NCBI GenBank assembly: GCA_049324415.1
Contig: JBMOOS010000015.1
Span: 12,491-76,490 of the forward strand
Direction: 5' to 3'
Source of the DNA: Pseudomonadota bacterium
GTDB lineage: Bacteria > Pseudomonadota > Alphaproteobacteria > Sphingomonadales > CAKZYD01
DNA length: 64,000 nt
The position numbers were made by a program, and so were the translations under genes. Below, piece after piece: positions 1 through 64,000 of this stretch (positions are counted from its first letter, which is position 1; every line of letters starts with the position of its first letter). Below the pieces are notes generated by a model. That model was given only the letters and a program-made list of their open reading frames with translations. It did not search any database and was not told the origin of the DNA.

Positions 1-43
1 CTGTCGGTGGTGCGGATCGCGGCCGCCACCCGTGATTGGTATG

Positions 44-66
44 AAAAGGGCGCTCTTCGGAGAGCG
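44..66 (-). terminator. possible rho-independent terminator downstream of the 98..622 ORF
   Basis: 6-bp stem CGCTCT(51-56)/AGAGCG(61-66) with a 4-nt loop. On the minus strand it is followed by CCCTTTT (plus 44-50). Confidence 0.3.
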
Positions 67-97
67 GCGCAAAAAGCCACTGCCGGAAAATCCCTTT

Positions 98-622
98 TTA
101 GTGAGGGTCGAGGCTGAGAATTGGTCGATAGATGCGCAGATTAACCCCCAGTTCCTCGCCTTGGCCGGCGAAATCCATGGCCGAAGGGGCAAAGGGCGGG
201 GCGCTGATGGTGCGCCGGTCGCCAAGACAAATGAAGGTCCCGGGAATGGCGATGCCGGGAATGAGGAAATGGCAGCGAAAGGGGTCGTTGGCGGGAAGGC
301 CAAGGTCAACCTGATAGAAATCATCGGAGGGGAGGGAGAAGCCTTTTTTCTCCCGCATTAAAACGCCGCTGGCGATGGCGTCGTCAAGGCCCGGCGCCCA
401 TTTCGAAGTGAGGCCATAGCTGCGCCGCATCCACTCGGCATAGCTCATCGCCTGGCCATCGCCCATATCGATGAAGGCGCGCTCGAAACTTTCGATGGGG
501 TAAGGCTTTTCCGGCTCCTGGGGGGGAAGGCCGATAGTGACTTCTTCCTCCTGGGCAAGGACGGGCGACGGCGCTAAAACGAGGAAGATGGCAAGGCAAA
601 GGCGTCGGGTTTGCCGTTCCAT
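98..622 (-). CDS. hypothetical exported protein (N-terminal signal peptide)
   Basis: 174-aa ORF. The N-terminus MERQTRRLCLAIFLVLAPSPVLAQ looks like a Sec signal peptide. No family recognised by eye. Confidence 0.5.
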   Translation of the reverse strand: MERQTRRLCLAIFLVLAPSPVLAQEEEVTIGLPPQEPEKPYPIESFERAFIDMGDGQAMSYAEWMRRSYGLTSKWAPGLDDAIASGVLMREKKGFSLPSDDFYQVDLGLPANDPFRCHFLIPGIAIPGTFICLGDRRTISAPPFAPSAMDFAGQGEELGVNLRIYRPILSLDPH

Positions 623-827
623 GAGCCTTTCTGCCTGTAAGTCCGCGCCCCGTCATTGCGGGCGGCGACTATGGCCACAATATGACTGCGGCAAGGCATG
701 CCTGCTTGGGTGGCCACGCGGCGTTCATCGCCATGGCCGGACGCGACCTCGTCATAACCCGCTGGCGTGGCCGCGCCGCAATCGTTAAATAGCGCCGGGG
801 AGCAGGGAAAGGACTTTGAGCATCGCC

Positions 828-1184
828 ATGAAAATTACCCAAGCTTTCAGCTTTGAAGCAGCGCATCGGCTTCCCAACGTGCCGACGACCCACCGTTGCC
901 ATGGCATGCACGGGCATTCCTACCGCGTTGAACTGACGCTCGATGGACCCGTCGATGCCAGAACCGGCTTCGTCGTCGATTTTTTCGACGTGGAAAAGGC
1001 CTTCGCCCCCTTATTGGCGCAGCTCGACCATAAGTGCCTCAACGATGTCGCGGAGCTTGATAACCCTACTGCCGAGCTTATCGCCCTGTGGATTTGGCGC
1101 CGCGCCAAGCCGGCCTTGCCGCAGCTTGCAGCGGTCAAGGTCTATGAAACCGCCGACTGCTGGGCGGACTATGATGGCAGCTAG
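828..1184 (+). CDS. queD: 6-carboxy-5,6,7,8-tetrahydropterin synthase (QueD/PTPS family)
   Basis: MKITQAFSFEAAHRLPNVP..HRCHGMHGHSY fits the QueD/PTPS pattern. ATG 828 is preferred over the in-frame TTG 816, with GGGAAAGG upstream. Stop TAG at 1182-1184. Confidence 0.85.
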   Translation: MKITQAFSFEAAHRLPNVPTTHRCHGMHGHSYRVELTLDGPVDARTGFVVDFFDVEKAFAPLLAQLDHKCLNDVAELDNPTAELIALWIWRRAKPALPQLAAVKVYETADCWADYDGS

Positions 1185-1370
1185 TGGTCCGCCCCAAACG
1201 GATAAATCCATCCGTTTGGGAAAAGTGGACCACTTAAGTTATTGAATCTGTGGTGCGATTCCGCCAATTCATTTCCGAATTGTCGGGCCGAGCCACGCGC
1301 AAATCCAATATATTGTGGTGAAAATCAAACATGATGAATGGGGTCCCAAGCGTTTGATTTTCGCCACTAG
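1181..1370 (+). repeat. extended (190-bp) variant of the CTAGTGGT...ACCACTAG double-hairpin intergenic element
   Basis: The first ~80 nt match the 121-nt copies (hairpin A, linker TAAGTTATTGAATCT, GTGGTGCGATT). The interior of module B is replaced by two other hairpins (GCCAATTC/GAATTGTC and GTGGTGAAAATCAAAC/GTTTGATTTTCGCCAC). It ends in CCACTAG. Confidence 0.85.
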
Positions 1371-2299
1371 TCAAACAGGCTGGAGACCGAGCTTTCATCG
1401 GCGATGCGGTGGATCGCCTCGCCAAACAGCGGCGCGATGGTGAGCTGGCGGATTTTTTCTGAAACCCGCACCGCTTCGGTGGCCATGATGGAATCGGTGG
1501 TGGCGAGCGAGGTCAATTGCGAGGCGCCGACCCGGGCGACCGCGCCGCCCGACAAAACCCCATGGGTGACATAGGCGGAGACGTCCCTGGCCCCCTTGTT
1601 CATCAAGGCGTTGGCGGCGTTGCACAAGGTGCCGGCGGAATCGACGATGTCATCGACCAGGATGCAGCTATGGCCCTCGACCTCGCCGATGACGTTCATC
1701 ACTTCCGATTCGCCGGCCAGCTCGCGCCGCTTGTCGATGATGGCGAGCGGCACCCCCAAGCGCTTGGCGATGGCCCGCGCCCGCACCACGCCGCCGACAT
1801 CGGGCGAGACAATCATCAGATTGGCAAGGTCATAGCGTTCCTTGATGTCGCGCACGGTGACCGGCGCGGCATAGAGATTGTCCGTCGGGATATCGAAAAA
1901 GCCCTGGATCTGCCCGGCGTGCAAATCCATGGTCAGCACCCGGTTGGCCCCCGCGGTGGTGATGAGATTGGCCACCAGCTTGGCCGAGATGGGGGTGCGC
2001 GGGCCGGGCTTGCGGTCCTGCCGGGCATAGCCGAAATAGGGGATGACGGCGGTGATTCGCTTGGCCGAGGCGCGGCGCAGCGCATCGATGCAAACCAGCA
2101 GCTCCATCACATTGTCATTGGCCGGATGCGAGGTGGACTGGACCAGAAAAACGTCCTCGCCGCGCACATTCTCGTGGATCTCGACAAACACCTCGCCGTC
2201 GGAGAAGCGCCGCAGCGAGGCTTTCGTCAGCGGCAGGTTGAGATAGGCGGCAATCGCTTGCGCCAGCGGGGGATTGGAATTGCCCGCGACCAGTTTCAT
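1367..2299 (-). CDS. prs: ribose-phosphate pyrophosphokinase
   Basis: [20 protein letters not shown] start, [11 protein letters not shown], and the PRPP loop [15 protein letters not shown] 2299 was chosen; the 23 upstream codons of the track ORF look non-coding. Confidence 0.95.
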
Positions 2300-2416
2300 G
2301 CTCCGCAACCTCCCTTGACCTTGGTTCTCACGATGTGAACAGCTCCCGCGCGGCGGCACGGCGGGCACTCCATATCAATGGCGAAGGGGCCTTGTAAACC
2401 GGCAAGCGCAAGCGCG

Positions 2417-3199
2417 CTACTGCAGGAGCATGATGGCGGCGATTTGCCGGCCATAATCCTTCTCGCCGCGATGGCTGGCGCGGCGGTAGGAGAAGAAGCG
2501 ATCCTCCTCGCCATAGGTGTCGTGGCCAAGGGCGTCCACCTGGTCGATCCCGGCCGCGGCAAGCTGTGTCGCCACCATCTCGGCCAAGGCGAAATGCCAT
2601 TTGTCTTTCTTGCCGGCCGGAGTGAAATGCCGCGCCGCGCCCGCCTCGGCGGCGAGATAAGCCTGGCGCAGCTCATCGCCCACCTCGTAGGAAGCCTGGG
2701 CGATGCACGGTCCGATGGCGGCGCGCATGCGGGAAGGCGCGGCTCCCAGGCCGGCCATGCACGCGACGGTGGCGGCGATGACGCCATCAAGCGTGCCACG
2801 CCAGCCGCAATGGGCGGCGCCGATGACCCCGGCATGGGTGTCGGCGAGCAATACCGGCGCGCAGTCGGCGGTGAGGATGCCGAGGGCAAGGCCGGGCGTT
2901 CTTGTCGCCATGCCATCGGCCTTGGGGCTTTTGCCGGCGGGAAAGGGCGCATCGAGCGCCACCGCCGTGGCGCTATGGGTCTGGAAAAGGGTGACAAGAT
3001 GCCGGGCGCCCAGACGGCGGGCGACCCGGGCGCGGTTTTCCGCCACCAATGCCGGGTCATCGCCCGAGCCTGCCCCTGCGTTCAAGCTGGCGTAAAGCCC
3101 GCGCGAGACGCCGCCGCGCCGGCCGAAAAAGCCATGGCGCAGCGAGGGCGCGGCAAGCAGGGGGGAAGGGATGTCATCGGGGGTCGTCATGAAAGACAT
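2417..3199 (-). CDS. pgeF: YfiH/PgeF family (DUF152) purine nucleoside phosphorylase / peptidoglycan editing factor
   Basis: Motifs LRHGFFGRRGGVS, TADCAPVL and AHCGWRG. The start is ambiguous (GTG 3223, ATG 3199, ATG 3190). Confidence 0.85.
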   Translation of the reverse strand: MSFMTTPDDIPSPLLAAPSLRHGFFGRRGGVSRGLYASLNAGAGSGDDPALVAENRARVARRLGARHLVTLFQTHSATAVALDAPFPAGKSPKADGMATRTPGLALGILTADCAPVLLADTHAGVIGAAHCGWRGTLDGVIAATVACMAGLGAAPSRMRAAIGPCIAQASYEVGDELRQAYLAAEAGAARHFTPAGKKDKWHFALAEMVATQLAAAGIDQVDALGHDTYGEEDRFFSYRRASHRGEKDYGRQIAAIMLLQ

Positions 3200-3257
3200 T
3201 CTTAACCTTTTTGCCCGTCGCACATCAAAAACTGTTGCCCTTATGCAACGCAGCGCT

Positions 3258-4334
3258 TCAAGAAAAACCGGCAGGCCAAGGCATGTCCCGACCAGTCAAT
3301 GCCAACACCTTGAAAAGCTGGCCCATCGCCTGGCCCTCGACAAGGCGGGCGCATGCCGCCTCAATGGCGGCGCGCTGTTGCGGCGTGGCCCCGGCTGTGA
3401 GCCGCTCAGCGCGCTCAGCAATGCCCAAGGCAGCGAGAAAAGCGCCCTGGGCGACCGGGCCGTGCGTCATCGCGCCCCCCTTGCGTGCCGCCAGGGCAAG
3501 GGCGGCGAAGTCCACATGGGCGGTCAGGTCAGCCTCGCCCGGCGCCGCGAAGGGGTCGGCAAAGCCATGGCCCTTGACCGCTTGCAAGGTCTCGCCATGG
3601 CCGGAGGCCGCATGGCCATAGTCGATGATGAGGGCCGCCCCGCCCTGGGTTGCCAGGCGCGCGCCAAGGTCGTGGGCGAGGGCCAGGCCGGCGGGGCAGG
3701 TTTCGAACACCGCGCCTTCGGGGCCTGCGCGCAGGTCCGGGGGAACCAGGGCGCTGAGATCAGCGCTTGCCGTCTCGATGCAGGGGGCGAGGCGTTCCCC
3801 GGTGCCGTCAAGCCCCACCATGCGCTCGCGCCAGGCGCCTCGGTGCCTGACCAATTGGCGCACTGGCAAGGCGTCGAAAAACTCATTGGCGATGACGAAG
3901 GCAAAACCTTGCGGCACATCGGCGAGGCGATCGTGCCACTGGGCGTCCGGCACCAGCCCAGCCTGGCGGGCGCGCAACACCGGGCTGGTCTCGACGAAAT
4001 GGACGCTGGTGGCGGCGTAGAGCCTAGGCAGGAGGGCCAGCGCCCTCAAGGCATCGGCCATCAAGGTGCCGCGCCCCGGGCCCAATTCCACCAGCATGAC
4101 AGTCTCGGGCATGCCGGCGCGTTGCCACAGATCGGCGCACCACAGGCCGATGAGCTCGCCAAACATCTGGCTTATCTCCGGCGCGGTGGTGAAATCGCCT
4201 TGCGCGCCCAGGGGATCGCGGGTCTGGTAATAGCCATGAACGGGGTGGCCGAGGGCTTCCGCCATATAGCGGGCGATGGTGATGGGGCCGCGCACGGCGA
4301 TGCGCTGGATGAGCGTGCGCGCCAGCGGCGTCAT
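3258..4334 (-). CDS. class I SAM-dependent methyltransferase, MidA/NDUFAF7 (DUF185) family
   Basis: Motifs FTTAPEISQMFGELIG, LVELGPGRGTLMAD and ANEFFDALP. ATG 4332-4334 overlaps the lgt stop (ATGA). The 537-aa track ORF runs on into lgt in another frame. Confidence 0.85.
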   Translation of the reverse strand: MTPLARTLIQRIAVRGPITIARYMAEALGHPVHGYYQTRDPLGAQGDFTTAPEISQMFGELIGLWCADLWQRAGMPETVMLVELGPGRGTLMADALRALALLPRLYAATSVHFVETSPVLRARQAGLVPDAQWHDRLADVPQGFAFVIANEFFDALPVRQLVRHRGAWRERMVGLDGTGERLAPCIETASADLSALVPPDLRAGPEGAVFETCPAGLALAHDLGARLATQGGAALIIDYGHAASGHGETLQAVKGHGFADPFAAPGEADLTAHVDFAALALAARKGGAMTHGPVAQGAFLAALGIAERAERLTAGATPQQRAAIEAACARLVEGQAMGQLFKVLALTGRDMPWPAGFS

Positions 4335-5221
4335 GCCGCCGTCTGTCGCGGCGCCTTCGGGCGCGTGCGCCAGCCATAGGCCATCAACGCCAGCCCCAAC
4401 AGGATGAGGGGCAGCGATAGTGACTGGCCCATGGTGAGCCCGGTGGAAAGGATGCCAAGCTGGGCATCGGGCTCGCGCACCTGCTCGACCAGCACCCGGG
4501 CAAGGCCATAGCCGGCGGTGAAAACACCGGTGAGAAAGCCGGGCCAGAGGCGGGTGCGGGTATAGCGGAACAACAGCCACAGGATGAGGAACAAAACCAC
4601 CCCTTCGAGCGCGGCCTCGTAAAGTTGGCTGGGGTGGCGGGGCTCGCCGTCGCTCGCTGGAAAGACCATCGCCCAGGGAACGTCGGTCACCCGGCCGTAA
4701 AGCTCGCCATTGACGAAATTGGCGAGCCGGCCAAGGAAAAGACCGATGGGCACGGCGCAGGCGATGGTGTCGGCAAAGCGCAGGATGGAAAGCTTGTGAT
4801 AGCGGCAGAAAAGGATGAGCGCGAGGGTGACCCCGGCAAGCCCGCCATGGAAGGACATGCCGCCTTCCCATAATCGCAAAATCGCCGCGGGCTGCTCGAT
4901 ATAGACCGCGAAATTGTAAAACAGGACATAGCCCAACCGGCCGCCGAGGATGACCCCAAGGGTCGCCCAGAACAGAAAATCATCGGCATGGCGCCGCGCC
5001 ATCGGCGGGTTGGGAAAGCCGATGAGGTAAATCACATAGCGCCAGCCAAGGATAAGGCCGACGATATAGGCAAGGGCATACCAGCGCAGGGCGAAAGGAC
5101 CGATTTCCAGTCCGAAAAGCGAAAAGGCCGGGATGGTGAAAATGTCCGGCCCGATGTCGGGATAGGGTATTGCCACCTCTAGAAGAGGGGAAAGATATTG
5201 GGCGATGAACGCAGCGAGCAT
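4331..5221 (-). CDS. lgt: prolipoprotein diacylglyceryl transferase
   Basis: 296-aa polytopic membrane protein with SFHGGLAG and GRLANFVNGELYGR motifs. Confidence 0.93.
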   Translation of the reverse strand: MLAAFIAQYLSPLLEVAIPYPDIGPDIFTIPAFSLFGLEIGPFALRWYALAYIVGLILGWRYVIYLIGFPNPPMARRHADDFLFWATLGVILGGRLGYVLFYNFAVYIEQPAAILRLWEGGMSFHGGLAGVTLALILFCRYHKLSILRFADTIACAVPIGLFLGRLANFVNGELYGRVTDVPWAMVFPASDGEPRHPSQLYEAALEGVVLFLILWLLFRYTRTRLWPGFLTGVFTAGYGLARVLVEQVREPDAQLGILSTGLTMGQSLSLPLILLGLALMAYGWRTRPKAPRQTAA

Positions 5222-5308
5222 AACGGCTCCTCATTGCGGGCAGGGCCCGATCATCGGGATGGCGGGGGCGCTGTCAAGCCACCCCGCGCGGGCGGCGTGA
5301 GAATGCCT

Positions 5309-6085
5309 TCAGCGCCGCAGCACGTCCATCACGATCGGGCCCTCGGCGCGGCCATGGATGAACTGATCGACATGGGCGTTGCCCGACTGGTCGATGTGCG
5401 AACGGGGGCCATGCCAGATGATCTTGCCCTTGTACAGCATGGCGACATGATCGGCGATCTTGCGCACCGAGGACATGTCGTGGGTGATGGTGATGGTGGT
5501 GGCCCCCAAATCCTTCACCCGCTCGACGATGAGCTCGTTGATGACATCGGCCATGATCGGGTCAAGCCCGGTGGTCGGCTCATCGAAAAAGATGATCTCC
5601 GGCTTGGCGGCGATGGCCCGGGCAAGGCCGACCCGTTTTTGCATGCCGCCCGAGAGTTCCGCGGGGTAAAGATCGGCGACATCGGCGCCAAGGCCCACCC
5701 GGCCCAGCATGTCGATGGCGATGGCGCGCGCTTCTTTCGCCTTCATGTGCCGGGCCTCGATCAGGCCGAAGGCGACATTGCGCCAGACCGGCAAGGAATC
5801 GAACAAGGCGCCGCCTTGAAACAACATGCCGAATTTGCGCAGGAAAGCCTGGCGCCGGGCGCCACGCAAGCCCACGGCGTTTCCACCATCGACGGTGATG
5901 GCGCCGCCATCGGGCCGCAAAATGCCGAGAATGCATTTGATCAGCACTGACTTTCCGGTGCCCGAACCGCCGATGACCACCAGGGACTGGCCTTCCTTGA
6001 CGGCAAGGTCGATGCCGTCGAGCACCAGCTTGGGGCCAAACCGCTTGGTCACGCCCTTGAGGGCGATTTTGTCCGTCCCGCTCAT
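5309..6085 (-). CDS. ABC transporter ATP-binding protein (MlaF-like)
   Basis: Walker A GGSGTGKS, signature LSGGMQKRVGLARA, Walker B IIFFDEPTTGLD. ATG 6083-6085 overlaps the permease stop (ATGA). Confidence 0.9.
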   Translation of the reverse strand: MSGTDKIALKGVTKRFGPKLVLDGIDLAVKEGQSLVVIGGSGTGKSVLIKCILGILRPDGGAITVDGGNAVGLRGARRQAFLRKFGMLFQGGALFDSLPVWRNVAFGLIEARHMKAKEARAIAIDMLGRVGLGADVADLYPAELSGGMQKRVGLARAIAAKPEIIFFDEPTTGLDPIMADVINELIVERVKDLGATTITITHDMSSVRKIADHVAMLYKGKIIWHGPRSHIDQSGNAHVDQFIHGRAEGPIVMDVLRR

Positions 6086-6855
6086 TCGCCGAATACCAAA
6101 ACCGTGATGACGAGGTTGGCGAGAAGGATGAGGATGAAGGCCGAGACCACGGCGTCGGTGGTCGCCCGGCCGACCCCTTGCGCGCCGCCTTGCGATGAAA
6201 AGCCGTGGAAGCAGCCCATGAGGGCGATGATGAAGCCGAAGACGCCGGCTTTCACCATGGACGAGATGACGTCGCTCTGTTCGAGAAAATCCATGGTGAT
6301 CTTCAAATAGGTGGCGGCGTTGAAGCCGAGCCGCTCGGTGCCGATGAGAAAGCCGCCAAAGACGCCGATCACATTGGCGACGATGACGAGCAGCGGCAAC
6401 ACCGCGATGGCGGCGAGGAGGCGGGGCACGATGAGATATTTGAACGGCTCGGTGGACAAGGTGACCATGGCGTCGATCTGCTCGGTCACCCGCATGGTGC
6501 CGAGCTCCGCCGCCATCGCCGAGGAGACGCGCCCCGCCACCATCAGCCCGCCCAGCACCGGGCCCAGCTCGCGCACGATGGCGATGACGACGACGCCGGC
6601 GACCGTGCTCTCGGCGTTGAAGCGCACCGAGCCGACATAGATCTGCTGGGCCAGCGCGGCGCCGGTGAAAAGCGCCGTCAAGCCGACGACGGGGAGCGAG
6701 AAATAGCCGATGGACAGCATCTGCTGGCCGATAAGGCGCAGGTAAAGCGGCGGGCGCACGACATGGCTGAGCGCCGTCGCGGTAAAGGCGGCGAGCCGGC
6801 CGACGGCGGCGAGAAAGGCAAGGGTCGCGGCGCCGATAAGAGTGAAAAAATTCAT
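6082..6855 (-). CDS. ABC transporter permease (MlaE/YrbE-like)
   Basis: 257-aa multi-TM protein immediately upstream of, and overlapping, the ATPase gene. General MlaE-like sequence character. Confidence 0.85.
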   Translation of the reverse strand: MNFFTLIGAATLAFLAAVGRLAAFTATALSHVVRPPLYLRLIGQQMLSIGYFSLPVVGLTALFTGAALAQQIYVGSVRFNAESTVAGVVVIAIVRELGPVLGGLMVAGRVSSAMAAELGTMRVTEQIDAMVTLSTEPFKYLIVPRLLAAIAVLPLLVIVANVIGVFGGFLIGTERLGFNAATYLKITMDFLEQSDVISSMVKAGVFGFIIALMGCFHGFSSQGGAQGVGRATTDAVVSAFILILLANLVITVLVFGE

Positions 6856-7961
6856 CCCACACCCGCTTCATAAGGCTTATGGCGCCGCGCGACGCGCTGG
6901 CCCAACGCGGTGAGGAGTTGATAATTGCTCATGCCGCCCCTGGCTGCCACCTCATCGAGCCCCAGGCCTTCCCCCACCAGGGTGGCGGTCATGCCGGGGC
7001 TGACTTTGTCGCCGTCGATGGCGCTGACGTCAAGCGCCAAAAGGTCCATCGATATCTTGCCGATGACGGGAACCTGGGTGTCCGCGACGAGGGCGATCCC
7101 GCGATTGTCGAAGCCGGCGCCATAGCCATCGCCATAGCCCAGGGCGGCGATGGCGATACGGGTGGGCCCACGCGCCGTCCAGGTCGCGTCATAGCCCACC
7201 CTATCGCCGGCGTGCACGGCGCGGACCTGCAAAATCCGGGCCCTAAGGTCGATGACGTTGGCGATGTCCTCGACCGGCTGTGCAAAAGGGCTGCCGCCAT
7301 AAAGGCCGATGCCGGGGCGCGTCATGTGAAGATGATAGGGGGCGCCGAGAAAAACGCCGGCGGTGTTGGCAAGGCTTGCCGGCGCCTTGGGCAAGAGCGC
7401 CCGCAGCTCGTCGAACAGGCGGCCTTGCGTGGCGTTCATTTCGTGCTCCCCTTGCGCGCCGCAGGCAAGATGGCTCATCACCAGCTTGAGGTTGAGGCCG
7501 GCGAGCGCCTTTTCCCCCTCCGCGGCCAGCTTGCGGACTTGCGCGGGCGCAAGGCCCAGACGGTTGATCCCGGTATCGATATGGATGGCGGCGGGCAGGG
7601 CGCGGGCCAGCCGCGCCGCCGCGCTTGCCCAGGCGGCGATCTCGTCGGGAGCGTTGAGGACGGGGATAAGGTCATGGGCGAGGAAGTCGTCGCTCTCGCC
7701 GGCGGCAAGGCCGTTGAGGATGAAGATGTCGACCCCTGCGAGGATGGCGCGCAAGGCCGCCCCTTCGTCGAGATTGGCGACGAAAAAGGCGTCGCACCCT
7801 TGGGCGGCGAGGACTGGCGCGATTTTCTCCATGCCCAGGCCATAGGCATCGGCCTTGACCGTGGCGCCGCAGCGGGCGGGCGACGACCGCGCCGCAAGCC
7901 GGCGGTAATTGGCGGCGATGGCCGCGAGGTCGACGGTGAGAACGCAGAGGGGTTCGGTCAT
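6852..7961 (-). CDS. alr: alanine racemase
   Basis: PLP-lysine motif VKADAYGLG. 369 aa. 4-nt overlap with the downstream permease gene. Confidence 0.9.
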   Translation of the reverse strand: MTEPLCVLTVDLAAIAANYRRLAARSSPARCGATVKADAYGLGMEKIAPVLAAQGCDAFFVANLDEGAALRAILAGVDIFILNGLAAGESDDFLAHDLIPVLNAPDEIAAWASAAARLARALPAAIHIDTGINRLGLAPAQVRKLAAEGEKALAGLNLKLVMSHLACGAQGEHEMNATQGRLFDELRALLPKAPASLANTAGVFLGAPYHLHMTRPGIGLYGGSPFAQPVEDIANVIDLRARILQVRAVHAGDRVGYDATWTARGPTRIAIAALGYGDGYGAGFDNRGIALVADTQVPVIGKISMDLLALDVSAIDGDKVSPGMTATLVGEGLGLDEVAARGGMSNYQLLTALGQRVARRHKPYEAGVG

Positions 7962-7976
7962 GCCGTGATCTTGGCT

Positions 7977-9494
7977 TTATAGCGTGCGCGCTGGCAGGTG
8001 ATCGCTATCGATCTCGCGATCGCCGAAGCTGGCGCTCGCCGCCTCGAAGGCGATCTGGATTTTGCGCGTCGCCCCATGGCGGTTCTTGGCGACGTCGATT
8101 TCCGCCTGGCCGCGCACTTCCTCCGACTTGATCTGCCAGTCGACATATTTTGGGGAATCCGGCGGTGGCTCGCGCCGGGCGTGATAATATTCCTCGCGGT
8201 AGACGAACATGACGATGTCGGCGTCCTGCTCGATCGAGCCGGATTCGCGCAAGTCGGAAAGCTGCGGCCGCTTGTCCTCGCGCGATTCCACCGAGCGGGA
8301 AAGCTGCGACAGGGCGAGCACCGGCACCCGCAAGGACTTGGCGATGCCCTTGAGGCCGCGGCTGATCTCGGAGATTTCCTGGACCCGGTTTTCCGGCACC
8401 CCGCCGCGCTGGGTGATGCTGCCTTGCAGAAGCTGCAGATAGTCAACGACGATGAGCCCCAGGCCATGGCGGCGATGCAGGCGGCGGGCGCGCGCCCGCA
8501 ATCCCGCGATGGACAGCCCTGGCGTGTCGTCGATGTAAAAGGGGAGATCCGACAATTCGCCGGCGGTGCGCGCCACCCGCTGGAATTCCTCATTGCCCAG
8601 GCGGCCCTTGCGCAAATCCTCGGTGCTCACCCTTGCCTGCTGCGAGAGGATGCGGGTCGCCAATTGGTCGGCCGACATTTCCAGCGAGAAGAAGCCGATG
8701 ACCGCGCCTTTCGATTCCTCGGGCTTGAGACCATCCAAAGTATCGCGGCGCAACACCTGGGCGGCGCGAAAGGCGATCGAGGTGGCAAGCGCGGTCTTGC
8801 CCATGCCGGGGCGCCCGGCAAGGATGACAAGGTCGCTGTCCTGCAGCCCGCCGAGCTTGAGGTCTAGCTCGCGGATGCCGGTGGTGCGCCCGGAAATGCC
8901 GTCCTGGCGGCGCGCCCGGTCGATGATGTGGACGGCCTCGCTCAAAGCCGCGGAAAAGGCCTTGAACCCGCCTTCCGCCTGGCGCCGGTTGGCCAGGTTG
9001 AAAAGGGCCTGCTCGGCCGCTTCGATCTGCTGGGTGGCGGGCGCGTCGAGATCGGCTTCATAGGCCTCGACCACCATGTCCTCGCCCAGCCGGATGAGCG
9101 CCCGGCGGTCATGGAGGTCGAGGATCAGCCGGCCATAGTCCTCGATATTGATGATGGTCGCCGCCGAGCCGGCAAGGCGCGCAAGATAGCCTTGCGCGCC
9201 GCCCACCTCGCGCAAGGCGGCGTCGGTCTCGAAATAGGGGCGTAAGGTGATGGGGGTCGCCGCCTGCAGCCGGTCGCGCAGCTTGACGATGGCCTCGTAG
9301 ATGCGGCCGTGAACCGGCTCGAAAAAATGATGCGCCTCGAGGAAAGGGAGGACCTTATCAAGGGCCTCGTTGTTGACCATGATGGCGCCAAGCAGCGCTT
9401 GCTCCGCCTCAAGATTATGCGGCGGCTGGCGATAGCCGGGGTCCTTGGCCTCGGCCTCGAGGTCGTTGGCGAAATCGGGTCGGCTGGCGCCCAT
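7977..9494 (-). CDS. dnaB: replicative DNA helicase DnaB
   Basis: PPHNLEAEQALLGAI N-domain, Walker A GRPGMGKTALA, FSLEMS, VVDYLQLL. The start is uncertain (ATG 9494 preferred; the ORF is open to 9563). Confidence 0.93.
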   Translation of the reverse strand: MGASRPDFANDLEAEAKDPGYRQPPHNLEAEQALLGAIMVNNEALDKVLPFLEAHHFFEPVHGRIYEAIVKLRDRLQAATPITLRPYFETDAALREVGGAQGYLARLAGSAATIINIEDYGRLILDLHDRRALIRLGEDMVVEAYEADLDAPATQQIEAAEQALFNLANRRQAEGGFKAFSAALSEAVHIIDRARRQDGISGRTTGIRELDLKLGGLQDSDLVILAGRPGMGKTALATSIAFRAAQVLRRDTLDGLKPEESKGAVIGFFSLEMSADQLATRILSQQARVSTEDLRKGRLGNEEFQRVARTAGELSDLPFYIDDTPGLSIAGLRARARRLHRRHGLGLIVVDYLQLLQGSITQRGGVPENRVQEISEISRGLKGIAKSLRVPVLALSQLSRSVESREDKRPQLSDLRESGSIEQDADIVMFVYREEYYHARREPPPDSPKYVDWQIKSEEVRGQAEIDVAKNRHGATRKIQIAFEAASASFGDREIDSDHLPARTL

Positions 9495-9638
9495 CGTTTT
9501 CCCACTTGGCTGCGGCCTGCCAGTATGCATGTTCCGCGCCCGAAGGCCACTGCCGGACGGCAAGAGGAATAAAATCAGCGGGCTTGCGGCGTTGCCGCCC
9601 GCCCGCTGAGGGACGAATCATGCGCCCTGGCCAAGCTT

Positions 9639-10226
9639 TCAGCCGGCGGCCTCTTCCGGGGCTGCTTGTTCTTGCTCCTCGCTTGCATCGCGGGCGTCGG
9701 CCGCCGCCTTGGCGGCGAGTTCTTCACGTTCGAAGATGGAAAGGGTCATGTCGACGCCGCTTGCCTGCAACTCGGCCTCCTCGGAGGAGCGGGCGACGTT
9801 GACCGAGACGCTCACCACCACTTCCGGATGGAGCGCCACTCGCACCGGGTGGACGCCCAGGGTCTTGATCGGCCGGTCAAGGAGGATCTGGTTGCGCCGC
9901 ACGCCAATCCCATCGGCGGCCAGTGCTGCGGCGACGTCGCGGGTGGAGACCGAGCCATAAAGCTGGCCGGTGTCGCCGGCTTGCCGCAGCATCACCACCG
10001 AGCGGCCTTCCACCGTGGCGGCGACCTGTTCCGCTTCGCTGCGCCGCGCCAGGTTGTCCGCCTCGATGTCCTTGCGGCGGCTTTCGAAATAGGCGCGGTT
10101 TTCCTTGGTGGCGCGCAGCGCTTTTCCTTGGGGCAGAAGGAAGTTGCGGGCAAAGCCCGGCCTTACCTTCACCTCATCGCCCATCTGGCCGAGCTTTTCG
10201 ACCCGTTCGAGGAGAATGACCTGCAT
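9639..10226 (-). CDS. rplI: 50S ribosomal protein L9
   Basis: [36 protein letters not shown]. Confidence 0.95.
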
Positions 10227-10242
10227 GATAAGCCTCCCCTTC

Positions 10243-10467
10243 CTAGCCGATCACATAGGGCAAAAGCCCGAGATGGCGGGCGCGCTTGATGGCTTGCGCC
10301 AGCGCCCGCTGTTTTTTTGCCGAGACCGCGGTGATGCGGCTGGGGACGATCTTGCCCCGCTCGGAGACGAAGCCCTGCAACAGGCGGATGTCCTTGTAAT
10401 CGATCTTGGGCGCGTCGGCGGCTGAAAAGGGGCAGCTTTTCCGCCGGCGCCAGAATGGCTTACGCAT
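10243..10467 (-). CDS. rpsR: 30S ribosomal protein S18
   Basis: [25 protein letters not shown]. Confidence 0.95.
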
Positions 10468-10499
10468 GGATATTCTCCTTAAATTTCAAGAGGCCAGGG

Positions 10500-10856
10500 T
10501 CAGCGCCGGCGGCGCTCGCCGCGCTTGTCCTTGTCGCGCGAGCGCATCATGGCCGACGGGCCGTCCTCCAGTTCATCGACGCGGATGGTCATATAGCGCA
10601 GGATGTCGTCATGGATGCGCGCCTTGCGCTCCACTTCATGGACCGCGCTTGCCGGAGCGTCGATGTTGAGGAGGGTGAAATGCGCCTTCCGGTTTTTCTT
10701 GATCCGGTAGGTGAGGTTCTTGACCCCCCAATATTCCGTCTTGGTGACCTTGCCGCCAAGCTCTTCGACGGTTTTTGTGATCTCCGCCGCGATGGCGTCG
10801 ACCTGGCTGGTCTGGGCGTCCTGGCGCGCCAGAAACACATGCTCGTACAAGGGCAT
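10500..10856 (-). CDS. rpsF: 30S ribosomal protein S6
   Basis: [13 protein letters not shown]...[13 protein letters not shown]. Lies in the conserved rpsF-rpsR-rplI order. Confidence 0.95.
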
Positions 10857-11018
10857 GTCGTTCTCCTTTTGAGCGCCTGGCGGCAGCGCGCCAAGCTGGA
10901 CTTAACGGCGCGCCAGCGCTGAGCTGGCCCGCTCGAAGGCGCGCACTATAGCGGTTTTCTTTTCCCGCGCAAGCGCTTGTTCGCGGCTTAAAGAGCGGCT
11001 AAGCCTGGGATGGGGCGT

Positions 11019-11139
11019 CTAGTGGTCCGCCCCAAACGGATAAATCCATCCGCTTGGGAAAAGTGGACCACTAAGTTAGTGAATCTGTGATGCGATTTCT
11101 CCAACAGATGGGAACCATCTGCTGGAATCGCAGCACTAG
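11019..11139 (+). repeat. 121-nt CTAGTGGT...(C)ACTAG double-hairpin intergenic element, copy 2
   Basis: Collinear with the copies at 22898 and 36930, with no indels and about 10 mismatches by hand alignment. Lies between divergent rpsF and fabD. Confidence 0.9.
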
Positions 11140-11152
11140 GAGATTTGTCGGC

Positions 11153-12094
11153 ATGATCTGTGCGTTCACTTTCCCCGGCCAAGGCAGCCAGATGGTCGGC
11201 ATGGGCAAGGCCCTGGCCGCCGCCGAGCCCGCCGCCCGCGCCGTCTTCGCAGAGGTCGACGAGGCCTTGGGTGCGCCCCTATCGCGGCTGATGTTCGAGG
11301 GGCCGGAGGAAACCTTAAGGCTCACCGAAAACGCCCAGCCGGCCTTGCTGGCGGTCTCCATGGCGGTGGTCCGCAGCTTGGAGGCGCGCGGGGTTGGTGT
11401 CGTCGACGCGGCGCGCTATGTCGCCGGCCATTCCCTGGGCGAATATTCCGCGCTCGCCGCCGCCGGCGCCTTGAGCGTGCCCGATGCCGCCCGCCTTTTG
11501 CGCCTGCGCGGGCAAGCCATGCAGCGGGCGGTGCCGGTGGGCGAAGGCGCCATGGCGGCCTTGCTTGGCCTCGATTTCGACGAAGCTAAGGCGGTGGCCG
11601 AGGCCGCCGCGCAAGGCGAGGTGTGCGCCCCCGCCAACGACAACGCGCCGGGCCAGGTGGTGGTGTCCGGCCATAAGGCGGCGGTTGAGCGGGCGATGAT
11701 GCTTGCCAAGGAGAAAGGCGCGCGCCGCGCCGTCCTGTTGCCGGTGAGCGCGCCCTTCCATTGCCCGCTGATGCAGCCCGCCGCGGCGGAGATGGCCGAC
11801 GCCCTTGCCGTTACCCATATCGCGCCGCCGTGCGTGCCGCTCATCGCCAATGTGACGGCGGCGCCGGTGAGCGAGCCGGAAACAATCCGCAAGCTCTTGG
11901 TGGAGCAGGTCACGGGCGTCGTCCGCTGGCGCGAATCGGTGGCCTGGCTGGCGCGCGCCGGGGTGACGCTGGTGGCGGAGCTGGGCGCCGGCAAGGTGTT
12001 GAGCGGCCTTGCCAAGCGCATCGATGGCGGCCTCGCAACCCTCGCCGTGCACGAGCCCGACGACATCGCCATCTTGCTCAAGGCCATGGCGTGA
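11153..12094 (+). CDS. fabD: malonyl CoA-ACP transacylase
   Basis: FTFPGQGSQ and active-site GHSLGEYSAL. ATG 11153 has AGGAG 10 nt upstream. The track ORF start at 11087 lies inside the repeat. Confidence 0.93.
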   Translation: MICAFTFPGQGSQMVGMGKALAAAEPAARAVFAEVDEALGAPLSRLMFEGPEETLRLTENAQPALLAVSMAVVRSLEARGVGVVDAARYVAGHSLGEYSALAAAGALSVPDAARLLRLRGQAMQRAVPVGEGAMAALLGLDFDEAKAVAEAAAQGEVCAPANDNAPGQVVVSGHKAAVERAMMLAKEKGARRAVLLPVSAPFHCPLMQPAAAEMADALAVTHIAPPCVPLIANVTAAPVSEPETIRKLLVEQVTGVVRWRESVAWLARAGVTLVAELGAGKVLSGLAKRIDGGLATLAVHEPDDIAILLKAMA

Positions 12095-12120
12095 ATTCTG
12101 TGGAGGGGATGACAAGACCG

Positions 12121-12858
12121 ATGTTCGATTTGACGGGAAAGAATGCGCTCATCACCGGCGCTTCGGGCGCCATTGGCGCGGCCATTGCAAGGGCGCTCAA
12201 GGCGCGCGGCGCGGTGCTTGCCCTTTCCGGCACCCGGCGGGAGAAGCTGGAGGCCTTGGCGCGGGAGCTGGGGGCGGGGGTTCATGTCGTCCCGTGCAAC
12301 CTTGCCGACAGCGCCGAGGTCGAAGCCCTGGCGCCGCAAGCGGGCAGCGCCATGGGGGGCATCGATATCCTCGTCAACAACGCGGGCATAACCCGGGACA
12401 ATCTTGCCCTGCGAATGAAGGACGAGGATTGGGAGGCGGTGCTGGCGGTCAACCTTGGCGCGGGCTTTCGCTTGGCGCGGGCCTGCCTCAAGCCGATGAT
12501 GAAGCAGCGCTGGGGGCGCATCATCTCCATCACCTCCGTGGTCGCGGCGACCGGCAACCCCGGACAGGCCAATTATTGCGCCGCCAAGGCCGGGCTTGCC
12601 GGCATGACCAAGGCCCTGGCCCAGGAGGTGGCGAGCCGCAACATCACGGTCAACTGCGTGGCGCCGGGGATGATCGCCTCGGCGATGACCGACAAGCTCA
12701 AAGATGAGCAGAAGGCGCGGATTCTCGGCGCCATCCCCGCCGGGCGGCTGGGAGAGGGCGCGGATGTCGCCGCCGCGGTCGCTTATCTGGCGAGCGAGGA
12801 AGCCGGCTATGTCACCGGCCAGACCTTGCATGTCAATGGCGGAATGGCCATGATTTGA
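12121..12858 (+). CDS. fabG: 3-oxoacyl-ACP reductase
   Basis: MFDLTGKNALITGASGAIGAAIA Rossmann motif; catalytic YCAAKAG. Confidence 0.93.
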   Translation: MFDLTGKNALITGASGAIGAAIARALKARGAVLALSGTRREKLEALARELGAGVHVVPCNLADSAEVEALAPQAGSAMGGIDILVNNAGITRDNLALRMKDEDWEAVLAVNLGAGFRLARACLKPMMKQRWGRIISITSVVAATGNPGQANYCAAKAGLAGMTKALAQEVASRNITVNCVAPGMIASAMTDKLKDEQKARILGAIPAGRLGEGADVAAAVAYLASEEAGYVTGQTLHVNGGMAMI

Positions 12859-13058
12859 GCAGGGCCGCGCTGGCCGCCCGGTGGCGATTGCCGATGGACG
12901 GCGCATGGCGGCTCGCCCTAAAAAGCGCTTGAACGCACGAAAAAGGGGCTTGGCCGGCGGCGTAAAAAAGACTAGGCAGGCTGCGACAGACGTCCGGAAC
13001 TGCCGGGTGCGGGCGCGAGCCCTCGCATCAGCCGCGATGTCGGGCGAAAAGGTTGAAC

Positions 13059-13088
13059 GTGGATCTGCACACTAGGTGGATTTGCACA
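13059..13088 (+). repeat. tandem 13-nt direct repeat GTGGAT(C/T)TGCACA x2 upstream of acpP
   Basis: GTGGATCTGCACA (13059-13071) and GTGGATTTGCACA (13076-13088), 33 nt upstream of the acpP ATG. Confidence 0.6.
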
Positions 13089-13120
13089 TTCTGGGCAACA
13101 AGCTTTAAGGAAATAAGCGC

Positions 13121-13357
13121 ATGAGCGACATTGCCGCTACTGTGAAGAAAATCGTGGTCGAGCATCTTGGCGTCGACGAGGCCAAGGTGACCGAGGCAGC
13201 GAGCTTCATCGACGACTTGGGCGCCGACAGCTTGGATACGGTCGAGCTGGTGATGGCGTTCGAGGAAGAATTCGGCGTCGAAATCCCCGACGACGCAGCG
13301 GAAAAGATCCTCACCGTCAAGGACGCGATCGATTATATCAAGGAAAATGCCTCTTAA
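13121..13357 (+). CDS. acpP: acyl carrier protein
   Basis: 78 aa with the phosphopantetheine site [12 protein letters not shown]. Confidence 0.97.
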
Positions 13358-13392
13358 GTTTTTTAAGTTGCATTTCCATGCTTGGCGATGCG

Positions 13393-13427
13393 GGGCGCTG
13401 CGATGAACAGCGCCTCGTGCTATTTTT
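13393..13427 (+). terminator. possible attenuator/terminator hairpin between acpP and fabF
   Basis: Stem GGCGCTG(13394-13400)/CAGCGCC(13408-13414). The T-run 13422-13427 sits a few nt beyond the stem, which is not ideal. Confidence 0.35.
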
Positions 13428-13476
13428 GGCTGGGCCGATAAAGCGCCGGCCAACCCAGGGATAGGAGGCAAATTCC

Positions 13477-14742
13477 ATGCGCCGTGTCGTCATCACCGGT
13501 TTGGGTTTGGTCACGCCCTTGGGCGCCGGCGTCGCCGAGGTCTGGCCGCGCCTCGTCAATGGCGAGTCAGGCGCCGGGCCGATCACCCGCTTCGATGCCT
13601 CCGACATGCCTTGCCGCGTCGCCTGCGAAGTGAAAACCGGCGATGGCGCGAACGGCACCTTCAATCCGGAAGCGCATCTGGAGCCCAAGGAGATCCGCAA
13701 GGTCGATCCCTTCATCGTCTATGGCATGGCCGCCGCCGACATGGCGATCGCCGATGCTGGCATCGCTGACATGACGGAGGCAGAGAAGCTGCGCGCCGGG
13801 GTCATGATCGGCTCCGGCATTGGCGGCCTGCCAGGGATCGAGGAAGCCTCGATCCTGTGCCACGAGCGTGGCCCGCGCCGGGTCAGCCCTTTTTTCATTC
13901 CTGGCCGGCTCATCAACCTGGTGTCCGGCCAGGTATCGATCCGCTACGGCCTCAAGGGCCCCAATCACGCGGTGGTGACGGCGTGCTCCACCGGCGCCCA
14001 TGCCATTGGCGATGCGGCCCGGCTGATCATGTGGGAGGACGCCGACGTGATGGTCGCCGGCGGCACCGAGGGGGCGATCTGCCGCGTCGGCATTGCCGGT
14101 TTTGCCCAGGCCAAGGCGCTGTCCACCGGCTTCAACGACGAGCCCACCCGCGCTTCCCGGCCCTGGGACAAGGCCCGCGACGGCTTCGTCATGGGCGAGG
14201 GCGCCGGGATCGTGGTTCTGGAGGACTATGAGCGGGCGAAAAAGCGCGGCGCCAAGATCTACGCCGAACTCGTCGGCTATGGCCTTTCGGGGGATGCCTA
14301 TCATGTGACGGCGCCGGCTCCCGACGGCGATGGCGGCTTTCGCTCGATGCAGGCGGCGCTCAGGCGCTCCGGGCTCAACCCGTCCGATATCGACTATATC
14401 AACGCCCATGGCACCTCGACACCGCTGGGCGACGAGATCGAGCTTGGCGCGGTGAAGCGCTTGCTGGGCAACGCCGCCGCTCAGGTTTCCATGTCGTCGA
14501 CCAAGTCGGCGATCGGCCATCTGCTGGGAGCCGCCGGCGCGGTCGAGGCGATTTTCTCGATCCTCGCCATCAAGCATGGCGTGGTGCCGCCGACCCTCAA
14601 TCTCGACAATCCATCGGCAGAATGTCATGGCATCGATCTGGTGCCCCATCAGGCAAGGGAGCGGCGGGTCCGCGCCGCGCTTTCCAATTCCTTCGGCTTT
14701 GGCGGCACCAACGCAACGGTGATCTTTAGGGAAGTGGTTTAG
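13477..14742 (+). CDS. fabF: beta-ketoacyl-ACP synthase II
   Basis: Active-site ACSTGAHAIG, plus HGTSTPLGD and GHLLGAAG. Confidence 0.95.
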   Translation: MRRVVITGLGLVTPLGAGVAEVWPRLVNGESGAGPITRFDASDMPCRVACEVKTGDGANGTFNPEAHLEPKEIRKVDPFIVYGMAAADMAIADAGIADMTEAEKLRAGVMIGSGIGGLPGIEEASILCHERGPRRVSPFFIPGRLINLVSGQVSIRYGLKGPNHAVVTACSTGAHAIGDAARLIMWEDADVMVAGGTEGAICRVGIAGFAQAKALSTGFNDEPTRASRPWDKARDGFVMGEGAGIVVLEDYERAKKRGAKIYAELVGYGLSGDAYHVTAPAPDGDGGFRSMQAALRRSGLNPSDIDYINAHGTSTPLGDEIELGAVKRLLGNAAAQVSMSSTKSAIGHLLGAAGAVEAIFSILAIKHGVVPPTLNLDNPSAECHGIDLVPHQARERRVRAALSNSFGFGGTNATVIFREVV

Positions 14743-14746
14743 GACG

Positions 14747-15787
14747 GTGGCGGCTGGCGACGAGGCGCGCGCACGCCGGCCTCGGCGATGGCTGGTTTTG
14801 GCGGCAGCCGGCCTCGGCCTTATCCTTGTCGCCCTTGCCGTCGTCTGGCTGTGGCTGCGCCTTGCCTTCGCCGCCGCCGGGCCGCTGGCCGAGGCGCGCG
14901 TCGTCTTCATCCCACGCGGCGCCAGCCTTAACGCTGCGGCGCGGCAGTTGGCGGCGGCGGGCGTCATCGATGACCCCCGCGTCTTTCGCTGGGGGGCGCG
15001 TTTGCTTGGCGATGATCGGCCGATCCAGGCTGGGGAATATGCTTTTGCCGCCGCCCGGGCGATGGCCGAGGTGCTCGCCCAAATGCAGGATGGCAAGGTG
15101 GTCCTCCGCCGGGTGACGGTTCCCGAGGGGATGACCAGCGCCGCCGTGGTGCGCCTGCTGCTGGCCGAGCCGGCGCTCGAGGGCCCCATAACCGAGATGC
15201 CGGAGGAAGGCGCCCTGTTGCCGGAAACCTATTTCTTCAGCCGCGGCGAAACCCGGGCCGCGGTCATCGCCCGCATGGCGGCGGCGATGCGCGAGACGCT
15301 GGCGCGGCTGTGGCGCGAACGCGCCGAGGGTCTGCCCTTCGCAACCCCTCAGGAAGCGGTGATCCTGGCCTCCATCGTCGAGAAGGAAACCGCGCTGCCG
15401 ACGGAGCGCGCCCTCATCGCCGGGGTGTTCGTCAACCGGCTCAGTCGCGGCATCCGGCTGCAATCGGACCCGACCGTCATCTATGGCCTGACCCAAGGCC
15501 GGCTGGAGCGCCCGCTTACCGTCCGCGATCTCGATTCCGACAGCCCCTATAACACATACCGCGTCCGTGGCCTGCCCCCCGGCGCCATCGCCAATCCCGG
15601 CGTGGCGTCGCTCGAAGCTGTCCTCCAGCCGGAGAAAACCAGCGCCCTTTATTTCGTCGCCGACGGCAGCGGTGGTCATGTCTTTGCCGACAGCCTTGAC
15701 GAGCATAACCGCAATGTCCAGCGCTGGCGGCGGATCGAGGCGGAGCGCCGGCGCGATGACCGCGATGACAAGGGCAAGGGAGGATGA
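14747..15787 (+). CDS. mltG: endolytic murein transglycosylase MltG (YceG family)
   Basis: N-terminal TM segment. LASIVEKETALPTERALIAGVFVNRL and SPYNTY motifs. GTG start. Confidence 0.88.
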   Translation: MAAGDEARARRPRRWLVLAAAGLGLILVALAVVWLWLRLAFAAAGPLAEARVVFIPRGASLNAAARQLAAAGVIDDPRVFRWGARLLGDDRPIQAGEYAFAAARAMAEVLAQMQDGKVVLRRVTVPEGMTSAAVVRLLLAEPALEGPITEMPEEGALLPETYFFSRGETRAAVIARMAAAMRETLARLWRERAEGLPFATPQEAVILASIVEKETALPTERALIAGVFVNRLSRGIRLQSDPTVIYGLTQGRLERPLTVRDLDSDSPYNTYRVRGLPPGAIANPGVASLEAVLQPEKTSALYFVADGSGGHVFADSLDEHNRNVQRWRRIEAERRRDDRDDKGKGG

Positions 15788-15791
15788 GGCG

Positions 15792-16679
15792 ATGGCGCTC
15801 CATTCGATGACCGGCTTTGGCCACGCCGACGGCGCGGCGGAGGGGCTTGGCTGGAGGGTCGAGCTCAAAAGCGTCAACAATCGCGGGCTGGAAATCCGCT
15901 GCCGGCTACCCGCGATGATGGAAGCCTGGGAAGCCGCAATTCGCGAAGGTCTGGGGCGCTTCATCGACCGGGGCATGGTCAATCTCAGCCTCGTTCTTGG
16001 GCAAGGCAGCGAGGCGGGAACGCTCAGCATCAACCAGGCGGCGCTCAAGCAATATTTGAGCGTGGCCAAGGCGCTGGCGCGCGACCACGGGCTGGAGCCC
16101 CCGGGCGCAAGCGATCTTCTCGCCTTGCGCGGCGTCGTCGATTTCACCGCCGCCGTGCTGGACGAGGCGGCCCTGGCGCGGCTGCAGCAGGCGGTGCTGG
16201 CCAGCATCGAGGAGGCCGCGCGCGCGCTCAATGCCAGCCGGGCCGGCGAAGGGGCGCGGCTGGGCGCCGCCCTTGGCGCGCTTATCGCCAGGATCGAAGC
16301 CCTGGTGGGCAAGGCCGAGGCCTTCGCCGCCCGCCAGCCGGCCTTGGCGCGCCAGCGCCTCGAAGACACGCTCGCTCGCTTGCAAGTCGAGCATGGCGCG
16401 CTCGATCCCGACCGCCTGGCCCAGGAAGTCGCCTTGATGGCGGCCAAGGCCGATGTCCGGGAAGAGCTTGACCGGCTGGGCGCCCATGTCGCGGCGGCGC
16501 GCGCCTTGCTGGACGGTGGCTCACCGATGGGGCGGGCCTTTGAGTTTCTGACGCAGGAATTCATGCGTGAAGCCAATACTTTATGTTCCAAATCGGTGGA
16601 TGGCGACCTGACGCGCGTCGGCCTTGACCTCAAGGCGGCGATTGAGCAGGTTCGCGAGCAAATCAAGAATCTGGAATAA
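15792..16679 (+). CDS. YicC family stress-induced protein
   Basis: MALHSMTGFG...WRVELKSVNNRGLEI, with C-terminal EFMREANTLCSKS. ATG 15792; the longer track ORF overlaps mltG out of frame. Confidence 0.88.
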   Translation: MALHSMTGFGHADGAAEGLGWRVELKSVNNRGLEIRCRLPAMMEAWEAAIREGLGRFIDRGMVNLSLVLGQGSEAGTLSINQAALKQYLSVAKALARDHGLEPPGASDLLALRGVVDFTAAVLDEAALARLQQAVLASIEEAARALNASRAGEGARLGAALGALIARIEALVGKAEAFAARQPALARQRLEDTLARLQVEHGALDPDRLAQEVALMAAKADVREELDRLGAHVAAARALLDGGSPMGRAFEFLTQEFMREANTLCSKSVDGDLTRVGLDLKAAIEQVREQIKNLE

Positions 16680-16714
16680 GCGCCGCGGCGCGTTCCGCGA
16701 CTCCGAGGGGCCCC

Positions 16715-17389
16715 ATGTCAGCAAGCACGCAGCCAGCGCACATCCCGCTCATGCTGGTGTTGTCCTCGCCTTCGGGCGCGGGAAAATCGACGATGTCCAG
16801 CCTGTTGCTCGCCGCCGACCCCGGCGTCGGCATTTCGGTTTCGGCGACGACGCGCCCGCCGCGCCCGGTGGAGAAGGACGGGGTGCACTATCATTTCCTT
16901 AAAGATGCCGACTTCGATGCCAAGGTCGCGGCGGGCGCCTTCATCGAGCATGCGCAGGTGCATGGCTATCGCTATGGCACGCTCAAGTCGGAAGTGGAGA
17001 AGACCTTCGCCACCGGCAAGGACGTGCTGTTCGATATCGACTGGCAGGGAACCCAGCAGATCGCCAGCCAGGTGGGGAGCCGGCTGGTGTCGATCTTCCT
17101 CTTGCCGCCGTCGATGCAGGCGCTCGAGGAGCGGCTGCGGCGCCGGGCGCAGGACTCGGAAGAGGTGGTCCAGCGCCGCATGGCCAAGGCGCGGGACGAG
17201 ATCAGCCATTGGGCGGAATATGACTATGTGCTGATCAATGACGACCGCGACCGCTGCTTTGCCCAGATCCGCAGCATTCTTGCCTGCGAGCGCTTGAAGC
17301 GGATCCGCCGGCCCGATCTTGCCGCCACCGTCAAGCGCCTGATCGCCGAAGAGCGGCCCAGGCTTGCGCAAGACGGGCAAAATCCATGA
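16715..17389 (+). CDS. gmk: guanylate kinase
   Basis: P-loop [10 protein letters not shown], plus SATTRPPR. Confidence 0.92.
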
Positions 17390-18185
17390 CGTCGAGCTGT
17401 TCCGCCCGCGCCGTCGGTACGATGTCCGCCGCCTGAAGCAGGCCCTCGGCCGCGGGGGTAAGGGCGCGCAAGGCCGCGCGCAGCATCTTGCGCCGCTGCG
17501 CGAAGGCCGCGGCGCTCACCGCTTCGAGATCGGCAAGGGCGACGTCAAGGCAAGGCTCGGCGGGGAGAACCTCGATCAACGTCGATGTCACCTTGGGCGG
17601 CGGGGTGAAAGCGCGGGGCGGCACGTCGAACAGCCGCCGCGGCCGGGCCCGCCATTGCGCCAGCACGCTGAGCCGGCCATAAGCCTTGCCGCCGGGCGGG
17701 GCGGCCAGCCGTTCCGCCACCTCCTTTTGCAGCATCACGGTGAGCGATGCCCAGAAGGGCGGCCACGGCTCGGCGGACAGCCATTTTACGAGAAGAGCGG
17801 TGCCGATGTTATAGGGAAGGTTGGCGACGATCTTGACCGGCCCCGGGCCGCACAGCGCGGTTTCGTCGCAGCGCAAGGCATCGCCTTCCACCACGTCGAG
17901 CCGGCCGGGATAGGCGGCGGCGATGTCGGCGAGCGCGGCGCGGCAACGCGGGTCCTTTTCCACCGCGACGACGCGGCGTGCCCCGGCGGCGAGAAGGGCG
18001 CGGGTAAGGCCGCCCGGCCCTGGGCCGACTTCATAGACGGTGGTATCGCCGAGCGGGCCGGCGGCGCGGGCGATTTTTGCCGTAAGATTAAGGTCGAGAA
18101 GAAAATTCTGCCCCAAGGCCTTGCGCGCCTTCAGCCCTTGCGCCGCGATGACGGCGCGCAAGGGGGGAAGGCCATCCTCAACCAT
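17331..18185 (-). CDS. rsmA: 16S rRNA (adenine1518-N6/adenine1519-N6)-dimethyltransferase
   Basis: LGQNFL, SAM motif [18 protein letters not shown]. Confidence 0.92.
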
Positions 18186-19176
18186 GGCGGTTGCGCGCGA
18201 GCTTGGCCGCCGCTCCGATGGCGGCGATCATGCTGCGGGGGTCCGCCATCCCTTTGCCGGCGATGGCGAAAGCGGCGCCGTGATCGGGCGAGGTGCGCAC
18301 TATGGGAAGCCCGAGGGTGATGTTGACCCCGTCATGAAAATCAAGGGTTTTCAAGGGGATGAGCGCTTGGTCGTGATACATGGCGAGAGCCGCGTCATAA
18401 TGCGCCCGCGCGTCTTCATGAAACAGGCTGTCGGCGGCATGGGGGCCGCTCACGGCAAGGCCTTCGCCGCGCAGGCGCGCCATCGCCGGGGCGATGACAT
18501 CGATCTCCTCGCGCCCCAGCGCGCCGCCCTCGCCGGCATGGGGGTTGAGCGCGCAGACCGCGATGCGCGGCTCGGGGATGCGGAAATCGCGCTTCAAGGC
18601 GGCGGCGAGCACCCGGCCGCGCCGGACGATGAGGTCCTCGGTAATCTGCTTGGCCACCTGCGCCAGGGGCACATGGATGGTGAGGGGCGCGACGCGCAAG
18701 CGCGGGCTCGCCAGCAGCATCGCTATGTCCGCCACTGGCACATGGCACAGTTCGGCGAGAAATTCGCTCTGCCCGGGGTGGGTAAAGCCGGCCTGGTAAA
18801 GCACCCCCTTGGCGATGGGCGCGGTGACGAGGGCGGCGGCGCGCGCCTCTTGCACCAGGGCGACGGCGTGCCTGATGGCCGCGATCACGGCTTGGGCGGC
18901 AGCGGGCTGCGGCCGGCCGGGGGTCACTTCATGGCTGAGGGGCAGGGGGAGCACGGGCAGGGCGTCAGCATAGACGGTGCCCGCCGCCTCCGGCGCGGCG
19001 ATCTCGATGACGGGAACATGGCGGTCGATGGCCCGGATGGCCTCGGGCGCGCCCAGCATGAAGAAGGGCGGCAGGCCCAGCTCATGGCCGCGTCGCCACG
19101 CCTTGGCGATGATCTCCGGGCCGATGCCGGCGGGCTCGCCCATGGTGACCGCCAGGGGCAGCATCGGCGGGATCAC
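18178..19176 (-). CDS. pdxA: 4-hydroxythreonine-4-phosphate dehydrogenase
   Basis: [11 protein letters not shown] and [11 protein letters not shown] motifs. Overlaps rsmA by 8 nt. Confidence 0.93.
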
Positions 19177-28858: not shown

Positions 28859-31103
28859 GCTTCTCCTTGAGCTCCTGTCCGAGGAAATCCCCGCGCGCAT
28901 GCAAGCCCGCGCCTGCGCCGATCTCGAGCGCCTCATCGCCGCGGCGCTCGACGGGGCGGGGCTTGGCCATGACGCCGTCATGGCTTACGCAACGCCGCGC
29001 CGGCTTGCCGTGCATGTCACAGGCCTTCCCCCGGCGCAGGCGGACATCAAGGAGGAGCGCCGCGGCCCCCGCGTCGACGCCGGCCCCCAGGCGATCGCCG
29101 GCTTTTTGAAGTCGGTCGGCCTGCCCCGCGAGGCGCTGGAGGAGCGGGCGGAGAAAAAGGGGCGGTTCCTCTATGCCGTGGTGGAAAGGAAGGGCCGTCC
29201 GACGGCTTTGGTGCTGGCGGATATCCTGCCCGGCGTCATCCGCGCCTTTCCCTGGCCGAAATCGATGCGCTGGGGCGATGGGGCCCTGCGCTGGGTGCGG
29301 CCGCTCACCGCCATCTTGTGCCTGTTCGATGGCGCGGTGGTGCCGTTTGCCCTCGATGGCATGGTCGCCGGCGGGGCGACGCGCGGCCACCGCTTCATGG
29401 CGCCGGGAGTTTTCGAGGTGAAAGACTTCGCCGACTATCGGGCCAAGCTCGAGGAGGCTTATGTCCTTCTCGACCCGGAAGCGCGCAAGGGGCAAATCCG
29501 TAAGGAGGCCAAGGCGCTCGCCGTCGTTTCCAAGCTGGCCTTGTGGGAGGATGAGGCGCTCATCGCCGAGAACGCCGGGCTCACCGAATGGCCGGTGGTG
29601 CTGATGGGCGCGTTCGACTCATCCTTCCTCGAAGTGCCGGGGGAGGTGCTGTCCGCCACCATGGGCAAGAACCAGAAATATTTCACCCTTCTCGACCCGC
29701 AAAGCCGCGGCCTTGCCAACAGATTTCTCTGCGTCGCCAATATCGAGGCGCAAGACGGCGGGCGCGCCATCATCAAGGGCAATGAAAAGGTGCTGGCGGC
29801 GCGCTTGGCCGACGCCCAATATTTCTGGCGCGGGGATTTGAAAATCAAGCTTCAAGACCGTTTGCCCAAGCTCGCAGACATCGTGTTCCACGAAAAGCTC
29901 GGCACCGTCGCCGACAAGGCTGAGCGGATGGCGGCGCTGGCGCGCCATCTTGCGCCCTTTTGCAACGCCGACCCAGACCTTGCCGAGCGGGCAGCGCGCC
30001 TTGCCAAGGCCGACCTGGTGTCCGCCATGGTGGGTGAGTTCCCAGAGCTGCAAGGCATCATGGGCGGCTATTATGCGCGCCATCAGGGGGAGGACGCTGG
30101 GCTCGCCCAAGCGATCGAGGAGCATTATGCGCCCAAGGGACCCGAGGACGCATGCCCGACCGCCCCGCTTTCCCTTGCCGTCGCCCTTGCCGACAAGCTC
30201 GACACCCTGGTTGGCTTTTTCAGCATTGACGAGCGGCCCACCGGCTCGAAGGATCCCTATGCGCTGAGGCGGGCGGCGCTGGGCGTCATCCGGCTGATTG
30301 TCGAGAATAATATTAGAATAGAATTGAATGAATTGATAAAAAAAGTTTCATCCATTATCTATGAGGCTAAAATAGATAATCTTGTTGGTGCCCTTCCTGT
30401 TGAAATAGATGATTTTAATATTGTGAAACAAGCACTCCTTCAGCGAGGAGGTGAGGCAATAGAATGGATATCTAATAATAATATAAGGGATATACGCATT
30501 GCCGGTGTTCCAATTTCTATTAACGAAGATTTGGATTCTGGATTTGAAGAAGCTTTTTTATTTTTTGATTTTGAGCCATCTCATTTAATCGACTTTTTCG
30601 CCGACCGCCTCAAGGTGCAGCAGCGCGACAAGGGGGTGGCGCACGACCACATCGACGCCGTCTTCTCCCTCGGCGGCGAGGACGACCTGGTGCGCCTTCT
30701 CAAAAGGGTCGAAGCGTTAACCGGGTTTCTCAAAACCGAGGACGGGGCCAATCTTCTCACCGGCTACCGCCGCGCCGCCAACATCGTGAGGATTGAGGAA
30801 AAAAAGGACGGCCGCGCTTATGACGGCGCGGTTGACGCGGCGCGGCTGGCGGCGCCCGAGGAAGTGGCGCTGTTCGAAAGGCTGGGCGCGGCGCGCGGCG
30901 CCCTCGAGGCCGCGATGAAGGTCGAGGACTTTCCGCAAGCGATGCGCGCGCTCAGCGCCTTGCGCGGCCCTCTCGATGCGTTTTTCGAGGGCGTCACCGT
31001 CAATGCCGAGGATGCCGGCTTGCGGCAAAACCGGCTCAATCTTCTGTCGCAAATCCGCCGGGTCATGCACCTGGTGGTGGATTTCGCAAAAATCGAAGGC
31101 TAG
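28851..31103 (+). CDS. glyS: glycine--tRNA ligase beta subunit (with atypical AT-rich internal segment)
   Basis: [18 protein letters not shown] start and 8-nt overlap with glyQ. 750 aa, which is long for GlyS as I remember it. Confidence 0.95.
30305..30592 (+). other. in-frame low-GC patch inside glyS
   Basis: Hand count: 95 G+C in 30301-30600 (about 32%), against 42/60 and 43/60 in the flanking 60-nt lines. Codon usage switches to AGA/ATA/AAT/GAT/TTA. Confidence 0.9.
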
Positions 31104-31112
31104 GGGGCAGCC

Positions 31113-33776
31113 ATGGCGAAATGGGTCTACAGCTTCGGCGGCGGCACGGCGCAAGGCCGGGCCGACATGCGCAATCTCCTCGGCGGCAAGGGCGCCAATC
31201 TTGCGGAAATGGCGACGCTTGGCCTGCCGGTGCCGCCGGGTTTCACCATCACCACCGAGGTCTGCACCTATTTCTACGCCCATGACCGGCGTTATCCGCC
31301 CGAATTGGCCGCCGCCGTCGAAGCCGCGGTCCGCCATATCGAGGCGCATGTGGGCGCCGGTTTTGGCGATGCGCGGAACCCGCTGCTTGTCTCGGTACGC
31401 TCGGGGGCGCGGGTGTCGATGCCGGGGATGATGGACACCGTCCTTAACCTCGGCCTTAACGACGAGACCGTGGCGGGCCTTGCCGCCGCCGCCGGCGATG
31501 CGCGCTTTGCCTATGACAGCTATCGCCGCTTCATCCAGATGTATGCCGACGTGGTGTTGGGGGTCGATCACTATCATTTCGAGGAGCTGATCGAGCTTTA
31601 CAAGGAAGACAAGGGCGTCACTCTCGACACCGAGCTTGATGCCGAGGATTGGCAAAGCCTCATCGCCCAGTTCAAGGCCAAGGTTGAGGAAACCCTTGGC
31701 GCGCCTTTCCCGCAGGATGTCAAGGACCAGCTCTGGGGCGCCATCGGCGCGGTCTTTTCCTCCTGGCAGGTGGAGCGGGCCAAGGTCTATCGCCGGCTTC
31801 ACGCCATCCCAGAGGATTGGGGCACGGCGGTCAACGTCCAGGCCATGGTGTTCGGCAATATGGGAGAGACCTCGGCGACCGGGGTCGCCTTCACCCGCGA
31901 CCCCTCGACCGGCGAGAAGGCGATCTACGGCGAGTATCTCATCAACGCCCAGGGCGAGGACGTGGTCGCCGGCATCCGCACCCCGCAATATCTGACCAAG
32001 GCGGCGCGCCTGGCGGCCGGCGCCAAGGCCCCGGCGATGGAAGAGACCATGCCCGAGGTCTTCGCCGAGCTTGTCGAGGTGTTCCAGCGGCTGGAGCGCC
32101 ATTATCGCGACATGCAGGACATCGAGTTCACGGTGCAGAAGGGCACGCTGTGGATGCTGCAGACCCGCGCCGGCAAGCGCACGGCGCGGGCGGCGCTCAA
32201 AGTCGCCGTCGACATGGCGGGCGAGGGGCTGATCAGCCGCGAGGAAGCGGTGTTGCGCATCGACCCGGCGGCGCTCGACCAGCTCCTCCACCCCACCCTC
32301 GACCCCGAGGCGGCGCGCGAGATCATCACCTCCGGCCTGCCCGCTTCGCCCGGCGCCGCTTCGGGTCACGTGGTGTTCGACGCCGACGAGGCGGAGCGGC
32401 AAGCGAAAAACCACCCGGTCATCCTGGTCCGGGTCGAGACCAGCCCCGAGGATATCCACGGCATGCACGCCGCCAAGGGGATCCTCACCAGCCGCGGCGG
32501 CATGACCAGCCATGCCGCGGTGGTCGCCCGCGGCATGGGCCGGCCGTGCGTCTCGGGCGCCGGCGCCCTCAACATCGACATGACGGCGCGCGTCATGCGC
32601 TGCGGCCCCCATGAAGTGAAGGAGGGCGATGTCATCACCATCGATGGCGGCACCGGGCAAGTCATGCTGGGCGCGGTGCCGACCATCGAGCCGGCGCTTT
32701 CCGGCGACTTCGCGACCTTGATGGAATGGGCCGACGCCAAGCGCCGCCTGCGGGTGCGCACCAACGCCGACACCCCGGCCGACTGCCGCACCGCGCGCGG
32801 CTTCGGCGCCGAGGGTATTGGCCTGTGCCGCACCGAGCATATGTTTTTCGACGCCGACCGCATCCTTGCGGTGCGCGAGATGATCCTGGCCGAGGACGAA
32901 ACGGCGCGGCGCAAGGCGCTGGCCAAGCTGTTGCCGGCGCAGCGCCAGGATTTCGTCGAGATTTTCAAGATCATGAAGGGCCTGCCGGTCACCATTCGTC
33001 TGCTTGACCCTCCTTTGCATGAATTCCTGCCCCATGAGGAGGCGGACTTCGCGGCGCTCGCCGCCGTCATCGGCAGCACCGCCGACAAGGTGCGCCAGCG
33101 CGCCAGCGAACTGCATGAGTTCAATCCCATGCTGGGCCATCGCGGCTGCCGCCTGGGCATCACCTATCCGGAAATCTACGAGATGCAGGCGCAGGCGATT
33201 TTCGAGGCGGCGGTCGCCGTCGCCGGGGAAACTGGGGAGAGCGTGACCCCGGAAGTGATGATCCCGCTGGTCGCCACCGCGAGGGAGCTGGAGCTCATCA
33301 AGGCGCGCATCGTCGGTGAGGCGGAAAAAGTCTTCGCCGCCAAGGGGCGCACGCTCGACTATCTGGTGGGCACCATGATCGAATTGCCCCGCGCCGCCTT
33401 GTGCGCTGGCGACATCGCTAAGGAAGCGGCGTTCTTCTCCTTCGGCACCAATGATTTGACGCAGACCACCCTTGGCATCAGCCGCGATGACGCCGGACGT
33501 TTCCTCATGCCTTATGTGGAAAAAGGGATTTATCCCAGAGATCCCTTTGTCTCCATCGACATCGCGGGGGTTGGCGCCCTCATCGAGATCGCGGCGACGC
33601 GCGGCCGCGCCGCCCGCCCCGGCTTGAAGCTCGGCATCTGCGGCGAGCATGGCGGCGACCCCGCCTCCATCGCCTTTTGCGAGACCCTCGGCCTCGACTA
33701 TGTGTCGTGCTCGCCCTATCGGGTGCCGATCGCCCGGCTGGCGGCGGCGCAAGCAGCCTTGAAGCGCGATGACTGA
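31113..33776 (+). CDS. ppdK: pyruvate, phosphate dikinase
   Basis: 887 aa with the phosphohistidine motif GGMTSHAAVVARG and a PEP-utilising C-domain. Confidence 0.96.
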   Translation: MAKWVYSFGGGTAQGRADMRNLLGGKGANLAEMATLGLPVPPGFTITTEVCTYFYAHDRRYPPELAAAVEAAVRHIEAHVGAGFGDARNPLLVSVRSGARVSMPGMMDTVLNLGLNDETVAGLAAAAGDARFAYDSYRRFIQMYADVVLGVDHYHFEELIELYKEDKGVTLDTELDAEDWQSLIAQFKAKVEETLGAPFPQDVKDQLWGAIGAVFSSWQVERAKVYRRLHAIPEDWGTAVNVQAMVFGNMGETSATGVAFTRDPSTGEKAIYGEYLINAQGEDVVAGIRTPQYLTKAARLAAGAKAPAMEETMPEVFAELVEVFQRLERHYRDMQDIEFTVQKGTLWMLQTRAGKRTARAALKVAVDMAGEGLISREEAVLRIDPAALDQLLHPTLDPEAAREIITSGLPASPGAASGHVVFDADEAERQAKNHPVILVRVETSPEDIHGMHAAKGILTSRGGMTSHAAVVARGMGRPCVSGAGALNIDMTARVMRCGPHEVKEGDVITIDGGTGQVMLGAVPTIEPALSGDFATLMEWADAKRRLRVRTNADTPADCRTARGFGAEGIGLCRTEHMFFDADRILAVREMILAEDETARRKALAKLLPAQRQDFVEIFKIMKGLPVTIRLLDPPLHEFLPHEEADFAALAAVIGSTADKVRQRASELHEFNPMLGHRGCRLGITYPEIYEMQAQAIFEAAVAVAGETGESVTPEVMIPLVATARELELIKARIVGEAEKVFAAKGRTLDYLVGTMIELPRAALCAGDIAKEAAFFSFGTNDLTQTTLGISRDDAGRFLMPYVEKGIYPRDPFVSIDIAGVGALIEIAATRGRAARPGLKLGICGEHGGDPASIAFCETLGLDYVSCSPYRVPIARLAAAQAALKRDD

Positions 33777-35196
33777 GAGCATCGCCCCGCTCACCCTCGA
33801 TGAGGAAAGCATGCGGCGGCTGGGCTATGGGGTGGTCGACGCCCTGGTCCGCCACTTCGCCACCTTGAAAGACCGCTCCATCGTCGCGCAAGTCCCCCTC
33901 GCCACGCTCAAGGCCTATTTCGCCCAGCCTTTTACCGAGGATGGCCGCGATCCCATGAGCGTGTGGGAGGAGGTGCGGACCCACGTCATCCCCGGGGTCA
34001 TGCGCACTGGCCATCCCCGCTTTTTCGGCTATATCCCGACGCCGTCCAATTTCGTGTCGGCCATGGCCGATGCGCTGATCGCCGGCCTCAACGTCTTTGC
34101 CGGCGTCGCCCAGGCCAACGAGGCGGCCAGCCTCATCGAAGTGGAAACGGTGCGCTGGCTCGCCCGCGAAGTGGGTCTGCCGGACGGAGCGGGGGGCATG
34201 GTCCATGCCGGCGGCTCGCTCGCCAACCTTGCCGGGCTGGCGGTGGCGCGGGAGGTGCATCTTGGCGGACCGGATCCGCGCGCCGTCGTCTATATGGGCG
34301 AGGAGACCCATAGCTGCATTGCGCGGGCGCTCCAGGTGCTGGGCTTTACTAAGGCCCGGATCCGCCTCATCGACAGCGATCCTCATTTTCGCATCGATGC
34401 CGCCAAGCTTGCCCACGCCATCGCCGCCGACAAGGCTGCGGGCCTCAACCCCGCGATCATCGCCGCCTCCGCCGGCACCACCAATGTCGGCGCCATAGAC
34501 CCCCTGGACAGGCTTGCGGATTTGGCTGGCGCCCATGGCCTGTGGCTCCATGTGGACGGCGCCTATGGCGGGGCGGCGGCGCTGACCGAGGAAGGCAAGG
34601 CGAAGCTTGCCGGCATCGCCCGGGCGGACAGTCTCGTCATCGATGGCCATAAATGGCTGTTCCAGCCGATCGAATGCTCGCTTCTCCTGGTGCGCCAGCG
34701 CGATTGGCTCGCCGCCGCCTTCCGCCGCGTGCCCGCCTATATGCAGGACAGCGATTCAGAGGACCCCGACCTTCCCAATTACCGCGATTTGGGGCTGCAG
34801 ACCTCGCGCGCCCTGCGGGCCTTCAAATTATGGCTGTCGCTCAAGGTTTTCGGGCTGGCCGCCTTCCGCGGGGCCATCGCCCAGGGTTTCGAGCTCGCCC
34901 GCTTCACCGCCGCCGAAGTGGCGCGCCGCCCCCATTGGCGCTTGATGGCGCCAGCCGATTTCGGCATCGCCGTCTTCCGCTATGAAAAGCCTGGTCTTAA
35001 CGCTGCGGGAAACGACGCCCTCAATCAGGCGATCACCCTTGCGCTTTTGAAAAGCGGCTATGCCCTGGTCAGCACCACGGAATTACTGGGGCGCAGGGTG
35101 ATTCGCCTGGCGCCCATCCACCCGGCGGCGACGCGGGAGGATATCATCGCCACCCTCGACCGGCTGGAGGCCTTCGCCGCCGCCCACCAAGGCTAA
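33769..35196 (+). CDS. pyridoxal-dependent (group II) amino-acid decarboxylase
   Basis: HPRFFGYIP, GGSLANL, and the PLP-lysine motif DGHKWLFQP. ATG overlaps the ppdK end by 8 nt. Confidence 0.85.
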   Translation: MTESIAPLTLDEESMRRLGYGVVDALVRHFATLKDRSIVAQVPLATLKAYFAQPFTEDGRDPMSVWEEVRTHVIPGVMRTGHPRFFGYIPTPSNFVSAMADALIAGLNVFAGVAQANEAASLIEVETVRWLAREVGLPDGAGGMVHAGGSLANLAGLAVAREVHLGGPDPRAVVYMGEETHSCIARALQVLGFTKARIRLIDSDPHFRIDAAKLAHAIAADKAAGLNPAIIAASAGTTNVGAIDPLDRLADLAGAHGLWLHVDGAYGGAAALTEEGKAKLAGIARADSLVIDGHKWLFQPIECSLLLVRQRDWLAAAFRRVPAYMQDSDSEDPDLPNYRDLGLQTSRALRAFKLWLSLKVFGLAAFRGAIAQGFELARFTAAEVARRPHWRLMAPADFGIAVFRYEKPGLNAAGNDALNQAITLALLKSGYALVSTTELLGRRVIRLAPIHPAATREDIIATLDRLEAFAAAHQG

Positions 35197-35810
35197 CGCC
35201 GGGCAAGGGCGAGGCCCAAGGCGGCGACGCCCAGGCACGAGGCGGCGACCCGGTTTTTCACCCGCGCCGCCCGGCGGGTGGCAAAGTAGGGCCGCAGCCG
35301 CGCCGCCGCCAGGCCATAGCCGCTATCAAGGCAAAAGGCGATCGCAAGATAGCTCAAGCTCAACAGCGCCATCTGCCCCGGCACCGGCCGGGCGGGATCG
35401 ATGAATTGGGGAAGGAAGGCGGCGAAGAAAAGCAGCGTCTTGGGGTTGGTCGCCGCCACCATGGCGCCTTCCAGAAACAGGCGTTTGTGGGGCGCTTGTT
35501 GTGTCTCTATGTCATCGAGGATGATGCTTGGCGAGCGCCACTGGCGATAGGCGAGGTAGCCGAGATAGGCAACGCCGAGCCAGCGCAACAGTTCGAACCA
35601 CCGGGCAAAGAGGGCGATCGCCGTCGTCATGCCGGCGATCACCAACGCAAGAGAAAAAGCCTGCGCCAGGGTGGTGCCGAGCACGGTCGCCATGGCGGCG
35701 CGCCGGCCGTGGCCGAGCGCCCGGGCGATGATGAGCGTCACATTGGGCCCGGGGATAGCGACGACGATGACGCTGGCCAGGAGAAAGGCGATGTAGAGTT
35801 CAAGGCTCAT
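35193..35810 (-). CDS. LysE/RhtB family amino-acid exporter
   Basis: 205-aa multi-TM protein with N-terminal AIPGPNVTLII. Confidence 0.85.
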   Translation of the reverse strand: MSLELYIAFLLASVIVVAIPGPNVTLIIARALGHGRRAAMATVLGTTLAQAFSLALVIAGMTTAIALFARWFELLRWLGVAYLGYLAYRQWRSPSIILDDIETQQAPHKRLFLEGAMVAATNPKTLLFFAAFLPQFIDPARPVPGQMALLSLSYLAIAFCLDSGYGLAAARLRPYFATRRAARVKNRVAASCLGVAALGLALARR

Positions 35811-35821
35811 GGATTGGAGGC

Positions 35822-35920
35822 CTAGCTCGCGTAGACCATCAAGGCGATGAAGGCCACCGCCGCGACGGCCAGGGCGAGGATGAGCTTTTTATCCAGTCCC
35901 TTGGGCTTGTGCTTGGCCAT
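35822..35920 (-). CDS. possible 32-aa single-pass membrane peptide (below the ORF-track cutoff)
   Basis: GGAGGAAG lies 6 nt upstream of the ATG. Translation MAKHKPKGLDKKLILALAVAAVAFIALMVYAS: a Lys-rich head followed by one hydrophobic helix. Confidence 0.4.
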   Translation of the reverse strand: MAKHKPKGLDKKLILALAVAAVAFIALMVYAS

Positions 35921-35961
35921 CGGCGCTTCCTCCAGGCGTGGCGGTTGACGCCAAGACTAAC

Positions 35962-36831
35962 CTAAAGAAAGGGTGCCAGCCAATCGGGAATGTCCGGCAT
36001 GAGGGTGGCGCCAGCGCAAGAAAAAGGCGCTTTATCGAGGTCATCGAGGCGCAGAAGGGCGAGCCCGCGCTTTTCATATGCGCTTTTCATCACCCCCACT
36101 TCGCGCCCATGGCTTAGGATGGGCGCGCCAGGGGGCGGCGCCTCGCCCCCGATAGCGACCGGGACGAGGCGCTTGCGCACCTTGCCGCGATGCTTCATGC
36201 GCGCCGTCAGCTCCTGGCCGACATAGCAGCCCTTGGTGAAATCGACGCCGTTGAGCGGCTCGATATTGGCTTCGAGGATGAGGCTGCGCTCCACATCGAT
36301 GTCTCGCCCGCCATCGGGAAGGCCAAGGCAAAGGCGCAGGCGCTCATAGGCGCCTTCCCCCGCCTCCGCAAAGGCCGGCGTGGTGTCCCCCGGCAAAATC
36401 AAGCGCGCGCCCATGGCGGCAAGCCTGGGGTCGATGAAGGCAACGCCCCCTTCATAACCGCGCGCGGCGCCCGGCGCGCTGTTAAGGGCAAGGGCCGCCG
36501 CCGCTTCGTCGCCCAGCACCGCCCAGACCTGATGGGTGCCGCTCAAATCGGCGATGTCCACCTTGGCGCGCAGCTTGTAAAGCTTAAGGCGCTGGACAAG
36601 GTCGCCAAGGCGCGCCCCTTCGCCCTCCAGTAACAGATCTTCGTCCTCGCCAACGAGGAAGAAATCGAAAAGATACTTGCCCTGCGCCGTCAACAGCGCG
36701 GCGTAAATGGCGTGGGCGTCGTCGGCGCGGGCGACGTCATTTGTGACAAGGCCTTGCAGGAAGGCCCGCATATCGGGCCCCGTAAGACGCAAGACCCCGC
36801 GCGCGGGCAAGCGGACCGCGGTCGCTGGCAT
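35962..36831 (-). CDS. ygfZ: folate-binding protein YgfZ (aminomethyltransferase-like)
   Basis: Hallmark FTKGCYVGQELTARMKHRG. ATG 36831 is preceded by GGGAGGGAAG. Confidence 0.85.
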   Translation of the reverse strand: MPATAVRLPARGVLRLTGPDMRAFLQGLVTNDVARADDAHAIYAALLTAQGKYLFDFFLVGEDEDLLLEGEGARLGDLVQRLKLYKLRAKVDIADLSGTHQVWAVLGDEAAAALALNSAPGAARGYEGGVAFIDPRLAAMGARLILPGDTTPAFAEAGEGAYERLRLCLGLPDGGRDIDVERSLILEANIEPLNGVDFTKGCYVGQELTARMKHRGKVRKRLVPVAIGGEAPPPGAPILSHGREVGVMKSAYEKRGLALLRLDDLDKAPFSCAGATLMPDIPDWLAPFL

Positions 36832-36929
36832 GGTCTTCCCTCCCGCCTGCATCTTCACCTCGTGCCCCGAATCGTTAAGTTCGCTGGCGAGCGCGCCCCC
36901 AAATATAGCGAACTTAACGAGCAGGGACA

Positions 36930-37050
36930 CCAGTGGTCCGCCCCAAACGGATAAATCCCTCCGTTTGGGAGAAGTGGACCACTAAGTTATTGAATCTGTG
37001 GTGCGATTTCTCCAACAGATGGGAACCATCCGTTGGAATCGCACCACTAG
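36930..37050 (+). repeat. 121-nt double-hairpin intergenic element, copy 4 (left terminus CCAG instead of CTAG)
   Basis: Collinear with copy 3, about 9 mismatches and no indels. Lies between divergent ygfZ and pyrC. Confidence 0.9.
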
Positions 37051-37132
37051 GAGATAGGCGGGATAAGAAACAAAAACAAGCCTTGAAAAGCGCTTTGGTC
37101 TGGCGCGCGCACCCCCTATAAGGGCAAAACAT

Positions 37133-38476
37133 ATGGCCGAGACATTCGATCTCATCATCAAGGGCGCGACCTGCGTGTCGCACGCCGGCAGCGGCATCGC
37201 CGATGTGGGGGTGCGCTCAGGTCAAACGGCGGCGCTCGGCGATCTCTCCCATGCGGCGGCGGCGGCGACCATCGACGCCAAGGGGCTCCATCTGATCCCC
37301 GGGGTCATCGACACCCAGGTCCATTTTCGCGAGCCGGGCAACGAGCATAAGGAGGATTTGCACAGCGGCTCGCGGGCGGCGGTCCTGGGCGGCGTCACCG
37401 CGGTGTTCGAAATGCCCAACACCAAGCCGGCGACCACCACCGCCGAGGCGCTTGCCGACAAACTGGCGCGCGCCCGTGGCCGCATGTGGTGCGATCACGC
37501 CTTTTATGTCGGGGCCACCGCTGAGAATATCGAGGAGCTGGCGCGCCTCGAGGCCGTGCCCGGCTGCTGCGGGGTGAAGATCTTCATGGGCGCTTCGACC
37601 GGCGACTTGCTGGTCGCCGACGACGCCAGCCTCGAAGCGGCGTTGCGCAACGGCCGGCGCCGGGTCGCCATCCACGCCGAAGACAACGCCCGGCTGGAGG
37701 CGCGCAAGGCCATCGCCCAGTCGGGCGATGTCGCCGATCACCCGCGCTGGCGCGACGACGAGACCGCCCTGCTGGCGACCCAGCGCGCCATCGCCGCCGC
37801 CCGCCGCGCCCGGCGGCGGGTGCACATTCTCCACGTCACGACGCCTCAAGAATTGGCCTTTTTAAGCCAGCACAAGGATATCGCGACGGTCGAGGTGACG
37901 CCGCAGCACCTCACCCTTGGCGCGCCGGACTGCTATCAAAGACTGGGCACACGGGCGCAGATGAACCCGCCGATCCGCAGCAACGCCCATCGCGACGGCC
38001 TGTGGCGCTGGCTGCGCCAGGGGGTGGTCGATGTCATCGGTTCCGACCATGCGCCGCACACCCTTGAAGAAAAGGCGAAGGCCTATCCGGCAAGCCCCGC
38101 TGGCATGCCCGGGGTGCAGACCTTGCTGCCCTTGCTCCTCGACCACGCGGCGCAGGGCCGCCTCAGCCTTGAGCACCTCGTGGACTTGACCAGCCACGGC
38201 GCGCATCGGGTATTTGGCCTGCGCGGCAAGGGGCGGCTCGCGCTCGGCTATGACGCGGACTATAGCCTCGTTGACTTGAAGCGCCGCTGGACGGTGGAGA
38301 AGGACTGGCTTGCCAGCAAATGCGGCTGGAGCCCCTTTGAAGGAATGCCGCTGCAGGGTAAGCCCGTCGGCACGATCATTCGCGGCGCCATGGTGATGTG
38401 GGAAGGGGAGCTCGCGCCAGCCCCTGAAGGCGCGCCGATCCGCTTCCAGGAAACACTGACGGGCGATGCGCGCTAA
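37133..38476 (+). CDS. pyrC: dihydroorotase (amidohydrolase superfamily)
   Basis: IPGVIDTQVHFREPG and VIGSDHAPH motifs. 447 aa. Confidence 0.88.
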   Translation: MAETFDLIIKGATCVSHAGSGIADVGVRSGQTAALGDLSHAAAAATIDAKGLHLIPGVIDTQVHFREPGNEHKEDLHSGSRAAVLGGVTAVFEMPNTKPATTTAEALADKLARARGRMWCDHAFYVGATAENIEELARLEAVPGCCGVKIFMGASTGDLLVADDASLEAALRNGRRRVAIHAEDNARLEARKAIAQSGDVADHPRWRDDETALLATQRAIAAARRARRRVHILHVTTPQELAFLSQHKDIATVEVTPQHLTLGAPDCYQRLGTRAQMNPPIRSNAHRDGLWRWLRQGVVDVIGSDHAPHTLEEKAKAYPASPAGMPGVQTLLPLLLDHAAQGRLSLEHLVDLTSHGAHRVFGLRGKGRLALGYDADYSLVDLKRRWTVEKDWLASKCGWSPFEGMPLQGKPVGTIIRGAMVMWEGELAPAPEGAPIRFQETLTGDAR

Positions 38477-38736
38477 TGCACGAGAAGGCTGATCGAGGCG
38501 TATTTCAGCTCTTCCGGCGTGACGCCGTCGCACGGCGCCACCTGGACCGATTCCACCTCGGCGGCGCAATAGGCCTGCCAGGCCTGCAAAAAGCATTTAA
38601 GGACGGGAAATTCCGGCGCCAGGTCCAGCTCCTGCCAGACATAGGTGCCGAAAATGTCCGGGTTTTCCGGGTCGCGATAGACGATCTCGGCGGTGCACAG
38701 GCGATACCCCTCCTGCCACAAATTCGTCGCCGTCAT
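38473..38736 (-). CDS. Usg family protein
   Basis: AEIVYRDPENPDIFGTYVWQELDLAPEFPVLKCFLQAW matches the Usg pattern as I remember it. ATG 38736 is preceded by GGGAGAAG. Confidence 0.7.
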   Translation of the reverse strand: MTATNLWQEGYRLCTAEIVYRDPENPDIFGTYVWQELDLAPEFPVLKCFLQAWQAYCAAEVESVQVAPCDGVTPEELKYASISLLVH

Positions 38737-38822
38737 GACTCTTCTCCCACGCAAGGGGCATTTTGCCCACCCCAGCAGCTTCGCAAGCGCGCCTTAAGAC
38801 TTTGTGAAGAAAAGTTCGCCGG

Positions 38823-39458
38823 ATGAATTTCTTCTATATTCCAATTGGGCTGCTCATCGGCCTTGTCGTCGCCGCGCCAGTGGGGCCGGTCAACCTCATC
38901 TGCATCAACCGCAGCTTTCGCCATGGTCCGTGGCGCGGGTTTGCGGTCGGCATCGCGGCGGCGCTTGGCGACGGGCTGTTTGCCCTGGTGGCGGCCCTTG
39001 GCTTTTCCCAGCTCGCCGACATCGTGGCCGTGCAGCGCGATGTCTTCCGCCTCACAGGCGGGACCATCACCCTTGCCTTCGCCTGGTTTGTCTGGCGCTC
39101 GGCGCCGCATCTCGACACCGCCCGGCCGGAAGTGGGGGGACCGTGGCGACAAGGCCTTGCGGTCTTTACCATGACCATCGTCAATCCCGCGACCTTGACC
39201 GCCTTTTTGGCGATCTTCGCGGGCTCCTCCTTTAACGATGTGGGCAACGGCTCGGCCAGCGCCATCGCCAATGCCGGCATTCTGGTGGCGGGCGTTTTCA
39301 CCGGCTCGCTTCTCTGGTGGCTGTCGCTGTGCCATGGCGCCGCCCTCTTGAAAGACAAGATTTCCGATGCCGTTCTGGTGAGGATCAATCATGTCACCGC
39401 CATCCTGCTGGCGGTGTTCGGCGTCGCCGCCGTTATCGCCGGGCTGCATCGCGGTTAA
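38823..39458 (+). CDS. LysE family translocator
   Basis: 211-aa multi-TM protein with N-terminal AAPVGPVNLICI. Confidence 0.8.
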   Translation: MNFFYIPIGLLIGLVVAAPVGPVNLICINRSFRHGPWRGFAVGIAAALGDGLFALVAALGFSQLADIVAVQRDVFRLTGGTITLAFAWFVWRSAPHLDTARPEVGGPWRQGLAVFTMTIVNPATLTAFLAIFAGSSFNDVGNGSASAIANAGILVAGVFTGSLLWWLSLCHGAALLKDKISDAVLVRINHVTAILLAVFGVAAVIAGLHRG

Positions 39459-39469
39459 TATTTTATTAT
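39455..39469 (+). promoter_or_regulatory. near-consensus CtrA box (TTAA-N7-TTAT) upstream of chpT
   Basis: TTAATATTTTATTAT, 86-100 nt upstream of the chpT ATG, in a locally AT-rich spacer. One mismatch to TTAA-N7-TTAA. Confidence 0.25.
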
Positions 39470-39554
39470 GGAGGACATGAGAAAGCTTGAGTGTCCGTGC
39501 GTGGCGAAATTGATGACCCTTTCATGGAAGGCTATTTGAACGTGGAAAACCGCC

Positions 39555-40217
39555 ATGGCTGAAGATCGCGTTCGCGACTGCCTGAACCTCGACTTTGCCG
39601 CCCTGTTGTGCTCGCGCCTCTGCCACGACCTGGTGAGCCCGGTGGGGGCGATCGGCAACGGGGTGGAAATCCTGCGCGACGAAGATGACGAGGAGATGCG
39701 CGGCCAGGTTCTTTCCCTGCTCGAGGACAGCGCCCGCCAGACCAGCAATCGTTTACAGTTTTTCCGCCTCGCTTTCGGCGCGGCGGGCGGTTTCGGCAGC
39801 ACCCTTGATGCCCGCGAGGCGCATAAGGCGGCGGCCAATTTTTTTGGCGGCGGCAAGGTCGACTTGGATTGGCTGCCCGACAGCGCGCCGATGCCTAAGG
39901 ATGTGGTGAAACTGGTTCTCAACCTCGTGCTGATCGCCAGCGAATCGCTCATCAGGGGCGGGCGGATCGCGGTCGACCTGCGGCTTGAGGATGACCGCTA
40001 TCAAGGGTGCATCACCGCGACGGGCGAGCGCCTCCTGCTGGCGGACACGGTGCGCAAGGCCTTGATCGAAGGCTTGCCGCGGGCCGAGCTCGAGCCCCGC
40101 TCGGCCCCGGCACAGCTTTGTTTCATGCTGGCCAAGGCGCTTGGCGCGGTGGTGCGGGTGGAACTGAACGCGCCGCATCGTTTAAGCATGAATTTTTCCC
40201 TCGCCAAGCCAGCGTGA
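39555..40217 (+). CDS. chpT: histidine phosphotransferase ChpT (CckA-ChpT-CtrA relay)
   Basis: LCSRLCHDLVSPVGAIGNGVEIL with the phosphorylatable His context and RLQFFRLAFGAAG. About 220 aa, like Caulobacter ChpT. Confidence 0.8.
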   Translation: MAEDRVRDCLNLDFAALLCSRLCHDLVSPVGAIGNGVEILRDEDDEEMRGQVLSLLEDSARQTSNRLQFFRLAFGAAGGFGSTLDAREAHKAAANFFGGGKVDLDWLPDSAPMPKDVVKLVLNLVLIASESLIRGGRIAVDLRLEDDRYQGCITATGERLLLADTVRKALIEGLPRAELEPRSAPAQLCFMLAKALGAVVRVELNAPHRLSMNFSLAKPA

Positions 40218-40372
40218 AGCGATATTCGGGCGCCAGCGCACCGATGAAATCGCGGCTTTCCCCTTCCCATATTTAGCAGCTTCTTAACCCTTATCGGCAA
40301 CAGTGGCGAGAAGCCGCTTTGCCGGTGCCTACCGGCATGGCGTCAAGTAACGACGGCGAGGGGCGTACCTCC

Positions 40373-43054
40373 ATGGATGATTTGTTAATCGAGTTTCTCA
40401 CTGAAACCGCGGAAAGCATCGATGTTGTCGATGTCGAGATCGTCAAGCTCGAGCAAGACCCCAACAACAAGGCGGTGCTCGACAACATCTTTCGCCTTGT
40501 CCACACCATCAAGGGCACATGCGGCTTTCTCGGCTTGCCGCGGCTCGAAGCCGTTGCCCACTCGGCGGAAAATGTGCTGGGCAAGTTCCGCGACGGCAAG
40601 CTCGAGGTCAATGCCGAGGCGGTCACCTTGATCCTGAACTCGCTTGACAGGATTAAGGAAATTCTCGCCGGCCTCGAGGCGACCCAACAAGAGCCCGAAG
40701 GCGACGACAGCGCCTTGATCGCCCATCTCGACGCCGTGGCGGCGGGCAAGGCCATGCCGGTCAAGGCGCCTGAAGAAGGCGACCCGATGGCCGCGACCGA
40801 GGCCATGCTCGGGCGCAAGCTTAAAGCCGGCGAGGTTCCTCTCGATGAGCTCGAGGCGGCGTTCGCCGCCGCGCCCGGGCCCGAATCGCGCGAGGAGGAG
40901 GCGCGCGAGGATAGCCCGCCGGCGCGCGAGGCCCATAAGCCGGCGCCCGTTTCGACGCCCACGGCGGCAAAGCAGGCCAGCGATGCCCAAACCGAAAGCC
41001 AGCGCTCCACCCAATCGATCCGGGTCAATGTCGATTTGCTCGAGCATTTGATGAACCTTGTCTCGGAACTGGTCTTGACCCGCAATCAGCTCCTGCAAAT
41101 GGTGCGGCGCATGGAGGACAGCGAGTTCGCCGTCCCCTTGCAGCGTCTGTCGCAATGCACCACCGAGCTGCAGGAGGGCGTCATGAAGACGCGCATGCAG
41201 CCGATCGGCAACGCCTGGTCGAAGCTGCCGCGCATCATCCGCGATCTTTCGGTCGAGCTGGGAAAGAAAATCGATATTGAAATGCGCGGCGCGGATACCG
41301 AGCTCGACCGGCAGGTCCTCGAGCTCATCAAGGATCCGCTGACCCACATGGTGCGCAACTCGGCCGATCACGGCATCGAGATGCCGGCCGATCGGGTGAA
41401 GGCTGGCAAGCCGGAGACCGGCGCGGTCCGCCTCAACGCCTATCATGAAGGCGGCCACATCATCATCGTCATCTCCGACGATGGCCGCGGCATCGATACC
41501 GAGCGCCTGAAAGCCAAGGCCCTGGAAAACGGCCTGGCGAGCGAGGCCGAGCTGGAGACGATGACGGAATCGCAGATCCAGAAATTCATCTTCCACGCCG
41601 GCCTGTCGACGGCGCAGCAAGTGACCGCGGTTTCGGGACGCGGCGTCGGCATGGACGTGGTGCGCTCCAATATCGAAAAGATCGGCGGGACCATCGATCT
41701 GGTGTCGCAGCAGGGCAAGGGAACGACCTTCTATATCAAGATCCCGCTGACCCTCGCCATTGTGTCGGCCTTGATCGTCCAGGCGTCGACCGAACGGTTC
41801 GCGATCCCGCAGATCAGCGTCCTTGAACTGGTGCGCGCCTCCGATCAGTCAGAGCATACCATCGAGCAGATCAACGATACGCCGGTTTTGCGACTGCGCA
41901 ATCGTCTGCTGCCGTTGATCTATCTGCGCGACATCCTGGGCTTTGAGCGGGATAAAAGCGCTTCCGGAGATGATTTTATCGTGGTCACCCAGGTGGGCGC
42001 CTTCACCTTCGGCATCGTCGTCGACCAGGTGTTCGACACCGAGGAAATCGTCGTCAAGCCGGTTGCCCCCATCCTCAAGGACCTCGCCGTATATTCCGGC
42101 AACACCATCCTGGGCGATGGCAGCGTGATCATGATCCTCGACCCCAACGGCATCGCCAACGCGGTGACCAATGCGATGCAGGATTCCGAGCAGATCGACG
42201 ATGCCGGCGTTCAGGCGCGCTTGTCGGAAGGCGAGCGCGAAAGCATGCTCCTGTTCCGCGCCGGCAAGGGCGGGCCGAAAGCCGTGCCGCTCTCGCTGGT
42301 GGCGCGGCTCGAGGAAGTGGAGGTCGCAGCCATCGAATATGCCGATGAACAGCCGATGGTGCAGTACCGCGGTGCCTTGATGCCGCTGGTGACGGTGAGC
42401 CCCAGCATGACCTTGCGCAGCGAGGGCCGCCAGCCCGTGCTGGTCTTTGCCGACGGCGATCGCTCCATGGGTCTGGCGGTGGACGAAATCCTCGATATCG
42501 TCGAGGACGAGTTGCAAATCCAGCTCAACACCGAGACCAATGGCCTCATCGGCACGGCGGTGGTCAACGGCAAGGTGACCGAGATCATCGACGTCGCCCA
42601 TTATCTTAAATTCGCTTTCCGCGACTGGCTCGATGGCAAGAAGCGGATGGGCAAGAAGGTAAAGGGCGGCGCGCAGCGACGCATTCTCTTGATCGATGAC
42701 AGCTCGTTCTTCCGCAACATGCTCAAGCCACTGCTGATGGCCACCGGCTATCAGGTCACCACCGCGCCGGACGCCGAGGCGGCCTTGAAGCTGCGCGAGG
42801 AAGGGCAGAAGTTCGACCTCATCGTTTCCGATATCGAAATGCCGGGCCTCAGCGGTTTCGAGTTTGCCGAAATGGTGAAGGGTGGCGGCGTCTGGGCCGA
42901 AACGCCCCTCATCGCGCTCTCCGCCTTGAACACCGACAAGGATTTCGAGCGCGGCCGCAAGGCGGGCTTTAACGACTATGTCGCCAAGATGGACCGCGAG
43001 GCGCTGCTTGCCGCGCTCGCCGATCAATTGGCCATTCACGAGAATGCGGCCTGA
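40373..43054 (+). CDS. cheA: chemotaxis histidine kinase CheA with C-terminal receiver domain
   Basis: Hpt HTIKGTCGFLG; HATPase DDGRGID and GRGVGMDVV; a CheW-like domain; C-terminal REC ILLIDDS...DLIVSDIEMPG...AKMD. Confidence 0.93.
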   Translation: MDDLLIEFLTETAESIDVVDVEIVKLEQDPNNKAVLDNIFRLVHTIKGTCGFLGLPRLEAVAHSAENVLGKFRDGKLEVNAEAVTLILNSLDRIKEILAGLEATQQEPEGDDSALIAHLDAVAAGKAMPVKAPEEGDPMAATEAMLGRKLKAGEVPLDELEAAFAAAPGPESREEEAREDSPPAREAHKPAPVSTPTAAKQASDAQTESQRSTQSIRVNVDLLEHLMNLVSELVLTRNQLLQMVRRMEDSEFAVPLQRLSQCTTELQEGVMKTRMQPIGNAWSKLPRIIRDLSVELGKKIDIEMRGADTELDRQVLELIKDPLTHMVRNSADHGIEMPADRVKAGKPETGAVRLNAYHEGGHIIIVISDDGRGIDTERLKAKALENGLASEAELETMTESQIQKFIFHAGLSTAQQVTAVSGRGVGMDVVRSNIEKIGGTIDLVSQQGKGTTFYIKIPLTLAIVSALIVQASTERFAIPQISVLELVRASDQSEHTIEQINDTPVLRLRNRLLPLIYLRDILGFERDKSASGDDFIVVTQVGAFTFGIVVDQVFDTEEIVVKPVAPILKDLAVYSGNTILGDGSVIMILDPNGIANAVTNAMQDSEQIDDAGVQARLSEGERESMLLFRAGKGGPKAVPLSLVARLEEVEVAAIEYADEQPMVQYRGALMPLVTVSPSMTLRSEGRQPVLVFADGDRSMGLAVDEILDIVEDELQIQLNTETNGLIGTAVVNGKVTEIIDVAHYLKFAFRDWLDGKKRMGKKVKGGAQRRILLIDDSSFFRNMLKPLLMATGYQVTTAPDAEAALKLREEGQKFDLIVSDIEMPGLSGFEFAEMVKGGGVWAETPLIALSALNTDKDFERGRKAGFNDYVAKMDREALLAALADQLAIHENAA

Positions 43055-43083
43055 TTGGCGCGCCGGCTTGGGAGTCAGGATTT

Positions 43084-43542
43084 ATGGAGAGCACCACCAA
43101 GGATTTCGTCACCATTCGGCTGGCGGGCCAACTGCTCGGCGTGCCCGTGCTGGCCGTGCACGATGTGCTGAACGCGCAGAACATCACGCGCATTCCCAAG
43201 GCGCCACGCTGGGTGGCGGGCGTTCTTAATCTGCGGGGCCGCATCGTGACCGCGATCGATTTGCGCGCCCGGCTGTACTTGCCCCCGAGGGACGCCAAGG
43301 ACGGCAGCCGCGGCAGCATGAGCGTCGTCGTCGAGCACCGCGGCGAGCCCTATAGCCTGCTCATCGACAGCGTCGGCGAGGTGCTGAGCCTCGACATCTC
43401 GACCTTCGAGAAGAACCCGGTAACGCTGGACCCCCGCTGGTGCGAGGTTTCAGCGGGCATTTACCGGCTGGAAAAGGAATTGCTCGTCGTCCTGGATGTG
43501 CGCCGCTTGCTGGAGTTCGAACAGCATGCAAGCGCCGCGTGA
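43084..43542 (+). CDS. cheW: chemotaxis coupling protein CheW
   Basis: 152 aa with a CheW-like domain (FVTIRLAGQLLGVPVLAVHDVL). Confidence 0.92.
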   Translation: MESTTKDFVTIRLAGQLLGVPVLAVHDVLNAQNITRIPKAPRWVAGVLNLRGRIVTAIDLRARLYLPPRDAKDGSRGSMSVVVEHRGEPYSLLIDSVGEVLSLDISTFEKNPVTLDPRWCEVSAGIYRLEKELLVVLDVRRLLEFEQHASAA

Positions 43543-43594
43543 ACGGAAGGCGTCCGCTGATGTTGGATTGGTCTGAGGTCAAGGAGCAGATTTT

Positions 43595-43960
43595 ATGAAG
43601 ACCTGCATGGTGGTCGACGATTCAAAGGTCATCAGGCGTGTCGCCCGCCGCATTCTCGAGGAGATGCGCTTCGAGATTGAAGAAGCCGTTGACGGCCAGG
43701 ATGCCTGGGAGCAGTGCCAGGCGAACATGCCGGACGTCGTTCTCTTGGACTGGAACATGCCGGTCATGAGCGGGATCGAGTTCCTGCGCAAGCTGCGCGG
43801 GGCGACCGGTCTCAATCAACCCATCGTGGTTTTCTGCACCACGGAAAACGACATGGCGCATATCCGCGCCGCCATCGAGGCGGGCGCCGACGAATATATC
43901 ATGAAGCCTTTCGACCGTGAAATCATCGAAGCGAAATTTTCCCAAGTAGGACTGATTTGA
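43595..43960 (+). CDS. cheY: chemotaxis response regulator CheY
   Basis: VVDDSKVIRR, LLDWNMPVMSG, YIMKPF. Confidence 0.93.
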   Translation: MKTCMVVDDSKVIRRVARRILEEMRFEIEEAVDGQDAWEQCQANMPDVVLLDWNMPVMSGIEFLRKLRGATGLNQPIVVFCTTENDMAHIRAAIEAGADEYIMKPFDREIIEAKFSQVGLI

Positions 43961-45133
43961 GTGACCGCCTTGCCTTCTGCCCAAACCATCGCTATCCCCC
44001 GCGCCAGCAACGCCTTTCGTGTCCTTGTCGTCGATGATTCAGCGGTTATTCGCGGCCTGATCTCCCGCTGGCTGGAGGAAGATCCGGCGATCCAGGTGGT
44101 GGCGAGTGCGGCAAATGGCGCGATCGCGCTCTCCATGGCGAAGAAGACCCAGCCCGAACTCGTCATTCTCGATATCGAAATGCCGGAGATGGACGGCCTT
44201 ACCGCCCTGCCTCTGTTGATCGAGGCGGTGCCCGGCGTCCAGGTCATCATGGCCTCGACGCTGACCCTGCGCAATGCCGATATTTCCCTGCGGGCCTTGC
44301 AAATGGGCGCGGCGGATTACATCCCCAAGCCGGAAAGCCGGGGCCAGGTGGCGAGCAGCCTCGATTTCCGGCGCGAGGTGGTGGAAAAGGTCAAGGCCCT
44401 GGGCGCTGCGGCGCGGCGCACGCGCGGCCTCATGCCGCCGACGACCATGCGCGGGCCGGCGATCCACGACCACGCAACGGCGGAAATAGCCGGGGCGCCG
44501 GCCAGCAAGCCGCCGCTGGCCTTGAGCCTGAGGCCGATGACGCTTGAAGGGCCGCCGCGCGTGCTGGCCATCGGCGCTTCCACCGGCGGGCCGCAAGCCT
44601 TGTTCGAAATCTTCAAGACGCTGAAGAACGACATCAAGATTCCGGTGGTGCTGACCCAGCACATGCCAGTGGCCTTCACCGCCATCCTCGCTGACCACCT
44701 GCAGCGCCTGTCGGGGATCCCCGCCAGGGAAGGCGTGGATGGCGAGACGCTCGAGCCCGGCCGCATCTATGTCGCGCCGGGCGATTACCACATGCTGGTG
44801 GAAGAGGCGGACGGCGCGCCGCGGATCCGCATCACCCAAGATCCCCCTGAGAATTTTTGCCGGCCCGCTGTCGATCCCATGTTCCGCAGCCTGGCCAAGG
44901 TCTATGGCCCCCGTGTTCTGTCGGTCATTTTGACCGGCATGGGCCAGGATGGCCTCAAGGGGGCGCGCGAAGTGGTCGCCGGGGGCGGCATATTGTTGGC
45001 GCAGGATGCGGCAACGAGCGTCGTTTGGGGCATGCCCGGCACCGTCGCCAAGGCGGGCATCTGTCATGCCGTCTTGCCTTTAGGCGAGATTGCGCCGCGG
45101 CTGAAGAGGCTACTGCGGGGAGAAAGTCGTTGA
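43961..45133 (+). CDS. cheB: protein-glutamate methylesterase CheB
   Basis: REC domain (VLVVDDSAVIRG, ILDIEMPEMDG) plus esterase domain (GASTGGPQAL, GMGQDG). GTG start. Confidence 0.93.
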   Translation: MTALPSAQTIAIPRASNAFRVLVVDDSAVIRGLISRWLEEDPAIQVVASAANGAIALSMAKKTQPELVILDIEMPEMDGLTALPLLIEAVPGVQVIMASTLTLRNADISLRALQMGAADYIPKPESRGQVASSLDFRREVVEKVKALGAAARRTRGLMPPTTMRGPAIHDHATAEIAGAPASKPPLALSLRPMTLEGPPRVLAIGASTGGPQALFEIFKTLKNDIKIPVVLTQHMPVAFTAILADHLQRLSGIPAREGVDGETLEPGRIYVAPGDYHMLVEEADGAPRIRITQDPPENFCRPAVDPMFRSLAKVYGPRVLSVILTGMGQDGLKGAREVVAGGGILLAQDAATSVVWGMPGTVAKAGICHAVLPLGEIAPRLKRLLRGESR

Positions 45134-45978
45134 GGGCGCAGGATTTCGAATTGCTGGCGCGCTTGTTGCGAGAGCGCTCCGGCCTGGTGCTGACACCGGA
45201 GAAGACCTACCTCCTGGAGTCGCGGCTGACGCCGTTGGCGCGGCGCAATGGCTATGAGACGCTCGATCGCCTGATCGAGGAAATCCGCGCGAAATCGGAT
45301 GAGGAGCTGATCCGGGAAGTCACCGAGGCGATGACCACCAATGAGTCATTCTTCTTCCGTGACATGACGCCGTTCGACAATATGAAAAACCACGTGCTGC
45401 CCATGCTGCGGCAAAAAAAAGCCGTGGACCGCCGTATTCGCATCTGGTGCGCCGCGTGCTCGACCGGCCAGGAACCCTATTCTCTGGCCATGCTGTTGAA
45501 AGAGAACGAAGCGCAATGGCAAGGATGGCGCATCGAGATCATCGGCACCGACATTGCCCGCAACGTGTTGAAAAAAGCCCAGGAAGGCATTTATTCCCAG
45601 TTCGAGGTGCAAAGGGGCCTGCCCATCCAGCTCATGATCAAATACTTCACGCAAAATGGTGATCTTTGGCAGATTTCCAAGGATCTGCGAGAGATGGTGA
45701 CGTATAAGGAGTTCAATCTCCTCAGCCCCTTTTCGGGCCTTGGCCAGTTCGACGTGGTTTTCTGCCGCAATGTGCTCATTTATTTCGACCCGGCGACCAA
45801 GGGCGAGATCCTGCGCCGTCTGCACGGCGTTATGCCGGTGCACGGCAGCTTGTTCCTTGGGGCGGCGGAAACGGTCATCGGCATCACCGACAAGTTCAAG
45901 GCGGTGAAGGGGCTGCGCGGCCTTTACGTGCCGACGGAAGCCGCCGATACGGCGCCGCTCGCCGCCGCCAGCGCTTAA
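45130..45978 (+). CDS. cheR: chemotaxis protein methyltransferase CheR
   Basis: ESFFFRD, RIWCAACSTGQEPYS, FCRNVLIYF. TTG 45130 overlaps the cheB TGA, with GGGGAGAAAG upstream. Confidence 0.9.
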   Translation: MRAQDFELLARLLRERSGLVLTPEKTYLLESRLTPLARRNGYETLDRLIEEIRAKSDEELIREVTEAMTTNESFFFRDMTPFDNMKNHVLPMLRQKKAVDRRIRIWCAACSTGQEPYSLAMLLKENEAQWQGWRIEIIGTDIARNVLKKAQEGIYSQFEVQRGLPIQLMIKYFTQNGDLWQISKDLREMVTYKEFNLLSPFSGLGQFDVVFCRNVLIYFDPATKGEILRRLHGVMPVHGSLFLGAAETVIGITDKFKAVKGLRGLYVPTEAADTAPLAAASA

Positions 45979-46068
45979 GTCTCCCCTTCGCACGCCCCAT
46001 CGCGCAAGAAAACAGAAGGCCGGCGCGTAGCCGACCCGGTTGTTCTGTTGGCCTTTGCTTCGGGCTTT

Positions 46069-46782
46069 TTAGGCGTTCACCACCTGGCGCTGCTCGGCGG
46101 ACATGTCCTCCGGGTCGCGCAGCACATAGCCACGGCCCCAGACGGTCTCGATATAGTTTTCGCCATTGGTGGCGGAGGCCAGTTTCTTGCGCAATTTACA
46201 GATGAAGACGTCGATGATCTTGAGTTCGGGCTCGTCCATGCCGCCGTAAAGATGATTAAGGAACATCTCCTTGGTAAGGGTCGTGCCCTTGCGCAAGGAC
46301 AACAATTCCAGCATGGCGTATTCCTTGCCGGTGAGGTGAACCCGGCTGCCGTTCACTTCCACCGTCTTGGCGTCCAGGTTGACCGCCAGCTTGCCGGTGC
46401 GGATGACCGACTGCGCATGCCCCTTGGAACGGCGCACGATGGCGTGGATGCGGGCGACCAGTTCCTCCTTGTGAAAGGGCTTGGTGAGATAGTCGTCGGC
46501 GCCGAAGCCCAGCCCCTTGACCTTGTTGTCAAGCTCGACCATGCCGGACAGGATGAGGATCGGCGTGCCGACCTTGGCAAGGCGCAGCTTTTTCAAGACG
46601 TCATAGCCGTGCATGTCGGGCAGGTTGAGATCGAGAAGAATGATGTCATAGTCATAGAGCTTGCCAAGATCGAGGCCTTCCTCGCCAAGATCTGTGGAAT
46701 AAACGTTGAAACCTTCCGAGGAAAGCATCAATTCTATGCTCTTTGAGGTTGACGTGTCGTCTTCGATTAATAATACGCGCAT
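46069..46782 (-). CDS. ctrA: cell-cycle response regulator CtrA
   Basis: MRVLLIEDD...[26 protein letters not shown], and the OmpR-type C-terminus [13 protein letters not shown]...[11 protein letters not shown]. Very CtrA-like throughout. Confidence 0.93.
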
Positions 46783-46845
46783 GTGACTTGCCCCTTGCTC
46801 CTTCCCTTAGCCCCGTTCCGAGCGACGGCGATGGCGCTTTGTCCA

Positions 46846-46883
46846 TTAACCAAACTAAACGCAGTGTGCAGCGACTTGGTTAA
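46846..46883. promoter_or_regulatory. inverted pair of TTAACCAA octamers in the ctrA-fliI divergent spacer
   Basis: TTAACCAA at 46846-46853 and its complement TTGGTTAA at 46876-46883. It resembles the TTAACCAT CtrA half-site. Also TTAA-N7-TAAT at 46880-46894. Confidence 0.3.
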
Positions 46884-47014
46884 GAAACGGTAATCGATTA
46901 AAAGGCGCCCGCCGCTGACGCAAGCTTTTCGTTAACTTTACCGTCCATTAAGCCTCATCGGCCAATCTAAAACGCGGCGACAGCCAAGGGCGGCATCCGT
47001 CAAAAGGTCCGGGC

Positions 47015-48340
47015 GTGCAGGAACTTATTTCCGAAATTCAACGATTTAGGCCTGACCGCCGCTATGGGCGGGTGGTCGGCGTCCAGGGCCTTCTGGTGGA
47101 GGTCGCCGGCGCCCAGCGCAGCCTTGCGGTGGGAGCGCGGGTGATGATCAGGGCCCGCGACGGGCGTAAGGTCGCGGGCGAGGTGGTAGGGTTTCGCGCC
47201 GACCGCGCCCTCGTCATGCCCTTCACCGCCACCGATGGCCTGGGCATTGGTTGCCGCGCCGATGTCTTGGGCGCCGAGCCGGTGGTCTTTCCCAGCGACG
47301 CTTGGCTGGGGCGGGTGATCAACGCCTTTGGCGAGCCCTTGGACGGCAAGGGCCGGTTGCCCCAAGGCAGCCATGCCCGCCCCTTGCGCGCCCGTCCGCC
47401 CCGCGCCCACGATCGCCAAAGGGTCGCCGGCAAGGTGGATTTGGGGGTGCGGGCGCTGAACGCCTTCGTCACCTGCTGCCGCGGCCAGCGCATGGGCATA
47501 TTCTCGGGCTCGGGGGTCGGCAAGTCGGTTCTCTTGTCGATGCTCGCCCGATATACCCGGGCCGATGTCGCGGTGATCGGCCTCATTGGCGAGCGGGGCC
47601 GCGAGGTGCAGGAGTTTCTCGAGGACGATCTGGGCAAGGACGGGCTCGAGCGCAGCGTCGTCGTCGTCGCCACGTCGGACGAATCCGCCCTGATGCGCCG
47701 TCAGGCGGCCTATATGACGATGAGCGTTGCCGAGCATTTCCGCGACCACGGCAAGCATGTCTTGTGCATGATGGACAGCGTCACCCGCTTTGCCATGGCG
47801 CAGCGCGAGATCGGTCTGGCCGGCGGCGAGCCGCCGACGACGCGCGGCTACACGCCGACGGTTTTCGCCGAACTTCCCCGCCTTCTCGAGCGCGCCGGGC
47901 CGGGCCCGGCAGGGCAGGGGGCGATCACCGGCCTTTTCACCGTGCTGGTGGAGGGCGACGACCATAACGAGCCCGTCGCCGACGCGGTGCGCGGCATCCT
48001 CGACGGCCACATCGTGATGGAGCGGGCGATTGCCGAGCGTGGACGCTATCCGGCGATCAATGTCCTCAAATCGGTGTCGCGCACCATGCCGGCCTGCAAT
48101 ACGCCGGCGGAGACGGATCTCGTCACCGAGGCAAAGCAGGTCCTTGCCACCTATGCCGACATGGAGGAAATGATCCGTCTGGGCGCCTATCGCCAGGGCA
48201 GCAATGCCGAGGTCGACCGGGCGATCGCCCTCAATCCCGCTTTCGAGGCGTTCCTGAGCCAGGGCAAGGACGAAAAGGGCGACATGGCGGCGGGCTATGC
48301 CGCCATCGCGCGAATTCTCGGCCGCGATGACGCGCCCTGA
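47015..48340 (+). CDS. fliI: flagellum-specific ATPase FliI
   Basis: Walker A GSGVGKS and Walker [14 protein letters not shown] start. Confidence 0.93.
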
Positions 48341-48351
48341 AGGCGAGGCCG

Positions 48352-48792
48352 ATGCGCAAATACAAACAGCTCATCCGCCTCAAGAAATGGAATCTCGACA
48401 TCGCCCGGCGTGAGCTCGCCGAGCTGGAAGCCTTGCGCATGGAGCTGGCAGGCAAGATCGACGGCCTCGAGCGCGCCCTCGTGGAGGAGCAAATCGTCGC
48501 CAGCCGCGACGGTTTTCTGAGCTATTATGGGACCTTCGCCAAGGCGGAGATGGCGCGCCGCGACCGCTTCCGTCAGTCGATGGCCGAGATCGACCGGCGG
48601 ATCGCGGCCAAGATGGCGGACATCCAAGCCGCCTTTCAGGAATTGAAAACCGTCGAAATCGCCGCAGCGCGGGCCGCCGAGGCACGGCTATACCAACAAC
48701 GCCAGGCGGACCAGGCGGTCTTGGACGATGTCGCCGGCCAGCGCGCTTTCCGCGCCAGGCAGGACAAAACCCCATCGGCCAAAGGCCCGTGA
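48352..48792 (+). CDS. fliJ: flagellar export protein FliJ
   Basis: 146-aa coiled-coil-like protein directly after fliI (RLKKWNLDIARRELAELEAL). Confidence 0.7.
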   Translation: MRKYKQLIRLKKWNLDIARRELAELEALRMELAGKIDGLERALVEEQIVASRDGFLSYYGTFAKAEMARRDRFRQSMAEIDRRIAAKMADIQAAFQELKTVEIAAARAAEARLYQQRQADQAVLDDVAGQRAFRARQDKTPSAKGP

Positions 48793-48809
48793 CCCAGGCA
48801 TGGAAGAAA

Positions 48810-50816
48810 TTATGGGGCCGGCACGTCCCGATGGGAAAGGCCGACTTCAAAGCTTAGGCGGCCGGCCAGCGCGCCCACGGCAAGGGCGGCGCGGAAGGCT
48901 TCTCCGGCGCTGGCTTTCAGGCGGTCGGGCAGCGGCGCGCGGGAGCTGACGGTCAAGCTCAAATGGCGGCGGCGGCATGTCCCGCGCAAGCGCAAGCGGC
49001 CAAAGCGGGCGAGTTGCACCTCGAGGAGGAATTCCTGGCCCGGGGCCTCCCTCCCTTCCTCATCGGCCTCTCCCTGACGCCGCCTATCGTCGTTCAAGGG
49101 GCGGGTGAACCAGCTCAATAATTGCAAGCCGGCATCGGTCTGCACCGGCAGGGGCCAAGCCCGCCACTCCGCCTGCGTCGCGCGGTTGGCCTCGGAAAGC
49201 ACCGCCAGGTCCCGTTGCAGCACGGTCCAGGCTTCCTTGCCGCCTTGCGCCATCGCGCGCTCGCGCGCCTCGGCGCCGAGCCAGGCTTCCGCCGAACCAA
49301 GGCCAAGGGCGCGCCAGAGAAAGAGGATGCCGTTGGTCAATTGCGGCCCTGGCTGCGGGATGCGGCGCGCAAGGGCGGCCATCTCGGGCGACGCTTGCAG
49401 GATGGCGAGCACGCTTTGCGCCGCCGGCCAGCCTTGCGGGGCAAGCCGCGGCAAGGGCGGCAAGCCTGGCAACAGGGGCGCGGCCTCGGGCATAAGCGGC
49501 GAGGGCGGTGTCGCTAGCGCCGGCGTCGGCTTTAACGCCTGCGCTGGGGCAACGGTTGGGGTGGGCTCGTCACGCGCAGGTCGGGCGGCAGAATGACCCG
49601 GCGCTGCGGCCGGCCCAGGTTTTTCGGCCCTTTCCGGCGCTCCCGGGGCGGCTGGCAAGGCGTCTTGGGCCTTGATCGCAGCGGCCGCTGGCTCTTCAGA
49701 CTGGCCCCGCGCCAGCATCAGCGCCGTCACCTTGGTGCCGGGGGGAAGCGGGCTGGCGGCATGCAGCGTCAGGATGGTGTTGCCATGGCTCAAGCGCAAG
49801 GGGGCGAGGGAGGGGCGTTTCGCGGCATCGGCGGTGGCCGGCGGCGCGAAGCGTCCGTCTCCGGGCTGGACGATGAAGGTGACGGCCCGGCCGCTTTCGG
49901 CGAGACGGGCAAGAGGGGTTCCCGGCGTTGGCGCGGCGACCGGGGACAGGTCGTCGGCCGGGGTGACGGCGACGACGGTCATGGACAAGGTCTGCCCCGT
50001 CCGGGGGGCGAGGAGTTTTTCAAACGGGGTCGCCGGGGTCGCGGCTTGGCTCTCGACGCCGCTTGCCACCTTGGCGGTCAAGGGCGCGCCGATGTCGAAG
50101 GCGGCCATGAGGCTTGGCTGGCGCGAGACGGGCGCCGCCGCATCGTCGGCTTGCCCGAGCGTTGCCGCGAGGAAGGACACATCGGGTGTCGCGAAGGGCG
50201 ATCGCGGGTCCGGTCCTTGCTGAAGGGTTGGCGGCGGACGCGCGGTCTTGACGACGGCGGCGATCAGGGCCGCGCTATCGACTGGCGGGGCTGGCCGCGC
50301 GGCAAGGCGCGGCGCTGATCCGTCATAGCCCGTCGATAACGGCATTTGCGGTGGCAGCGGCGGATGGTCGAGGCTGGCAAGTCTGGTTCCCTTGAGCGCG
50401 ATCAGGTTGAGGGTGATGGCGATCGGCGGCTCGGCGGCGACGCCGTTGCGCGCGACGACCTTGGCAGCGAGGGACGGGCCCGCCTCGGTGATGATGATTT
50501 CCGCCCGCATATGGACTTCAAGGCCGGCCGTCGGGTCGATGGCGAAGCGGCCGCGCGGGGTCTCCAGGAGCGGATGGCCATCGCCATCGACGCCGATGAT
50601 GGCGCCGGCGAGGCGCTCGCCGGGCTGGACGCCGGCAATGCTGGCGGCGACCGTCACCGCCGGCGGCGGCGCTTTCTGCTCGGCTGGCGCTGCCTGGTCC
50701 TTGCCTTGCTGGCTGGTCGCAGAGGGGTTTTGCCCCCGGGCCTGTCTTTCCTCGCGACCGGCGGTGGGGGCGACGGCGTTGACGGGTGCGGGACCGGGGG
50801 TTGCGACGTCGCTCAT
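48810..50816 (-). CDS. Pro/Ala-rich hypothetical protein, last gene of the flagellar superoperon; C-terminus FliK-like
   Basis: 668-aa ORF. Its ATG (50814-50816) overlaps the flhG stop (ATGA). Protein-like composition rather than Arg-rich antisense junk. The tail FLLEVQLARFGRLRLRG...LSLTVSS...AFRAALAVGALAGRLSFEV resembles the Flg_hook pattern. Confidence 0.6.
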   Translation of the reverse strand: MSDVATPGPAPVNAVAPTAGREERQARGQNPSATSQQGKDQAAPAEQKAPPPAVTVAASIAGVQPGERLAGAIIGVDGDGHPLLETPRGRFAIDPTAGLEVHMRAEIIITEAGPSLAAKVVARNGVAAEPPIAITLNLIALKGTRLASLDHPPLPPQMPLSTGYDGSAPRLAARPAPPVDSAALIAAVVKTARPPPTLQQGPDPRSPFATPDVSFLAATLGQADDAAAPVSRQPSLMAAFDIGAPLTAKVASGVESQAATPATPFEKLLAPRTGQTLSMTVVAVTPADDLSPVAAPTPGTPLARLAESGRAVTFIVQPGDGRFAPPATADAAKRPSLAPLRLSHGNTILTLHAASPLPPGTKVTALMLARGQSEEPAAAAIKAQDALPAAPGAPERAEKPGPAAAPGHSAARPARDEPTPTVAPAQALKPTPALATPPSPLMPEAAPLLPGLPPLPRLAPQGWPAAQSVLAILQASPEMAALARRIPQPGPQLTNGILFLWRALGLGSAEAWLGAEARERAMAQGGKEAWTVLQRDLAVLSEANRATQAEWRAWPLPVQTDAGLQLLSWFTRPLNDDRRRQGEADEEGREAPGQEFLLEVQLARFGRLRLRGTCRRRHLSLTVSSRAPLPDRLKASAGEAFRAALAVGALAGRLSFEVGLSHRDVPAP

Positions 50817-51640
50817 CAGGGGGCCTGGCGGCGGCGTTTGGCGGCGGCAATGAGGGCCTTGGCGAGGGCTTCGACGGCCTGGCTCGCCTCGGTCTGGGGA
50901 TGGCGGGCGAGAAGCGGCGCCTGGTGCCGGATGGCGTCGCTCACCTTGGCGTCGCGCTTGACGATGCCGGCCAGCGGCGGGGTGAACTTCAGGAAATTGG
51001 CGCAGGCGTTCTTCAAGGTTTCATAGGTGGTCTCGCCTTCGCGCTTGTCGCTCGCTTGGTTGACGACGATGTGGAGATTGGCGTCGGGGTCGCGCATGCG
51101 CCGCAGCTTGATGAAGGCATAGGCGTCAGTGAGCGAGGTGGGCTCCGGCGTCACCACCACCAGGTTGGGGCCAGCGTGGCTGGCAAGCGTCGTCACCGCC
51201 ACATCGACGCCGGCGGCAAGGTCGAGGACCACATGGTCATAGTCTTGGGCGGCGGCGACGAGGCTTTGCCGCAGACTGGCAAGACGCTCGCGCGCCAGCA
51301 TCGAGAGCGCGCCCGAGCCCGACTTGCCGGCGAGGATGTCAAAATCGCTCTTTTGCGCCCCGCCGGCGCTGAAATTGGTCAGCGCCTCCTTCAGCGTCAA
51401 GCGGCCGGAGATGACGTCGCCCAGGTCGTGCTCCGGGGTCAGGCCAAGCTGAATGTCGATATTGGCGAGCCCCAAATCGCCGTCGAACAAAAGCACCCGC
51501 CGCCCGGCGCGCGCCAAGGCATGGGCCAGGGTGATGGCAAGCCAGGTCTTGCCCACGCCGCCCTTGCCGGAAGCGATGGTGACAAGGCGCTTTTCGAGGC
51601 TCAGCGGCTGGCGCGCAATGGGGTGCACGGCGGCGGTCAT
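50816..51640 (-). CDS. flhG: MinD/ParA-family flagellar number regulator FlhG (FleN)
   Basis: Deviant Walker A SGKGGVGKT. Directly after flhF, with a 4-nt overlap. Confidence 0.85.
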   Translation of the reverse strand: MTAAVHPIARQPLSLEKRLVTIASGKGGVGKTWLAITLAHALARAGRRVLLFDGDLGLANIDIQLGLTPEHDLGDVISGRLTLKEALTNFSAGGAQKSDFDILAGKSGSGALSMLARERLASLRQSLVAAAQDYDHVVLDLAAGVDVAVTTLASHAGPNLVVVTPEPTSLTDAYAFIKLRRMRDPDANLHIVVNQASDKREGETTYETLKNACANFLKFTPPLAGIVKRDAKVSDAIRHQAPLLARHPQTEASQAVEALAKALIAAAKRRRQAP

Positions 51641-52635
51641 GGCATGGCTTTCTTCTTGAGGCCGCGCAAGCGCGCGGGGTCGGGTTTGGCGATGATGAGA
51701 CGGGCGAGGGCCAGCGGGGTCGGCGGCAGCAGGCTGTCGGCCACATAAGGCCCGGTCGCCAGCGCCGCCAAGGCAAGGCGGCCCTTGTACATGGCGGTGA
51801 TGAGACCGGCGTAGCGGCGCGCCGCGTCGAGCCGGGTCGCGACCATGCGCCGCGCGCCAAGGCTGGAGAAAATGTCGGCCATTTCCGCCGCTTCGAGGGC
51901 ATCGACGCCGGCCGGCAGGACCACCACCGGCTCGGCGCCGGTGAGCTTGACGACGCGGGCGAGGAGCTGCACGTCATCGATGCTGTAGGGATTGACGCCC
52001 ACGGTGTCGATGAGGGTGAGGGCGGCGGGCGCCGCCTGGCCAAGGACGCTGCGCAGCTCCTCCGGGGTCGACGCGGTGCCGACCGACAGGCGCATGAGCT
52101 GGGCGTAATGGTCGAGCTGGGCAAGGCCGCCGGCGCGCACCGTATCCATGGTAAGGAGGCGCGGGATCTGGCCGGCGATGATGGCGTCGGCGGCGAGCTT
52201 GGCGGCGGTCAGCGTCTTGCCGGCGCCGGGCGGGCCGATGAGAAGAAGCGGGCGCTCATGGCGGGCGCCCAAGGCGGCAAAGCCGATGATGGTCTCCAGG
52301 CCGCACGCCAGCCCCTGCGCCAGGTCGCCGCCGTCCATGGCCGAGGCCGCGGTCTGGATGCGGGTGGCGAGCTGGCTCGGGATGCCGTGATAGCGCAGCA
52401 TCGCCGAAAGGGTCTCGCCGTCATAAGGCTGCGCCATGACGGGCGCGGGCGCGGGCGGCGCAAGCTCGGGAAGAGGCTCGGGCTGGCTTGCGCGTCTTTC
52501 CGCAGCGGCCATGACGCGGACGACGCCGGCGCCATCGTCGCTCACGTTGACGATGATGGCTTCCTCGCCCATCTCCTCGCGCACCTTGTCCATGGCGTCC
52601 TTAAGGGTGCGGGCGGTGTAGCTTTTGAGCCGCAT
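51637..52635 (-). CDS. flhF: flagellar biosynthesis GTPase FlhF
   Basis: SRP-type G domain with GPPGAGKT and LIDTVG. Sits between flhA and flhG. Confidence 0.85.
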   Translation of the reverse strand: MRLKSYTARTLKDAMDKVREEMGEEAIIVNVSDDGAGVVRVMAAAERRASQPEPLPELAPPAPAPVMAQPYDGETLSAMLRYHGIPSQLATRIQTAASAMDGGDLAQGLACGLETIIGFAALGARHERPLLLIGPPGAGKTLTAAKLAADAIIAGQIPRLLTMDTVRAGGLAQLDHYAQLMRLSVGTASTPEELRSVLGQAAPAALTLIDTVGVNPYSIDDVQLLARVVKLTGAEPVVVLPAGVDALEAAEMADIFSSLGARRMVATRLDAARRYAGLITAMYKGRLALAALATGPYVADSLLPPTPLALARLIIAKPDPARLRGLKKKAMP

Positions 52636-52650
52636 GCTTTGACGAGGTCC

Positions 52651-54765
52651 CTAGATATGGCCCAAGGCGCGCAGCCGCGCCTTGGGGTGAATTTCGTTTT
52701 GGCTGAGAACGATGGTGGCCGGCCGGAAACGCTCGATGATGGAGCGCACATAAGGACGGATGCCGGGGCTGGTGAGAACGCAGGGCAAGACCCCCATCTG
52801 CGCTTGCCGCTCGAAGGTGCGCTTCACCGCCTCGATGAAAAGCTGCAACTGGCTGGGCGCCATGGCGAGCTGCTTTTCCTCGCCCTGGCCGTGTAGCGAT
52901 TCGATGAATTTCTGCTCCCATTCCGGGGACAGCGTGACGAGCGGGATCACCCCGGCCGCGTCGGCGCAGTCGGCGCAAATCTGCCTGGCCAGGCGGGCCC
53001 TCACATGCTCGGTCATCAGCGTGATGTTCTGGGTATAGGCGGCCGCTTCGGCGATGCCTTCGAGGATCGAGGGCAGGTCGCGGATGGAGACGCGCTCGCT
53101 CAGGAGGTTTTGCAAGATCCGCTGGATGGCGGAAACGCTGACCTGGGAGGGTATGAGGTCGGCCACCAGCTTCTGGTTCTCCTGCGGCAGGTCGTCCAGC
53201 AGCTTGCGCGTCGCGGCATAGCTTAAGAGGTCGGGCATGTTGTCCTTGATCGCCTCGGTGAGATGGGTGGTGATCACCGTCGGCGCCTCGACCACGGTAT
53301 AGCCGCGGAAGGAGGCTTCCTGGCGTTGCCCGGCCTCGATCCACATGGCGGGAAGGCCGAAGGCGGGCTCGAGGGTCTCCTCGCCGGGAAGCTCGACCGG
53401 GTTGCCGCCGGGATCCATGACGAGGAGCATGTTGGGCCGCACCTCGGCGCGCGCCACCACCGTCTCGCGCACCATGATGCGGTATTCCTGGGTGCCGAGC
53501 TGGAAATTGTCGAGGATGCGCACCGAGGGCATGACGAAGCCCAGCTCCTTGGCAAGCTCGCGGCGCAACGCCTTGATCTGGTCGGTGAGGCGATAGCCGG
53601 AATCCTCGTTGACCAGGCTGAGGAGCGAATAGCCGAGCTCGAGACGGATGGGGTCCATGGCGAGCGCGGTGCTGATCGGCTCTTCCAAAGGGGTCGCCTC
53701 GGCGCGCGCTTTTTCCTCTTCCTCGACGCGTTTCTTGGCGGCCTTGGCCGATGCTTGGCGCTGCAGGTGAAAGGCAAAGCCGCCAAGGATGCCCGACAGC
53801 GATACGAAAGGCAGGACTGGCAGGCCGGGCATCAGTCCGATGGCGGCGAGAAGGCCCGACGACACCCACAGCGCGCGGGGATAATGGGAAAGCTGGGCGA
53901 ACAGCGCCTTGTCGGTCTTGCCGGCGACGCCAGCCTTGGTGACGAGGAGGCCGGCGGCGGTGGAGACGATGAGCGCCGGGATCTGGCTGACGAGGCCGTC
54001 GCCGACGGTGAGAACGGTGTAGGTGGAAAAAGCTTGCGAGAAGGCCATGCCCTTGCTCACCGTGCCGACGATGATGCCGACCACGATATTGACGAAGGTG
54101 ATCATGAGGCCGGCGATGGCGTCGCCGCGGACGAATTTCGAGGCGCCGTCCATGGCGCCGTAGAAGGTGGATTCATCCTCCAGCCCGCGCCGCCGCGCCC
54201 GCGCCTGGTCCTCGTTGATGAGGCCGGCGGAAAGGTCGGCATCGATGGCCATCTGCTTTCCCGGCATGGCGTCGAGGCTGAAGCGCGCCGCGACCTCGGC
54301 GATGCGGCCCGAGCCCTTGGTGATGACGACGAAATTGACGATGATGAGGATGGCGAAGATGGTGATGCCGATCACCGTCTCGCCGCCCATCAGGAAAGTG
54401 CCGAAGGCCTCGATCACATGCCCCGCCGCGTGGGTCCCCTCATGCCCGTTGGAGAGAATGAGCCGGGTCGAGGCAAGGTTGAGGCCCAGCCGCATCATGG
54501 TGGCGATGAGGAGGATGGTGGGAAAGGTGGAAAGCTGAAGCGGCTTCTCGATGAACAGGCTGGTCATCAGAATGAGCACCGAGAAGGTGATCGAGACCGC
54601 CAGGGCAAAGTCGAGGAGCCAGGCCGGCATCGGCAGGATGAGCATCAGGATGATGCACATCACGCCCACCGCCAGGGTGACGTCGGAGGAGCGGAAGATT
54701 TGGCTCAGCGCCGCGCTCAGCCCGCTTTCACCCTTGTCCTCGGCGACCGCCGCTTCGTTGGCCAT
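52651..54765 (-). CDS. flhA: flagellar export gate protein FlhA
   Basis: 704 aa. FHIPEP-type N-terminal TM region with KFVRGDAIAG, plus a large cytoplasmic domain. Confidence 0.96.
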   Translation of the reverse strand: MANEAAVAEDKGESGLSAALSQIFRSSDVTLAVGVMCIILMLILPMPAWLLDFALAVSITFSVLILMTSLFIEKPLQLSTFPTILLIATMMRLGLNLASTRLILSNGHEGTHAAGHVIEAFGTFLMGGETVIGITIFAILIIVNFVVITKGSGRIAEVAARFSLDAMPGKQMAIDADLSAGLINEDQARARRRGLEDESTFYGAMDGASKFVRGDAIAGLMITFVNIVVGIIVGTVSKGMAFSQAFSTYTVLTVGDGLVSQIPALIVSTAAGLLVTKAGVAGKTDKALFAQLSHYPRALWVSSGLLAAIGLMPGLPVLPFVSLSGILGGFAFHLQRQASAKAAKKRVEEEEKARAEATPLEEPISTALAMDPIRLELGYSLLSLVNEDSGYRLTDQIKALRRELAKELGFVMPSVRILDNFQLGTQEYRIMVRETVVARAEVRPNMLLVMDPGGNPVELPGEETLEPAFGLPAMWIEAGQRQEASFRGYTVVEAPTVITTHLTEAIKDNMPDLLSYAATRKLLDDLPQENQKLVADLIPSQVSVSAIQRILQNLLSERVSIRDLPSILEGIAEAAAYTQNITLMTEHVRARLARQICADCADAAGVIPLVTLSPEWEQKFIESLHGQGEEKQLAMAPSQLQLFIEAVKRTFERQAQMGVLPCVLTSPGIRPYVRSIIERFRPATIVLSQNEIHPKARLRALGHI

Positions 54766-54778
54766 GGCTTAAGGGACC

Positions 54779-56146
54779 CTAGCCTGCCGCCCGCTGGCTC
54801 TCGCCCGGCGCTGGCACCTCCACCCCATCGGCCTGATAAAGGTTGAGCTTGTTGCGCAAGGTGCGGATCGAGATGCCGAGGATGTTGGCGGCGTGGGTGC
54901 GGTTGCCGAAGCAATGATTGAGAGTGTCGATGATGAGGTCGCGCTCGACCTGGGCGACGGTCCTGCCAACCAGGCTGGTCTCCGCGGCGGCGGCGGCGGA
55001 CACCTCGCCCGGCGCGGCGGCGCCGAGTGTCCCCCCAATGCCGGGACGCGTGCCGTCGGGAAGCAGGATCGCCTCGGCGGCGATGGCCTCTCCGGTGGCA
55101 AGAAGGACGGCGCGGTGGATGGTGTTTTCCAGCTCCCGCACATTGCCTTGCCAGCGGTGCGCCAGCAAGACCGCCATCGCATCGTCGCCAATGGCGCGCT
55201 CGGGCACCGCGTTCATCTGCGCGTATTTCTTGGCGAAGTGGGCGGCGAGGACGCGGATGTCGTCCTTGCGCTCGCGCAAGGGGGGGAGCGCGAGGTTGAC
55301 CACGTTCAAGCGAAAATAAAGATCCTCGCGAAAATCGCCAGCGCTGACCGCCTCCTCCAGATCACGGTTGGAGGTGGCGATGACCCGGATATTGACCTTG
55401 ATCGGCCGGGCGCCGCCGACGCGGTCGATCTCACGCTCCTGCAGGGCGCGCAGCAGCTTGGCTTGCAGACGCAAGTCCATCTCGGAAATTTCATCGAGCA
55501 GCAGGGTGCCGCCGTCGGCTTCCTCGAATTTGCCGATGCGCCGGGCGATGGCGCCGGTGAACGCGCCTTTTTCATGGCCGAAAAGCTCGGATTCGAGGAG
55601 GTTCTCAGGGATCGCGGCGCAATTGACCGAAACGAACTGGCGGTTGGCGCGTGCCGACTTCTTGTGCACGTAGCGCGCGAGGATTTCCTTGCCGGTGCCG
55701 GATTCGCCGGTGATGAGGATCGAGGCTTCCGATTTCGCGAACTGGTCGGCAAGCTTGACCACATGATCCATCGCCCGGTCGCGGTAGATGAGAGGGTGGC
55801 TGTCGTCGGCGACCGCCTCGATCACCGCGGCGATGAGATCGGCGTCCGGCGGCAGCGGGATATATTCCTTGGCGCCGGCCTGGATGGCGCTCACTGCGGC
55901 GCGGGCGTCGGAGCCGATGCCGCAGGCGACCACCGGGGTCGAGATGTATTCCGAGCGCACCTGGTCGATGAAGGCGGCGATCGGCAGGGCGACGTCGATC
56001 ATCACGAGGTCGGCGCCGCGGGCGCGCAACAGATTCTGCGCGGTTTCGATATCGGGCGCGTGGGTCACCTTGGCGCCGTTGGAGATGGCGATGCGGCTCG
56101 CCTCGCTCATTTGACCGCTCAACTGGCCGATGATTAACAAACGCAT
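54779..56146 (-). CDS. flbD: sigma-54-dependent flagellar activator FlbD
   Basis: MRLLIIGQLSGQMSEA receiver-like N-terminus as in Caulobacter FlbD. AAA+ GESGTGKE and ESELFGHEKGAFTGA. C-terminal HTH AANILGISIRTLRNKL. Confidence 0.88.
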   Translation of the reverse strand: MRLLIIGQLSGQMSEASRIAISNGAKVTHAPDIETAQNLLRARGADLVMIDVALPIAAFIDQVRSEYISTPVVACGIGSDARAAVSAIQAGAKEYIPLPPDADLIAAVIEAVADDSHPLIYRDRAMDHVVKLADQFAKSEASILITGESGTGKEILARYVHKKSARANRQFVSVNCAAIPENLLESELFGHEKGAFTGAIARRIGKFEEADGGTLLLDEISEMDLRLQAKLLRALQEREIDRVGGARPIKVNIRVIATSNRDLEEAVSAGDFREDLYFRLNVVNLALPPLRERKDDIRVLAAHFAKKYAQMNAVPERAIGDDAMAVLLAHRWQGNVRELENTIHRAVLLATGEAIAAEAILLPDGTRPGIGGTLGAAAPGEVSAAAAAETSLVGRTVAQVERDLIIDTLNHCFGNRTHAANILGISIRTLRNKLNLYQADGVEVPAPGESQRAAG

Positions 56147-56181
56147 GATCTTCCTCGCTTATTTTTTGATGTTGTCCACGC

Positions 56182-56937
56182 CTAGAAATATTGAACCTGT
56201 TTGTTGGGAGGGAGCAGCGCGTTGAGCGCCATCTCCAGCCGCCGCGGGTTCTCCTGCCGTCCGATGGACACCGCGGTGAGGCTGTAGAGCGATCCCAGAA
56301 GATATTCCGCCTCGCGCCGGCGGTCGGCGCGTGCGGCGAGGGGGAGAAAAACCATGTGCGCCAGCACCGCGCCATAAAATGTGGTGAGAAGGGCGACCGC
56401 CATCGCCGGGCCGATGGCGGCGGGGTCATCGAGGGTGCCTAAGAGCTGCACGAGGCCGATGAGCGTGCCGATGAGCCCCATCGCCGGCGCGACTTCGCCG
56501 GCGCGGCGCAGGATTTCGACGGTGCCGCGATAGCGCGCGGCGGAAGCGACCGTCTCGCGCTCCATCATGCGCTCGATGTCGGCGATTTCGGTGCCGTCGG
56601 CGAGCAGCGAGAGCGCCTTGGCGAGGGCCGGCGCATGGCTGGCGTTGATCGCGCCCGGAAGCTTGATCAGGCCATCGCGACGCGCCCGTTCGGCGAGTTC
56701 GAGCGAGCGGATCGCCGCTTGCGCCGGCTCGTCGCGGGCGCCGAAAAGGAGTGTATGTAGGGCCGCCGGCAATTCCGCCAGCTCCTCGCTGGTGAAGGAG
56801 ATGGCGGTGACTGCGCAGGTGCCGAAAATAACGATGAGAATGCCGGTGCCATTGACGAAAGCGGCCGCCGGCCCACCCATCGCCATGGCAGCGAGGATCA
56901 GGGCAAATCCGGAAATGATGCCGAAGATGGCGGTCAT
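56182..56937 (-). CDS. motA: flagellar stator protein MotA/PomA family
   Basis: 251 aa with 4 TM segments and the MotA/TolQ/ExbB channel region APAMGLIGTLIGLV...TTFYG. No motB is adjacent. Confidence 0.85.
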   Translation of the reverse strand: MTAIFGIISGFALILAAMAMGGPAAAFVNGTGILIVIFGTCAVTAISFTSEELAELPAALHTLLFGARDEPAQAAIRSLELAERARRDGLIKLPGAINASHAPALAKALSLLADGTEIADIERMMERETVASAARYRGTVEILRRAGEVAPAMGLIGTLIGLVQLLGTLDDPAAIGPAMAVALLTTFYGAVLAHMVFLPLAARADRRREAEYLLGSLYSLTAVSIGRQENPRRLEMALNALLPPNKQVQYF

Positions 56938-56964
56938 GAAAAAAGCCTCTTCCCGTCGCCGCGC

Positions 56965-57330
56965 CTAACGCCGTGGCCCCTTGATGATTTCGGTCATGGT
57001 GACGCCGACGTGCTCGTCCACCAGCACCACCTCGCCGCGCGCCACCAGCCGGTTGTTGACATAGATGTCGATCGCCTCGCCGATCTTGCGGTCGAGTTCG
57101 ATGACCGCGCCCGGGGCGAGCTTGAGGAGCTGGCTCACTTCCAGATGGGCGCGCCCCAGCACCGCCTGGACATTGACCGGGACGTCGAAGACCGCTTCCA
57201 GTTCGCTGGAGGCGTGCACTTCCTCTTCATTGGCGTTTTCATTGAGCGCAGCGTTCTCGCCATTGCCTTCCTGCGGCGTCAGGTCGTCAAGATCCAGGTC
57301 CTGGCCGGACGTGTTTTCATCATTGGGCAT
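56965..57330 (-). CDS. fliN: flagellar motor switch protein FliN
   Basis: SpoA domain VNVQAVLGRAHLEVSQLLKLAPGAVIELD...IYVNNRLVARGEVV. ATG 57330; the longer track ORF runs out of frame into fliH. Confidence 0.9.
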   Translation of the reverse strand: MPNDENTSGQDLDLDDLTPQEGNGENAALNENANEEEVHASSELEAVFDVPVNVQAVLGRAHLEVSQLLKLAPGAVIELDRKIGEAIDIYVNNRLVARGEVVLVDEHVGVTMTEIIKGPRR

Positions 57331-58003
57331 GGAGGGTGCCTCCTTTTTCCTCTGGGGCGATGCCGGGCTTTTGCGCGTCCACCGGCGCGCCGTGCAAATA
57401 GCGGTCGATGATGGCGTTGATTTCGGCCTGCAGCGTGGCGCTGCGCCGTTCGACGCCGCCATCGGGCCACTCGACCAGGCAGTCGCCTATTTCGAGCGTG
57501 TCATCGGCGATGAGGATGACCCTGCCGGGATAGCCGGCGGCCTCGGCCATGGCGTCGCTGCGGTTTTTCATGGGCTCGACGAGGTCCTCATGGACCCGGA
57601 TCACCAGGCGCGGCTCGCCATGGCTTAAGCTGAAGCATTCCCGCACCAGCGCCTCGATCTCAGCGAGCGGCTGGCGCTGGACCAATCTTTCTGCGAGGCA
57701 CAGGCCGATGGCGTGCGCCAGACGGGCGCTTTCCGCAGTCAAGGATTGGGAGAGTTTCTGGCGCTCGGCGAAGAGGGTTTTTAGCTGCGCCGCGATGTCC
57801 TCGACAAGGATGGCGGCCCGTGCCTCCAACGCTTCCCGCGCTTGCGCCTTCCCCGCGGCGAGACCGGCCTCATAGCCCGCCTCGCGCGCCGCCGCCAATT
57901 CGGCGTGCCGCCGTTCCAGGGCCAGCTGCTGGCGGTGGGCCGAGCCGCCGTCGAAGCTTTCGTTGAAAGTATATTTGATCGCCTTTTCCATGATCTTGCC
58001 CAA
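57320..58003 (-). CDS. fliH: flagellar assembly protein FliH
   Basis: Position between fliG and fliN. A charged Ala/Glu-rich coiled region followed by a FliH-like C-domain. An alternative ATG start lies at 57991. Confidence 0.7.
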   Translation of the reverse strand: MGKIMEKAIKYTFNESFDGGSAHRQQLALERRHAELAAAREAGYEAGLAAGKAQAREALEARAAILVEDIAAQLKTLFAERQKLSQSLTAESARLAHAIGLCLAERLVQRQPLAEIEALVRECFSLSHGEPRLVIRVHEDLVEPMKNRSDAMAEAAGYPGRVILIADDTLEIGDCLVEWPDGGVERRSATLQAEINAIIDRYLHGAPVDAQKPGIAPEEKGGTLHAQ

Positions 58004-58006
58004 GCC

Positions 58007-59029
58007 TTAATAGATCAGCTCGTCTTCGCCCTTGTTGTCGGAAAGGATGATCTCGCCCGCTTCCGCAAGGTCCTTGGCTTGATTGACCATCGCCATCTGC
58101 GCTTCGTCGACGTCGCGCAGCCGCACCGGGCCCATGGCCTCCATGTCCTCGCGCAGGATTTTCGCCGCGCGTTCCGACATGTTGGAGAAGAAAAGATTGC
58201 GCAGCGCTTCCGAGGCTCCCTTGAGGGCAAGGCCAAGCTTGTCCTTGTCGACATTGCGCAGAAGCGTCTGCACGCCGCCGGGATCGAGCTTGCCCAGATC
58301 CTCGAAGGTGAACATCAAGGCGCGGATGCGTTCGGCGGAGTCCCGGTTGCGCTCCTCCAGCGCGGTAAGGAAGCGGGTTTCCGTCTGGCGATCGAGGAAA
58401 TTGAAAATCTCGGCGATGGTTTCATGGCTGTCGCGCCGCGAGGTGCGCGCCAGGTTGTTCATGAACTCGACGCGCAGCGTCTGCTCGACCTTGTCGAGGA
58501 TGTCCTTTTGCACCGCTTCCATGCGCAGCATGCGCATCACCACTTCCATGGCGAAATCGTCGGGCAGGACGCCGAGAACGCGCGCCGCGTGCTCGGGCTT
58601 GATCTTCTGCAAGACGACGGCGACAGTCTGGGGATATTCATTCTTCAGATAGGCGGCGAGCACCACTTCGTTAACGTTGCCGAGCTTGTCCCACATGGTG
58701 CGCCCGGCGGGGCCGCGGATCTCCTCCATGATCTGGGAAACGCGGTCCTCGGGGAGGACGCGGGCAAGGAGCTTCTCGGTCGATTCGAAGGAGCCGCTGA
58801 GCGAGCCCACCATCGACACCCGGGACGCGAAATCGACGAAAATGCGCTCGACCACGCGGGCATCGACATTGCCCAGAATGGCCATCACCGCGGAAAGGTC
58901 GCGCACTTCCTCCTCGGTGAGATATTGCCAGATGGGTTTGCCGAAATCCTCGCCAAGGGCGAGCATCAGGGCCGCCGCCTTTTCCGGACCGGGCATGGCA
59001 TTGACGGTGCGGGTGATTTCAACACTCAT
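58007..59029 (-). CDS. fliG: flagellar motor switch protein FliG
   Basis: 340 aa with [13 protein letters not shown] and MFTFEDL motifs. Confidence 0.95.
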
Positions 59030-59047
59030 CGCGGATTGATCCTTAAC

Positions 59048-60751
59048 TCAAGCGGTATAGAGCCATTGACGGATGATGGCGGCGGATTCCTCGGGATGCT
59101 TGGCGACGATCTCGCCCACCTTCTTGACCGCCGAGCCCCTTAGCCGCCCTTCGACCTGGGCGACGTCGATTTCCGTTTCCAGGGCAAGAGGGGTCGAGGA
59201 CCCGCTTTGCTCGCGCCGCACTTCCTTCAAGATTTCGATGGCGTCGTCGTCGCCTTCGATCGCCCGCTGCGCCAATTCCGCGGTGAGTTGCCGCTTGTCG
59301 GGCGGGGCGAGGGCGGGCCGGCGTTCACCGGGGATCTCGGCCATCCCGCCAAGCGATGCGGTGGCTTGCGGAATAGCCTCAAGGACGCGCTTCAAGATCG
59401 GCCGGACAACGAGGAAGAGGACGAGAATGGCAACGACGCCAAGCACGACGATTTCGACGATGCGTTCGATATCCTGGCGCGTGAGGCCCATGAGCGAGGT
59501 CTCCGGCAGCTCTTCCTCCGCCACCGCCGGCTGGGCAAAACGCAGGTTGACCACCTCGACGGTATCGCCGCGCTCCTCGTCAAAGCCGATGGCGTTGCGC
59601 ACCAGGCGTTCAAGCTGCGCCAGTTCGGCTTCGCTGCGCGGGGTATAGGCGACCGTGCCGTCCTCTGCCGTTGCATAAGTGCCATCCACCAGCACGGCGA
59701 CGGTGATGCGCTGGATGCCGCCGCTTTCCTTCACCAAGGTGGTGCGGGTGCGGGAGTTTTCGTAATTGATGGTTTCCTGGGTTTCATCGCTGCTTGACGA
59801 TTGGGCGGGGCCTTCCGGCGGGCGCTGGCCGTCGGGAAGATTGGTGGCGACCGAAACGGTGCCCCCATTGCGTTCCTGGTCGCGCGAGGCGCGCTCGACG
59901 GTGTTTTGCGAGACGACGACCTGGGCGTCCGGGTCGAAGATTTCCGATTCCCGGCGCAACTGCTCGAAGTCCAGGTCGACCGCCACCTGGGCGCGCACAT
60001 GCCCCGCGCCCACGGTCTTGGCAAGCAGGCTTTCGACCTCGTCGCGCAAGCGCGCCTCCATGGCGACTTGCCGTTCATGCAAGGTGCCGACAAGAGCGGT
60101 TTGCGCGCCGTCCTCGCTGCGCGCCAGCAGGGCGCCGTTCTGGTCGATGATGGACACCCGGTTGGGATCGAGCCCCGGCACCGAGGCGGCCACCAGATAG
60201 CGGATGGCCTGGACCTGCTGCTGCGTCAAATTGCCGCCCCGGGTGCGCAGCGCGACCGAGGCCGAGGGCTTGTTCTGGGTGCGGCTGAACAGCTCGCGCT
60301 CGGGCAACACCAGGTGAACGCGCGCGTCGCGCACAGTGTTGATGGTCGATATGGTGCGGGCGAGCTCGCCTTCGATGGCCCGGCGATGGGCGATGTTCTG
60401 CATGAAGCTGGTGCTGCCCAGGGGATCCTGCCGGTCGAGAAGCTCGTAGCCCACCGTGCCGCCGATGCCGTCGCCGGCGAAATCCATCCGCAAGCGCAGC
60501 AGGCGGTCGTTGGGGGCAAGGATGGTCTGGCCGTTGTCCACCAGCCGGTAGGGCACTTGCATCTGCTCGAGGCGCTGGGTGATCTCGCTCGCCTCGGAAA
60601 GCTCGAGGCCAGTGAAGAGGATGCCCATCTGCGGGGCGGCAAGGCGCATCGACAGAAAAAGAAAGAAACCGATGAGGCCGGCGGTCACTGCGCCCATGGC
60701 GAGAATGCGTGCCGGACCCAGTGCGCGAAGAAAATTGGTCAACCCATCCAC
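59048..60751 (-). CDS. fliF: flagellar MS-ring protein FliF
   Basis: 567 aa with an N-terminal TM segment, a YscJ/FliF periplasmic region and a second TM near residue 450. Confidence 0.93.
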   Translation of the reverse strand: MDGLTNFLRALGPARILAMGAVTAGLIGFFLFLSMRLAAPQMGILFTGLELSEASEITQRLEQMQVPYRLVDNGQTILAPNDRLLRLRMDFAGDGIGGTVGYELLDRQDPLGSTSFMQNIAHRRAIEGELARTISTINTVRDARVHLVLPERELFSRTQNKPSASVALRTRGGNLTQQQVQAIRYLVAASVPGLDPNRVSIIDQNGALLARSEDGAQTALVGTLHERQVAMEARLRDEVESLLAKTVGAGHVRAQVAVDLDFEQLRRESEIFDPDAQVVVSQNTVERASRDQERNGGTVSVATNLPDGQRPPEGPAQSSSSDETQETINYENSRTRTTLVKESGGIQRITVAVLVDGTYATAEDGTVAYTPRSEAELAQLERLVRNAIGFDEERGDTVEVVNLRFAQPAVAEEELPETSLMGLTRQDIERIVEIVVLGVVAILVLFLVVRPILKRVLEAIPQATASLGGMAEIPGERRPALAPPDKRQLTAELAQRAIEGDDDAIEILKEVRREQSGSSTPLALETEIDVAQVEGRLRGSAVKKVGEIVAKHPEESAAIIRQWLYTA

Positions 60752-60853
60752 GGCGTGCGACCCTTGATTATAAGCCCCGAGCGCCGAATCGTTCCTGTCC
60801 GGCGTTGTCTAAGAAGGGACTCTATGGCGCGCCTGGTGAAGAAGCGGTTAAGG

Positions 60854-60872
60854 CTAGGCAAGTTTTGCCTAG
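60854..60872. promoter_or_regulatory. perfect palindrome CTAGGCAA-gtt-TTGCCTAG upstream of fliF
   Basis: 8-bp arms with a 3-nt spacer, 103-121 nt upstream of the fliF ATG. Confidence 0.4.
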
Positions 60873-60927
60873 AAAGATAAAAATCGGCGAAATTTGTCGC
60901 TTTTCATGCGCATATCGCATGCGTGCG

Positions 60928-60954
60928 AAAACCCCCAGGGCATGGCGCTGGGGG
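60928..60954 (-). terminator. rho-independent terminator downstream of sciP
   Basis: The minus strand reads CCCCCAG-cgccatgcc-CTGGGGG followed by TTTT. Confidence 0.6.
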
Positions 60955-61042
60955 CTATTGCCTTCGGCTCAGACAAAAAAGCGATGTGCCCGCGCGCCCA
61001 AGCGGCGGGGCTGCGCGTATCACGCGTCGGCCTCGAGTTTTT

Positions 61043-61342
61043 TCATTCGCTCGCCCGATGCCGGTACTGCTGCACCCGCGTCACCCTAAGACCAGGCAAG
61101 CCGTTGCGCTCGATGGCCCGCTGCCAGGAGAGATATTCCTCCATCGATAGGTTGTAGCGCTTGCAGGCGTCTTCCAGGGACAACAGTCCGCCGCGGACGG
61201 CGGCGACCACTTCCGCCTTGCGGCGAATGACCCAACGGCGAGTCTCGGGGGGAGGCAGGTCGTCAAGGGTCAATGGCTCACCAGTGGGCCCTATCACCTG
61301 GTGCGGCATGAAACGTTGGTTTTCTTTCATTGTGCTGCGCAT
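61043..61342 (-). CDS. sciP: SciP-like (DUF1153) small CtrA-inhibitory transcription factor
   Basis: VIGPTGEPLTLDDLPPPETRRWVIRRKAEVVAAVRGGLLSLEDACKRYNLSMEEYLSWQRAI closely matches SciP/DUF1153 as I remember it. Start ambiguous (61342, 61330 or 61309). Confidence 0.8.
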   Translation of the reverse strand: MRSTMKENQRFMPHQVIGPTGEPLTLDDLPPPETRRWVIRRKAEVVAAVRGGLLSLEDACKRYNLSMEEYLSWQRAIERNGLPGLRVTRVQQYRHRASE

Positions 61343-61381
61343 TCCTGAACCATAGTGTGGGCCGACTATAGCCAGCGGCGT

Positions 61382-61396
61382 TTAAAAAAGGTCTAA
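61382..61396. promoter_or_regulatory. near-consensus CtrA box (TTAA-N7-CTAA) upstream of sciP
   Basis: TTAAAAAAGGTCTAA, 40-54 nt upstream of the first possible sciP start. One mismatch to TTAA-N7-TTAA. Confidence 0.25.
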
Positions 61397-61467
61397 GCGG
61401 CTGGGTTAATTGCCAACAAATTTTCGGCTAATGAAATTCAAACGGATATCCCTAATAAGAGGTTGAC

Positions 61468-61535
61468 GGGGCGTGGGGGCGAAAACCCCCCACGCCCCAC
61501 GCTGGCTGAGAGCCTGTCTCGAAACGGGCTCTCAG
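61468..61535 (-). terminator. two tandem strong hairpins downstream of flgE
   Basis: CTGAGAGCC/GGCTCTCAG (61506-61535) and a 12-bp stem GGGGCGTGGGGG/CCCCCACGCCCC (61468-61498). There is no clean T-run, so the terminator call is tentative. Confidence 0.45.
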
Positions 61536-61538
61536 GGC

Positions 61539-62876
61539 TTAGCGTTTAATCTGGTTAAGCTCGTTCAGCATTTCGTCGGCGGTGGTGATGATGCGGGTCG
61601 AGGCGGAAAAGGCCCGTTGCGTGGTGATGAGCTGGGTGAACTCATTGGCCAGATCAACGGTCGAGGCTTCAAGCGTCGATGGCGCGATGGCGCCGCCGCC
61701 GCCGGTGCCCGCTTCGACCAGGCTGAAGGTGCCCGACTGGTCGGAAATGCCGTAGGTGTTGCCCTGGCCGCGTTTCAGGCCATCGGGGTTCTGGAAGGTG
61801 GCGACCGGCAGCTTGTAGACGGCGCGGGTAAGGCCGTTGTCGAAGAGGGCGGTGACGATGCCGTCCTTGGCGACGGAAACGCCGGTGACGTTGCCGAAGA
61901 CCGCGCCGTCGACGGATGAGGAAATAAGGGTCGAGACGCTGTCGAACTGGGTGAGGCCATTCACCTCGCCGTCATTGCCGAGATTGAGGCTGATCTGGCT
62001 GGCCGCGGCGCCATTGGTCCAGGTGATGGGAATGGAGCTCAGGAGGGAAGCCGAGGTGCCGCCCAAATCGAGGCTGCCGTCGGCGTTGAAGGCGATGGTG
62101 CCGGTCGCCACCTGGCCGTTGACGAAGCTGCCGCCGGTGGTGACATCGCTCGCCGGGTCGCCGAAAACTTCCACCTGCCAGGTGTTGGTCCCGCTCTTTA
62201 AAAAGGAAAAGGTGAGGGTGTGGGTGCCGCCCTGGGCGTCGAAGATCTGGATGTTGCGCTCGAAATCGGGGGTGACCGCGCCCGATGCCATGTTGTTGGC
62301 GGAGACCGCTGGGTTGTAGCTGGCGGCGAGCGGGCTGACGCTTTGCGAGGAGCGCAAATTAGCGCGGATGGCGATGTTGGCGGTCGCTTCGGCGGTGCCG
62401 GTAAGGCCGGTGGTGTTGATCGGGGTTAGCGAGCGCAGGTCGCCGTCATTGATGAAGGTGCCGGTGGAGTTCAGCGCCCAGCCCATGAGATAATTGCCCG
62501 CCGCGTTCTGCAGGAAGCCGTCGGCGTCGGGGCGGAAGCTGCCGGCCCTGGTGAAGGCGACTTCGCCCTGGGCGCCGGGCGTGGGCTGATTCTTGACGAC
62601 AAAAAAGCCGGCACCATCGACCGACAGGTCGGTCGCCGAGGTGGTGGCCTGCAACAGCCCCTGGCGACTGATGAGGCTGCGCGGCAGGGCGGTGACGCCG
62701 CCCGGCGAATAGGTGGTGACCGAGGTGGTCTCGGTGACCAGGGTCGAGAACTCGGCGACCGACGACTTATAGCCCACCGTGTTCACATTGGTGATGTTGT
62801 CGGAAATGATGCCAAGGGCGCTGGAATAGGCGCTGAGGCCGGAAACGCCAGAGAACAGGGCTGCGTAAAGGCTCAT
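61539..62876 (-). CDS. flgE: flagellar hook protein FlgE
   Basis: N-terminus MSLYAALFSGVSGL and C-terminus ANEFTQLITTQRAFSASTRIITTADEML. Confidence 0.93.
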   Translation of the reverse strand: MSLYAALFSGVSGLSAYSSALGIISDNITNVNTVGYKSSVAEFSTLVTETTSVTTYSPGGVTALPRSLISRQGLLQATTSATDLSVDGAGFFVVKNQPTPGAQGEVAFTRAGSFRPDADGFLQNAAGNYLMGWALNSTGTFINDGDLRSLTPINTTGLTGTAEATANIAIRANLRSSQSVSPLAASYNPAVSANNMASGAVTPDFERNIQIFDAQGGTHTLTFSFLKSGTNTWQVEVFGDPASDVTTGGSFVNGQVATGTIAFNADGSLDLGGTSASLLSSIPITWTNGAAASQISLNLGNDGEVNGLTQFDSVSTLISSSVDGAVFGNVTGVSVAKDGIVTALFDNGLTRAVYKLPVATFQNPDGLKRGQGNTYGISDQSGTFSLVEAGTGGGGAIAPSTLEASTVDLANEFTQLITTQRAFSASTRIITTADEMLNELNQIKR

Positions 62877-62946
62877 TTTAGCTTCTCCTTTGTCCGCGTG
62901 GGCGCGGGGGGGTTGGTTTTATTCATGGTCAACATGCGGCCTGGTT

Positions 62947-63615
62947 CTAGGGCGCGGGTTCAGGCTGGGTCACGGCGGCGACCTGATCGAGGGTGATGAG
63001 GTTGCCGGCGACCGAAAGGCGGCTGCCGTTGCTGGAACGCTCGATGCCATCGACGATGCCGCGAATATAAATCTGCCGGCCGGCCGCTATGCCGGAGGCG
63101 GTGGTGGCCTCGACCTCGAGGCGGTAAACGCCAGTGGGCACGCTGTTGCCCGAGCTGTCCCGGCCGTCCCAGACGAATGGGTGAAGGCCGGCATTGGGCT
63201 TGCCCTCGGTCTCGAAAACCTTGACCCCCGCCGTGTTGCGCACGATGAGCTTGGACGAGGGCACGGTGGCGCCCAGCTCATAGGCCCAGTTAATGCCATC
63301 GGTGCCGTTGAAAAGCGCGCTTTCGCCATTGGCGAGGACATCCTTGCCGAGATAGCCGACAAGGCCGGCATCGCTTTGCTGGTTGAGAAGGCCAAGCAGC
63401 GATTCGAGGTTCTTGTTGGTCTGGATCGCCTGTTCAACGCCGGTGAACTGGACCAGCTGGGTGGTGAACTCGTTCGATTTCAAGGGCTCAAGCGGGTCCT
63501 GCTGGCGGAGCTGGGTGGTAAGCAGGGTGAGAAAAGTATCGAAATCCTGCGCCAGCTTGGCGCCCGCCCGGTTGGCAAGGCCTTGGCTTGCCTGGGTTGC
63601 GCTTGTCACGTCCAT
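62947..63615 (-). CDS. flgD: flagellar hook capping protein FlgD
   Basis: FLTLLTTQLRQQDPLEPL N-domain. Immediately upstream of flgE. Confidence 0.9.
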   Translation of the reverse strand: MDVTSATQASQGLANRAGAKLAQDFDTFLTLLTTQLRQQDPLEPLKSNEFTTQLVQFTGVEQAIQTNKNLESLLGLLNQQSDAGLVGYLGKDVLANGESALFNGTDGINWAYELGATVPSSKLIVRNTAGVKVFETEGKPNAGLHPFVWDGRDSSGNSVPTGVYRLEVEATTASGIAAGRQIYIRGIVDGIERSSNGSRLSVAGNLITLDQVAAVTQPEPAP

Positions 63616-63644
63616 GATGGTCTTTTCCTTCGCTAAACGTAGGC

Positions 63645-64000
63645 TTAAATCGTCATGTCGAGCGGCCGCACCGTGGCGGCGGCGATCCGCTTGAGGGGAA
63701 GGGGCGGAAGCGGCGGCCCCTCGCCCTCGCCCTCGGCCAGTTCCCCTTCGCTGGCGAGCGAACCGCCGGCGCCCCCGCCGCCGCCAGTCAAGCGGCCATC
63801 GCCTTGTCCTTTAAGGGAGAACTGCAATTGCCCGCTGTCCGCCTTGAGGCCGGCGGTTTCCAAGGCCCGCTCAAGGCCGCGGACGTCGCGCTGCAGAAGG
63901 TCGAGGGTGCGCTCGCTGTCCAGTACCATATGCGCCTGGACCTTCTTGTCCTCGCCAAGGGTAAGGCGGATATCGATGCGCCCCAGCTCCGGCGGGTCGA
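63645..64000 (-). CDS. fliK: flagellar hook-length control protein FliK, C-terminal part (runs off the window)
   Basis: The frame is open to the window edge. DPPELGRIDIRLTLGEDKKVQAHMVLDSERTLDLLQRDVRGLERALETAGL fits the Flg_hook domain. Upstream of flgD. Confidence 0.7.
   Translation of the reverse strand, partial: DPPELGRIDIRLTLGEDKKVQAHMVLDSERTLDLLQRDVRGLERALETAGLKADSGQLQFSLKGQGDGRLTGGGGGAGGSLASEGELAEGEGEGPPLPPLPLKRIAAATVRPLDMTI

Follow-up and report, generated by a model that had tools for sequence, protein, structure and literature searches.

A probable CTAG-targeting transposon copy fills the gap between the stop codons of queD and prs

How can two convergent genes be separated by a repeat element and by nothing else, with the ends of that element lying in the stop codons of both? 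We addressed this question for queD and prs in a 64,000-nt stretch (hereafter the window) of an alphaproteobacterial genome (2.86 Mb, 64% G+C, 42 contigs, 99%-complete assembly). The first gene, queD (6-carboxytetrahydropterin synthase; 828-1184, plus strand), is an ORF starting at the ATG at 828 and carrying PF01242, and the second, prs (ribose-phosphate pyrophosphokinase; 1367-2299, minus strand), is an ORF matching the Pfam families Pribosyltran_N/Pribosyl_synth. CTAG is found at both limits of the gap between them (1181-1184 and 1367-1370), which gives a gap element of 190 nt (1181-1370). The end of queD reads ...GGC AGC TAG TGGTCC... (1175-1190), with the stop TAG at 1182-1184, and the prs side reads TTCGCCACTAGTCAAAC (1360-1376), the stop TAG of prs being the complement of 1367-1369 on the minus strand. 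A preliminary description of this DNA had placed both stops inside the terminal CTAGs and had counted no non-element nucleotide between the genes. Sequence and ORFs bear out these coordinates, and all 186 bases between the two stops could be assigned to two repeat families. We propose that this stretch is probably a non-autonomous transposon (MITE) whose mobility depends on an IS630/IS870-type DDE transposase supplied in trans.

Neither protein is altered by this arrangement. QueD ends in ...CWADYDGS, its closest homologues sharing the same C-terminus (...CWAEYDG[S/A]), and the Prs C-terminus (...SSVSSLFD) is conserved, being identical in four family relatives and in most of 80 other Alphaproteobacteria. 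As both C-termini match the ends of their homologues, both stops stand at their natural positions, with neither truncation nor extension.

The element belongs to a set of about 123 repeat loci genome-wide, four of them in the window; the repeat is a main cause of assembly breaks, so that these copy counts are lower bounds. Contigs C5, C7, C14, C19, C20 and C30 start or stop within MITE copies, and N-runs break other copies (C5:47657-47946, C22:27481-27659 and C32:17181). Seventy-seven copies are complete, nearly all of them with CTAG at both ends, and the modal length is 121-122 nt. Copies measure 56-238 nt, are 90-100% identical and hold no ORF, i.e. the family is short, non-coding and multi-copy. 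The canonical unit is composed of CTAG, a hairpin A, a 15-16-nt linker, a hairpin B (GTGGTGCGATT...AATCGCACCAC) and CTAG. Modules A and B also occur as solo units with CTAG on both sides (56 nt for A), and there are tandem dimers in which a single CTAG is common to both units; all four dimers lie on one contig (C30:7-244, 126958-127196, 139749-139985 and 241134-241371). Besides the queD-prs copy, the window carries, on the plus strand, two canonical 121-nt copies bounded by CTAG (A, linker and B at 11019-11139; 22898-23018) and a third canonical copy whose left CTAG has decayed to CCAG (36930-37050). At two places in the window (11138-11152 and 37048-37055), the right end CACTAG and a flanking GAG together read TAGGAG just upstream of the start of the next gene. 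An 18-nt palindrome, CTAGGGTCCGGACCCTAG, was also observed in six exact copies plus variants, often directly beside MITE copies (e.g. C5:137195-137212, C32:26734-26751, C17:42739-42756 and C34:10-27); it may mark a hot spot for targeting, derive from module A in minimal form or be what an excision left behind. The MITE family had no match in 40 relatives, and an 18-mer diagnostic of module A gave only chance matches, none of them as a MITE, in about 185,000 species genomes. The family would appear to be a lineage-specific, recently expanded selfish element.

The queD-prs copy departs from the canonical unit in its right part. From left to right on the plus strand, it begins with the module A hairpin (GTGGTCC...GGACCAC; 1184-1233), which equals the family consensus and folds into a long stem on both strands, followed by the linker TTAAGTTATTGAATCT (1234-1249), as in the canonical 121-122-nt element, and by GTGGTGCGATT (1250-1260), the left terminus of module B, delimited by alignment with a solo copy of a second family at C12:35906-36028. 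At this joint (1250-1260), the sequence changes from the canonical element to the second family, which has GTGGTTCGATT as its own terminus. The remainder comprises hairpin C (1250-1298), i.e. the left half of the second MITE family, the internal spacer of that family (GCAAATCCAATATATT, 16 nt; 1299-1314) and hairpin D (GTGGTGAAAATCAAAC...GTTTGATTTTCGCCAC; 1315-1367), the arms of which agree at 12-13 of 18 bases with the terminal repeats of full-length relatives from the IS630 family. The spacer is also present in the C12 copy and is therefore no relic of an old intergenic spacer. Overall, the second-family part (1250-1367) shares 97.5% identity with the solo C12 copy (3 differences in about 120 nt), which is itself CTAG-bounded; a decayed copy of this family lies at C21:167086.

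According to these alignments, the queD-prs copy is a recombinant of two MITE families, joined inside their common terminus (GTGGTGCGATT in one, GTGGTTCGATT in the other). The preliminary description had seen module B replaced by two other hairpins; these hairpins are real, but they are not local and represent an independent CTAG-bounded MITE family. Of the two origins it had offered, a modular family agrees with a two-family recombinant, and nested insertion was rejected since the copy has neither a TA nor a CTAG junction inside it and lacks the remainder of module B. The hybrid form is the sole instance in the genome, so that it may not move as one unit, and further chimeric copies (C36:3359 and C30:220003) indicate that modules do get exchanged.

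PF13358 (the IS630-family DDE_3 domain) has a single match in the genome, a fragment cut off by the edge of a contig (C11:1-431) and carrying an internal TAG in frame, and no intact transposase gene was found in the 99%-complete assembly. The ORF of this fragment ends in ...GATTCGATCCAC directly followed by TAG, the stop being made with the flanking CTAG; the same CTAG is also the stop of a convergent 126-codon gene (C11:428-808). Relatives of the fragment in other Alphaproteobacteria (about 80, of about 1140 bp) all have TGGAT(A/C)AAA after a left CTAG and ATCCA before a right CTAG, within unrelated flanks. The MITE termini share with the IS630-family ends a GTGG...CCAC placed beside TA. Modules B, C and D match the IS ends at 12-13 of 18 bases, and module A matches them weakly (9-10 of 18).

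IS870 is cited in PMC13630536 as requiring a CTAG target, which completes the stop of its own ORF, and insertion of IS630-family elements duplicates TA, as observed for ISY100 in vitro (PMC2170065). In their CTAG target, IS870 of Agrobacterium vitis and IS630 of Shigella sonnei, from the CTAG-targeting branch of IS630/Tc1/mariner, resemble the MITE; TA is the dinucleotide duplicated in that family, and the last element base and the target together make a TAG stop, a logic with which the end of the transposase ORF in the C11 fragment and its relatives agrees exactly. Unlike them, the MITE carries no transposase gene and measures 121-190 nt against about 1.1 kb, and its ends share only 50-72% identity with the nearest IS ends found. 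By this model the element would transpose by excision and insertion into the TA of a CTAG, with duplication, we infer, of TA rather than of CTAG. As the element begins with G and ends with C, CTAG would be restored on each side, and a TAG stop using the target TA would be rebuilt on both strands. At the locus studied here, the left CTAG (1181-1184) would consist of the C of the target, a first copy of the duplicated TA and the G with which the element begins, the queD stop being target TA plus that G, and the right CTAG (1367-1370) of the last element base C, the second TA copy and the target G.

The main rival to this origin, a MITE of the IS5 group making a 4-bp duplication of CTAG/YTAR, would leave the same footprint, since CTAG...CTAG flanks fit a 4-bp duplication as well as a TA duplication and the empty site would still be one CTAG. 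Such elements exist: MITEPsy1 of Pseudomonas syringae, an IS5-derived MITE of 100 nt, inserts at CTAG, as here, or at YTAA with a 4-nt duplication (PMC3189936), and PF01609 remnants are present in our genome. MITEPsy1 differs from the present family, however, in duplicating 4 nt and in having IS5-type ends, whereas the ends described here (GTGG...CCAC next to TA) match those of the IS630 family. Furthermore, the IS630-type fragment and its roughly 80 relatives carry the same CTAG flanks, and the degenerate PF01609 remnant at C39:108104-108490 lacks MITE-like CTAG-bounded ends, for which reason an IS5-type parent was rejected; we consider this origin very unlikely. Searches with Rfam covariance models returned only chance matches far below gathering scores.

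A close parallel for an IS630-type MITE is RUP of pneumococcus, a short, hairpin-forming, high-copy, non-coding MITE that is attributed to the IS630-Spn1 transposase acting in trans and is enriched between convergent genes (PMC3049150). Our family is like it in all of these structural features and in its presumed trans-mobilisation by an IS630-family enzyme. It has no sequence relation to RUP, whose host belongs to another phylum, and the strict CTAG bounds and the two-module build (A plus B) are specific to the MITE described here.

With a codon-usage model, 2517 genes were called; flush counts are approximate, as they depend on this caller. TAG accounts for 20% of the stops, and 152 of them read CTAG. 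By these approximate counts, the terminal CTAG is the stop of a called gene in 26 of the 77 complete copies (on one side in 23, on both sides in 3), compared with 111 of the 504 CTAGs outside elements and coding sequence (odds ratio 1.8, p=0.03). For sites flush on both sides, the comparison is 3/77 versus 2/504 (odds ratio 10, p=0.018). Flush copies as a whole are in modest excess. The preliminary description had allowed that the arrangement would be a coincidence if no other copy of the genome sat flush against stop codons; this does not hold, given these 26 copies, among which two besides the queD-prs copy are flush between convergent genes.

CTAG is a rare word here, with 1145 sites genome-wide (0.12 of expectation), 204 of which lie within element copies. 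This rarity means that abutment on stops mostly reflects target choice. Moreover, an in-frame terminal TAG implies that the CTAG of the empty site already held the stop, so that a flush copy is one that landed on a natural stop; C32_16622, for instance, ends in ...DGSWKVVG both in this genome and in that of a family relative (G002). The distribution of copies over convergent, tandem and divergent gaps (17/36/17) is roughly like that of free CTAGs (74/281/113). This pattern is what a CTAG-seeking element tolerated wherever no gene is broken would give. A comparable coincidence is known from the pneumococcal BOX repeat, which supplies the stop of 36 genes; there too, repeat ends coincide with the stops of well-known genes with no evidence of truncation (PMC3049150). 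In BOX, however, the stop is internal to the repeat and follows no known target logic, whereas in the MITE the stop is the target, rebuilt by duplication.

The three copies flush on both sides are the hybrid at queD/prs, a solo A unit between a heme-oxygenase-like gene and an acyl-CoA ligase gene (C21:164551-164606) and a canonical copy with a DUF502 gene on one side and recG on the other (C16:51345-51466). Each of the six genes beside these copies is supported by Pfam, and two of the three copies involve a gene that is absent from family relatives or kept there as a different version elsewhere. The site that such an insertion would need is a 4-nt overlap of two convergent stops, i.e. a gene arrangement and not a mobile element, which we propose as the pre-insertion state. 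Convergent overlaps of this kind (CTAA, TTAA, CTAG, TTAG) are a known and common prokaryotic gene overlap (PMC2174442), and the preliminary description had pointed to two CTAA pairs in the window (35193-35196 and 38473-38476), both confirmed by the gene calls. Genome-wide, 42 of 363 convergent pairs have 4-nt overlapping stops (CTAA 10, TTAA 13, TTAG 17, CTAG 2); other short convergent distances are rare in this genome. One of the two free CTAG overlaps is the IS630 fragment end and the other involves a weak 61-codon ORF, so that nearly all genuine CTAG overlaps are occupied by IS630-type elements.

An empty counterpart was found for one double-flush copy. The DUF502 gene and recG have 4-nt overlapping stops in four family-level genomes (CTAG in G004, CTAA in G002, TTAG in G003 and G006), the last recG codon being aligned with that of the genome studied here. 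In G004, this is an orthologous empty site, with one CTAG common to both stops. For the heme-oxygenase-like/acyl-CoA ligase copy, an empty site was sought among 40 relatives, in which the heme-oxygenase-like gene has no orthologue.

For queD-prs itself, neither an empty site nor the gene pair was found in 80 alphaproteobacterial prs loci, six family-level genomes and the contigs carrying the closest QueD (79-81% identical). Among four metagenomes containing the species (X1-X4), the junction was present in X1, X2 and X3, and no contig lacking the element was seen for this junction or for the loci of three other copies. The preliminary description had proposed a precise insertion into an overlapping stop: the mechanism is real elsewhere, at DUF502/recG, but no pre-insertion state of queD-prs was seen. 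The comparison of the junction in relatives that it had suggested returned no queD-prs pair, only prs genes with an independent stop and an ordinary spacer.

The adjacency of queD and prs is confined to this lineage. In the relatives, prs, rplY, pth and ychF are co-directional, the spacer after prs (8-170 nt overall) leading directly to rplY over 118-166 nt in G001 and G003 and, in G002, a different gene following prs after 8 nt with rplY beyond; the independent prs stop is TAG, TAA or TGA. In the present genome, the rplY block lies on another contig (C32:10545-14016), with its conserved leader and behind a 108-codon gene, and the prs-rplY-pth-ychF linkage is broken exactly at the prs stop (window position 1367). 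The TAA of the 108-codon gene occupies the place expected for the prs stop; in G002 and G004 this gene is convergent with orthologues of C32_8510/9410. As for queD, it shares 76-81% identity with Hyphomicrobiales-type QueD, against 41-50% with the QueD of family relatives, and its closest match anywhere is at 81%; on this similarity, queD is a xenolog. The ancestral queD slot, between the orthologues of C17_38255 and C17_35775, is now taken by a 199-codon secreted-protein gene (C17:37638-38237), and genes for ACR3, ArsC and a methyltransferase lie just to the left of the queD of the window. Since relatives have rplY after prs and queD elsewhere, and since this queD is xenologous, the queD-prs junction is a lineage-specific breakpoint. 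A stop shared by queD and prs would have had to form after the rearrangement.

Two histories of the junction have to be weighed. In the first, queD and prs, once brought together, would have ended tail to tail on one shared CTAG, as we infer for this locus. One element, or two in tandem, would then have landed in this CTAG and pushed the genes 186 nt apart with both proteins unchanged; a landing of two is plausible because tandem dimers with one CTAG exist. The hybrid would have arisen afterwards by recombination or slippage within the common terminus GTGGTGCGATT; had two elements landed, slippage between the direct repeats GTGGTGCGATT may have removed hairpin B. The second history is a merger in which the stops never overlapped: an A-B element sitting on the C-TAG of queD and a second-family element sitting on the C-TAG of prs would later have been joined, a deletion or recombination between the similar termini GTGGTGCGATT and GTGGTTCGATT removing the rest of B and anything between. 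This event may itself have brought queD beside prs.

The structure of the locus speaks for such a merger in several respects: the unique hybrid is joined exactly in the common terminus, the element sits exactly at the synteny break, where the prs-rplY-pth-ychF linkage ends at the prs stop with the xenologous queD beside ars genes, and the prs of relatives has an independent stop and a normal spacer. One-sided flush copies are also common (23/77), so that both precursors are plausible. Against it, C-TAG stops occur in about 6% of genes and elements occupy about 17% of those sites, i.e. about 0.04 pairs are expected even before the deletion step, and the homology available is only 11-13 nt. Next to rplY (C32:13547-13689) there is no reciprocal hybrid, which would prove an inversion between two MITEs. 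In addition, chimeric copies arise elsewhere without rearrangement (C36:3359 and C30:220003), and neither of the two other double-flush copies is a hybrid: both are simple insertions, and for one the orthologous site is an empty CTAG. The base rates, about 0.04 expected pairs by merger against two other confirmed double-flush insertions, favour the shared-CTAG history. We therefore lean, with only a little better than even confidence, towards a shared CTAG formed after the rearrangement into which one or two elements then landed, a single insertion into an overlapping queD-prs stop being likely, and regard the merger as possible at best. That the hybrid is the scar of recombination between two stop-flush MITE copies, and that this very event created the queD-prs junction, is a slightly more doubtful proposition. 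If it were true, stop-flush MITEs would be portable seamless joints fusing the 3' ends of unrelated genes with no spacer left, and would here have joined a horizontally acquired queD/ars block to the core gene prs.

The element might also be thought to be kept as a bidirectional terminator or insulator between convergent genes, its position being selected and not a by-product of target choice. Three hairpins, all strong, form on folding of either strand (-83 and -78.5 kcal/mol, z -7.4 and -7.0); from both sides the first stem starts within the stop codon, and each flanking hairpin is followed by a moderately U-rich stretch. These tails are only moderately U-rich, however, a simple terminator scan called neither flanking hairpin (A or D), and the spread of copies over gap types (17/36/17, against 74/281/113 for free CTAGs) displays no clear 3'-end bias. 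A family lacking from 40 relatives, and whose diagnostic 18-mer occurs as a MITE in none of about 185,000 species genomes, is therefore no conserved regulatory device, and selection for termination or insulation appears extremely improbable. The hairpins may incidentally stabilise or end both transcripts; their effect on mRNA 3' ends would more probably be neutral, or that of a 3'-end stabiliser, than that of a purpose-built terminator.

The arrangement between queD and prs is thus an ordinary result of where an IS630-type transposon inserts. No new principle is involved, as the target behaviour of IS870/IS630, RUP-like MITEs and stop-supplying repeats have already been described (PMC3049150); what is new is a clean lineage-specific family of about 120 copies with one documented orthologous empty site. 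Convergent genes with zero spacer and intervening hairpins call for caution in annotation, as they are possibly recent insertions and not regulatory devices. More broadly, the target choice of a transposon shapes where it can survive. In this genome of 64% G+C, the number of CTAGs is an eighth of that expected, and stops account for about a fifth of those in non-coding DNA, so that an element that rebuilds CTAG can sit on gene ends, and even a stop shared by two genes can host it at no cost to either protein.

Follow-up and report, generated by a model that had tools for sequence, protein, structure and literature searches.

A low-G+C cassette at a hypervariable hotspot of glyS in Alphaproteobacteria

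The central domain of fliC and the target-recognition domains of HsdS in type I restriction systems combine conserved flanks with unrelated centres of lower G+C, which are replaced whole through recombination in the flanks; both flagellin and HsdS face an obvious diversifying agent in the form of immunity, phage or DNA target specificity. The mosaic penicillin-binding protein (pbp) alleles of Streptococcus and Neisseria arise by interspecies homologous recombination, and their imported blocks are homologous and alignable. Lineage-specific insertions of aminoacyl-tRNA synthetases, like the inserts of RpoB and RpoC, are fixed within large clades and have the composition of their host. Rickettsia palindromic elements (RPEs) are selfish in-frame insertions that are multicopy, palindromic and recognisably interrelated. 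Here, we compare with these systems a low-G+C patch in glyS, the gene for the beta subunit of glycyl-tRNA synthetase (GlyRS), within a 64-kb stretch of alphaproteobacterial DNA, hereafter the window. We interpret the patch as a cassette allele that is real and translated, at a hypervariable hotspot of alphaproteobacterial glyS where recombination exchanges cassettes, a reading to which we assign a probability of roughly 0.65.

The patch, its host gene and its conserved anchors

The glyS product in the window is the GlyRS beta subunit by its profile match, its fold, the adjacent glyQ and an intact acceptor-stem motif (Table 1). Its match to TIGR00211 comes in two stretches that are split at the patch, and Pfam PF02092 and PF05746 are present in GlyS homologues. 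The AF2 model of the protein has a mean pLDDT of 91.9, and its best Foldseek matches are GlyRS beta chains (7yse_C, E=4e-43, TM 0.83, target-normalised), with further matches to 7lu4, 8ie2 and 7eiv. The adjacent glyQ overlaps the start of glyS by 8 nt, an arrangement typical of an operon. Downstream, ppdK starts 9 nt past glyS, an order kept in relatives (loci L001–L004), so that an accessory nuclease gene has no space there. An earlier note on this DNA, made from the sequence alone, had named the gene, quoted the peptide and recognised the conserved GlyS blocks around the patch, and was right on each count.

Table 1. Coordinates in the window of glyS, its neighbours and the parts around the patch
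Feature	Position	Strand	Basis
glyQ (GlyRS alpha subunit)	27983..28858	+	ORF; NCBIfam NF006827, 495 bits vs cutoff 369
glyS (GlyRS beta subunit), 750 aa, carries the low-GC patch	28851..31103	+	ORF; TIGR00211, 756 bits vs cutoff 300
5′ conserved anchor, 16 residues (468–483), host-type codons	30252..30299	+	conservation; phmmer mapping to E. coli beta
Start of low-GC tract, 12 residues (484–495), GlyS-homologous helix end	30300..30335	+	conservation; AT-rich codons
Cassette interior, putative orphan (residues 496–576)	30336..30578	+	no homologue; AF2
End of low-GC tract, SHLID (residues 577–581)	30579..30593	+	conservation; changepoint 30598
3′ conserved anchor FFADRLKV (residues 582–589), host-type composition again	30594..30617	+	conservation; E. 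coli mapping
ppdK	31113..33776	+	ORF; TIGR01828, 1384 bits

The patch occupies positions 30300–30593 (294 bp, 98 codons) at 31% G+C and a third-position G+C (GC3) of 0.21, against 66% and 0.81 for glyS overall and a GC3 of 0.81 on either side; maximum-likelihood composition changepoints fall at 30297 and 30598. Over 30305–30592, G+C is 31.3%, compared with 64.8% in the window and 65.8% in the remaining glyS. The hand count in the earlier note, of 95 G+C in 30301–30600 with 42 and 43 in the flanking 60-nt lines, was reproduced, and this segment lies 7.6 SD under the mean of the other 300-nt intervals (mean 194.9 G+C; minimum elsewhere 145). The patch is the sole 100-nt trough below 40% G+C in the 64 kb. 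Weaker low-G+C spots of the same stretch are intergenic or lie at gene ends. Composition is atypical at all three codon positions (GC1/2/3 of 0.51/0.27/0.19 vs 0.73/0.44/0.81) and the boundaries are sharp, with GC3 in 10-codon blocks stepping from 1.0 just before the 5′ junction to 0.3 in the first codons of the tract, and from 0.4 to 0.9 in the codons that follow the 3′ junction.

The reading frame is uninterrupted, as had been claimed, with no stops in the glyS frame of the patch and 3–17 in the other five, and it stays open in 0.013% of mononucleotide shuffles (p~1e-4). An overlapping gene in another frame or on the other strand was rejected, all other frames being closed. The reported flip in codon usage was likewise confirmed: the patch is dense in codons that this genome uses very rarely, such as ATA, which occurs eight times (against 0.4 per 1000 in neighbouring genes), and TCT, which occurs four times (against 0 per 1000). 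The patch is a real, translated segment within the gene of an essential tRNA-charging enzyme. The earlier note had also considered an assembly chimera. A piece of some AT-rich genome joined into a GC-rich contig would account for the abrupt change of composition and for the absence of the exact protein and of any close relative from public collections. However, both junctions are in frame, and the flanks continue in register into the conserved GlyS residues E485, N486, R489 and L579 at the two tract ends. Chance would seldom leave such a frame open (p~1.3e-4), and dozens of independent assemblies, complete isolate genomes among them, have the low-G+C hotspot at these same codons. A chimera is therefore very unlikely.

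By phmmer mapping to the E. coli beta subunit, the 5′ anchor corresponds to Loop H18-19 and helix H19, which in E. coli enter the acceptor-stem major groove of tRNA-Gly (PMC9908026). D468, P469, A471, R473 and R474 are invariant in this anchor, and the acceptor-stem recognition motif D-P-x-A-L-R-R (Loop H18-19/H19) is intact in the window's GlyS. In the 3′ anchor, F582, R586 and L587 are invariant, and it holds the residue equivalent to R531 of E. coli, a contact to the backbone of the acceptor stem (PMC9908026). The low-G+C tract itself begins and ends within GlyS-homologous sequence: E485, N486 and R489 are at least 90% conserved in GlyS and belong to a helix end spelt with AAT, ATT, AGA, ATA, GAA and TTG, while L579, conserved to the same degree, is encoded by TTA. 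In the patch, AF2 predicts long helices at residues 492–513 and 520–542, followed by a low-confidence stretch; block-mean pLDDT in the cassette interior is 48–68, and residues 549–555 fall below 50. As modelled, the cassette most likely stands out from the enzyme surface as a helical module, with a predicted fold of low confidence.

A 14-nt inverted repeat around the patch (30265–30278 and 30599–30612, 93% complementary) arises from the codons for RRAA and ADRL and is less pronounced in relatives. The 'VENN' at the patch start resembles the CdiA toxin-boundary motif but is simply the conserved GlyS E-N-[GN] helix.

Length variation and allelic exchange at the site

Across 120 homologues, the two conserved blocks lie 34 to 182 aa apart, and the variable stretch measures 16–164 aa over 85 loci, in which it is usually GC3-depleted. 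The site is a hotspot at which alphaproteobacterial GlyS is hypervariable in both length and sequence, and it lies between two elements that contact the tRNA acceptor stem. That the window's protein is enlarged, as the earlier note proposed, holds true, the stretch exceeding that of E. coli by about 60 aa and that of the shortest alphaproteobacterial forms by about 80 aa. The accompanying expectation that orthologues have only a short linker here is wrong for the clade, in which inserts of 80–160 aa are common; nor do all close relatives carry an equally long segment of normal G+C, a case that the note had raised against its own claim.

Pairs of proteins that are 95–98% identical outside the hotspot carry unalignable inserts. 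This is most extensively documented in Brevundimonas, where 120 GlyS proteins with backbones about 97% identical fall into 56 unrelated cassette types, the commonest of them present in 39 proteins; backbone identity is 0.970 between cassette types (maximum 0.998) and 0.977 within a type. No such polymorphism was seen in 5,426 E. coli genomes, and among 112 cassettes none was shared between distant backbones, as lateral spread of a single cassette would produce. Shared cassettes have a dN/dS of 0.07–0.54, compared with 0.07–0.34 for the backbone, which indicates that those common to several species evolve under purifying selection. The cassettes differ wholesale and not via adenine-specific substitutions, and neither the patch nor glyS-like flanks recur elsewhere in the window; a diversity-generating retroelement target, which would call for a template repeat nearby and a reverse transcriptase, was rejected.

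In DNA alignments of Brevundimonas, cassette interiors have no homology between alleles, and the breakpoints are strain-specific and lie within conserved coding sequence. Because the interiors lack DNA homology, compensated frameshifts were rejected as the source of the unrelated peptides. The clearest pair, L085 and L086, is identical over about 1260 nt (2 mismatches), after which divergence climbs through the non-homologous cassette and stays raised downstream of it; this pattern is a recent import by homologous recombination. Unrelated central segments on near-identical flanks thus occur in relatives of the window's organism, and in Brevundimonas cassettes are demonstrably replaced through homologous recombination whose breakpoints lie in the flanks. 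We infer the same for the window's lineage from these relatives, since no close relative of its organism was found in any collection, the best being only 66–73% identical. A gene encoding DUF559 (Vsr-like nuclease fold) was rejected as a driver of recombination: it lies beside glyS in 10 of 88 sequences, at varying positions, and is absent from the window. This swappable glyS hotspot occurs in many Alphaproteobacteria, apparently without an earlier description.

The 56 types on near-identical backbones, the recombination-driven replacement, the purifying selection within types and the position between tRNA-contacting elements together allow an arms-race reading. Here the cassette would be under negative frequency-dependent (diversifying) selection, and swapping it would evade a phage protein or inter-bacterial toxin that docks on GlyRS beta near the acceptor-stem site. 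We regard this as unlikely, and we know of no antagonist or specificity function for the GlyS segment; if true, glyS would be the first such locus for an aminoacyl-tRNA synthetase.

Origin and composition of the cassettes

Searches with the segment of about 99 aa found no relatives in 1.84 billion representative proteins or 5.8 billion clusters, and the window cassette had no match in JGI metagenomes or IMG/VR. Against phages and plasmids, tblastn with the patch gave only noise at E>=1, and plasmids had no blastn match to a concatenate of 18 low-GC cassettes. The donor lineage that the earlier note had hoped to trace through the 97-aa segment was thus not identified among representatives, clusters, metagenomes, viruses, phages or plasmids. 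By these searches, the window cassette appears to be an orphan, and for this reason the note's suggestion of a lineage-specific inserted module gains support. A phage or plasmid origin was rejected on the tblastn noise, the negative plasmid blastn and the negative IMG/VR scan, an origin from a known domain on the Pfam result (0 of 40 cassettes match), and an internal tandem duplication on the presence of just two tiny, low-scoring repeats. An RNA element was also rejected, with no Rfam match at E<=1 in 29800–31200, none at the gathering threshold window-wide, and no tRNA.

A selfish in-frame element, whether an RPE-like or MITE-like insertion or a degenerate intein, would suit a segment that is foreign in composition and interrupts an essential gene, in frame, where the structure is permissive. 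Yet the patch lacks terminal inverted repeats, a target-site duplication and a hairpin, has no second copy in the 64 kb or in public collections, and the cassettes of relatives are all different and not copies of one element. Inteins have a Hint domain, an N-terminal Cys, Ser or Thr, a C-terminal His-Asn followed by Cys, Ser or Thr, and a length of at least about 130 aa. The 98-aa segment has no Hint or other Pfam match and no splice-junction residues, starts with V-E-N-N, ends with H-L-I-D before F, and is below mini-intein size. We rejected both forms, and a selfish element of any kind is exceedingly improbable.

The AT-richness is a recurrent, persistent property of cassettes at this glyS site. 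Relative to the host gene, hotspot columns have a mean dGC3 of -0.21, against 0.00 in core columns irrespective of conservation and -0.08 in inserts elsewhere, and in 44 of 73 loci the 30-codon stretch with the gene's lowest GC3 overlaps the hotspot, compared with about 13% expected. Cassette GC3 follows host GC3 (slope 0.87, r 0.50), the deficit being mainly in the third position. Brevundimonas cassettes, which are exchanged among congeners of about 67% G+C, have a GC3 of 0.33–0.67 against 0.89 for the backbone, and the commonest type (L016) has 0.60 against 0.90. In the cassette shared by L020 and L033, dS is 2.2, that is, synonymous saturation, and GC3 is 0.44 and 0.32, respectively, with backbone values of 0.70 and 0.64; the low G+C is therefore not simply un-ameliorated foreign DNA. 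Some cassettes have a host-like GC3 (the 109-aa family of Phenylobacterium, L013/L025/L026 and L067/L076). The window's allele is the compositional extreme among cassettes, an outlier with a residual z of -2.7 in which GC1 and GC2 are lowered too.

The earlier note had proposed mosaic recombination with a low-GC donor. In its most specific form, the glyS segment of a bacterium of about 30% G+C, with a long variable region of its own, recently replaced the native segment and has yet to ameliorate. The codon-position values of the patch (0.51/0.27/0.19) are those of coding DNA that has reached equilibrium in a genome of about 30% G+C, the conserved residues at the tract ends are spelt in AT-rich codons as if homologous glyS had arrived with the cassette, the boundaries are sharp, and such imports occur at this site in relatives. 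Against it, the segment has no homologue in any collection searched, relatives keep a low GC3 at synonymous saturation and among congeneric donors, and versions of the same motifs at 31% and 66% G+C would fall short of the nucleotide identity that RecA needs, making RecA-type recombination between such DNAs implausible. As low GC3 persists in relatives, low G+C need not signal recent foreign origin. Of the note's proposal, recombination at this site stands for relatives, whereas the low-GC donor found no counterpart in any collection; a recent import of this kind seems doubtful.

Alternatively, AT-richness itself might be selected, with rare codons or unstructured AT-rich mRNA or DNA favoured at the site whatever the peptide sequence; translation might, for instance, pause once the HD/ATL domain is made and before the anticodon-binding domain follows. 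The GC3 deficit does recur at the same place with unrelated sequences, is on average almost purely synonymous (dGC1 -0.07, dGC2 -0.02, dGC3 -0.23), is kept at synonymous saturation in L020/L033, and coincides in the window with a patch dense in very rare codons. However, lineages whose linkers are short lack the dip (dGC3 about -0.03), GC3 is host-like or higher in several cassettes that are long and conserved, and the amino-acid composition of the window's patch is itself AT-driven, beyond what codon selection explains. The patch also has no promoter-like site, notable terminator-like feature or Rfam match, and no internal sigma-70-like promoter for ppdK was found. Selection for AT-richness is accordingly improbable, both as an account of the patch and as the cause of the low G+C.

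Our preferred account ties composition to the exchange itself. The flanking tRNA-contacting blocks, among the most conserved parts of the protein, act as homology arms, and in relatives whole cassettes swap between alleles by homologous recombination as the backbone stays nearly identical; the window's lineage would do likewise. Each cassette type, being rare, would almost never encounter a homologous partner; it would then escape the GC-biased gene conversion that may hold the remaining gene at a GC3 of about 0.8, and would drift toward AT-biased mutational equilibrium, the window's allele lying furthest along this path, even at amino-acid-changing positions. That recombination is linked to GC in bacteria is documented (PMC4450053). 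Cassette and backbone share expression level, strand, replication context and local mutation environment and still lie far apart in GC3, in one family even at synonymous saturation; this contrast tells against selection on translation and favours a force linked to recombination, namely biased gene conversion. Against the frequency dependence expected under this idea, the commonest Brevundimonas type (39 of 120) is still GC3-depleted, although the data are few. We prefer escape from biased gene conversion as the cause of the low G+C, but hold it tentatively. An AT-rich donor, which the outlying GC1 and GC2 of the window's allele also fit, is a less likely cause.

The glyS hotspot among known variable and inserted segments

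A flagellin-like hypervariable, recombination-exchanged cassette is unexpected in a tRNA synthetase, essential translation enzymes being assumed to be conservative. It affects glyS as a phylogenetic or MLSA marker, as well as annotation and clustering, and the cassette alone pushes glyS alleles below 90% identity. The locus also offers a natural intragenic experiment on what maintains GC-rich bacterial genomes. If the cassette is functional, whether as an interaction surface, in regulation or in evasion of an antagonist, bacterial GlyRS would have a new accessory module; the enzyme already attracts attention as an antibiotic target, since humans lack its architecture.

Like the inserts of aminoacyl-tRNA synthetases and of RpoB and RpoC, the GlyS cassette is an in-frame surface module, and shared cassettes are under purifying selection. 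Unlike those inserts, it comes in 56 types on backbones about 97% identical and has a persistent GC3 deficit. With RPEs it shares in-frame insertion at a surface position in an essential gene of an alphaproteobacterium, but the segment is single-copy (within the 64 kb), non-palindromic and, by the searches above, a probable orphan. As in pbp mosaics, tracts with raised flank divergence lie in an otherwise near-identical gene; in contrast to pbp, the tract core has no detectable homology between alleles. The closest resemblance is to fliC and HsdS, in that glyS cassettes are unrelated, GC-deviant centres between conserved flanks on near-identical alleles, whereas the host protein here is cytoplasmic and essential, a single-copy subunit of an aminoacyl-tRNA synthetase.

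Composition and position of the glyS tract

The predicted structure of the window's GlyS is confident (AlphaFold mean pLDDT 91.9), and the structures it matches best are GlyRS beta chains (7yse_C, E=4e-43). Within the gene, likelihood-based composition changepoints at 30297 and 30598 delimit a tract of 31% G+C, against 65% for the window, with a GC3 of 0.21 against 0.81 on either side. A 300-nt window over this patch falls 7.6 SD under the mean of the remaining window, and no second 100-nt window below 40% G+C was found within the 64 kb. Weaker low-GC spots at 1190-1381, 46621-46790 and 61305-61470 (minimum 150-nt G+C 0.43-0.44) fall between ORFs or at the ends of genes, none within a conserved gene. 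A recount reproduced all the values of the earlier note (95 G+C in 30301-30600; 42 and 43 in the adjacent 60-nt lines), and its description of an uninterrupted frame with switched codon usage also held: the tract is open in the glyS frame, as are only 0.013% of shuffles, with 3-17 stops in each of the other five frames, and is dominated by codons nearly absent from neighbouring genes (ATA x8, TCT x4, also AGA and TTA).

Coordinates of glyS, its neighbours in the window, and DUF559 genes beside glyS at two relative loci
Feature	Location	Strand	Basis
glyQ	27983-28858	+	NCBIfam
glyS	28851-31103	+	750 aa; TIGR00211, 756 bits against a cutoff of 300 (NCBIfam)
ppdK	31113-33776	+	NCBIfam
DUF559 gene	L085:3838-4230	-	PF04480
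DUF559 gene	L087:3954-4307	-	PF04480; PF18741 match weak

By alignment, the tract stands in place of E. coli GlyS residues ~492-524, and its flanking blocks, the second of them FFADRLKV, correspond to beta-chain residues ~476-491 and ~525-532. In the E. coli GlyRS-tRNA complex, Loop H18-19 and the N-terminus of H19 (D474, D476, R481, R482) enter the acceptor-stem major groove, and R531 touches the acceptor-stem backbone (PMC9908026); the tract thus lies between two tRNA-contacting elements that are among the most conserved. Residues E485, N486, R489 and L579, each at least 90% conserved, are encoded inside it (GAG, AAT, AGA, TTA). Since the low-GC tract thus begins within conserved sequence, it is no simple loop insertion of unrelated DNA. 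A 14-nt inverted repeat (30265-30278/30599-30612, 93% complementary) exactly brackets the patch; it is produced by the RRAA and ADRL codons, including an unusual AGG for R473, and is probably coincidental because it is weaker in four relatives. The patch carries no inverted terminal repeats, promoter-like site or RNA family, and the 64 kb hold no second copy of it or of glyS-like flanks, and no Rfam family or tRNA.

Cassette replacement at a hypervariable hotspot

The earlier note had assumed a short linker in orthologues, which is wrong in this clade: the block-to-block distance ranges over 34-182 aa in 120 homologues and is 117 in the window. With DNA obtained for four relatives and 80 species-representative genomes, the variable stretch measures 16-164 aa across 85 sequences. 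Two of the loci with alphaproteobacterial-type glyS carry beta- or gammaproteobacterial labels (L050, JAFKFS010000020.1, 'MAG: Bordetella sp.'; L074, an 'uncultured Rhodanobacteraceae' MAG); outside the hotspot, L050 matches Brevundimonas diminuta (L027) at 97% identity, and both labelled loci are probably mis-binned contigs. In an ENA metagenome contig (L003:2832-3008), a 58-aa ORF without a Pfam match lies between glyQ and glyS, overlapping both gene ends.

The 112 cassettes examined fall into 86 families, of which 74 have a single member; no cassette is common to distant backbones, and none matches that of the window. In some GlyS pairs the sequence outside the hotspot is 95-98% identical while the inserts lack alignable similarity. 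The 120 proteins closest to Brevundimonas vesicularis GlyS have backbones ~97% identical but cassettes of 56 unrelated types (38-154 aa), with a backbone identity of 0.970 (maximum 0.998) across types and 0.977 within a type; proteins named B. vesicularis GlyS vary from 686 to 800 aa. DNA alignment revealed flanks >90% identical and no homology inside the cassettes, which excludes compensated frameshifts as the source of the differing peptides, and strain-specific breakpoints that reach into conserved coding sequence. Two relative loci, L085 and L086, differ by 2 mismatches over the first ~1260 nt of glyS, then by 3, 2 and 12 per 60 nt up to a non-homologous cassette and by 4, 8, 4 and 4 per 60 nt past it, a pattern that marks a recent import, by homologous recombination, from a donor of the same genus. 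Nothing comparable occurs in E. coli, where the homologous 363 nt are kept in 5,426 of 5,426 complete genomes, at an identity of at least 95% in 5,399.

In B. vesicularis ADH2-360 (L021:~3880-3940) and in P-type 28, the flank of the cassette allele, reading FFLIKEMPTGSRDPFAIRRATLGLTNI, alters residues that are near-invariant across Alphaproteobacteria; the changes map to the tRNA acceptor-stem-binding helix, with divergence far above the genus-level background. A small DUF559 gene (PF04480, Vsr-like PD-(D/E)XK nuclease fold) adjoins glyS in 10 of 88 sequences, all Caulobacterales, in varying position and orientation (also downstream in L010, L011, L012, L021 and L022; upstream in L019, L026 and L037). 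It is not needed for the hotspot, being absent from the window, but it is curious that a nuclease gene repeatedly turns up next to such a recombination hotspot.

Shared cassettes evolve at dN/dS 0.07-0.54, against 0.07-0.34 for the backbone, and are therefore constrained protein modules rather than junk spacers; some lineages have a linker of only 16-24 aa, and in principle the module can therefore be dispensed with. None of 40 cassettes matched a Pfam family. The cassette of the window is predicted as two long helices, 492-513 and 520-542, with pLDDT means of 58-68 over 10-residue blocks; residues 549-555 beyond them are poorly predicted (pLDDT below 50).

Origin and base composition of the cassettes

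No relative of the 99-aa segment was found in 5.8 billion protein clusters, in 1.84 billion representatives searched exhaustively with HMMER, in JGI metagenome contigs or IMG/VR, or in GenBank phages or PLSDB plasmids (tblastn, blastn). No GlyS protein identical to the window's is on record, the closest homologues reaching 66-73% identity. We conclude, with a probability of roughly 65%, that the patch is a real, translated, orphan cassette at a hypervariable hotspot that is widespread in alphaproteobacterial glyS and exchanged by recombination. The lineage-specific inserted module proposed earlier is supported, the cassette being an orphan in the collections searched, and an assembly chimera is very unlikely; of mosaic recombination with a low-GC donor, the recombination is borne out in relatives by the strain-specific breakpoints and by L085/L086, whereas no such donor was found.

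The window cassette is the compositional extreme of this hotspot. Stretches of at least 35 aa have on average a GC3 0.20-0.23 lower than the remainder of glyS; the window has the lowest difference (dGC3 -0.60), followed by L027 (-0.50) and L064 (-0.46). Hotspot columns average -0.21, against 0.00 for core alignment columns, at high or poor conservation alike, and -0.08 for inserted columns at other places in glyS. Of all 30-codon windows along the gene, the one with the lowest GC3 overlaps the hotspot in 44 of 73 loci, against ~13% expected. In a minority of cassettes GC3 resembles that of the host (a Phenylobacterium 109-aa family, L013/L025/L026, L067/L076). Sphingomonad and Caulobacter GlyS also carry lineage-specific inserts after window residues ~371-374, ~410-412 and ~652-669 (85-GlyS alignment), where GC3 is less strongly depressed (-0.08 to -0.31), suggesting a general tendency of inserted segments to be AT-shifted in these genomes.

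An un-ameliorated import from an AT-rich donor would fit the GC1/2/3 of the window tract (0.51/0.27/0.19), typical of a ~30% G+C genome, and its AT-coded conserved GlyS residues. It is nevertheless rather unlikely: the collections searched yielded no donor, and recombination between 31% and 66% G+C DNA would be mechanistically implausible. The behaviour of cassettes in general also speaks against a recent foreign origin: cassette GC3 follows host GC3 (slope 0.87), the deficit is mostly synonymous, cassettes exchanged among ~67% G+C Brevundimonas congeners keep a GC3 of 0.33-0.67 where the backbone has 0.89, and the synonymously saturated L020/L033 cassette (dS 2.2) remains at 0.44 and 0.32, with backbones at 0.70 and 0.64, respectively. 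A selective advantage of rare codons or of AT-rich nucleic acid at the domain junction is compatible with low GC recurring at one position, but short-linker lineages and GC-normal cassettes contradict it and make it quite improbable.

In bacteria, genes that show signs of recombination have a higher G+C content, independent of codon selection (PMC4450053), and we tentatively favour escape from such a recombination-linked GC-enriching force as the general cause. A cassette that is one among dozens of unrelated types would rarely be in heteroduplex with a partner and so would drift to an AT-biased mutational equilibrium. This escape explains the persistence of low GC3, the third-position bias, the shoulder of lowered GC3 in neighbouring conserved codons, and the host-like GC3 where cassettes are fixed across species. 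It offers no obvious reason for the depletion that persists in the commonest Brevundimonas type (L016, 0.60 against 0.90). The window cassette is either the most advanced case of this escape or a case of import from an AT-rich donor.

Hypervariability and comparison with known systems

We found no earlier description of this glyS hotspot in the searchable literature. Its hypervariability is compatible with frequency-dependent selection by a putative antagonist, and also with a permissive site that gathers and shuffles neutral-to-mildly-constrained modules. Many unrelated types of cassette sit on near-identical backbones, are replaced by recombination, and are under purifying selection within each type, a pattern reminiscent of fliC or hsdS.
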